A stretch of 24,000 nt of DNA from the NCBI GenBank assembly GCA_015488275.1, contig WFOD01000047.1, forward strand, positions 781 through 24,780. The letters are read 5' to 3'. Both the position numbers and the translations under genes were made by a program. Every line of letters starts with the position of its first letter. Positions within the stretch are counted from its first letter, which is position 1. Under the pieces are notes generated by a model. That model did no database searches. It saw only the letters and a list, made by a program, of their open reading frames with translations, and was not told the DNA's origin. The stretch is from Deltaproteobacteria bacterium (GTDB lineage Bacteria > Desulfobacterota > Desulfobulbia > Desulfobulbales > S012-135). Below are positions 1 through 24,000 of this stretch, piece after piece.

Positions 1-1
1 C

Positions 2-202
2 TACGGCATGGAAGAGGCGGGCGGCACCCAGTGCCTGCTCCTTGCCGGCGTGGACTTCGACCTGCTCGGCTTCAATCCCCGTATCGACAACGTACCCTAT
101 CCGCAGTTCACCTGGGCCTATATCAAGAAAGTGCCGGTGCTCATCGGCCTGCTCTTGGCCGCTGGCACAGCGATCCACCGGTTGACCAGGGAACGCGACT
201 GA
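2..202 (+). CDS. hybA: C-terminal end of a HybA-like 4Fe-4S ferredoxin-type hydrogenase electron-transfer subunit (5' end lies outside the window)
   Basis: The frame is open from the window edge to TGA 200-202. [24 protein letters not shown] resembles the YGE-EAGGTQ-L-L-GV-F--L segment near the C-terminus of HybA/NrfC/PsrB-type subunits (recalled from memory). A hydrophobic C-terminal anchor follows ([15 protein letters not shown]). It lies directly upstream of the large subunit. Confidence 0.5.
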
Positions 203-228
203 ACGAACTCACCACTGGAGGAAGACAC

Positions 229-1929
229 ATGGCGCGGCGCATCACCATCGACCCGGTAACCCGAATCGAGGGCCACCTGCGTATCGACTGCGAGGTCCGC
301 GACGGCGCAGTGACAAAGGCGTGGTCCTCGGGCCAGATGTGGCGGGGATTCGAGCTGATCCTCCAGGGCCGCGATCCTCTGGAGGCATGGCTGTACACCC
401 AGCGGTTCTGCGGCGTGTGAACGTCGGTGCACGCACTGGTCTCAGTGCGTACAGTGGAAAACGCCCTCAACCTCGAGGTGCCGAAAAACGCCCAGTACAT
501 CCGCAACATGATCATGGGCGCCCATGCGGTGCACGATCACATCGTCCACTTCTACCATCTCTGCGCCCTGGACTGGGTGGATATCGTTTCCGCCTTGTCA
601 GCCGATCCGCGGGCCGCGGCCCGCTTGGCCCAGAGCCTCTCCGACTGGCACCGCAACACCTACGAGGAGATGAAGGCCACCCAGGAGCGGCTCCAAGCCC
701 TGGTCAACTCAGGCCAACTTGGCGTTTTCGGCTCAGGGTACTGGGGCCATCCGGCCATGAAGCTGCCGCCAGAGGTCAACCTGCTGGCGGCCACCCATTA
801 CCTCCAGGCCCTGGAGTACCAGCGGGAGATCAACAAGGTGGTGGCCCTGCTGGGCGGCAAAACGCCCCACATCCAAAACGTGGCCGTGGGCGGCGTGGCC
901 AATCCCATCAACCTGGACAGCCCGGACACCCTGAACATGGAACGGCTGTACCACATCCGCACCCTGCTCGACAAGGCCGACGCCTTTGTCAAGAAGGTGG
1001 CCCTGGTGGATGTGGCCGCGGTAGGCGCCTTCTACGCCGACTGGACCGCGCATGGCACCGGGGTGACCAACTACCTTTCCGCGCCGGACATGCCAATGGA
1101 CGAACAGGGAACAGAGTTCTTCCTCCCCGGCGGCTACATCCCGGCCGGTGATGTGGGGGCCTTTACCGCCATCACCTCGTTCGACGATCCGTTTTTTGAA
1201 AAAAACGTCCAGGAATCGATCAAACACTCCTGGTACGACGGCGACTGGCACCGCCATCCCTACGAGGAGGAAACCGTGCCCCGCTACACCGATTTCCAGG
1301 ACGATGGCAAGTACTCGTGGGTCAAGTCGCCAACCTTCAAGGACGAGCCCGCCCAGGTGGGCCCCCTGGCCAACGTGCTGTGTATGTACGCCGCTGGCCA
1401 CGAGCCGACCAAGAAGTACGTGCACCAGGTCCTCGACACGGTGTCCACTCTGGCCAAAACCAAGGTGGGCGTCCCAGCCCTGCACTCGACCATCGGCCGG
1501 ATCGCGGCCCGGGTGGTCCGCTGCGCCGTGCTCAACGACACGCTGGCCCACCAGTGGCGGTCCCTGGTGGCCAACATCGAGTCGGGCGACACCAGCACCT
1601 TCAACCCGCCATCCATGCCCAGCGGCACGGTGCAGGGATTCGGTTTCCACGAGGCCCCGCGGGGCATTCTCTCCCACTGGATCGTCATCGACAACGGCAA
1701 GGTCAAGAACTACCAGGCCGTGGTGCCCTCCACCTGGAACGCCGGGCCGCGCAATCACAACGATGCGCCCGGCCCTTACGAGGCGGCGCTGGTCGGCACG
1801 CCGCTGGCCGATCCAGAACAGCCCCTGGAGGTCCTGCGCACCATCCATTCCTTTGATCCATGCCTGGCGTGCGCCATCCATCTGTTTGACCCCGCTGGCG
1901 GCGAGCTGGTGCAGGTGCGGGCGCTGTGA
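229..1929 (+). CDS. hybC: [NiFe]-hydrogenase large subunit, HybC-type, read through an in-frame UGA at 418-420 (predicted selenocysteine)
   Basis: GGAGGA (217-222) precedes ATG 229. The N-terminus [23 protein letters not shown]...QRFCGV-[TGA][16 protein letters not shown] is collinear with E. coli HybC. The track ORFs 31-420 and 427-1929 are in the same frame. The C-terminus has the DPCLACAIH motif (1855-1881) plus a 15-aa extension for proteolytic maturation. Internal conserved blocks include [39 protein letters not shown] and [10 protein letters not shown]. Confidence 0.85.
418..420 (+). other. In-frame UGA at the position of the second Cys of the RxCGxC (L1) motif; predicted Sec codon
   Basis: It is the only stop interrupting an otherwise full-length large-subunit frame. 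It aligns to a metal-ligating Cys. A SECIS-like hairpin follows. Confidence 0.7.
428..453 (+). promoter_or_regulatory. SECIS-like stem-loop within the coding sequence, downstream of the UGA
   Basis: Perfect 7-bp stem ACGCACT (431-437) / AGTGCGT (444-450) with loop GGTCTC (438-443). Two further pairs are possible below a C/A mismatch (428-429 with 452-453). The loop GGUC sits at +21 to +24 counted from the U of UGA; in E. coli fdhF it sits at +22 to +25. Confidence 0.65.
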
Positions 1930-2552
1930 AAGCGACAGGCCAACACAAAGGCCACAGGTCAAGGGACAGGCACGACGGCCCAGGGCGGCGGCCGGCCATC
2001 CTGGTGGTTGGAGTGGGCAACGTCTTGTTGCGCGACGAAGGGGTAGGGCTGCACGTGCTGGCCGAACTGGCCCGCCACTACCGGTTCGGTCCTGATACCG
2101 AACTGCTGGACGGCGGCACGTCTGGCATTGAGCTGTTGCGGCATGTGACGGGCCGGGAACTGTGCCTCTTCATCGACGCCATGCAATCCGGCGCGCCTCC
2201 GGGCACGGTGACGGTCTTTCGCGACCAGCAGGTAGGGGCGCGGCTCTCCTCCCGCATCTCGCCCCACCAACTGGGGCTTTCCGACCTCCTAGCCGCCGCC
2301 TTGCTCACTGGCGAGACGCCCAAGCGGGTGGTTCTGGTGGGCATCGAGCCGGCGGTCCTCGATCCAGGGGTCGATCTTTCGCCCCCAGTGGCCCGCGCCG
2401 TGCCAGAGGCCATGCGCCGGGTCATTGCCGAGCTTGCCGCCCACGGGGCGCAAGCACGACCACGGACAGAGCCGCTAACGGGAGGGCCGCGCTTTTTCTG
2501 GCGCAACGAACGGGAGCCTCAGGAGCATACAACGGTCCAGGCAACGGGCTGA
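1926..2552 (+). CDS. hybD: Hydrogenase maturation endopeptidase (HybD/HyaD/HupD family)
   Basis: ILVVGVGNVLLRDEGVGLHV, LLDGGTSG, FIDAM and SPHQLG match the family metal-binding Glu/Asp/His blocks. The GTG start overlaps the hybC stop (GTGA). The true start is uncertain because of a basic N-terminal extension. Confidence 0.88.
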   Translation: MKATGQHKGHRSRDRHDGPGRRPAILVVGVGNVLLRDEGVGLHVLAELARHYRFGPDTELLDGGTSGIELLRHVTGRELCLFIDAMQSGAPPGTVTVFRDQQVGARLSSRISPHQLGLSDLLAAALLTGETPKRVVLVGIEPAVLDPGVDLSPPVARAVPEAMRRVIAELAAHGAQARPRTEPLTGGPRFFWRNEREPQEHTTVQATG

Positions 2553-2568
2553 GCAAGGAGACAGGAAG

Positions 2569-3702
2569 ATGAACGGGCAACAGCACGACATCAAGATGTG
2601 GACCCCGCATACAGTGATCCTTTTCGTCCTCATGCTGGTGGGCCTTGCCGCCATGACCTACCGGCTCCTTTACGGCCTCGGCGCCGCCTCGGGCATGAAC
2701 GACGTGTATCCCTGGGGCTTCTGGCTCGCCTTCGACGTGTTGGGCGGAGTGGCGATGGCCGCTGGCGGATTCATCATCGCCTGTGCCATCTACATCTTTA
2801 ACTGGAAGAAATACAAGCCCATTGGCAGGCCGGCCATCCTCACCGCCTTTCTCGGCTACCTCATGGCCGTGGTCGCCCTGTTTCTCGATATCGGCCATCC
2901 CTTGCGCCTCTGGCATCCGATGGTCATGTGGCAGGTCCATTCGGTGATGTGGGTGGTGGCGATCCATGTCATCCTCTACACCACCACCTTGGGCATCGAA
3001 TCGTCGCCCATGCTCTTGGAAAAACTCGGCTGGCAACGCACGCTGGCCGTGCTCAAAAAGCTGATGGTGGGAGCGGTCATCTTTGGCGTCATGCTCTCCA
3101 CCCTGCACCAGGCATCCTTGGGCGCGGTCTTTTTGATCACCGGCCCCCGCATGTCGCCTCTGTGGTACACCCAGTTTCTGCCTTATCTTTTCCTGGTCTC
3201 GGCCATCGCTATGGGCCTGGCAATGGTGAGCATGGAGGCGATGTTCAGCTCTTGGGCCTTCAACCACCGCATCCCAGGCGAAATCTTTACCGGCCTGGCG
3301 GCCGGCCTGCGCAACACCTTGGCCGTCTACCTCGTTCTCAAGCTTTTTTTCCTCATCAAGAACGCTGGCATTGGCGCAGCCCTGGACGGCAGCCTGGCCG
3401 GCAACATGTACCTGGCCGAGATGCTCATCGGCGTGGTGATGCCGCTCGCCGTGCTCACCTTTGCCGGCACCCATCTGGACCGCCTTTCGCTCCTCGTGGT
3501 CAACGTGCTGGTCATCGGCGGCGTGCTCCTCAACCGGCTCAACGTCTGTCTGTTCAGCATGGAGGAGTACGCTGAATTCCGGGGCGGCTCCTACCTGCCT
3601 ACCTTGCCCGAGCTGCTCATCACTCTTGGCATCGTGGCCCTGGGCGTGTTCCTTTTCAAGATGGCGGCCAAACACCTGCCGCTCTTTGCCGCGGAAAATT
3701 GA
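2569..3702 (+). CDS. hybB: NrfD/PsrC-family integral membrane subunit of the hydrogenase (HybB-like)
   Basis: AAGGAG lies upstream of ATG 2569. The protein is polytopic and hydrophobic. YPWGFWLAFDVLGGVAMAAGGF, LEKLGW, STLHQASLGAVFL and LPTLPELLITLGIVAL are collinear with E. coli HybB as recalled. Confidence 0.85.
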   Translation: MNGQQHDIKMWTPHTVILFVLMLVGLAAMTYRLLYGLGAASGMNDVYPWGFWLAFDVLGGVAMAAGGFIIACAIYIFNWKKYKPIGRPAILTAFLGYLMAVVALFLDIGHPLRLWHPMVMWQVHSVMWVVAIHVILYTTTLGIESSPMLLEKLGWQRTLAVLKKLMVGAVIFGVMLSTLHQASLGAVFLITGPRMSPLWYTQFLPYLFLVSAIAMGLAMVSMEAMFSSWAFNHRIPGEIFTGLAAGLRNTLAVYLVLKLFFLIKNAGIGAALDGSLAGNMYLAEMLIGVVMPLAVLTFAGTHLDRLSLLVVNVLVIGGVLLNRLNVCLFSMEEYAEFRGGSYLPTLPELLITLGIVALGVFLFKMAAKHLPLFAAEN

Positions 3703-3741
3703 GGGGCCCGAAGTCAAGCTTGCCGTGCTACAATACCGGAC

Positions 3742-4083
3742 ATGCATGAGTTGAGCTTGGCATGTTCGCTGGTGGATCTGGCCTGCCAGCGGGCGCAAGA
3801 GGAAGGGGCGAGCCGCATCACCGCCCTGGAGGTCGAGGTGGGGGCCCTGGCCGGAGTGATGCGCGAGGCCCTGGCCTTTGGCTTTGAGGCCGCCTGCCGC
3901 GACACCCTGGCCCAAGGGGCGCGACTCGTGATCATCGAGGAGCCGGCCAAGGGTGTATGCAGCGCATGCCGCGTCACCTGCCGGCTGGCCCGGTTCACCA
4001 TCACCTGCCCGGCCTGCGGCGCGGCGGCGCTCGAAATCAGCGGTGGAGACCGTCTCTGCCTGCGCGCCATTGAGGTAGCGTGA
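3742..4083 (+). CDS. hypA: Hydrogenase nickel-insertion protein HypA
   Basis: N-terminal MHELSL motif. Two CxxC pairs are present (CSACRV ... CPACG). Size is 113 aa. Confidence 0.92.
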   Translation: MHELSLACSLVDLACQRAQEEGASRITALEVEVGALAGVMREALAFGFEAACRDTLAQGARLVIIEEPAKGVCSACRVTCRLARFTITCPACGAAALEISGGDRLCLRAIEVA

Positions 4084-4179
4084 GCCAACAAGCGGCGGCG
4101 CAAACGTAAAAGTGATCACAGGACTGCCTCTTCGAACGCCGAAGTCGCAGCCTCGCAGACCAGCAACCAAGGATCCATC

Positions 4180-4902
4180 ATGTGCACCGACTGCGGTTGC
4201 CACCCGCATCATCCCGACGACACCCCGCATACGGGTGATCCAGGGGACGGGTACGCCTCCCGCCGTCTCTTGGTGGAGGCGGCGGCCACTGCGGCCAACG
4301 ACGAGACGGCCCGCCACAACCGGGAGGCGTTTCGCCGCCAGCGGCTCACGGCCCTCAACCTGATGAGCTCGCCAGGGGCGGGCAAGACATCGATCCTGGA
4401 GCGGACCATCCGCCACCTGGCCGGCCGCCGGCCGGTATATGTCATCGAGGGTGACCAGCAGACGCGCAACGACGCCGAGCGGATCGAGCGGGCCGGCGCA
4501 ACAGCGGTACAGATCAACACGGGCAGCGGCTGCCATCTGGAGGCCGGCATGGTGGCCCGGGCCGTGGAGCGGCTCGATCCCCTTCCAGGCGGCCTGCTGT
4601 TCATCGAGAACGTCGGCAACCTCGTGTGCCCGGCCATGTTCGATCTCGGCGAGCAGGCCAAGGTGGTCATCATCAGCGTAACCGAGGGTGACGACAAGCC
4701 GGAAAAATACCCCTACATGTTCCGGGCCGCCCGGCTCTGCCTGATCAACAAGACCGACCTGCTCCCCTACGTGGACTTTGATCCCGGCCGCTGCCGGCAA
4801 CTCGCCCGGGCGGTGAACCCGCACATCACCTGCATCGAGCTGTCGGCCCGCACCGGCGAGGGATTCGACGCCTGGCTGCAATGGCTTTCCGGGCTGGCGT
4901 AA
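4180..4902 (+). CDS. hypB: Hydrogenase nickel-incorporation GTPase HypB
   Basis: N-terminal MCTDCGC high-affinity metal motif. P-loop SSPGAGKTS. Also ENVGNLVCPA and the NKTDL G4 motif. Confidence 0.95.
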   Translation: MCTDCGCHPHHPDDTPHTGDPGDGYASRRLLVEAAATAANDETARHNREAFRRQRLTALNLMSSPGAGKTSILERTIRHLAGRRPVYVIEGDQQTRNDAERIERAGATAVQINTGSGCHLEAGMVARAVERLDPLPGGLLFIENVGNLVCPAMFDLGEQAKVVIISVTEGDDKPEKYPYMFRAARLCLINKTDLLPYVDFDPGRCRQLARAVNPHITCIELSARTGEGFDAWLQWLSGLA

Positions 4903-7211
4903 AACGCACCGCGAGCCACGCCTTGCCGCGCCCGCGCCACGGGGAGAACGCACGGCTGCGTATCGAGGTGCAAGGTTTTGTCCAGGGCGTGGGCTTCCGG
5001 CCACACGTCTATCGCCTGGCCACCCGCCTCGGGCTCAGCGGCTTTGTGCGCAACACGCCAGCAGGCGTGGAGATCGAAGTGCAGGGGCCGGCCGGGACGC
5101 TGGCCCGCTTTCAGGACGAACTTGCGGCCTCGCCACCGCCGGCGGCCCGTATCCTGGCCCTGCACACAGAGCGGGTCCGGCCGGGCGCTGAACGCTCTTT
5201 TGTCATCCACCCCTCGACCGCCGGCCACGCGGCCACCGCCCTGGCCAGTCCCGACATCGCCCTGTGCGCCGATTGCCGCCGCGAACTGTTCGCCGCCGGC
5301 GACCGCCGGCACCGCTATCCCTTCATCAACTGCACCAACTGCGGCCCGCGGTTTACCATTATCGAATCCCTGCCGTACGACCGGCCGGCGACCACCATGC
5401 GCTCCTTCACCATGTGCGCGGCCTGCCGACAGGAATACGAGGATCCGGCAGACCGCCGCTTCCACGCCCAGCCCAACGCCTGCCCGGCCTGCGGGCCGGC
5501 ACTCGTGCTGCTGGCCCCTACGGGCGCTCTCCTTGCCCGGCGCGAGGCGGCCCTGGCCGGCGCGCGCCACGAGCTGCGGGCCGGAAACATCGTGGCCATC
5601 AAGGGCATCGGCGGCTTCCACCTCGCCGTGGACGCGGCCAATGCAATGGCCGTGCACCGTCTGCGGCGGCGTAAACGCCGGCCGAGCAAGCCCTTTGCCC
5701 TCATGGTCCGCGACCTTGCCACCGCCCGCCGTATCTGCCGCCTTTCCCCCCAGGAAGAAGCGGCGCTCTGCTCGTGGCGGGCGCCCATCGTGCTCTTGGA
5801 ACGCCTCGCCGCCGCCGATCGCCTCGCCGCCGCCGTGGCCCCAGGACTGGACCGGCTGGGGATCATGCTGCCGTACACGCCGCTCCACCATCTCATCCTG
5901 GCCGACGGACCGGACATCCTGGTCATGACCAGCGGCAACCGCAGCGGTGAACCCATCGTCACCAGCAACGACGAGGCGATGCAGCGCCTCTCCCCGCTGG
6001 CCGACGCCATTCTGGCCCACGACCGCGACATCGTGCTCCCGTGCGACGATTCGGTGGAGATCCAGCTTGGCCAGGGGGTCGTCCCCCTGCGCCGCGGCCG
6101 GGGATGGACGCCGGCCCCCCTGCCCCTCGCCGGTCCGGCTTCCCTTGGCCCGCCGGTGCTCGCCACAGGCGGCGACATGAAAAACGCGGCCTGCACCTTG
6201 CGCCATGACCTCGCCTTTGCCGGACCGCACGTGGGCGACGTGGACACGCCAGCCGGCCTTGCGGCCTTTGCCAAGGCGATCGCCCACATGGAGCATCTCC
6301 TGGGGGTGCGGCCGGAAATCGTGGCCTGCGACCCGCATCCCGACTATCTGACCCGTCAATGGGCCGCGGCCTGCGGCCGCACCGTTGTGGAGGTGCAGCA
6401 CCATCACGCCCACTTTGCCGCCTGCCTGGCCGAAAACCGGCTCAGCGGGCCAGCGGTGGGGCTGATCCTCGACGGCACGGGCTACGGCCTGGACAACACG
6501 ATATGGGGCGGCGAAATCCTGGTGGGCGACGCGCGGCACACGGCGCGGCGCGGCCATCTGCGGCCCCTGCGCCTGGTGGGCGGCGAGCGGGCGATCCGCG
6601 AGCCCTGGCGCACCGGCATCGGCTTTCTTTTGCAAGTGGCGGAACCCAGCCTGCTGCCCGCGCATCTGCAGACCTATCCCTGGCAGATGCTGGCCCAGGC
6701 CCTGGCCGCAGGCATCAACGCGCCGCTCACCACGAGCTGTGGCCGGTTGTTCGACGCGGCCGCCGCCATCACCGGCCGCTGTCTGCGCGCCTCCTTTGAC
6801 GGAGAAGCGCCCATGCGCCTGTCGGCCGCCCTGACCCTGCCCGCCGACCATCTTTACCCGGTGCGCCTGGAGGAAAAGGACGGTATACTGGTGCTCGATA
6901 CCGGCCCGCTCCTGGCCGGCATGGCCGGCGACATGCAAGCCGGCGTCGGGGCCGAGAGGATCAGCGGCCGCTTCCACGCCTCGCTCGCCCATCTCCTGGC
7001 CAGCGCCGCTGCTCAGGTGGCGGCCGACGAGGGGCTCGATATCGTGGTCCTGTCCGGCGGCTGCTGGGCCAACCCGCATCTCTTCCATCTCGTGCGCCGC
7101 GAGCTCGCCGAACGCGGCCTGCGGGTCGCCCGCCACCAATTCCTGCCGCCCGGTGATGGCGGGCTTGGCCTGGGGCAGGCGGTAACGGCGCGGTTGCGGG
7201 CGGCCGGTTAG
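4881..7211 (+). CDS. hypF: Carbamoyltransferase HypF
   Basis: Acylphosphatase-like VQGVGFRPHVYRLA. Two zinc-finger repeats (CADCRREL..NCTNCGPRFTII and CAACRQEY..ACPACGP). YrdC-like IKGIGGFHLA and a Kae1-like C-terminal half. Starts 22 nt inside the hypB 3' end; the exact start is uncertain. Confidence 0.93.
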   Translation: MAFRAGVKRTASHALPRPRHGENARLRIEVQGFVQGVGFRPHVYRLATRLGLSGFVRNTPAGVEIEVQGPAGTLARFQDELAASPPPAARILALHTERVRPGAERSFVIHPSTAGHAATALASPDIALCADCRRELFAAGDRRHRYPFINCTNCGPRFTIIESLPYDRPATTMRSFTMCAACRQEYEDPADRRFHAQPNACPACGPALVLLAPTGALLARREAALAGARHELRAGNIVAIKGIGGFHLAVDAANAMAVHRLRRRKRRPSKPFALMVRDLATARRICRLSPQEEAALCSWRAPIVLLERLAAADRLAAAVAPGLDRLGIMLPYTPLHHLILADGPDILVMTSGNRSGEPIVTSNDEAMQRLSPLADAILAHDRDIVLPCDDSVEIQLGQGVVPLRRGRGWTPAPLPLAGPASLGPPVLATGGDMKNAACTLRHDLAFAGPHVGDVDTPAGLAAFAKAIAHMEHLLGVRPEIVACDPHPDYLTRQWAAACGRTVVEVQHHHAHFAACLAENRLSGPAVGLILDGTGYGLDNTIWGGEILVGDARHTARRGHLRPLRLVGGERAIREPWRTGIGFLLQVAEPSLLPAHLQTYPWQMLAQALAAGINAPLTTSCGRLFDAAAAITGRCLRASFDGEAPMRLSAALTLPADHLYPVRLEEKDGILVLDTGPLLAGMAGDMQAGVGAERISGRFHASLAHLLASAAAQVAADEGLDIVVLSGGCWANPHLFHLVRRELAERGLRVARHQFLPPGDGGLGLGQAVTARLRAAG

Positions 7212-7233
7212 CAGCCCGTTGCACAACGGGCTG
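7212..7233. repeat. Short palindromic hairpin CAGCCCGT-tgcaca-ACGGGCTG immediately after the hypF stop
   Basis: 8-bp perfect inverted repeat read directly. The same stem sequence recurs at 9890-9916 and as the basal stem of element C (20059-20100). Confidence 0.55.
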
Positions 7234-7323
7234 TGCGCGACACACGGATGCGCCACTGACGCTGCAGATGGGATACCCTGTGACCAGATACCTGCCGGAA
7301 ACACCAAGGAGGAGCCATACGCC

Positions 7324-7662
7324 ATGTGTCTCGCCATCCCAGGCCAGGTAGCCACGATCACCGACGAGGGAGGCTTGCGCATGGCCGAGGTGGCCTACGG
7401 TCCTGTCCGCAACAGGGTCTGTTTGGCATATCTGCCAGAGGCCAAGGTCGGCGACTTTGTGATCGTCCACGCAGGGTTCGCCATCTCGATCCTGGACGAG
7501 GCCGAGGCGGCCGAGCGCCTGGCCGCCTGGCGCGAGTACGTGGAGGAGGCCCGGCGGGCTGGAATGGAGATCCCAGAAGCCGATACCGTACTCCAGGCCC
7601 TGGAGACGCCGGAACGCCCCAAGAAGCACGTTACGGACGACGACCATCACGAACGCCGCTGA
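7324..7662 (+). CDS. hypC: Hydrogenase assembly chaperone HypC
   Basis: [10 protein letters not shown]-terminus, where the essential Cys2 must follow the initiator Met. AGGAGG lies about 12 nt upstream. [17 protein letters not shown] core. The charged C-terminal tail is longer than usual. Confidence 0.9.
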
Positions 7663-7685
7663 CCGCCCGCTCCTGGAGCCAAACC

Positions 7686-8782
<1,097 letters not shown>

Positions 8783-8786
<4 letters not shown>

Positions 8787-9844
8787 ACCGCGCCAAGCCC
8801 CCTCCTTCTTGCCCCCTGCCAGGAGCCGCCGCCGGCAACGGCCGCATCACCCTGGCGCACGGAAGCGGCGGCCGGCTGAGCGCCGAACTCATCGAGCGCC
8901 TCGTGCGCCGCCACTTCAGCAATCCGGCCCTCGACCGGCTGGAAGACGCGGCCACCCTGCCCGCCACCAGCGGCCGGCTGGCCTTTTCCACCGACACCTT
9001 TGTTGTCCAACCGCGTTTTTTCCCTGGCGGCAACATCGGCGAGTTGGCGGTGAACGGCACGGTGAACGATCTCGCCATGATGGGGGCCCGTCCCCGCTGG
9101 TTGAGCGTGGGGTTTGTGCTGGAAGAGGGCTTTTCCCTGGCCGAACTCGAAGAGATCTGCGCCAGCATGCGCCAGGCCGCGGACAACGCCGGGGTAACGA
9201 TCGTGACCGGCGACACCAAGGTGGTGGGACGCGGCGGCTGCGACGGCCTGTTCATCAATACCGCTGGGATCGGCGTGGTGCCGGAGGGCGTGGATCTGGG
9301 CGCGCACCGCATCCAGGCCGGCGACCGCCTCATCGTCTCTGGTCCGATCGGCAGTCATGGCATGGCCGTGATGCTCGCCCGCGGCCAGCTCTCCTTTGCC
9401 TCGGAGATCGCCAGCGACACCGCGCCCCTGGCCGGGCTGGCCGTCGATATCCTGCGCGCCGCAGGCAGCGGCCTCCACGCCATGCGCGACGCCACCCGCG
9501 GCGGTCTTGGCGCAGTGCTGGCCGAGTTCGGCCGCGCCGCTTCCCTTGGCATGGAGATCACCGAACAACGGCTTCCCGTGCCGCCGGACGTCCAGGCCGC
9601 CTGCGACATCCTGGGCCTCGACCCGCTCTTCGTGGCCAACGAAGGGGTGCTGGTGGCCGTGGTGACGCCGGAGACGGCGGACGCCGTGCTCGCCGCCTGC
9701 CACGCGCATCCGCAAGGCAGGCACGCGGCCTGCATCGGCGCGGTGTGCGCCGAGCATCCTGGCAAACTCCTCAGACGCACGCCCTTTGGCGGCCGGCAAA
9801 TCGTGGCCGTTCCAGCGGGCGAGCTGCTGCCGCGCATCTGTTGA
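8783..9844 (+). CDS. hypE: Hydrogenase maturation protein HypE (carbamoyl dehydratase)
   Basis: ATGA overlap with the hypD stop. LAHGSGG N-terminal motif, AIR-synthase-like body, and the C-terminal PRIC motif ending the protein. Confidence 0.95.
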
Positions 9845-9889
9845 CAACAGATGCCGCGCCCAGCCACCGTCCACAACACAACAACCAAC

Positions 9890-9916
9890 CAGCCCGTTCT
9901 TCTTGGCGACGGGCTG
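9890..9916. repeat. Hairpin CAGCCCGT-(11 nt)-ACGGGCTG downstream of hypE; possible operon-end structure
   Basis: 8-bp perfect inverted repeat with the same arms as 7212-7233. No U-tract follows, so it is not a classical intrinsic terminator. Confidence 0.45.
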
Positions 9917-9936
9917 ATGCGGAGCCTTAATCAATC

Positions 9937-10353
9937 ATGCAGGAAGAAGAACTCAAAGCCTTTTTCACCCGCGACCGGCTGGCCGCCCTGCTGGGAATCG
10001 AACTGGAGAGCGTGGGATCCGGCAAGGCCACGGCGCGGGTAACGCTGAGCGATAAGCACCTCAACGGCGTGGACATCGCCCACGGCGGCACTCTGTTCAC
10101 CCTGGCCGATTTCGCCTTTGCCGCAGCCTCCAACTCGCATGGCACCGTGGCCGTGGGCATCAACGCCACCATTTCCTATCTCAAGCCCAGCCGGGCTGGC
10201 GAAACGCTTACCGCTGAAGCGGTCGAGATAGGCCGCAGCCACCGGCTCGCCACCTACGAGGTGCGGGTGCGCAACCAAACAGGCGATCTGGTGGCCCTGT
10301 TCCAAGGAACGGTTTACCGGAAGCAAGAGCGGCTGGCGGATATCGCCCCATAA
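9937..10353 (+). CDS. PaaI/hotdog-fold thioesterase family protein
   Basis: LNGVDIAHGGTLFTLADFAFAAA and the overall 138-aa length are typical of PaaI/4-hydroxybenzoyl-CoA-thioesterase-like proteins. Confidence 0.85.
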   Translation: MQEEELKAFFTRDRLAALLGIELESVGSGKATARVTLSDKHLNGVDIAHGGTLFTLADFAFAAASNSHGTVAVGINATISYLKPSRAGETLTAEAVEIGRSHRLATYEVRVRNQTGDLVALFQGTVYRKQERLADIAP

Positions 10354-10397
10354 CCTTGCAGGTGTCAAGTCCCGTTCAGTGAAAACTTCCTGTCACC

Positions 10398-10712
10398 TTG
10401 CCCCCGGGCACCGCCGGGCTAATGGCCCAAGATCCTCCCATAACCGGCCACTCCAGCAATCCCGACCAGGCGGATCGCGCCCTTCGGGGCGGCTGGCTGC
10501 CTTGGTTCCGGGCCGAGGAGTTCGCCGATTTTCCTGCCCTGGTCCGCGCCATGCCGCCGGCCTGCCTCGCCCACCAGGGCCGCGAGGTGTACGACGATCC
10601 CGTTCGCTACCGCGACGCGGCCGGCCAAAAACGGCGAAAGCAAATGCCTATCACCTCACCTGTCAGATCAGAGCAACGGGAATCTGGACGATTTGCTCGC
10701 CTAGGGGCCTAA
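10398..10712 (+). CDS. Hypothetical protein (orphan ORF); its 3' end carries copy 1 of the islet repeat
   Basis: Only the open frame and a protein-like middle segment (GWLPWFRAEEFADFPALVRAMPPACLAHQGREVYDDPVRY) support it. No recognised motif and no clear RBS. It could be a gene remnant or non-coding. Confidence 0.25.
   Translation: MPPGTAGLMAQDPPITGHSSNPDQADRALRGGWLPWFRAEEFADFPALVRAMPPACLAHQGREVYDDPVRYRDAAGQKRRKQMPITSPVRSEQRESGRFARLGA
10632..10656. repeat. Islet repeat, copy 1 (diverged): CGGCGAAAGCAAATGCCTATCACCT
   Basis: Shares CGGCGAAAGCAAAT-CCTA-CACCT with copy 3 (2 mismatches in the 25-nt span 10632-10656 versus 11992-12016). Confidence 0.6.
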
Positions 10713-10723
10713 TCTCGTCGCTG

Positions 10724-11059
10724 TTATTGACACGGGGCCGAAGGGCGCGTCGTGCTCGGCGATGAAGCGGCGCGGGCAGCCACCTGCTTCGGGGATGTGT
10801 GGGTAGAGAATTTTATCTCAATGGGCAGGAGGCCGAATTTGCCCTCCAGAACCAGATCCACCTCGGCGCCGTGCTTGGTTTGGAAATAAAAATATTCCCA
10901 GCGCGTCGCGCTGGTCGCCTGCCCACCCTTGATGATCTCCTTGATGACGAACGATTCGAAATTCTGACCTATCCGAGGGGAGCGGATCATCTTTTCCCGG
11001 GAGTCGATTCCGGCGAGATAGTGGAGCAGGGCCGTGAGGTTCCTTTCCAGTACGGTCAT
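10724..11059 (-). pseudogene. Remnant of a DUF4143-type AAA+ ATPase (C-terminal domain only)
   Basis: LLHYLAGI..PRIGQNFESFVIKEIIKG..WEYFYFQTKHGAEVDLVLEG..LLPIEIKFS matches the C-terminal DUF4143 region of this ATPase family. The roughly 250-aa N-terminal ATPase domain is missing (TAA 3 codons upstream of the Met). The C-terminal tail drifts into GC-rich Ala/Ser/Pro sequence. Confidence 0.6.
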
Positions 11060-11248
11060 ATTCTGATGTTACATCAGGTTTTTCCCGGTATGAAAGAACG
11101 GCGACAGGAATTTGGGGCTCTTCTCTCGCCGCCATCCCATGCGAAAGGGTGGCCAACGGCGTGTTTCCGCCCTCCGGTTCGTTCCTGGTCATGGACGGCC
11201 AGGTGCCGCTCCGCCCCCCTGGCCGGGCCGTTCCGGACCGCGGTCCTG

Positions 11249-11273
11249 GCCGGCCCGGCGAAAGCAAATTCCT
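11249..11273. repeat. Islet repeat, copy 2: GCCGGCCCGGCGAAAGCAAATTCCT
   Basis: 25/25 identical to 11985-12009, in direct orientation. Confidence 0.85.
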
Positions 11274-11298
11274 GTCAACTGTTACGAGACCGTCACAA

Positions 11299-11327
11299 TT
11301 GACAATGTGAGTCGCGCATGATAGAGT
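11299..11327 (+). promoter_or_regulatory. Candidate sigma70-type promoter of the toxin-antitoxin operon
   Basis: TTGACA (11299-11304), a 17-nt spacer, then TAGAGT (11322-11327), about 65 nt upstream of the antitoxin ATG. Followed by reiterated TAG(A)GTTGA / TAGTTGA / TAGTTCGA motifs (11322-11362) that could be operator sites. Confidence 0.35.
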
Positions 11328-11393
11328 TGAGCTAAATTATAGTTGACCTATATTTAGTTCGATTGCTGGGCGTGTCACTGAAGGAGGTTGTCC

Positions 11394-11651
11394 ATGAATA
11401 TCCTTTCCGTCTCGGAGGCGAAAATGAAGCTCAGCTCCCTGGTCGATTCTGTCAAGGCGACCGATCAGGAGGTGGTTATTACCAAGAACGGCAAGCCAGT
11501 CGCTGTCCTGGTGAGCCCTGAAGAGTTCGAGGGGTGGCGGGAGACCATATCCATACATTCCGACGCCGACCTGATGCAGGAGATCAGAAGAGGATTGAAG
11601 GCCTTAAAGAAGAACAGGAGCGATCTTTATTCACTTGAGGAACTGTTGTAA
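11394..11651 (+). CDS. Type II antitoxin, Phd/YefM family
   Basis: AAGGAGG lies 6 nt upstream of ATG 11394. MNILSVSEAKMKLSSLVDSV...VVITKNGKPVAVLVSPEEFEGWRET is a typical Phd/YefM N-terminal fold signature. The toxin gene starts 3 nt after its stop. Confidence 0.85.
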   Translation: MNILSVSEAKMKLSSLVDSVKATDQEVVITKNGKPVAVLVSPEEFEGWRETISIHSDADLMQEIRRGLKALKKNRSDLYSLEELL

Positions 11652-11653
11652 GG

Positions 11654-11941
11654 ATGGCTGGTGAATATCGATTGCGTGTGCCGGTTGAAACCGCAGCATT
11701 TTTGAGGAAACTGCATCCCAAGATCAAACGGCACATCAAGTCGGCCCTTGAGATGATTGTCAATGATCCTTTCTTGGGAAAGCCGCTCAAAGACGATCTG
11801 GAAGGTTTGCGAAGTTTGCGCGTCAAAAGGTACCGAATTGTCTACCGGGTCGCGGTTCCTTTCCGGGAAATAGAGATCGTCGCCATTGGACCCAAAAGAA
11901 ATATTTATGAGGACACATTCAGGCTTATCAGCCGTGAATGA
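11654..11941 (+). CDS. Type II toxin, RelE/ParE family
   Basis: 95 aa. KIKRHIKSALEMIVNDPFLGKPLKDDLEGLRSLRVKRYRIVYRV...IEIVAIGPKRNIY matches the RelE/ParE family pattern. Tight coupling with the upstream antitoxin. Confidence 0.85.
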   Translation: MAGEYRLRVPVETAAFLRKLHPKIKRHIKSALEMIVNDPFLGKPLKDDLEGLRSLRVKRYRIVYRVAVPFREIEIVAIGPKRNIYEDTFRLISRE

Positions 11942-11984
11942 ATCGGTGTGAAAGAGTAAAGTGTCGCGTCCCGCCTCCTTGCCC

Positions 11985-12009
11985 GCCGGCCCGGCGAAAG
12001 CAAATTCCT
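11985..12009. repeat. Islet repeat, copy 3: GCCGGCCCGGCGAAAGCAAATTCCT
   Basis: 25/25 identical to 11249-11273. Lies about 28 nt beyond the permease stop codon. Confidence 0.85.
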
Positions 12010-12036
12010 AGCACCTATCTCCTATCCCCCCCCGAC

Positions 12037-13326
12037 TCAGCCCGTGAGCAGGGCCAGGACGGCGAACCCGTCGATGCACCACAGGGCGAGCGGCACCTCG
12101 CGGCTCCGTCCCAAGGCCACCTTGAGGAGCGTCCAGGCCAGAAATCCCCAGATGATCCCCTGGGTGATGGAATAGGTCACCGGGATACAGAACATGGCGA
12201 GAAAGGCGGGGATCGCCTCGTCCAGCTCGCGCCACTCCACGGCCGCCACCGGGGCGGTCATGTACACCCCGACCAGCACCAGGGCGGGGGCAGTGGCAAT
12301 GGCCGGCACGATGGACAAAAGCGGGGAAAAAAACATAAAGGGCAAGAAGCACAGGCCGGCGACTACGGCGGTGAGGCCGGTGCGCCCGCCTTCCCGGATG
12401 CCGGTCGCCGACTCGATGTAGCTGGTGGCCGGCGACGAGCCGCTCAAGGCCGCGCCGATCGTGCCCAGGGCATCGACGATAAGGGAGCGGCGGATGTTGC
12501 GCGGATCGCCATTGGCGTCCTTCAGGTCGCCCGCCTCAGCCACGCCGACAAAGGTGGCCAGGCTGTCGAACATATCGGTAAAGGCAAAGGCAAAGATCGT
12601 CGGCCAAAGAGAAAGGGTCAGCGAGCCGGCAAGGTCGAGGCTGCCGAGCAGGCTGAAGTCGGGCGGCGCGAGCACTCCCCGCCACTGCACCGCCACCGTC
12701 TCGCCCCACAGCCGGCCAAGGGGGACGGCCATGAGCGTGGTGGCGGCGATGCCCAGCGCCAGGGCGCCAGGCACCCGCCGGACCACCAGCATGGCGGTGA
12801 GGGCAAGACCGGCCAAAAAGGTGAGGGTGGAAGGCGTAAGCTCGCCGCGGGTGATGATCGTCGCCGGGCTGGCGGCCACAAAGCCGGCATTGGCAAAACC
12901 GATCAGGCAGATGAACAGCCCGATCCCGGCGGCGATGCCGTAACGCAACTGCACGGGAATCGCTTGCACGATCCGTGTGCGCACGTTGGTCGCCGACAGC
13001 ACGAGAAAGAGCACGCCAGCCCAAAAGACCGCGCCCAGGGCCGTGGCCCAGGAAACGCCGCCGCCAAGGACCACGGTATAGGTAAAAAAGGCGTTCATTC
13101 CCATGCCCGGCGCCAGGACAATGGGATTGTTGGCGTAGAGCCCCATCGCCAGGGAGGCAAAGGCGCTCACCAGGACCGTGGCGGTCAGTACGGCGGGAAA
13201 CGCCATACCGGCCTTGGACAAAATCGCCGGATTGACCACGATGATGTACATGGTGGCGAGAAAGGAGGTGCATCCGGCCAGCACCTCGGTGGCCACCGTA
13301 GTCTGATTCGCCCGCAAGTCGAACAT
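12037..13326 (-). CDS. NCS2-family nucleobase permease (AzgA/PbuG-like; adenine/guanine/hypoxanthine type)
   Basis: Start chosen at MFDLRANQTTV (ATG 13326) with GGGGGGGGGAGG upstream. FLATMYIIVVNPAIL, NPIVLAPGMGMNAFFTY and SSPATSYIESATGIREGGRTGLTAVV are typical. The 138-codon upstream extension in the ORF track is Arg/Pro-rich and overlaps thrC. Confidence 0.9.
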   Translation of the reverse strand: MFDLRANQTTVATEVLAGCTSFLATMYIIVVNPAILSKAGMAFPAVLTATVLVSAFASLAMGLYANNPIVLAPGMGMNAFFTYTVVLGGGVSWATALGAVFWAGVLFLVLSATNVRTRIVQAIPVQLRYGIAAGIGLFICLIGFANAGFVAASPATIITRGELTPSTLTFLAGLALTAMLVVRRVPGALALGIAATTLMAVPLGRLWGETVAVQWRGVLAPPDFSLLGSLDLAGSLTLSLWPTIFAFAFTDMFDSLATFVGVAEAGDLKDANGDPRNIRRSLIVDALGTIGAALSGSSPATSYIESATGIREGGRTGLTAVVAGLCFLPFMFFSPLLSIVPAIATAPALVLVGVYMTAPVAAVEWRELDEAIPAFLAMFCIPVTYSITQGIIWGFLAWTLLKVALGRSREVPLALWCIDGFAVLALLTG

Positions 13327-13360
13327 GGCAAGACCTCCCCCCCCCGGTCGGCGGCGTGCC

Positions 13361-14737
13361 TCACTGCAGGCCGTGCCTGGCGATGTAGCGCCGCACCGCC
13401 TCGGTATCGGCCGGCAGGATCTCGCACCGGGCCGGCCGCTTTTCAATGTCGCGCAGGGCCGGCGGCCGTTCGGGCCGCCGGCCGATGGCCCGCGCCACCG
13501 CCGCCTCGAATTTGGCCGGATGGGCAGTGGCCAGACAGACGACCGGCACGCCGGGCCGGCGGCAGTGCTGGGCGGCGGCCAGCCCCACCGCGCTATGGGG
13601 ATCAAGGAGGTAGCCGTGCTCCTTGTACGTTGCCGCAATGGTGGCGATGGTCTCCTCCTCGGATACTGCGCGGGAGGCGAAATCCTGCTGCACCTGCGCG
13701 ACCACCCCAGCGTCGAACGCCAGCCGGCCAGTGGCGGCAAAATCCTCCATCATCGCCCGGGTGCGTTCCGCGTCCTCGCCGTTCAGGTAGTAGAGATACC
13801 GTTCAAAGTTGGAGGCCACCTGGATGTCCATCGACGGACTCAATGTGGCCACCACCGCGCCCTTGGAATAATCGCCGCGGGTAACGAAGCGGAACAAGAG
13901 ATCGTTGGTGTTGGTGGCAAGGATCAAGCGGCCGATGCGGCCGGGCAGGAGGCGGCGGGCCACGTAACCGGCAAAGATGTCGCCAAAGTTGCCGGTGGGC
14001 ACGGCAAAGTCCACCTCGTGGGCGTCGAGCCGCAGGACGGCGTACACGTAGTACACCACCTGGGCCACGATCCGCGCCCAGTTGATCGAGTTGATCGCCC
14101 CGAGACGGTAACGCTCCTTGAAGGGAATGTCGTTGAAGATCGCCTTGACAATGGCCTGGCCATCGTCGAACGTGCCTTGCACCGCGATATTGAACACGTT
14201 CCGGTCCAGGACCGTGGTCATTTGCAGTTCCTGGACCGGACTCACCCGTTTGTGCGGATGCAAGATGAAGATATTGATCCCTTCGCGGCCGCGCACCCCG
14301 TGGATCGCCGCGCTGCCCGTATCGCCCGAAGTGGCGCCCAGGATGTTCATAAAACCGCCGCGTGCGGCCAGGAGATGCTCGAACAGGTTGCCGAGCAGTT
14401 GCAGGGCCACGTCCTTGAAGGCCAGGGTTGGGCCGTGGAAGAGTTCGAGCACGTAAAGATCGCCCACTTCGACCAGAGGCGTGACCTCAGGATGATCAAA
14501 GGTGGCGTAGCTTTGCTCGACGAGCGCTCCCAGTGCCGGCAGATCACCGGCGAACAGGCCGATCACCTCGCGGGCGAGATCCGGATAGGCGAGTGAGCGC
14601 CAGCGGGCTACAGAGGCAGCGTCCGCCACTGGCAGCCGCTGGGGCAACAGCAGGCCGCCGTCCGTGGCCAGGCCCATCATCACCGCCTCCTGGAACTCCA
14701 CCGGCTCGATCCGTCCCCGGGTGCTGATATAGCGCAT
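13361..14737 (-). CDS. thrC: Threonine synthase
   Basis: MRYISTRG N-terminus, the PLP-lysine block FHGPTLAFKDVALQ, and GATSGDTGSAA. Size is 458 aa. Confidence 0.95.
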   Translation of the reverse strand: MRYISTRGRIEPVEFQEAVMMGLATDGGLLLPQRLPVADAASVARWRSLAYPDLAREVIGLFAGDLPALGALVEQSYATFDHPEVTPLVEVGDLYVLELFHGPTLAFKDVALQLLGNLFEHLLAARGGFMNILGATSGDTGSAAIHGVRGREGINIFILHPHKRVSPVQELQMTTVLDRNVFNIAVQGTFDDGQAIVKAIFNDIPFKERYRLGAINSINWARIVAQVVYYVYAVLRLDAHEVDFAVPTGNFGDIFAGYVARRLLPGRIGRLILATNTNDLLFRFVTRGDYSKGAVVATLSPSMDIQVASNFERYLYYLNGEDAERTRAMMEDFAATGRLAFDAGVVAQVQQDFASRAVSEEETIATIAATYKEHGYLLDPHSAVGLAAAQHCRRPGVPVVCLATAHPAKFEAAVARAIGRRPERPPALRDIEKRPARCEILPADTEAVRRYIARHGLQ

Positions 14738-14760
14738 GACGCTCCTCTCTCCTTTTTTAC

Positions 14761-14820
14761 CAGTCCGTCATCAGTCCGTCGAAAAGCCTTCCCTGGCTTT
14801 TTCGATCACGGTTGGCCAGA
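14761..14820. repeat. REP-like palindromic element, copy A (with tandem duplication of its 5' arm)
   Basis: CAGTCCGTC appears twice (14761-14769 and 14772-14780), followed by GAAAAGCC-TTCCCT-GGCTTTTTCGATCACGGTTGGCCAGA. The hairpin stem is GAAAAGCC/GGCTTTTC. Confidence 0.65.
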
Positions 14821-14892
14821 TACCCGGCCCGGTGCGCGAGGCCGCGGCTTCGGCAGACGAAGGGGTACCCTCCGCGACCAGTGACAACCGGA

Positions 14893-16449
14893 TTACGGCA
14901 GCAGGAGGTTCTCGCCCTCCATCTCGTCTGGCACCGGCAGGCCGAGCAAGTGGAGAATGGTGGGGGCAATATCCTTCAACGCGCCGCCGCTCCGCAGCTG
15001 GCGGCCGGCCAGCCCGTTCCCCACGAGGATGAACGGCACCGGATTCAAGGTATGAGCGGTGTAGGGCTCGCCGGTCTTGGGATCGGTCATGATATCGGCG
15101 TTTCCGTGGTCCGCCGTGATGCACACCACGCCGCCGCGGGCCAGAACCCCCTCGACAATCCGGCCAAGGCAACGGTCCACGGTCTCGCACGCGGCCACCG
15201 CCGCCTCCAGGATACCGGTGTGGCCCACCATGTCGCCGTTGGCAAAGTTGAGGACGATAAGGTCGTAGGCGTCTGCGGCGATCCGCTCCAAGAGGGCGTC
15301 GGTCACCGCCGGCGCGCTCATGGCCGGTTTCTGATCGTAGGTGGCCACCTCGCGGGGCGAGGGCACGAGCAGCCGCTCCTCGCCAGGGAACGGCTCTTCG
15401 CGGCCACCGTTGAAAAAGTAGGTCACATGGGCGTACTTCTCGGTCTCGGCGATCCGCAACTGGGTGAGCCCGGCCCGGCTGACCTCTTCACCCAGGATGC
15501 GGGCGAGACTGAGGGGCGGGAAGGCCACGGGCACGTCGAAATCTTTCTCGTACTCGGTAAAGGTGACAAAACGGAGGAGCTGGGGCCGGTGGCGCACCGG
15601 AAACCCGGCAAACGACGGATCGGTGAACGCCTGGGTCAGTTGCCGCGCCCGATCGGCGCGGAAGTTGTAAAAAATCACCGCATCACCGTCTCTGACCGCG
15701 CCCAGCGGACGGCCCTGCTCATCCACCATCACCGTGGGCACGACGAATTCGTCGGTCTCACCCCGCTGGTACGCCGCCTCCACGGCGGCCACCGGATCGG
15801 TGGCCGTGGGACCGCGGCCGTCCACCATCGCCTCCCAGGCCCGCTGCACCCGCTCCCACCGCTTGTCCCGATCCATAGCGTAATAGCGGCCAGAGACCAT
15901 GACAATGCGGCCCACGCCCGCAGTGACGATGATCTCCTTCAGCCGCCGCAGATAGCCGGCGCCGCTCTCCGGCGGCGTGTCGCGGCCGTCGAGAAAGGCG
16001 TGGATGCAGACCTCGCGCACGCCGCACCGGGCCGCCAGGCGGAGCAGGGCGGCCAAGTGGTCGATATGGCTGTGCACCCCGCCGTCGGACACCAGCCCCA
16101 GGAGGTGAACAGCGCCGCCGCGCTCGCGCGCTTCGGTCATGGTGGAGACCAGCACCTGGTTGTCGAAAAACGAACCATCCTCAATGGCCAGGTTGATACG
16201 GGTAAAATCCTGGTACACCACCCGGCCGGCGCCGATGTTCAGGTGCCCCACTTCAGAGTTGCCCATCTGCCCCTCGGGCAGGCCAACGGCGCCGTTATGC
16301 GCGGCGAGCAGGGTGAAGGGATAGGCGGCCCGCCACTGATCCATATTGGGAGTGGCGGCCACGTGCACGGCGTTGGCAGGCGAAGGCTCCCCCTCGCCCC
16401 AGCCGTCGAGAATGGCGAGGAGCACAGGACGTGGACGTGATTGGGACAT
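14893..16449 (-). CDS. gpmI: 2,3-bisphosphoglycerate-independent phosphoglycerate mutase
   Basis: Start at [18 protein letters not shown] (ATG 16449). Also [15 protein letters not shown] and ITADHGNAD. The 100-codon upstream extension in the track overlaps rsfS and is rejected. Confidence 0.95.
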
Positions 16450-16459
16450 GGTGATCTCG

Positions 16460-16888
16460 TTATTCCATAGAAGTAGGACCTGCCGCCGTTTGCCCGGAGG
16501 CGGCGGCCGCAGGCCCCCCGTCGATCCCGATGCGCGGCGCATCGTGCCACAACCCCTCGAGATCGTAGAACAGGCGGGTCTCGCGGTAAAAGACATGAAC
16601 CACCAGATCTTCGTAGTCGAGCAAGATCCAGTGGCCTTCGCTCCAGCCCTCGATGGCCGACTCCTTGAGCCGTTTGCCGCCAAGCCGGTTGTCCACCGCC
16701 TCGGCGATCCCCTGGACATGCCGGGTGGAGCGGCCGCTGGCGATGACAAAGAAATCGGTGAACGAACACAGGCCGCGGACGTCCAAGGCCACGACCTCCT
16801 CGCCCTTCTTCTCCTGGATGGCGGCCACGGCCAGATCGACCAGCTCCCGGCCGGACAGTTCCCGCAACTCTTTTTTCAAAGCACGCAT
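16460..16888 (-). CDS. rsfS: Ribosome silencing factor RsfS (iojap family)
   Basis: [30 protein letters not shown] and [14 protein letters not shown] are the family signature blocks. Confidence 0.9.
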
Positions 16889-16959
16889 GGCGTGTATGTA
16901 TAGTGAAATCTCACCAGGGTTGCCAGCTTTTTTTGTCCACCGCCAGCACTGGCCAGGGG

Positions 16960-19869
16960 CTAGGCCTTGTTCTCGTCTCTGTCCCCCGATGGAGCGCCGG
17001 AGGGCAACACCCTGCGCATCGCATCCCGCAGGGCGGCGAAACGGTACGGCTTTTGGATGAAGCCGGCCAGCCCCTTGCCCACGAACTGCTGGGTGACCTC
17101 CTGCTCGTTATACCCCGACGACATGAGCACGCGCACGTCGGGCTTGATCCGCCGCAGTTCGCGGTAGGCCTGCTCGCCATCCATGTGGGGCATGGCGAGA
17201 TCGAGGAGCACGCAAACGATCTCCGCCGCCCGGGAACGGAAGAGCTCCACCCCCTGCCGGCCGTCCGCGGCGGTGATCACCTGAAAGCCCATGTGTTCAA
17301 GCATCCGCTTGGCCACCGAACGTACGGTCTCTTCGTCGTCCACCAGGAGCACCAGGCCCTCGCCCCGCCATTCCGCCTTGTCGGCCACCACGCTTTCGAT
17401 CCCCTCCACACTCCCCGGCACAGCGGGAAACAGGACCTTGAAGGTGGTGCCGCGGCCCAGTTCGGTGTACACCTTGATGCAGCCGCGGTGGCCGCGGACG
17501 ATGCCGAGCACGGCGCTCATGCCCAGTCCCCGGCCGGTGAACTTGGTGGTGAAAAACGGGTCGAAGAGCTTGGCCTTCACTTCCTCGGTCATGCCGCAGC
17601 CGGTATCCGCCACCTCGAGATACACGTACAACCCCTCGGGCAACTGCTCGTCGAGATAGGTCTCGGCCAGATAGCACCGGTCGCACTCCATTGCGCCGGT
17701 GGAGATCGAGATGATGCCCGACCGGTCGCCGATCGCCTCAGAGGCGTTGATGATCAGGTTCATGACCACCTGCCGGAGCTGGGTGGCGTCGGCCTCAATG
17801 GCGGGCAAGGGCTCGGACAGGTTCCACTTGAGCACCGCCTTCTTGGAGATCGACACCTCAAGCATGTGGGTCATCTCCTTGACCACCGCGTTGAGATCGA
17901 GCCGCTGAACCACGAACTTCCCCTTGCCCGAATAGGCGAGCATCTGCCGGCAGAGATCCGCGGCCCGGCGGGCGGCCTTTTCGATCGCCAGCAGGGAGTC
18001 CCGGCCTGGCGACACTGGCGACAGCTCCATGAGCGCGAGATCCGCGTTGCCCAGGATCGCCATGAGCAGGTTGTTGAAGTCGTGCGCTATGCCGCCGGCC
18101 AGGATGCCCAGGCTTTCGAGCTTTTGCACATGCTGCAACTGGGCCTCCATCCGCCGCCGCTCTTCCTCGGCCTGCTTTTCCGCTGTCACGTCGCGCAAGA
18201 TCAGCAACCGGCCGGAACGCCCCTCGCCCACGTCCTGGATCTCGGCCACCAGAAGCTCGCACGGCACCTTCCGGCCCGCACGGGTGCGGCAGGTCACCTC
18301 CACAGGGGCGGCGGAGACGGCCGCCTCTGCCACCAACGCGTCTGAGGCCAGCTCTGGGGCAAGGCGTTCCACCGCCATGCCAGCGGACTCGGCGGGCGGA
18401 TAGCCAAAGAGACGGGCAAAGGCCGGGTTGGCCGTCCGGACATGCCGGCCGTCAGGGTCCAGGAGCAGCACGGCGTCCGGTATGCCGTTGAAGATCGCCT
18501 CGAACATGGCCTGGCGGCGGACCGCCTCTTCCTCGGCCCGCTTGATCGGCGTAAGGTCGTGGTACACGGCCACGATCTCGCCAGAGGGCAGTTTATAGAC
18601 ATCGTTTTCCCGCCAGCCGGCAATGCGGCCGTCCTGATAGAAAGAGACCGGATGGTGGGCCGGCTCGCCGGTGCGCCACACCCGCTGGAACACCTCGAAC
18701 AGGCCAAACTCCCGCACGCCAGGGAAGACCTCGAGCACGCTGCGGCCGATGATCTCCTCGCGCCGGACCTGCTCATATTCCTCCACCGCCCGGTTGCAGT
18801 CCACAAAGATGAAGTCCTCGCCGTCGTTCACCGCCCGGTACACGGCCACCCCGCTCTTCATGTGGGCCACCAGTTGCCGGTAACGCGCCTCACTGGCCGC
18901 CAGGGCCTTTTCCAGGGCCCGCAGGGAAGAAATATCAAGAAGCACCCCCACCAGGCCGTCCACCGTGCCGTCTGGCCGGTGATAGGTGGCCTTGGACAGG
19001 ATGACGTTGCGGCGTCGGCCGTCACGCCTTTGCACCTGGCTCTCGTAACGCTGCACCCCGCCGCGCGCCAGAAGCTCCTCGTCGGCCTCCTGGTAGATGG
19101 CGGCAAGGTCGGGCGGCGCCACGTCGTGCACCGTATGGCCAACGATCTCTTCCCGCGAGGCGCCAAGAAACTCGGCAAAGGCGTCGTTGCACCCCAGGTA
19201 CACCCCCTGCCGGTCTTTGTAGAACACCGGATGGGGAATGGCGTCGAGCACGGCGCGCAGCAAGCGCTCCTGGCGCCCCAACTCCTCAAGGCGCATGATG
19301 TTCTTGATCGCCACCGCGGCCTGACAGGCAAGGCTCTGGAACAGGGCGACCTCTTCCTCCGTAAACACGCGCCGGCGGCAAGAGTGGCCGATGAGCACGC
19401 CAAAGACCTCCCCCTTTGCCATCATGGGCACGCAAAGAGCGGAGACGATGCCAAACTTCCGCACCACGGCCGGCACCGCAAAGCGCTTTTCCTGGGCAAA
19501 GTCCTCGACAACGGCCGGGCGTTTCTCCTTGACCACATAGGTCGAAAGCCCTTGCCCCTCCAGCAACGCAAAGGAGCCGATCATCGAGTCGGGAAAGCCC
19601 ACCGAATCGCGGATCCGCAAGGCCCGTCCCTTGTCCTCTAATAGCATGAGGGTGGAGAAATCAAAGGCGAACGCCGCATGGACCCGCTCCACGCAGGCCC
19701 GGAAGAGCAAGTCCACCTCCTCAATACGGGCGATATCCGCGGAAAAGGCGATGAGGTGCCCCAAGGCGCTCTGGCAGCGCTTCTCGCGCGCCAGCGCCTC
19801 GCGTAGCCGTTGCTCCAACTCCACCCCGGCGCGGCGGCCTGCGTCGCGCTTTTCAGGTCGTTGCTCCAT
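16960..19869 (-). CDS. Cytoplasmic hybrid sensor histidine kinase (GAF, multiple PAS, HisKA, HATPase, C-terminal receiver)
   Basis: GAF-like N-terminal region. Repeated PAS-like segments. H-box GGIAHDFNNLL. ATPase boxes DTGCGM and TKFTGRGLGMS. Receiver LVLLVDDEE...LLDLAMPHMDG...IQKPY. No obvious transmembrane segment. Confidence 0.9.
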   Translation of the reverse strand: MEQRPEKRDAGRRAGVELEQRLREALAREKRCQSALGHLIAFSADIARIEEVDLLFRACVERVHAAFAFDFSTLMLLEDKGRALRIRDSVGFPDSMIGSFALLEGQGLSTYVVKEKRPAVVEDFAQEKRFAVPAVVRKFGIVSALCVPMMAKGEVFGVLIGHSCRRRVFTEEEVALFQSLACQAAVAIKNIMRLEELGRQERLLRAVLDAIPHPVFYKDRQGVYLGCNDAFAEFLGASREEIVGHTVHDVAPPDLAAIYQEADEELLARGGVQRYESQVQRRDGRRRNVILSKATYHRPDGTVDGLVGVLLDISSLRALEKALAASEARYRQLVAHMKSGVAVYRAVNDGEDFIFVDCNRAVEEYEQVRREEIIGRSVLEVFPGVREFGLFEVFQRVWRTGEPAHHPVSFYQDGRIAGWRENDVYKLPSGEIVAVYHDLTPIKRAEEEAVRRQAMFEAIFNGIPDAVLLLDPDGRHVRTANPAFARLFGYPPAESAGMAVERLAPELASDALVAEAAVSAAPVEVTCRTRAGRKVPCELLVAEIQDVGEGRSGRLLILRDVTAEKQAEEERRRMEAQLQHVQKLESLGILAGGIAHDFNNLLMAILGNADLALMELSPVSPGRDSLLAIEKAARRAADLCRQMLAYSGKGKFVVQRLDLNAVVKEMTHMLEVSISKKAVLKWNLSEPLPAIEADATQLRQVVMNLIINASEAIGDRSGIISISTGAMECDRCYLAETYLDEQLPEGLYVYLEVADTGCGMTEEVKAKLFDPFFTTKFTGRGLGMSAVLGIVRGHRGCIKVYTELGRGTTFKVLFPAVPGSVEGIESVVADKAEWRGEGLVLLVDDEETVRSVAKRMLEHMGFQVITAADGRQGVELFRSRAAEIVCVLLDLAMPHMDGEQAYRELRRIKPDVRVLMSSGYNEQEVTQQFVGKGLAGFIQKPYRFAALRDAMRRVLPSGAPSGDRDENKA

Positions 19870-19923
19870 CCACTTCCCCCAGAATCTTTAGCGGAATCCG
19901 GCGGCACATCCCTGCGCCGCATA

Positions 19924-19972
19924 CAGCCCGTCGAACAAGCCATCCCTGGCTTTTCGACCACGGTTGGCCAGA
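19924..19972. repeat. REP-like palindromic element, copy B
   Basis: CAGCCCGTCGAACAAGCC-ATCCCT-GGCTTTTCGACCACGGTTGGCCAGA, near-identical in layout to copy A. Confidence 0.65.
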
Positions 19973-20019
19973 GAGGCCAGCCTTTATGCCGGCCATCGGC
20001 CAAAGGACCGCACCCCTCG

Positions 20020-20047
20020 TTGCACAAAACCGCGCCCCCGGTATAAT
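20020..20047 (+). promoter_or_regulatory. Candidate sigma70-type promoter (TTGCAC, 16-nt spacer, TATAAT) pointing into element C
   Basis: Perfect TATAAT at 20042-20047 in otherwise GC-rich DNA, with TTGCAC at 20020-25. There is no plus-strand gene downstream for about 1.6 kb. Confidence 0.3.
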
Positions 20048-20058
20048 GGCTCGCCTAT

Positions 20059-20100
20059 CAGTCCGTTGGAAAAGCCGTCCCTGGCTTTTTCAACGGGCTG
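20059..20100. repeat. REP-like palindromic element, copy C (most complete hairpin)
   Basis: CAGTCCGTTGGAAAAGCC-GTCCCT-GGCTTTTTCAACGGGCTG. The arms pair over about 18 positions with one extra T and one T/G. It abuts the NUDIX stop codon. Confidence 0.7.
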
Positions 20101-20529
20101 CTATGGCCGCGGTTCGAGCCCGTACAACCGGCGGACAAGACGCGCCTCTTCGACGTGCGTCAGCCGTTCCGCGGCAGCGGCCGGCGGCAACCAGGCAAGG
20201 CCGCGGACCTCGGCGCCTGCGGCAAAGGCGGCCGGGCCGTTGGCCCGCATGGTCCAAAAGACCACCACTTTGGGAGCGCGGCCGTGCAGATAGCTGGTGG
20301 CGCCGGCAAAGCCGGTGATCCGCGCCGAGCAGCCGGTCTCCTCGGCCACCTCGCGCACGGCGGTCTGCTCCAGGGACTCGCCCGGCTCCTGCTTGCCTTT
20401 GGGCAAGGCCCATTCCGGGCCGTAGAGCTCCCGGTAGATGACCGCGATGCGGTCCGAGCCGTCGGCCGCAGTCACGATGCCGCCTGCGGCCAGGATAAGG
20501 GGCGCCAGGCCGTGCTCCCCACCGCTCAC
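20101..20529 (-). CDS. NUDIX hydrolase
   Basis: NUDIX box [22 protein letters not shown]. The GTG start overlaps the fbp stop (GTGA). Confidence 0.85.
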
Positions 20530-21554
20530 GCTTCTGGCTCCTCACCGGCCATGAACCGGGCCGCCACATCCACCGCGGCCTTGCTGCCGATGATGAGCGG
20601 CACCCGTTGGTGGAGCTCTTCGGGCTCGATATCCAGGATATCGCGGCCGTCATCGGTGATCGCCCGGCCGCCCGCCTGCTCGGCGATAAAGGCGAGGGGC
20701 GCGGCCTCGTAGAGCAGCCGCAGCTTGCCGCGGGGCTTGGCCGGGTTCTTGCGGTCGGACGGATAAAGAAAGATGCCGCCCGAGATGAGGTTGCGGTGGA
20801 AATCGGCCACCAGCGAGCCGATGTAGCGGCCAGAGAGCGGCCGGCCGGTGGGGCGGTTCTCGGCCTTGAGATAGTCGATGTAACGGCGGACCCTGTCGTC
20901 CCAGTAGATCGTGTTGCCCTCGTTGACGCTGAAGTACTTGGCCCGTTCCGGCATGGTGATGTCCGGATGCGACAGATAGAACTCGCCCACTGTCGGGTCC
21001 AGGGTGAAGCCGTCCACCCCCTGGCCGGTGGTGAAGACCAGCATGGTGGAGGAGCCGTAGATGATGTATCCGGCCGCCACCTGGTTGCGGCCAGGCTGGA
21101 GGAGATCGGTCTCCTCGCCCTGGCCGTTGACGCTCCTGCGGCGGTGGATGGAGAAGATCGTGCCAATGCTCACGTTGACATCGATATTGGAGGAGCCGTC
21201 CAGGGGATCAAAGGCCAGGGTATACTTGCCTTCGTAGCCCTCGGTCACGGGAATGATGTCCGCCTCTTCCTCCGAGGCCATGACGCACAGATAGCCGCAC
21301 CGGGACATGCGGCGTTTGATGAGCGAGTTGGCGTACTCGTCGAGCTTTTGGACATCCTCGCCCTGGACATTGGTCTTGCCGGCCTGCCCGAGGATGTCGG
21401 CCAGGCCGGCGCGGTTGACCTCAGCGGCGATGGTCTTGGCCGCCACGATCAGCTCGATGAGCAGGCTGGAAAGCTCGCCCGTGGCCTCTGGGTGCAGGTG
21501 CTGGTTATCAAGGATGTGACGGCTTACCGTAATACCCAAGGGTTTTGTATGCAT
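20526..21554 (-). CDS. fbp: Fructose-1,6-bisphosphatase, class 1
   Basis: Start at [15 protein letters not shown] (ATG 21554) with GGAGGAGGA upstream. Also [21 protein letters not shown] and [21 protein letters not shown]. Confidence 0.95.
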
Positions 21555-21636
21555 ATCTTTTCCTCCTCCTTGCCGTGTCTTGGCAACCTCATCCTCGGCT
21601 GGCCGGCCGGCACGGCCCGCCACTGAACGCACGCGC

Positions 21637-22956
21637 ATGCCTTCCCCTTCGGTGACCAACTGGCGCAGCTACCGCGACCTGCTGCGCGACAATCCCCGCT
21701 ACCGGCGGTTCTGGCTTGCCGGCGTCATCAGCCAGCTCGGCAACTGGTTCAACTATATCGCCGTGTTCGTCTTGCTCACCAACCTTGGCGGCGGTGGGGG
21801 CACGGTGAGCTGGTTTCTCATCGCCAAATTCCTGCCCACCACCATCTTCGGGCCCGCGGCCGGCGTGCTCGCCGACCGCTTCTCCCGCAAGGCGATCATG
21901 ATCGCCGCCGACCTTACCCGTATCGGCGTGGTCCTCGCCTTTCTCGCCGTGCGCCGGCCAGAACAGATCTGGCTCGTTTACCTGCTCGCCGTGGCGCAGG
22001 AGACCTTGTGGACCTTTTTCGACCCCGCCCGCCGGGCCTCCACCCCCAACCTGGTCTCACGCGCGCAACTGCCGTTGGCCAACGCCCTGTCCGGCGCCAC
22101 CTGGTCGGTGCTCCTCGCCCTTGGCGCCGCCCTAGGCGGCCTGACGACCGCCCTATGGGGCTGGCGCACGGCCATTGTGGTGGACGCCGCCACCTTTGCC
22201 CTCTCGGCCGCCATTCTCGCCACCATAGACCTGCCACAAACGCGCCCCTCGGCCCAGGAGCGCCCCCGGTCCAGCTGGCGGCAGCTTTCCGGCTGGGAGG
22301 ATATCCAGGCCGGCTACCGTTACCTGCGCCACAATCCAGAGGTGGCGCGGATCATGCTCGTCAAAAGCGGTTGGGCCCTGTCCGGCGGCATCCTGGTCAT
22401 GCTCACCGTGTTCGGCGAACAGGTCTTTCGCATCGGCGGGCATGGCGGCGGCAGCGGCCTCTTTTACAGCTTTCGCGGCATAGGGGCGGCCATCGGCCCG
22501 ATCCTCGCCTGGCGCCTGTTGGGCGATGACACGCCAGCCATGTACCGCGGCATCGCCGCCGCCTTCTTCATCTCCTCTGGCGCCTATCTTGCCTTCAGCA
22601 TGGCGCCCCATATCGCCATCGCCCTGCCCTTGGTGCTTGTGGGCCACATAGGCGGCTCCATCCAATGGGTCTTCTCCACCACCCTGCTCCAACAGATGGT
22701 TCCCGACTACGTTCGCGGCCGGGTGCTGGCCGCGGAAATGGCCCTGCTCACCCTGGTGCTGTCGCTCTCCACCCTCGCCACGGGCCAGGCCCTGGACGCC
22801 GGGCTCGGCCCGCGGCCCGTCACCGCCGCCCTGGCCCTGCTCTTTCTCCTGCCCGGCCTGTTCTGGCTCCTGCAGATCCGGCGCAAGCGCCTCACCCCGC
22901 CATCTGGAGCAGCTCCTCCAGCTGACGGCGGAAAAGATCCCGGCCAAAGGGCTTGA
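21637..22956 (+). CDS. MFS transporter
   Basis: About 12 hydrophobic segments. The N-terminal [26 protein letters not shown] and DRFSRK loop are typical of MFS efflux-type proteins. Start chosen at ATG 21637; the TTG at 21580 is also possible. Confidence 0.8.
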
Positions 22957-24000
22957 CCAAAACCGCGTCGGCGCCAGCCGCGCGGATCAATTCATGCTGG
23001 ACCGGATCACCTTCTTCTGTGGCCACCAAGATCGGCAGCCGCTGCCAGCGGGGATCACGCCGCACCTCACGCACCAATTCGAATCCGCTCATCCGCTCCA
23101 TAACGAGTTCGGTCACCAGACAGTGCACCTCGGCCTCACGCCGGATCCGTTGCAAGGCGGCCAGCCCGTCCGCCGCCGCCAACACCTCGATTCCCAGGGC
23201 GATGGCCACGCTCTGGTAAAACGAGCGCATGGCGGCCGACTCGTCGGCCACCACAAGCCGCTTGCCAACCAGCGATACCGAGGAGGGCAAACTCGCCAGG
23301 CAGTGCGCGGCCTCCCCGTGCTGGCGCTCTTGCAAGACACGGCGCAGCAGACCGGCCGCTTCTGGATCGTTCGCCGACCGCACCGCCTCGCACAGCACGG
23401 CGGTGACGGCTGGATCGCGGACCAACGAGGCAAAGAGCCGCGCCGGCTTGGCCACCACCAAGGCGCGCAGGATGCGCTGCGCCTGATCGTCTTCAAGCAG
23501 GATCCGCCGGCGCAACACCTCGGCCACCGCTGGATCGTCCAGCAACTCGAGGCCGTGCAGCACGGCGATCAGCGCCAACTCATCCGTCTCCTCAAGCCCA
23601 TCCACGAGCCCGACCTTGCTCCGCACGGTGCCAAGGTTGCCCAGGGCCTGATAGACGGCAAACTTGAGCAGCGGCTCTTCGGCGGCGGCATCGCGCTCCA
23701 AGGCATCGGTCAAGATGGAGGAGGCGCCCATCTCGCCGCTCTTGCCCAAGATACGGGCGGCAAAGATCTTTTCATCCAGCACGCCGCGGGTCAGCAGGCG
23801 CTCGAGGGCCGGCAAGGCGGCCGCGCCCATGCCCACCAGGCTCTCCCCCACCAGTCGGCGGACAACCGGATTCGGATGGCGCAAATTGCGCACCAAAAGC
23901 GAAATCACCTCTTCCTCGCGGAAGTTACGTAACTCCTGAATGGCGAGCCCCAGCCATAGATCGCAGTCATCCGCCGGCCCAAGCTCGGCCAACCGACGGG
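22892..24000 (-). CDS. HEAT-repeat protein with C-terminal CheY-like receiver domain (frame is open to the window edge, so the N-terminus may be missing)
   Basis: HEAT/PBS-lyase-like repeats (NLRHPNPVVRRLVGESLVGMG, IFAARILGKSG). Receiver: RLVVADESAAMR...LVTELVMERMSGFELVREVR...ILVATEEG...VLVKPF. The 3' end overlaps the MFS 3' end convergently by 65 nt. Confidence 0.75.
   Translation of the reverse strand, partial: RRLAELGPADDCDLWLGLAIQELRNFREEEVISLLVRNLRHPNPVVRRLVGESLVGMGAAALPALERLLTRGVLDEKIFAARILGKSGEMGASSILTDALERDAAAEEPLLKFAVYQALGNLGTVRSKVGLVDGLEETDELALIAVLHGLELLDDPAVAEVLRRRILLEDDQAQRILRALVVAKPARLFASLVRDPAVTAVLCEAVRSANDPEAAGLLRRVLQERQHGEAAHCLASLPSSVSLVGKRLVVADESAAMRSFYQSVAIALGIEVLAAADGLAALQRIRREAEVHCLVTELVMERMSGFELVREVRRDPRWQRLPILVATEEGDPVQHELIRAAGADAVLVKPFGRDLFRRQLEELLQMAG

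Follow-up and report, generated by a model that had tools for sequence, protein, structure and literature searches.

An in-frame UGA at the second N-terminal cysteine of a Hyb-type hydrogenase large subunit, probably read as selenocysteine

The 24,000-nt stretch of DNA analyzed here (the window, from contig WFOD01000047.1 of a Desulfobulbales genome) carries a [NiFe]-hydrogenase large-subunit gene with a single in-frame TGA near its 5' end, and the question raised by this locus is whether that codon ends the protein or is decoded as an amino acid. An earlier note, made from the letters of the window, had placed the TGA on the second cysteine of the RxCGxC motif of a HybC-type protein and had preferred selenocysteine (Sec) recoding over a nonsense mutation. 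The comparative evidence presented below leads us to the same reading, namely that UGA codon 64 is probably recoded as selenocysteine within one 566-residue Hyb-type periplasmic uptake large subunit, to which we assign a probability of roughly 0.88.

The coding segment 229–417 (63 codons), the TGA at 418–420 and the segment 421–1926, whose codons are uninterrupted, lie in one frame, and the next stop is found at 1927–1929 (Table 1). The Pfam profile NiFeSe_Hases (PF00374) matched with its columns 1–25 upstream of the TGA (31 bits) and with its columns 27–508 downstream of it (658 bits), so that exactly one column, the one falling on the TGA, is skipped. When read through, residues 1–566 align with residues 1–567 of E. 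coli hydrogenase 2 (Hyd-2) HybC (6EN9_L, 776 bits), which puts the TGA across from Cys64 of HybC (QRICGVC). The position of the stop on the second Cys, the collinearity of a read-through protein of about 566 aa with HybC and the HybC block quoted in the earlier note were all borne out by this alignment and by Pfam, and both the identity of the gene and the place of the UGA are direct observations. The best family by a wide margin was NCBIfam NF007778 (hydrogenase 2 large subunit), with 858.7 bits and thus below its cutoff of 969, so the product is a HybC-like protein and not a strict equivalog of E. coli HybC. The gene is a Hyb-type (Group 1c-like, E. coli Hyd-2-like) [NiFe]-hydrogenase large subunit: it has a full-length match to Ni-dependent large subunits and carries RFCGV(U), with the second ligand encoded by UGA, as well as DPCLACAIH, and this C-terminal motif and its extension are intact, as previously claimed. 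The protein shares with HybC (PDB 6EN9/6EHQ, Group 1c) its L1 motif, its C-terminal motif and the tail of 15 residues, whereas residue 64, a Cys in E. coli, is here encoded by UGA. By analogy with what is known of Group 1 maturation, the tail is expected to be removed by a maturation endopeptidase. In the public record GCA_027073345.1 the gene is split into ORFs of 63 aa and 500 aa.

Table 1 Features of the hydrogenase locus (positions in the window; the coordinates of the hyp genes were obtained as L001 position minus 893)
Feature	Position	Strand	Details
hybA 3' end (Fe-S electron-transfer subunit)	1–202	+	cut by the window start; stop TGA 200–202
Shine-Dalgarno-like GGAGG	217–221	+	7 nt before ATG 229, read from the sequence
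hybC-like [NiFe]-hydrogenase large-subunit gene	229–1929	+	read through TGA 418–420, 566 codons, Sec64 proposed
L1 nickel-binding motif R59-F-C61-G-V-U64	403–420	+	CGG TTC TGC GGC GTG TGA; HybC counterpart R59-I-C61-G-V-C64
In-frame UGA, proposed Sec64 codon	418–420	+	replaces the second (Ni-Fe bridging) Cys of RxCGxC
Possible lower stem	424–457	+	pairs 424–426/455–457 and 428–429/452–453; MFE fold only
Proposed SECIS upper stem-loop	431–450	+	ACGCACUG / GUCU / CAGUGCGU; 8 bp, apical loop 439–442; MFE fold
C-terminal nickel-binding motif D543-P-C545-L-A-C548-A-I-H551	1855–1881	+	both ligands Cys; TGC at 1861–1863
15-residue C-terminal extension and TGA stop	1882–1929	+	follows H551
hybD-type maturation endopeptidase	1926–2552	+	Pfam HycI; TIGR00072 145 bits (cutoff 47)
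hybB-like NrfD-family integral membrane subunit	2569–3702	+	Pfam NrfD
hypA	3742–4083	+	Pfam and public gene calls
hypB	4180–4902	+	Pfam and public gene calls
hypF	4881–7211	+	Pfam and public gene calls
hypC	7324–7662	+	Pfam and public gene calls
hypD	7686–8786	+	Pfam and public gene calls
hypE	8783–9844	+	Pfam and public gene calls

The surrounding operon encodes a HybA-type Fe-S subunit and an NrfD-type membrane subunit. The full hybA, present in locus L001 (118–1095), scored 357 bits against NCBIfam NF008134 (HybA, cutoff 263), while the product of 2569–3702 reached 261 bits with the HybB-type model NF008133 and 263 bits with HmcC, both under their own cutoffs. The product of 1926–2552 is a HyaD/HybD-family protease, encoded next to a large subunit with a C-terminal tail; its TIGR00072 match begins at residue 25, and the true start of the gene may lie downstream of 1926. 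The genes from hypA to hypE (3742–9844, + strand) make up a full NiFe(CN)2CO cofactor maturation set, and the protease, the NrfD-type hybB and hypA, B, F, C, D, and E are thus all present downstream, as had been read from the ORFs alone. E. coli Hyd-2 has the same partners (hybA, hybD, hybB-like and hyp genes), the gene order being hybA-hybC-hybD-hybB here vs. O-A-B-C-D in E. coli. Since the source contig begins inside hybA, the small-subunit gene is missing from it; the operon of L122, the closest genome relative, opens with a small subunit (TIGR00391, 471 bits) that carries a Tat signal (...SRRDFIK...).

These neighboring genes also bear on the genetic code of the host. Reassignment of TGA as a sense codon in the genetic code is refuted, as TGA terminates nine of the 12 genes checked nearby, hybC itself included, and is a normal stop at 200–202, 2550–2552, and 4081–4083, as previously cited. 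A TGC or TGT misread in sequencing or assembly could be suspected behind the TGA in a metagenome-assembled genome such as this source, but the TGA and the hairpin downstream of it are identical in eight independent assemblies (different samples and pipelines: NCBI, ENA, and Logan), whose genes are 98.5–100% identical and which differ at up to 1.5% of the other positions; the codon is therefore not an artefact. These assemblies took the place of the read inspection suggested in the earlier note, and the chance that either an error or a reassigned code explains the TGA is next to nil.

The conservation of the codon and the selection acting around it were observed directly in related genes. The TGA is invariant in loci L002, L003, L122, and L124, where both adjoining codons vary synonymously, and orthologues at 83–87% identity (pS about 0.5) all keep it. 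Compared with these orthologues, dN/dS was 0.04–0.05 over the 63 upstream codons and 0.12–0.17 over the 502 downstream codons, hence both halves of the gene are under strong purifying selection and neither is decaying. Among the Hyb-type sequences collected, 147 had TGA and 17 had TGC or TGT at this column, a tally that includes a genome scan targeted at TGA; the codon is conserved within the window's own clade and in over 140 Hyb-type genes besides. The downstream ORF was intact (≥ 495 aa) in 109 of 146 TGA-type loci, ran off the contig in 25 and contained extra internal stops in 12. The loci with extra stops come mostly from long-read MAGs, where frameshift errors are plausible.

If the TGA were a nonsense mutation, the gene would be a hydrogenase pseudogene or a recently inactivated one, which would agree with the two separate ORFs of the public annotation and with the additional stops in the 12 loci elsewhere. 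Such a mutation would nevertheless have to persist at the same codon over divergences of pS about 0.5 and above and between phyla, next to dN/dS values that are far from 1 on both sides (0.04–0.17), together with 109 intact downstream ORFs, a fully kept hyp and hybD set and a hairpin under synonymous-site selection. The scattered stops expected of decaying orthologues do not occur in the window's own clade, and this reading is very unlikely and effectively refuted. The locus instead shows a conserved in-frame UGA at a position where homologues have Cys, with coding selection on both sides, as in selenoproteins.

Split large subunits exist in methanococci (VhuA and VhuU in Methanococcus voltae), and the TGA could likewise be a true stop between a 63-residue peptide and a protein of about 500 residues starting at GTG 427, the two associating non-covalently. 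The GTG (427–429) lies two codons past the TGA and is the start that gene callers assign to the second ORF. In 69 related sequences, however, this codon is GTG in only four (GTC in 37, GTT in 17, and GTA in 11), so there is no conserved restart codon; the start chosen by the callers varies from 2 to 11 codons later, and a split would leave the enzyme with only three of its four essential metal ligands. A two-piece enzyme is accordingly most improbable, and a single chain read through the UGA is the reading followed below.

The strongest local evidence for recoding proved to be the hairpin at 431–450, a feature absent from the earlier note. It starts 10 nt past the UGA, and its G-led 4-nt loop occupies nt 22–25 counted from the U of the UGA, the same position as the loop of the verified E. 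coli fdhF SECIS (nt 22–25). A synonymous-entropy test was performed on 40 phylogeny-defined genes with the whole gene as background, and codons 69, 70, 72, 73, and 74 had the five lowest third-position entropies among 191 conserved degenerate codons (0–0.47 vs. a mean of 1.56 bits for hairpin codons and background, respectively; permutation p < 1e−5). With a stem-loop near the UGA, a G first in the loop (nt 22) and frozen synonymous sites, the element looks as expected of a SECIS, and the test shows that it is under selection at the RNA level. This supports, along with the purifying selection seen on either side of the TGA, the earlier preference for Sec over nonsense. Those refuting conditions of the earlier note that the available data could address all turned out in favor of selenocysteine.

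The stem register of the window, when applied to all Sec-type sequences, failed in about half of them, and separate hairpin classes were therefore recognised. Four classes fit 120 of the 122 unique Sec-type sequences, each with a G at loop position 1 or 2. All 53 unique type A sequences retain the 8-bp stem, with U.G wobble variants; as this stem is nearly invariant, its support consists of conservation and wobble variants with little covariation. Compensatory pairs were seen in type D (pair 22–36: AT in 27, TA in 14) and in type C (pair 19–37: CG in eight, TA in three). Types A, C, and D were formed by none of the 17 Cys-type sequences, whereas a type B-like stem was also present in nine of these 17, so that the type B hairpin does not discriminate. 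The possible lower stem is poorly conserved in relatives and hence doubtful. Folding energy was dropped as evidence in favor of these comparative tests, as the hairpin was unremarkable (z = −1.6 to −1.95, with 9–13 of 200 shuffles folding as well; all z-scores obtained lay between −1.3 and −1.95) and the mean MFE was alike for the Sec type and the Cys type (−15.07 vs. −15.03 kcal/mol). Searches against Rfam returned no SECIS or meaningful family, neither in the whole window at gathering thresholds nor in the segment 380–520 at E up to 10. Like the fdhF SECIS, the hairpin is a stem-loop that begins some 10–11 nt past its UGA and has an apical loop of 4 nt (nt 22–25) containing G and U; the loop sequence is offset by one letter (GGUC in fdhF vs. 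GUCU here) and, unlike in fdhF, the 8-bp stem is perfect and has no bulged U.

From these observations we infer decoding by SelB and tRNASec, selenium at the bridging position and a physiological role along the following lines. The hairpin would act as a bacterial SECIS 10 nt past the UGA, SelB-GTP-Sec-tRNASec would dock onto the G-led loop at its apex with the ribosome positioned on the UGA, and Sec would be inserted in place of termination. In the resulting protein Sec64 would stand where RxCGxC has its second Cys, with a selenolate instead of a thiolate bridging Ni and Fe, and the other three ligands (C61, C545, and C548) would stay Cys. The cofactor is predicted to be built and inserted by HypA–F and the 15-residue C-terminal tail to be cut by HybD, after which the protein would be exported by the Tat route with the small subunit and may work with HybA and HybB in electron transfer from H2 to quinone.

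The presence of selA, selB, selD, and tRNA-Sec was checked in about 34 kb of the source genome (positions 1–33849 of the 41-kb contig JALSWK010000411.1) and in short flanks of the other loci, and none was found there: ARAGORN predicted no tRNA-Sec in the window or any fetched locus, and tblastn with E. coli SelA and SelB gave no matches in the fetched loci. Extension along the source contig to record position 33849 showed housekeeping and transport genes only, with no further selenoprotein apparent. The same SECIS/SelB route could also serve a tRNA-ReC (SelC*-type) that reads UGA as Cys, in which case the product would be an ordinary four-Cys [NiFe] enzyme, and the comparative evidence (conserved UGA, SECIS) suits this equally well. 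Genes resembling tRNA-ReC occur in about 17% of the genomes with Sec-type Group 4 hydrogenases, Desulfobacterota included, and UGA may be read as Cys where such a gene is present (PMC13582414). They are, however, seldom found (about 2.3%) where the genome has a variant with a single Sec (CXXU or UXXC) and cluster in the UXXU types (PMC13582414), and no such tRNA was found in the available DNA (window and fetched loci). Moreover, with a Cys product the TGA and its constrained hairpin would have no evident advantage over TGC, yet they are maintained across many lineages. A cysteine-inserting tRNA therefore has a small chance of being the answer, and selenocysteine is retained as the probable residue 64.

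The locus resembles the classical [NiFeSe] hydrogenases (Desulfomicrobium baculatum 1CC1 and D. vulgaris Hildenborough HysA; Group 1a) in being a Group 1 periplasmic enzyme with one metal-binding Cys changed to UGA and a putative SECIS downstream. In the classical enzymes Sec occupies the first cysteine position in the C-terminal motif (DPUxxC) and is a terminal Ni ligand (PMC13582414), whereas here DPCLAC stays Cys and Sec would be located at the second Cys of the N-terminal motif, as a predicted bridging ligand. With both C-terminal ligands being Cys, the protein is not of the DPUxxC type, and it did not reach the cutoff of the NCBIfam HysA model NF045518 (351 vs. 780 bits). Takano et al. 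2026 (PMC13582414) reported the N-terminal CXXU for 27 sequences of Group 4, in which Sec is likewise predicted to bridge Ni and Fe. Unlike those, the present gene encodes a Group 1 Hyb-type respiratory uptake enzyme and not an energy-converting complex: it matches HybC and other structures of Group 1 best, the NuoD-like relatives from Group 4 reach only 30–34 bits, and its operon contains hybA and hybB and not an antiporter-type complex. An analogous CXXU enzyme of another, Group 1a-like subfamily is found in the cultured Syntrophomonas zehnderi OL-4.

The degree of novelty implied by the earlier note was too high. A passage in PMC13582414 attributes two Group 1 and one Group 3 CXXU sequences to Baltazar et al. 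2011, an attribution with which a passage in PMC8020662 disagrees, as it cites the same 2011 source for a C579 substitution. The gene thus represents a known but barely documented type, noted briefly in 2011 (two Group 1 sequences) and surveyed for Group 4 in 2026. A Sec at the equivalent second N-terminal Cys of a Group 1 enzyme has also been engineered in E. coli Hyd-1, where C79U assembled and oxidized H2 at 13% of the native activity, the best of four Sec variants (Evans et al. 2021, PMC8020662). In that case Sec was introduced artificially (UAG/EF-Tu insertion) into an O2-tolerant Group 1d enzyme and brought no gain in activity or O2 tolerance (PMC8020662), whereas the substitution described here is natural, evolutionarily maintained and putatively SECIS-dependent.

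The targeted scan recovered at least 105 further Hyb-type TGA genes in at least 105 species-level genomes, and among the matches listed such genes occurred in Desulfobacterota, Nitrospirota, Chloroflexota, Spirochaetota, Rokubacteria, and Nitrospinaceae. Some relatives belong to named taxa, e.g., Desulfobacca. At least 13 changes between Sec and Cys were counted on a rough neighbour-joining tree without support values, and one locus (L058) carries one Sec-type and one Cys-type hybC in tandem. In a comparison uncorrected for phylogeny, an Ile96-to-Met change went along with Sec. Given this spread over at least 105 genomes, the repeated switching, at least four independently shaped SECIS and the tandem pair, we lean slightly towards the view that Hyb-type hydrogenases with Sec as the Ni-Fe bridging ligand form a large, essentially unrecognised natural class.

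To our knowledge, selenoproteome catalogues list only UxxC for hydrogenase catalytic subunits. As public annotation presents such genes as fragments of 63 aa and about 500 aa, hydrogenase classifiers and selenoproteome catalogues likely miss or miscount them, and if the class is real, shortened gene calls would distort hydrogenase counts in metagenomic surveys. As far as we know, the biochemical and structural knowledge of [NiFeSe] enzymes all concerns selenium as a terminal nickel ligand, and we know of no characterised enzyme from nature in which selenium bridges Ni and Fe, the only such protein being the engineered, slower E. coli variant. If the reading is true, bridging selenium would bring a selective benefit that was unseen in C79U. 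The conserved genes described here, found in anaerobes of sediment, groundwater, and vents and sometimes paired with a Cys form, would be natural targets for questions about bridging selenium, and catalytic bias, inhibitor tolerance, and maturation could then be asked about in natural enzymes.

The frame opening at ATG 229 runs to TGA 418-420 and then uninterrupted to TGA 1927-1929, and the Pfam model for Ni-dependent hydrogenases matched with columns 1-25 before the first TGA and columns 27-508 after it, so that a single column is absent. With Cys placed at the TGA, residues 1-566 of the 566-residue read-through protein aligned with residues 1-567 of 6EN9_L, the large chain of E. coli hydrogenase-2 (776 bits), and the TGA fell opposite Cys64 in QRICGVC. 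The earlier note had read an in-frame TGA on the second Cys of the L1 motif of a HybC-type large subunit, with uninterrupted codons downstream; all of this was borne out, and the HybC block that it had given was correct. The top NCBIfam match was 'hydrogenase 2 large subunit' (858.7 bits, under the strict equivalog cutoff of 969). Classical [NiFeSe] hydrogenases carry Sec at the first Cys of the C-terminal motif, whereas the window protein has Cys there (DPCLAC) and thus does not follow the classical arrangement; the classical NiFeSe HysA model scored 351 bits, far short of its cutoff of 780.

A hybA gene, truncated by the window start, lies upstream (HybA model 357 bits, cutoff 263), and a HyaD/HybD-type endopeptidase, an NrfD-family membrane subunit and hypA, B, F, C, D and E follow, family matches that agree with the protease, hybB-like gene and complete hypABFCDE set proposed before. 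As the source contig (GCA_027073345.1 / JALSWK010000411.1) starts within hybA, the small subunit is not visible there. In L122, the closest species-level relative, the operon reads hybO-hybA-hybC(TGA)-hybD-hybB-hypA, and hybO carries a twin-arginine signal (SRRDFIK). Judged by its sequence, the window enzyme is a predicted periplasmic, Hyb-type (Group 1c-like) uptake hydrogenase. The contigs L001/L194 (41.5 kb, NCBI) and L195 (45.7 kb, ENA) both stop just upstream of hybA (positions 1-120), at the expected small-subunit gene, and the shorter contigs L196 and L197 include part of that gene, which suggests that a repeat or paralogous small-subunit gene breaks assemblies at the 5' end of the operon. 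The hybD ORF is listed with a GTG start at 1926, overlapping the hybC stop; in this stretch (1926-2000) the start is doubtful, as its family models match from residue 25 only and the L122 homologue is 35 residues shorter. The true start probably lies downstream of 1926. Right after the hyp cluster, the GC content drops from ~0.65 to 0.53 (10724-11941), a region that may be a small mobile insertion; L002, a related locus, likewise has a ParE gene directly after hybB, without hyp genes. Gene-family annotation of the other window genes (thioesterase, ParE/Phd pair, permease, threonine synthase, iPGM, sensor kinase, FBPase, MFS transporter) gave no link to selenium.

Coordinates and forms of the features discussed (window positions unless a locus is named or the position is given in nt)
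Feature	Position	Strand	Details
Type A hairpin (window's form), ACGCACUG-GUCU-CAGUGCGU	431-450		folding; 8-bp stem, 10 nt after UGA
Type B hairpin, CUCGGUC-CGGGC-GAUCGAG	nt 24-42		
Type C hairpin, GACCUC-GG(C/U)-GAGGUC			Arg codon switched to AGG, forming the stem
Type D hairpin, xGCUC-CGUGC-GAGCx			
DUF4143 fragment	10724-11059	minus	inside GC dip
PhdYeFM/ParE toxin-antitoxin pair	ParE 11654-11941		inside GC dip
L058 Sec-type copy	TGA ~4001-4003, ORF to 5533		
L058 Cys-type paralogue	5643-7343		566 aa, 78% identical to the Sec-type copy, directly after it
Shorter CXXU type, L095	5793-7235		Syntrophomonas zehnderi OL-4, NZ_CGIH01000013.1

Fourteen contigs encode an upstream product of 63 residues identical to that of the window. 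In 8/8 fetched assemblies (two NCBI MAGs, five from ENA including one hydrothermal-vent metagenome, and one Logan run assembly), the TGA and the next 48 nt are identical and the same genes differ by ≤1.5% elsewhere, which rules out a sequencing or assembly artefact. TGA ends 9 of the 12 cluster genes checked, hybC included, and the genetic code is therefore standard, as the earlier note had held. Compared with four orthologues (L002, L003, L122 and L124; 83-87% protein identity, synonymous divergence ~0.5), both sides of the TGA are under coding selection, with dN/dS of 0.04-0.05 over the 63 codons before it and 0.12-0.17 over the 502 codons after it. Tabulated as TGA versus TGC/TGT, the codon is TGA in all four, and flanking codons vary synonymously (GTG/GTC, ACG/ACT). 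A pseudogene is ruled out by these values, and the earlier preference for selenocysteine recoding over a nonsense mutation stands. We also rejected a split gene restarting at GTG 427, since this codon is GTG in just 4/69 related sequences and gene callers set the start of the second ORF at varying positions.

The stability of a hairpin proves nothing by itself, and the comparative signal is decisive. The 4-nt loop of the window hairpin lies at nt 22-25 from the U of UGA, the same position at which the E. coli fdhF SECIS (sequence confirmed by exact match against 5,419 E. coli genomes) folds with a GGUC loop. Third-position entropy was calculated over 191 codons with a conserved, degenerate amino acid, using 40 complete genes delimited by phylogeny: the five lowest values of the whole gene belong to codons 69, 70, 72, 73 and 74, exactly the hairpin (0-0.47 bits vs a background mean of 1.56; permutation p < 1e-5), no background codon was at ≤0.30 bits, and the same five codons vary freely in Cys-type relatives (TGC/TGT in place of TGA). 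Selection thus acts on the hairpin at the RNA level. Hairpin classes were read from the 54 nt 3' of each TGA (L004-L191), and 120 of the 122 unique Sec-type sequences (TGA at this position) fit one of four designs, A-D, found in different clades and all with G at loop position 1 or 2. Compensatory pairs occur in type D (22-36: A-T 27, T-A 14) and type C (19-37: C-G 8, T-A 3). Stems of types A, C or D were found in 0/17 Cys-type sequences, and a B-like stem is possible in 9/17. Type A proteins read HAL.SVR and Cys-type enzymes HA(I/V).SVR; together with the AGG switch of type C, this implies that SECIS and protein sequence constrain each other.

SelB/SECIS-directed insertion of Sec at codon 64 is the best-supported reading, in which tRNASec would decode the UGA and the enzyme would contain Se. 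No sel gene or tRNA-Sec was found in ~34 kb of the source contig or beside any related operon. An improbable alternative is that tRNA-ReC, working with the SECIS that also serves Sec insertion, recodes the UGA as Cys.

Scanning one genome per GTDB species with the degenerate DNA pattern (E/Q)R-x-C-G-(V/I)-TGA-xxx-H-A gave at least 120 matches; judging by how much information the pattern carries, we estimate that ~17 would be expected by chance. Among the matches listed, at least 105 are Hyb-type large subunits of the same architecture (63-75 codons, TGA, 502-524 codons, ending in DPC(L/M/I)AC), 8 match by chance and 7 represent a second, shorter type; by record titles, the listed Hyb-type genes come from Desulfobulbia, Desulfobacterales, Desulfobacca, Nitrospirota/Thermodesulfovibrionales, Anaerolineae and other Chloroflexota, Spirochaetes, Rokubacteria and Nitrospinaceae. 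The species scan sets a minimum for prevalence and gives no Sec-to-Cys ratio; a protein-guided, codon-unbiased metagenome scan found 38 TGA and 16 TGC/TGT, and true Cys-type enzymes (70-80% identity) are also abundant. In a check for scattered stops, the downstream ORF was intact at 109 TGA-type loci and cut by the contig end at 25, and 12 loci had additional stops or frameshifts (L033, L039, L071, L073, L076, L097, L117, L119, L136, L142, L143, L176); as most of the latter belong to the long-read 'MFD' MAG series, decay seems a less likely cause than sequencing frameshifts. Sec-type and Cys-type proteins are mixed across a neighbour-joining tree built from 222 sequences, on which parsimony requires at least 13 changes, a rough figure from a tree without support values and with uneven sampling.

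Methanococci possess Sec/Cys hydrogenase isoenzyme pairs. Reminiscent of these, the Chloroflexi MAG locus L058 (CALMIS010000294.1, 3760-7343) carries two large-subunit genes in tandem on one strand, preceded by three ORFs (probably hybO, hybA and hybB), and looks like such a pair. The shorter CXXU type (QR(V/I)CGV-TGA-P(V/I)GHA, 479-498 aa), also present at L035, L106, L006, L022 and L116, scores above the NCBIfam NF033181 'NiFeSe_hydrog' cutoff (694 vs 600 bits), has Cys in its C-terminal motif (DPCLAC) and its own hairpin (CCAGCGC-GGGAUC-GCGCUGG); its occurrence in a cultured isolate makes it experimentally tractable.

The second Cys of the N-terminal motif bridges Ni and Fe, as stated for CXXU variants (PMC13582414). 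The selenium of Sec64 would replace this bridging sulfur at the Ni-Fe site, with C61, C545 and C548 remaining Cys; maturation would proceed through HypA-F and HybD, and electrons from H2 would reach quinone through HybA and HybB. Its engineered equivalent, E. coli Hyd-1 C79U, assembles and oxidises H2 at 13% of the native level, more than the other three single Sec variants, and shows no gain in O2 tolerance (PMC8020662), so the advantage maintaining the natural variant is not explained by the engineered one. Residue 96 (ATG, 514-516) is Met in 42/42 enzymes with the type A hairpin and in the majority of those with types B and C, Ile in 103/128 Cys-type enzymes and Leu in E. coli HybC; as a lead from counts that ignore phylogeny, Met may have co-adapted with selenium at position 64.

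N-terminal CXXU, UXXC and UXXU variants were surveyed for Group 4 only (PMC13582414, September 2026), and for hydrogenase catalytic subunits UxxC is the sole form listed in a review on prokaryotic selenoproteomes from 2026. Baltazar et al. 2011 is cited inconsistently by two papers, for two Group 1 and one Group 3 N-terminal CXXU sequences (PMC13582414) and for 'purported' natural bridging substitutions at C579, the C-terminal bridging Cys (PMC8020662); the sequences noted in that 2011 review may have been of the shorter CXXU type. Our literature search found no paper tying selenocysteine to HybC or Group 1c enzymes. Given these sparse prior reports, the window gene is a fresh instance of a variant already known, barely documented and never characterised. 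Neither the breadth of the Hyb-type class nor its several SECIS designs nor the tandem pair seems to have been described before.

Follow-up and report, generated by a model that had tools for sequence, protein, structure and literature searches.

The window (the whole stretch of DNA that was analysed, 24,000 nt long) carries a hydrogenase gene cluster, the features of which are collected in Table 1. The large-subunit gene in this cluster matches Pfam PF00374 (4e-215, residues 39-551), and its translation contains the N-terminal motif RFCGV-U-TSVH as well as the C-terminal motif DPCLACAIH. The top NCBIfam match is the 'hydrogenase 2 large subunit' model NF007778 at 858.7 bits, against an NCBI equivalog cut-off of 969, and the top PDB match is E. 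coli HybC (6en9_L, E = 1e-232), with an alignment that runs from end to end (residues 1-566). Membership of the Hyb/Hyd-2 type is indicated both by this full-length homology to HybC and by the surrounding HybA-like, HybB-like and HybD-like cluster, and judged by its sequence the gene is a Hyb-type group 1 [NiFe] hydrogenase large subunit. The upstream HybA-like ferredoxin gene stops 26 nt ahead of the large-subunit start, and in the relatives L179-L181 the small subunit was found upstream of the large subunit. Genes for selenocysteine (Sec) insertion were also looked for: none of selA, selB, selC and selD was seen in contig positions 1-33849 (about 34 kb of the source contig), ARAGORN detected no tRNA in the window, and the same program detected five tRNAs in 184 sequences (1.24 Mb), none of them tRNA-Sec or selC-like.

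Table 1. Genes and RNA features at the hydrogenase locus (window coordinates). L001 denotes the same contig; an L001 coordinate minus 893 gives the window coordinate.
Feature	Position	Strand	Basis or remark
HybA-like 4Fe-4S ferredoxin gene, 3′ end, with C-terminal membrane anchor	1-202	+	L001 gene table: 325-aa Fer4 protein
[NiFe] hydrogenase large subunit gene, Hyb/Hyd-2-like, 566 codons	229-1929	+	One in-frame TGA read through
In-frame UGA, putative selenocysteine codon, residue 64	418-420	+	Alignment to HybC Cys64
Two additional pairs, U428-A453 and G429-C452	428-453	+	Only in the window and its nearest relatives; class-wide conservation absent
Putative SECIS core: 7-bp upper stem 431-437/444-450, apical loop GGUCUC 438-443	431-450	+	
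Hydrogenase maturation endopeptidase, HycI/HybD family	1926-2552	+	Pfam PF01750, 4e-27
NrfD-type integral membrane subunit, HybB-like	2569-3702	+	Pfam PF03916
Maturation genes hypA-hypB-hypF-hypC-hypD-hypE, whole block	3742-9844	+	Pfam matches and L001 gene table
hypA	3742-4083	+	
hypB	4180-4902	+	
hypF	4881-7211	+	
hypC	7324-7662	+	
hypD	7686-8786	+	
hypE	8783-9844	+	

In the alignment, the in-frame TGA of the large-subunit gene stands where the nickel-binding motif near the N-terminus, RxCGxC, has its second Cys, which in HybC is Cys64, a Ni-Fe bridging ligand. This column is Cys in 117 of the 120 full-length homologues among the matches listed, and about 150 orthologous loci from metagenomes and MAGs have TGA there. 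The open reading frame continues intact for 502 codons beyond the UGA, DPCLACAIH included, and the C-terminal DPCxxC is present in 73 of the 79 complete genes of the TGA-bearing (Sec) type. The gene thus has a UGA at the second Cys of CxxC, followed by a SECIS-like hairpin, which is the arrangement of the N-terminal CXXU type as defined in PMC13582414. Public gene callers divide the gene into two ORFs, one of 63 aa and one of 500 aa, the latter starting at GTG 427.

The initial annotation of this DNA, made from the sequence alone, had proposed such a hairpin, and its geometry proves exact. The 5′ arm ACGCACT (431-437) and the 3′ arm AGTGCGT (444-450) form a perfect stem of seven Watson-Crick pairs around the loop GGTCTC (438-443), the stem begins 10 nt past the TGA, and, with the U of UGA as position 1, GGUC falls at 21-24. 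Below a C430/A451 mismatch, the two further pairs that it had considered possible can indeed form, and the consensus fold of 64 sequences of the window's own hairpin class (class A, as used for the analysis of pairs) retains just columns 15-20/27-32. The arms consist of the codons CAC GCA CTG (H68 A69 L70) on one side and TCA GTG CGT (S72 V73 R74) on the other. When stretches of 61, 43 and 141 nt were folded, the hairpin was the minimum-free-energy (MFE) structure in each of them and no better competing fold was found; RNAfold additionally pairs G438 with C443, which gives 8 bp and the tetraloop GUCU. Two other structures were considered and rejected, namely a small hairpin at 411-426 that holds the UGA in its loop, which is not conserved in relatives, and a lower-stem extension at 424-457, likewise not conserved.

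The 20-nt hairpin (431-450) has a free energy of −11.9 kcal/mol (z = −4.4, with 0 of 200 shuffles equally good), and the 26-nt piece 428-453 one of −12.8 kcal/mol (z = −3.3). In its sequence context the hairpin is unremarkable (z = −1.66 at 61 nt and −0.8 at 141 nt), but the proven E. coli fdhF SECIS reaches only z = −1.56 by the same shuffle test, so that a modest z-score is no argument against function. A codon-aware null was set beside the shuffles, consisting of 5000 synonymous recodings under the codon usage of this genome. All seven pairs were retained in just 27 of these 5000, while some stem of at least 7 bp was present in 24% and equal stability in 14%; it follows that this specific hairpin is improbable by chance, whereas generic stability is not. 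The stem relies on codons that are rare in this genome, with GCA making up 5% of Ala codons, TCA 4% of Ser codons and CGT 9% of Arg codons.

A more general standard is the consensus for bacterial SECIS elements (bSECIS) that Zhang and Gladyshev published in 2005 and that PMC13188914 summarises. The limits given there (Fig. 2) are a loop of 3-9 nt, a stem of 4-16 bp, a UGA-to-loop distance of 16-37 nt and an MFE of at most −7.5 kcal/mol; according to the same summary, at least one G is expected at loop positions 1-2, usually followed by G or U. The hairpin comes directly after the in-frame UGA, which aligns with Cys and beyond which the ORF is intact; its loop has 6 nt and its stem 7 bp or, with the additional pair, 4 nt and 8 bp. 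The loop GGUCUC has G at positions 1 and 2 and then U, and G22 (in the numbering from the U of UGA) is invariant in the 64 class A sequences. There are 17 nt (421-437) between A420 and G438, or 20 nt from the U, and both energies given above are below the limit. Across orthologues, the structure is held in the Sec-type genes and relaxed in the Cys-type genes, the exception being a nested Cys clade (L179-L182). A search of Rfam gave no match for the whole window at the gathering threshold, and at a permissive threshold positions 350-550 gave noise only (E ≥ 2); since none of its curated families fits the hairpin, this speaks neither for nor against a SECIS.

A hairpin is present downstream of the TGA in all of the approximately 150 Sec-type orthologues examined, although not always in the same register. 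Three classes can be defined from the sequences themselves: (i) the form of the window, complete in 82 sequences and with six of the seven pairs in 7 more, (ii) a form displaced by about 6 nt (CAGCUC-CGUGC-GAGCUG) in 35, besides one variant with 5/6 pairs, and (iii) a form UGACCUC-GGY-GAGGUCA in 22, plus 3 variants. All three have a G within loop positions 1-2, and the loop of most relatives is GGCUUC, which contains no GU dinucleotide. For the second class, the MFE reported by RNAfold is misleading as a classifier, as it usually selects a stem of 5 bp (CGCAC/GUGCG, loop of 8 nt) that is not conserved, A18 being variable; what is frozen in that class, and carries a compensatory change, is the CAGCUC/GAGCUG hairpin.

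Covariation among TGA-bearing homologues, whose absence the initial annotation had named as evidence against its reading, did not materialise in the window's own class: five of the seven pairs never vary, one varies between U-A and U-G, and one is broken in 6 of the 64 sequences. What class A offers is conservation, not compensation. In the second class, a compensatory swap from A-U to U-A is present in 7 of 29 sequences, and the observed score was reached by 0 of 500 shuffles. A stem that is invariant in the 64 class A sequences, with no compensatory changes, would also suit a hairpin that is a passive by-product, in which the conserved HAL...SVR peptide and inherited codons create complementarity without any decoding role.

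The synonymous sites argue against such a by-product. The putative SECIS core is conserved in 80 distinct Sec-type sequences, and in the window's class the third-position entropies of codons +4 to +10 are 0, 0, 0.43, 0.43, 0.43, 0 and 0.43 bits, the lowest of any seven consecutive codons in the region, with several flanking codons reaching 1.3-1.9 bits. Selection at the RNA level, suggested initially from the perfect complement, is thus supported, the stem being invariant at synonymous sites where the flanking synonymous sites are nearly saturated. Since one and the same set of 80 sequences combines frozen codons with near-saturated flanks, common descent is by itself not enough to account for the lack of variation. 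Furthermore, in the other two TGA-bearing lineages the frozen block lies at codons +6 to +10 and so moves with the hairpin register, and the window's stem requires three codons of 4-9% usage. In Cys-type sequences the same codons have entropies of 0.84-1.71 bits.

In orthologues that encode Cys the hairpin had been expected to be absent or weaker. It is lacking in 23 of the 27 Cys-type sequences (a sample that is smaller and more divergent than the Sec-type one), which retain 2-6 of the seven pairs and encode nearly the same peptide with other codons (GCC, ATC, CGC/CGG), but not in the remaining four, L179-L182, which keep it. These four represent three distinct sequences with TGT or TGC at the site. 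They share 87% identity with one Sec-type sequence and 74-75% with any other Cys-type sequence, they fall inside the Sec clade in 200 of 200 neighbour-joining (NJ) bootstraps, and in L180 the hairpin has already been weakened by two G-U pairs. The simplest reading of L179-L182 is that Sec recently reverted to Cys and left a fossil SECIS behind, where the direction of change (reversion or pre-adaptation) is read from the NJ tree only. Remnant SECIS elements after such reversions are a published pattern (PMC1794560, Fig. 4; PMC13582414, Discussion, which also cites Inoue 2024 for remnants in Cys homologues), and L179-L182 resemble these cases in combining a Cys codon with the same hairpin.

The energy of the downstream region as such does not separate the two types, the MFE being no lower in Sec-type (−17.8 kcal/mol) than in Cys-type sequences (−19.9 kcal/mol), because the GC-rich Cys-type genes form other hairpins. 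Counts of structure-specific pairs and the entropy of synonymous sites were used in place of this test. A by-product could still draw on this proneness of the GC-rich Cys-type genes to form hairpins, on the share of recodings with a stem of at least 7 bp, and on the hairpin of L179-L182. Against this stand its absence from 23 of 27 genes with nearly the same peptide and the nested position, inside the Sec clade, of the Cys-type genes that do carry it, and a by-product is on balance very unlikely.

Comparison with the E. coli fdhF SECIS is instructive in both directions. The details of the fdhF loop given in the initial annotation (G23 and U24) agree with PMC8659212, which describes a bulged U17 in contact with SelB, G23 and U24 in the loop, and a stem 11 nt from the UGA. 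Both elements are stem-loops within coding sequence, just 3′ of a UGA that replaces a redox or metal-ligand Cys, both have a small apical loop starting with GGU, and their stability and z-scores are similar. The stem starts 11 nt from the UGA in fdhF and 10 nt here; G23-U24 of fdhF corresponds to a GU at 22-23, but if G438 and C443 are paired, the tetraloop spans 22-25, just as it does in fdhF. The differences are mainly found in the stem, which in fdhF has 5 bp plus the bulge and here is a perfect 7-8 bp without a bulged U, so that the full set of fdhF-type determinants is not present, whereas the long lower stem of fdhF is weakly present and not conserved. The element of the window resembles the fdhF SECIS and is no copy of it. 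Since the GGCUUC loop of most relatives lacks GU, the recognition rules of the cognate SelB are probably unlike those of E. coli.

With this structure, a fit to the bSECIS consensus, a tight association with TGA across orthologues and a nucleotide-level constraint for which the encoded protein does not account, the stem-loop at 431-450 is very probably a bacterial SECIS, which would bind SelB and direct Sec insertion. More specifically, when the ribosome stands on the UGA at 418-420, the hairpin would be exposed about 10 nt downstream, where the C-terminal domain of SelB would bind it, mainly via the G-rich apical loop (GGU). SelB would then bring Sec-tRNA(Sec) to the A site, selenocysteine would be inserted at the UGA, and translation would yield the large subunit in full, with 566 residues. 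In the mature enzyme the selenolate would presumably act as one of the two Ni-Fe bridging ligands. Such an enzyme would be a 'CxxU'-type group 1 hydrogenase, and not a [NiFeSe] enzyme with a C-terminal UxxC.

The same signal could in principle serve a SelB-dependent recoding in which a tRNA of the tRNA(ReC) type (selC*) decodes the UGA as cysteine, and the product would then be an ordinary all-Cys [NiFe] enzyme. Transfer RNAs of this type, which read UGA as Cys before a SECIS, occur in some Desulfobacterota (Vargas-Rodriguez 2018, via PMC13582414, sections 17 and 20), but according to the survey in section 17 of that paper only about 2% of genomes with single-Sec motif types contain tRNA(ReC)-like genes, and none of the five tRNAs found in the loci examined here is selC-like; the chance that cysteine is inserted is about as slim as that of a by-product. 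Least credible, with a negligible probability, is that the TGA is a true stop (in a pseudogene, through a sequencing error, or in a real split into 63 and 500 residues) and the hairpin irrelevant, as the two automatically annotated ORFs might suggest: a sequencing error is excluded by about 150 independent contigs, drawn from several lineages, that have the same TGA precisely at the Cys64 codon, the downstream ORF is under purifying selection with its motifs all intact, a split would remove the Ni-Fe bridging ligand, and no Shine-Dalgarno-like sequence precedes GTG 427.

Selenocysteine at residue 64, as the SECIS reading predicts, has its nearest parallel in the CXXU variants of Group 4 (Takano et al. 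2026, PMC13582414). These likewise have Sec at the second Cys of the N-terminal CxxC, in a predicted Ni-Fe bridge, and a SECIS-like hairpin after the UGA with a G in the first two loop positions; closely related Cys-type genes sometimes keep SECIS-like hairpins, and the organisation of the gene cluster is unchanged, as here. However, the Group 4 variants belong to an energy-converting complex, whereas the present enzyme is of the Group 1, Hyb/Hyd-2-like periplasmic uptake type. For Group 1 itself, two CXXU sequences (and one of Group 3) were described by Baltazar et al. 2011, as cited in PMC13582414 and PMC8020662, so that two cases in the searchable literature compare with the 150 Sec-type loci found here. 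The classical [NiFeSe] hydrogenases (HysA of Nitratidesulfovibrio vulgaris and Desulfomicrobium baculatum; PDB 2wpn and 1cc1) are also Group 1 enzymes with one Sec among the four metal ligands and with UGA recoding, but their Sec is located in a C-terminal UxxC, whereas here the C-terminal motif is DPCLAC and the Sec would be N-terminal. The PDB matches to them have E-values of about 1e-77 to 1e-80, as opposed to 1e-232 for HybC, and the HysA model NF045518 scores 351 bits, below its cut-off of 780.

SECIS-directed recoding of UGA is itself textbook knowledge, and the interest of this locus lies in the site of insertion, the annotation of the gene and the evolution of the SECIS. In reviews, an N-terminal metal-bridging Sec is only 'purported', and it has been made only artificially, in the C79U variant of E. 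coli Hyd-1, where engineering Sec into the equivalent site gave an active enzyme that retained 13% of the native activity (PMC8020662). Group 1 hydrogenases of the N-terminal CxxU type, noted in 2011, appear to be far commoner than reported. Because the gene is mis-called as two separate ORFs, surveys at the protein level see Cys-type enzymes only, whereas searches at the DNA level find most of the close relatives to be of the Sec type (29 of 51 close species-representative genomes carry it). In practice, the large subunit is best annotated as a single selenoprotein gene, and any expression or biochemistry of the enzyme would need selenium and a compatible SelB.

The family comprises three hairpin architectures on one conserved peptide, together with a revertant clade that carries a fossil hairpin. 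We give an even chance to the broader proposal that CxxU enzymes among the Hyb-type and Isp-like group 1 uptake hydrogenases form a large natural class, spread widely in the environment and consistently hidden by gene callers that split the gene at the UGA, in which the SECIS has been re-created three times or more, each time in another register, on a near-constant peptide. If this is true, the three registers imply either repeated, independent Cys-to-Sec gains at the bridging position or a shift of the RNA signal while the constraint on the protein stayed the same. If, moreover, a bridging selenolate alters catalysis (for example H2 affinity, catalytic bias, or the response to O2 or sulfide), these enzymes would represent a second natural way of tuning the [NiFe] site with selenium.

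Translated through its in-frame TGA, the gene at 229-1929 encodes a 566-residue [NiFe] hydrogenase large subunit (Pfam PF00374, 4e-215; top NCBIfam model 'hydrogenase 2 large subunit'), whose best solved relative, E. coli hydrogenase-2 HybC, matches it residue for residue over 1-566 (E = 1e-232). Its neighbours encode a HybA-like ferredoxin, a HybD-like protease, an NrfD/HybB-like membrane protein and hypABFCDE. The TGA stands at the second Cys of the RxCGxC motif (RFCGV-U-TSVHAL), corresponding to HybC Cys64, and both Cys are retained in the C-terminal motif DPCLACAIH. In [NiFe] hydrogenases the second Cys of each motif forms the Ni-Fe bridge (PMC8020662; PMC13582414). Since the TGA occupies this bridging position and the C-terminal Cys pair is intact, the predicted protein is of the 'CXXU' type, with selenocysteine (Sec) at the second Cys of the N-terminal CxxC motif, and not of the classical [NiFeSe] arrangement, which has Sec in a C-terminal UxxC as the terminal ligand.

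Adjoining the hyp genes, a low-G+C stretch at about 10700-11950 (0.53 in 11001-12000 versus about 0.65 elsewhere) may represent a short insertion that is mobile or acquired; in the relative L002 a ParE toxin gene likewise directly follows the hydrogenase cluster. On the source contig past the window (L184:13045-15386), a YcaO-domain protein with TPR repeats adjoins a Prok-JAB protein, unrelated to the hairpin.

Features of the window, and hairpin classes of the Sec-type loci (class positions counted from the U of UGA)
Feature	Position	Sequence or strand	Occurrence or remark
In-frame TGA	418-420		followed by 10 nt (421-430) before the stem
Hairpin 5' arm	431-437	ACGCACT
Hairpin loop	438-443	GGTCTC
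Hairpin 3' arm	444-450	AGTGCGT
Below the stem	C430/A451; G429-C452, U428-A453		mismatch, then two pairs beneath
DUF4143 gene	about 10724-11059	minus strand	in low-G+C stretch
PhdYeFM antitoxin / ParE toxin pair	about 11394-11651 and 11654-11941		in low-G+C stretch
Class A (the window's)	stem 14-20 / 27-33, loop 21-26	ACGCACU-GGYYUC-AGUGCGU	82 loci, plus 7 with the outermost pair broken
Class B	stem 21-26 / 32-37, loop 27-31	CAGCUC-CGUGC-GAGCUG	35 loci, plus one with 5 of 6 pairs
Class C	stem 20-26 / 30-36, loop 27-29	UGACCUC-GGY-GAGGUCA	22 loci, plus 3 variants, including ACCGCCUC-GGU-GAGGGCGGU (L152, L153)

The hairpin 3' of the TGA, whose coordinates in the initial annotation all proved exact when the window sequence was re-read, is very probably a genuine bacterial SECIS (selenocysteine insertion sequence). 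The proposal of a SECIS-like element selected at the RNA level is supported by its agreement with the bSECIS consensus, by a synonymous freeze that follows the hairpin register, and by the lack of the hairpin in 23 of 27 Cys-type loci (TGT or TGC at the same codon). The consensus (PMC13188914 Fig. 2) allows loops of 3-9 nt and stems of 4-16 bp, asks for a G at loop position 1 or 2, usually then G or U, and sets a UGA-to-loop distance of 16-37 nt and a minimum free energy of at most -7.5 kcal/mol; the window element falls within every limit (6 nt on 7 bp, GGU, 17 nt, -11.9 kcal/mol). RNAfold returns it as the minimum-free-energy structure in 415-475, 418-460 and 380-520, also closing G438-C443 to give 8 bp and a tetraloop GUCU. 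As an isolated hairpin it has z = -4.4, equalled by none of 200 shuffles, and in longer context the region is unexceptional (z = -1.66 for 61 nt, -0.8 for 141 nt). The proven E. coli fdhF SECIS, its sequence being present under the annotation fdhF in 5419 of 5426 genomes, gives -14.9 kcal/mol when folded likewise and itself only z = -1.56, so that a modest z-score is normal for such elements. RNAfold on 380-520 also offers a 6-bp hairpin at 411-426 (CGGCGU/ACGUCG) that would put the UGA in a 4-nt loop; its pairing is not retained in relatives and is probably fortuitous.

All 150 Sec-type loci (TGA at the site) among the collected relatives carry a hairpin 3' of the TGA, of differing form. Those of class B (L005, L018, L042 and others) and class C (L008, L010, L063 and others) are non-homologous and lie 6-7 nt further downstream, and small amino-acid differences (HALSSVRAV, HALTSARSI) follow the RNA form. 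Every class has a G within the first two loop positions, and as isolated hairpins the classes reach -8.2 to -11.7 kcal/mol. The fdhF element has its stem 11 nt from the UGA, a bulged U17 and loop G23 and U24 (PMC8659212), whereas the window's stem starts at 10 nt, has GU at 22-23 and no bulged U, and most class A relatives have the loop GGCUUC, without GU. The window element would work like the fdhF SECIS while lacking the determinants particular to it, and presumably its cognate SelB recognises something slightly different.

Constraint on the RNA is evident at synonymous sites. Third-position entropy at the seven class A hairpin codons is 0, 0, 0.43, 0.43, 0.43, 0 and 0.43 bits, the lowest 7-codon window of the 31 codons examined (mean 0.25 versus 0.98 overall), in the same 80 distinct sequences whose neighbouring synonymous sites are highly diverged, several flanking codons reaching 1.3-1.9 bits. 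The block without variation (0 bits) moves to codons +6 to +10 in classes B and C, tracking their shifted register, and Cys-type sequences (n = 26) show 0.84-1.71 bits at the same codons, with no dip. The window's stem uses codons that are rare in its own genome (GCA, 5% of Ala; TCA, 4% of Ser; CGT, 9% of Arg), and all seven pairs survive in only 27 of 5000 synonymous recodings. Generic stability is not the signal, since a stem of 7 bp or more turns up in 24% of the recodings, and 14% are no less stable than the real sequence. Compensatory change, anticipated among TGA-bearing homologues, is seen in class B, where one true pair (A-U in 22 sequences, U-A in 7) has a covariation score reached by none of 500 shuffles. 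The class A stem (five invariant pairs, one U-A/U-G, the outer A-U broken in 6 of 64 sequences) shows no covariation in these 64 sequences, a result that is uninformative taken alone.

The expectation that Cys-type orthologues would lack the hairpin or have a weaker one holds for the 23 loci, which form just 2-6 of the seven class A pairs and neither the B nor the C hairpin; among them are L154, L158 and L173, which are sisters of the class C lineage. It fails for four loci (L179-L182, three distinct sequences; e.g. L179:3190-3240), which combine TGT or TGC with the class A hairpin, already weaker in L180 (two G-U pairs). With residues 58-82 omitted, their proteins share 87% identity with the Sec-type L178 versus 74-75% with any Cys-type outside the group, and all 200 neighbour-joining (NJ) bootstraps nest them within a proper subset of the class A Sec clade, 148 as sister to L178. 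Another Cys-type locus, L139, is nested in the Sec clade too, with its hairpin decayed. The alternative under the NJ tree would be pre-adaptation, the hairpin having arisen first. The simplest reading of these sequences, and a probable one, is a recent Sec-to-Cys reversion that retained a fossil SECIS, a phenomenon known from other selenoproteins (PMC1794560 Fig. 4) and considered for Group 4 hydrogenases as well (PMC13582414).

Sec is the residue expected at the UGA, and an enzyme with a bridging selenolate is plausible because the engineered equivalent, E. coli Hyd-1 C79U, still works at 13% of the native rate (PMC8020662). No selA, selB, selC or selD was found in the approximately 34 kb of source contig read, nor a tRNA-Sec in any collected locus; reading of the UGA as Cys through tRNA(ReC) (PMC13582414) is a minor possibility.

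In contig JALSWK010000411 of MAG GCA_027073345.1, which contains the window, public gene calls cut the gene into a 63-aa and a 500-aa ORF (229-420, 427-1929), and the same split recurs in L002, L003 and the protein-database entries P0001, P0036 and P0063 (second ORF 494-500 aa). The protein search shows Cys at the TGA column in 117 of the 120 matches listed, almost all 566-residue Cys-type proteins, an artefact of Sec-type genes being split in the database and ranking lower. At the DNA level, the pattern CGV-TGA-T[ST]VHAL matched at least 120 metagenome contigs, every one in a hydrogenase frame. Species-representative genomes, for the most part MAGs with the labels Desulfobulbia, Desulfobulbaceae, Desulfobacterales or Nitrospirota, supplied 51 close relatives, 29 with TGA and 22 with TGY. 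The C-terminal DPCxxC is present in 73 of 79 complete Sec-type genes, usually of 566 codons. Such recurrence excludes sequencing error or a pseudogene as the source of the TGA, and the split calls seem to be a systematic gap in the annotation of this family. Some class B ORFs (L042, L048, L066) extend beyond the usual C-terminus, with a tail ending ...GCGCS or similar that may be a true extension, translation past the normal stop or a fusion with the gene downstream. L105 and a few other metagenome Sec-type loci, excluded from the tree, have ORFs of 109-511 codons in which the hydrogenase frame breaks off shortly past the hairpin (in L105 after ...EDAL); frameshifts from assembly or chimeric contigs are the probable cause.

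The window's hairpin is of a kind already known. Baltazar et al. 2011, cited by PMC13582414 and PMC8020662, noted CXXU in two Group 1 sequences, and its description in Group 4 followed in 2026 (PMC13582414). Among solved structures, a class B enzyme comes closest to the Allochromatium vinosum hydrogenase 3myr, so that the substitution covers more than one group 1 subgroup. Apparently undescribed in the searchable literature are the Sec-type majority among close relatives, the concealment of these genes by split gene calls, and a SECIS in three registers together with a revertant clade carrying a fossil copy.

Follow-up and report, generated by a model that had tools for sequence, protein, structure and literature searches.

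The classical group 1a [NiFeSe] hydrogenases carry selenocysteine (Sec) as the first residue of the C-terminal DPUxxC motif, where it is a terminal ligand of Ni, and selenium in this terminal position is credited with the high H2-production activity and the fast recovery from O2 of these enzymes. The second cysteine of each of the two metal-binding motifs of the large subunit, Cys68 and Cys533 in D. gigas, bridges Ni and Fe. The first of these corresponds to Cys64 in HybC, the large subunit of E. coli hydrogenase-2 (Hyd-2), and to Cys79 in E. coli hydrogenase-1 (Hyd-1). To our knowledge no natural enzyme carrying Sec at the N-terminal bridging position has been purified or studied biochemically.

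Large subunits of this kind, with CxxU in place of the N-terminal CxxC, have been known since 2011 but are barely described. As cited in PMC13582414, Baltazar et al. (2011) reported two Group 1 sequences and one Group 3 sequence with an N-terminal CXXU, and the second position of the motif in CXXU variants is described there as a Ni-Fe bridging ligand. The same source surveys the CXXU and UXXU variants of Group 4, with 27 CXXU sequences (Takano et al. 2026), and presents Group 4 UXXU as a previously unrecognised motif. The original prediction for the locus described here had asked whether the variant was already catalogued; it was, briefly, in the 2011 work, which lowers the novelty of the case and leaves the call itself unaffected. 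In a 2026 review, the table of prokaryotic selenoproteins lists hydrogenase catalytic (alpha) subunits only as UxxC. Evans et al. (2021; PMC8020662) term the natural bridging-Sec examples ‘purported’, citing Baltazar et al. (2011), and number the residue C579, in the C-terminal motif, not C79. In the engineered E. coli Hyd-1 variant C79U, Sec replaces the equivalent bridging Cys of a Group 1 enzyme; according to that study it kept 13 % of native activity, the best of four Sec variants, and its KM for H2 was lower, which makes bridging-Sec chemistry plausible. The variant is however artificial: UAG suppression was used to make it, in a group 1d scaffold that is O2-tolerant and whose surroundings are not co-adapted.

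Here we describe a hydrogenase locus within a 24,000-nucleotide stretch of DNA from a Deltaproteobacteria bacterium (hereafter the window), in which codon 64 of a Hyb-type large-subunit gene is UGA. This codon is very probably read as Sec by means of SelB and a hairpin in the message, giving a predicted bridging selenolate.

The large-subunit gene and its operon

The large-subunit gene of a [NiFe]-hydrogenase of the Hyb type (group 1c) occupies positions 229 to 1929 of the plus strand and comprises 566 codons with one UGA read through. Its ATG at 229 is preceded by a GGAGGA ribosome-binding site (215-220) and its terminal stop codon lies at 1927-1929; the sole internal stop of the frame is the TGA at 418-420, codon 64. 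The translated protein matches PF00374 (E 1e-196), and its best match in the PDB is E. coli HybC (6en9_L, E 1.2e-232), to which it aligns end to end, without gaps in the N-terminal region and with 58 % identity over the full length (566 residues here and 567 in HybC; 6EN9, 6EHQ). The two proteins share the L1 and L2 motifs, a C-terminal extension and partners of the HybA, HybB and HybD types, and differ in that HybC has a Cys codon where the window gene has UGA 64 and a SECIS-like hairpin.

The N-terminal motif for Ni binding, C61-G-V-U64 (409-420, plus strand), reads TGC GGC GTG TGA, the UGA being the predicted Sec at the bridging-ligand position, within the context QRFCGV-TGA-TSVHAL (R59 at 403-405, C61 at 409-411, U64 at 418-420). 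The L1 signature RxCGxCxxxH takes the form RFCGV(U)TSVH, with U for the second Cys, and DPCxxCxxH appears as DPCLACAIH. This C-terminal motif, D543-P-C545-L-A-C548-A-I-H551 (1855-1881, plus strand), is all-Cys by in-frame translation and by alignment to HybC, with ordinary TGC codons at 1861-1863 (C545) and 1870-1872 (C548), exactly as the original prediction had stated. All four metal-ligand columns of the two motifs could be matched to HybC column by column: C545 and C548 fall on HybC Cys546 and Cys549, and the TGA of codon 64 on HybC Cys64, so that the earlier placing of the TGA at the second Cys of the N-terminal CxxC, the equivalent of D. gigas Cys68, held when the bridging-Cys column was checked. 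On this gapless, 58 %-identical alignment to solved Hyd-2 structures the residue equivalence is settled. The 15 residues that follow His551, together with the stop codon (1882-1929, plus strand), align with the HybC extension, and cleavage of this tail after His551 by a maturation protease is expected from the known maturation of Hyd-2.

By its translation and its alignment to HybC the window protein belongs to the N-terminal CXXU type of [NiFeSe] hydrogenase, with which it shares the all-Cys C-terminal motif, a SECIS with an apical-loop G directly downstream of the UGA, and a mosaic distribution of Sec and Cys forms found mostly in MAGs. The Group 4 members of that type (Takano et al. 2026) are energy-converting complexes, whereas the window enzyme is predicted to be a respiratory Hyb-type Group 1c hydrogenase. 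The classical group 1a [NiFeSe] enzymes (D. baculatum, 1CC1; D. vulgaris HysA, 2WPN/5JSH) have in common with it the periplasmic Group 1 fold and a single UGA-decoded Sec (here predicted) among the four ligands; they are however ~485-507 aa in length and pass electrons to cytochrome c3, while the window enzyme has DPCLAC, with TGC at 1861-1863, where they carry Sec.

Scores against solved structures and family models separate the protein from these classical enzymes. The large subunit scored 777 bits with Hyd-2, 573 with A. vinosum, 523 with D. gigas and 475 with Hyd-1, and HysA structures matched it only at ~260-270 bits. The best NCBIfam model was NF007778, ‘hydrogenase 2 large subunit’, at 859 bits, which is under the strict equivalog cutoff of 969, and the HysA [NiFeSe] model NF045518 gave 351 bits against a cutoff of 780, placing the protein outside that family. 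Because of its gene neighbours, the Hyd-2 model as best NCBIfam match and the low HysA score, the enzyme is assigned by sequence to Hyb-type group 1c with a complete maturation set, and not to the classical group 1a [NiFeSe] hydrogenases. The original prediction, a HybA/HybB-coupled Hyb-type enzyme distinct from group 1a, is borne out on both points, Hyd-2 being the best match in the PDB and in NCBIfam, HybA lying upstream and an NrfD/HybB-type subunit downstream.

The hybA gene, for a periplasmic 4Fe-4S electron-transfer subunit with a C-terminal membrane anchor, is represented in the window by its 3′ end (2-202, plus strand; NF008134, 357 bits, cutoff 263). An earlier reading of this ORF as the C-terminus of the small subunit gave way to HybA on the above-cutoff NF008134 match and the presence of the full gene on the source contig. 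A full hybA (325 aa) lies directly upstream of the large subunit on the MAG contig JALSWK010000411.1 (GCA_027073345.1), which begins inside or just before hybA, so that the Tat-exported small subunit HybO would be off the contig. Downstream of the large subunit, and on the same strand, are a hybD-type maturation endopeptidase (1926-2552; PF01750 HycI, E 4e-27; also a called gene of the source contig) and a hybB-like integral membrane subunit of the NrfD family (2569-3702; PF03916), for which NF008133 (261 bits) and HmcC (263 bits) score about equally and both under their equivalog cutoffs. The annotated maturation set hypABFCDE is complete (3742-9844, plus strand) and comprises hypA (3742-4083), hypB (4180-4902), hypF (4881-7211), hypC (7324-7662), hypD (7686-8786) and hypE (8783-9844). 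All of these genes around the large subunit are intact, hybA being the one of which only the 3′ end falls inside the window. The order hybA-hybC-hybD-hybB(-like) differs from the hybOABCD of E. coli Hyd-2; the Sec-type relative L127 (255-5239) has hybO-hybA-hybB-hybC-hybD, as in E. coli, with a Hyd-2-type small subunit upstream of hybA.

The remainder of the window, from ~10 to 24 kb, contains a thioesterase, a ParE toxin and housekeeping genes mostly on the minus strand, none of them selenium-related. Between the hyp cluster and the minus-strand housekeeping block, at 10724-11941, lie a fragment of DUF4143 on the minus strand and a toxin-antitoxin pair, PhdYeFM/ParE; the related locus L002 likewise has a ParE gene right after its hydrogenase genes.

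Conservation of the in-frame TGA

Nine members of the 90 % cluster, drawn from NCBI, ENA and JGI assemblies, had the identical split ORF, and the same split into 63-aa and ~500-aa ORFs recurred in L002 and L003, whose identity is 84-87 %. When metagenome contigs were scanned with the protein, 68 relatives were identified, 55 with an L1 region fitting the search pattern; the column of codon 64 held TGA in 39 of these loci and TGC or TGT in the other 16. Six further covered loci were read directly: in two of them (L152 and L177) both N-terminal ligand codons are TGA, and the other four have Cys, bringing the TGA-type loci among these relatives to 41 (39 plus L152 and L177). Neither TAA nor TAG occurred at this column in any of the covered metagenome relatives (55 plus six loci). 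Every locus in the metagenome scan at least 75 % identical to the window was TGA-type; among Cys-type proteins, identity to the window goes up to 78-80 %, and in a neighbour-joining tree a few lineages of Cys type are scattered through a Hyb-type group that is mostly Sec.

Comparison of codons 1-63 with L002, L003 and L124 gave 22-25 synonymous and 4-5 non-synonymous changes, and codons 65-566 follow the same regime. Since the purifying pattern of the first 63 codons resembles that of the downstream part, both sides of the TGA are translated as functional protein. The gene has a conserved in-frame UGA aligned with a Cys of its homologues and coding constraint on both sides, and on this comparative evidence the TGA is a genuine recoding. 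The source is a MAG contig and one TGC to TGA change would suffice to produce such a codon from a normal Cys-type hybC, so that a sequencing or assembly error, or a pseudogene, is the obvious trivial explanation. It is however effectively refuted, and keeps a barely appreciable chance, given the same TGA in many independent assemblies and species, the purifying selection on both sides, the intact accessory operon and the co-occurrence of a hairpin with the TGA.

A further explanation takes the annotation at face value. Gene callers annotate precisely a 63-residue and a ~500-residue ORF, and split large subunits do exist in nature, as in VhuA/VhuU of Methanococcus; the 63-residue peptide and the 500-residue protein might be made separately and assemble in the same way. 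Several features of the locus and its relatives speak against such a split gene. Among the metagenome relatives every stop at this column is a TGA, with TAA and TAG absent and Cys codons in the remaining loci. No Shine-Dalgarno motif lies ahead of the GTG at 427, and no downstream start codon is conserved, because the downstream ORF varies between 485 and 500 residues among near-identical members of the cluster. A product begun at GTG 427 would be without Cys61 and the entire L1 motif, the fourth metal ligand would be absent from both pieces, and residues 64-66 would be lost. On the invariant TGA, the varying start and the lost ligand we rejected the split gene, which we consider highly improbable, in favour of readthrough with Sec.

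The gene callers of NCBI, JGI and ENA split genes of this kind into a 63-aa ORF (229-417 in the window) and a 485-500-aa ORF (427-1929 in the window). A first homologue search had suggested that nearly all close relatives are Cys-type; this was an artefact that DNA-level searches reversed, the Cys-type homologues having looked nearest because Sec-type genes are stored as truncated ~500-aa ORFs and score lower. Because the ORF is split at the UGA by gene callers, surveys of hydrogenases and of selenoproteomes both undercount such genes. On two metagenome contigs (L142 and L143, ~4488-4511) a Sec-type Hyb gene has TAG for the conserved Trp of AVVPSTW in a frame otherwise intact through DPCLAC; this may represent a nonsense allele or else another recoding event.

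The SECIS-like hairpin and the decoding of codon 64

A SECIS-like hairpin lies within the coding sequence at 424-457 (plus strand, dG -20.7 kcal/mol). Its core stem of 8 bp, 431-438/443-450, is formed by ACGCACUG/CAGUGCGU and closes the apical loop GUCU (439-442), with a weaker lower stem at 424-429/452-457. The core begins 10 nt after the UGA, the distance from UGA to loop is 18 nt and the first loop base is G; the apical GGUCU presumably resembles the apex of the E. coli fdhF SECIS. The folding energy against shuffles is marginal (z = -1.66) and, for a single sequence, is no evidence by itself. An Rfam scan of the whole window returned no family at threshold, and Rfam has no model for the hairpin.

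The comparison between sequences is more telling. We applied bacterial SECIS criteria of a stem of at least 6 bp, a G in the first two loop bases and a UGA-to-loop distance of 16-37 nt, which 133 of 134 distinct TGA-type sequences passed, compared with 8 of the 17 of Cys type (Fisher p = 2.6e-9). Entropy at third codon positions over codons +4 to +11 was ~0.73 bit in TGA-type and 1.43 in Cys-type sequences, with equal flanks (~1.35); the synonymous sites of the hairpin are frozen only in TGA-type genes. Across 26 distinct sequences of the window's hairpin class the stem does not vary, and no compensatory covariation was found among them, so that support within this class comes from synonymous-site conservation. 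In other clades this place is taken by hairpins of different sequence. These include CUGUCCUC-GGU-GAGGGCAG, in which Arg is encoded by the rare AGG; CAGCUC-CGUGC-GAGCUG, which has a variant CUGCUC/GAGCAG showing an A-U to U-A swap; and CUCGGUC-CGGGC-GAUCGAG.

Among the residues that best discriminate Sec-type from Cys-type Hyb sequences are S66 (Thr in Cys-type), L70 (Ile) and S/T75 (Ala). As the codons of residues 66, 70 and 75 lie in the hairpin, RNA structure seems to shape the protein sequence at these sites; the 1b-like clade uses AGG, a rare codon that pairs in the stem, for the Arg of SVR. A reading of the discriminating columns as active-site adaptation was set aside, since they reflect partly SECIS codons (66, 70 and 75) and partly phylogeny.

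The hairpin also bears on which amino acid is inserted. A Cys-inserting tRNA such as tRNA-ReC or an allo-tRNA, or decoding as another standard amino acid, would leave an all-sulfur [NiFe] site. The ancestral residue at the codon-64 column is Cys, and sequence alone cannot distinguish Sec from Cys brought by a UGA-reading tRNA; genomes with tRNA-ReC may read such a UGA as Cys, which, according to PMC13582414, limits all calls of this type. Recoding by a tRNA alone needs no hairpin, however, and in 133 of the 134 distinct sequences the UGA goes together with a hairpin of the SelB type that has a G in its apical loop and frozen synonymous sites, which counts against decoding as Cys and leaves it unlikely. 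No selA, selB, selC or selD was found in the 24-kb window, and a tRNA scan of the window for selC detected no tRNA.

We infer that Sec is the residue inserted and that Se bridges the metals, and any catalytic effect is likewise predicted. In the route that we favour, the hairpin at 431-450 with its loop GUCU would most likely recruit SelB with Sec-tRNA(Sec), Sec would be inserted at codon 64 and translation would run on as far as the stop codon at 1927-1929. Metal insertion by the Hyp proteins would follow, after which HybD would remove the 15-residue tail behind His551. The predicted site is Ni(S-Cys61)(S-Cys545)(μ-Se-Sec64)(μ-S-Cys548)Fe(CO)(CN)2, in which Cys61 and Cys545 would be terminal on Ni. 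Electrons would pass from the small subunit to HybA, the NrfD-type HybB and the quinone pool, making the enzyme a putative membrane-anchored, periplasmic H2-uptake hydrogenase. A bridging selenolate, if present, would give properties unlike those of both standard [NiFe] and classical [NiFeSe] enzymes. With its complete operon and a SECIS with an fdhF-like apex the locus offers concrete targets for expression, spectroscopy and electrochemistry.

Predicted N-terminal Sec among Group 1 hydrogenases

An exact scan for [QE]R-x-C-G-V-TGA-[TP]-x-x-H in contigs from one genome per species gave at least 120 matches, and ~105 of the 120 listed (L004-L123) are true large subunits whose C-terminal motif is all-Cys. 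CxxU is thereby found in more than 100 species-level genomes, in 1a-like, 1b-like, 1c and 1e-like enzymes, the subgroups being assigned by nearest solved structure (L009, L007, L045/L116 and L047 are examples of the non-1c types). Among the matches listed, the Hyb-type 1c enzymes come from Desulfobulbales, Nitrospirota and Thermodesulfovibrionales; the 1b-like enzymes, nearest to D. vulgaris Miyazaki, from ~40 Desulfobacterales species; the 1e-like enzymes, nearest to A. vinosum, from Anaerolineae and other Chloroflexota; and the 1a-like enzymes, with C-terminal Cys, from Desulforudis and other Bacillota. The 1a-like proteins of 481 aa whose nearest structure is HysA include those of Desulforudis sp. 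Tu-874 (two copies), Ca. Desulfopertinax and UBA3572.

By these sequence counts predicted CxxU enzymes are widespread in uncultured anaerobes, and there is strong sequence evidence that selection maintains a putative Sec at the bridging position of respiratory Hyb-type enzymes. Selenium as a natural Ni-Fe bridge has so far rested on a few ‘purported’ sequences, and the scale of CxxU in Group 1 looks under-documented, the accessible literature crediting this group with only two sequences. We see a somewhat better than even chance that N-terminal CxxU, occasionally UxxU, defines a large and biochemically uncharacterised class of Group 1 enzymes that has several origins, spans at least four subgroups (1a-like, 1b-like, 1c and 1e-like) and more than 100 species of Desulfobacterota, Nitrospirota, Chloroflexota, Spirochaetota and Bacillota, and has a SECIS design for each group.

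Two Group 1c loci have UxxU, L152 (1386-1430; Ga0334722_10064059) and L177 (3174-3220; Ga0214473_10006693). At 75-76 % identity they read QR[IF]-TGA-G-V-TGA-TTVHAL, followed by a hairpin of the same class as that of the window. A Chloroflexi MAG (L111, CALMIS010000294.1) has adjoining Sec-type and Cys-type large-subunit genes (3814-5530 and 5642-7340) that are 78 % identical, an arrangement resembling vhu/vhc and fru/frc, the selenium-regulated Sec/Cys isoenzyme pairs of Methanococcus.
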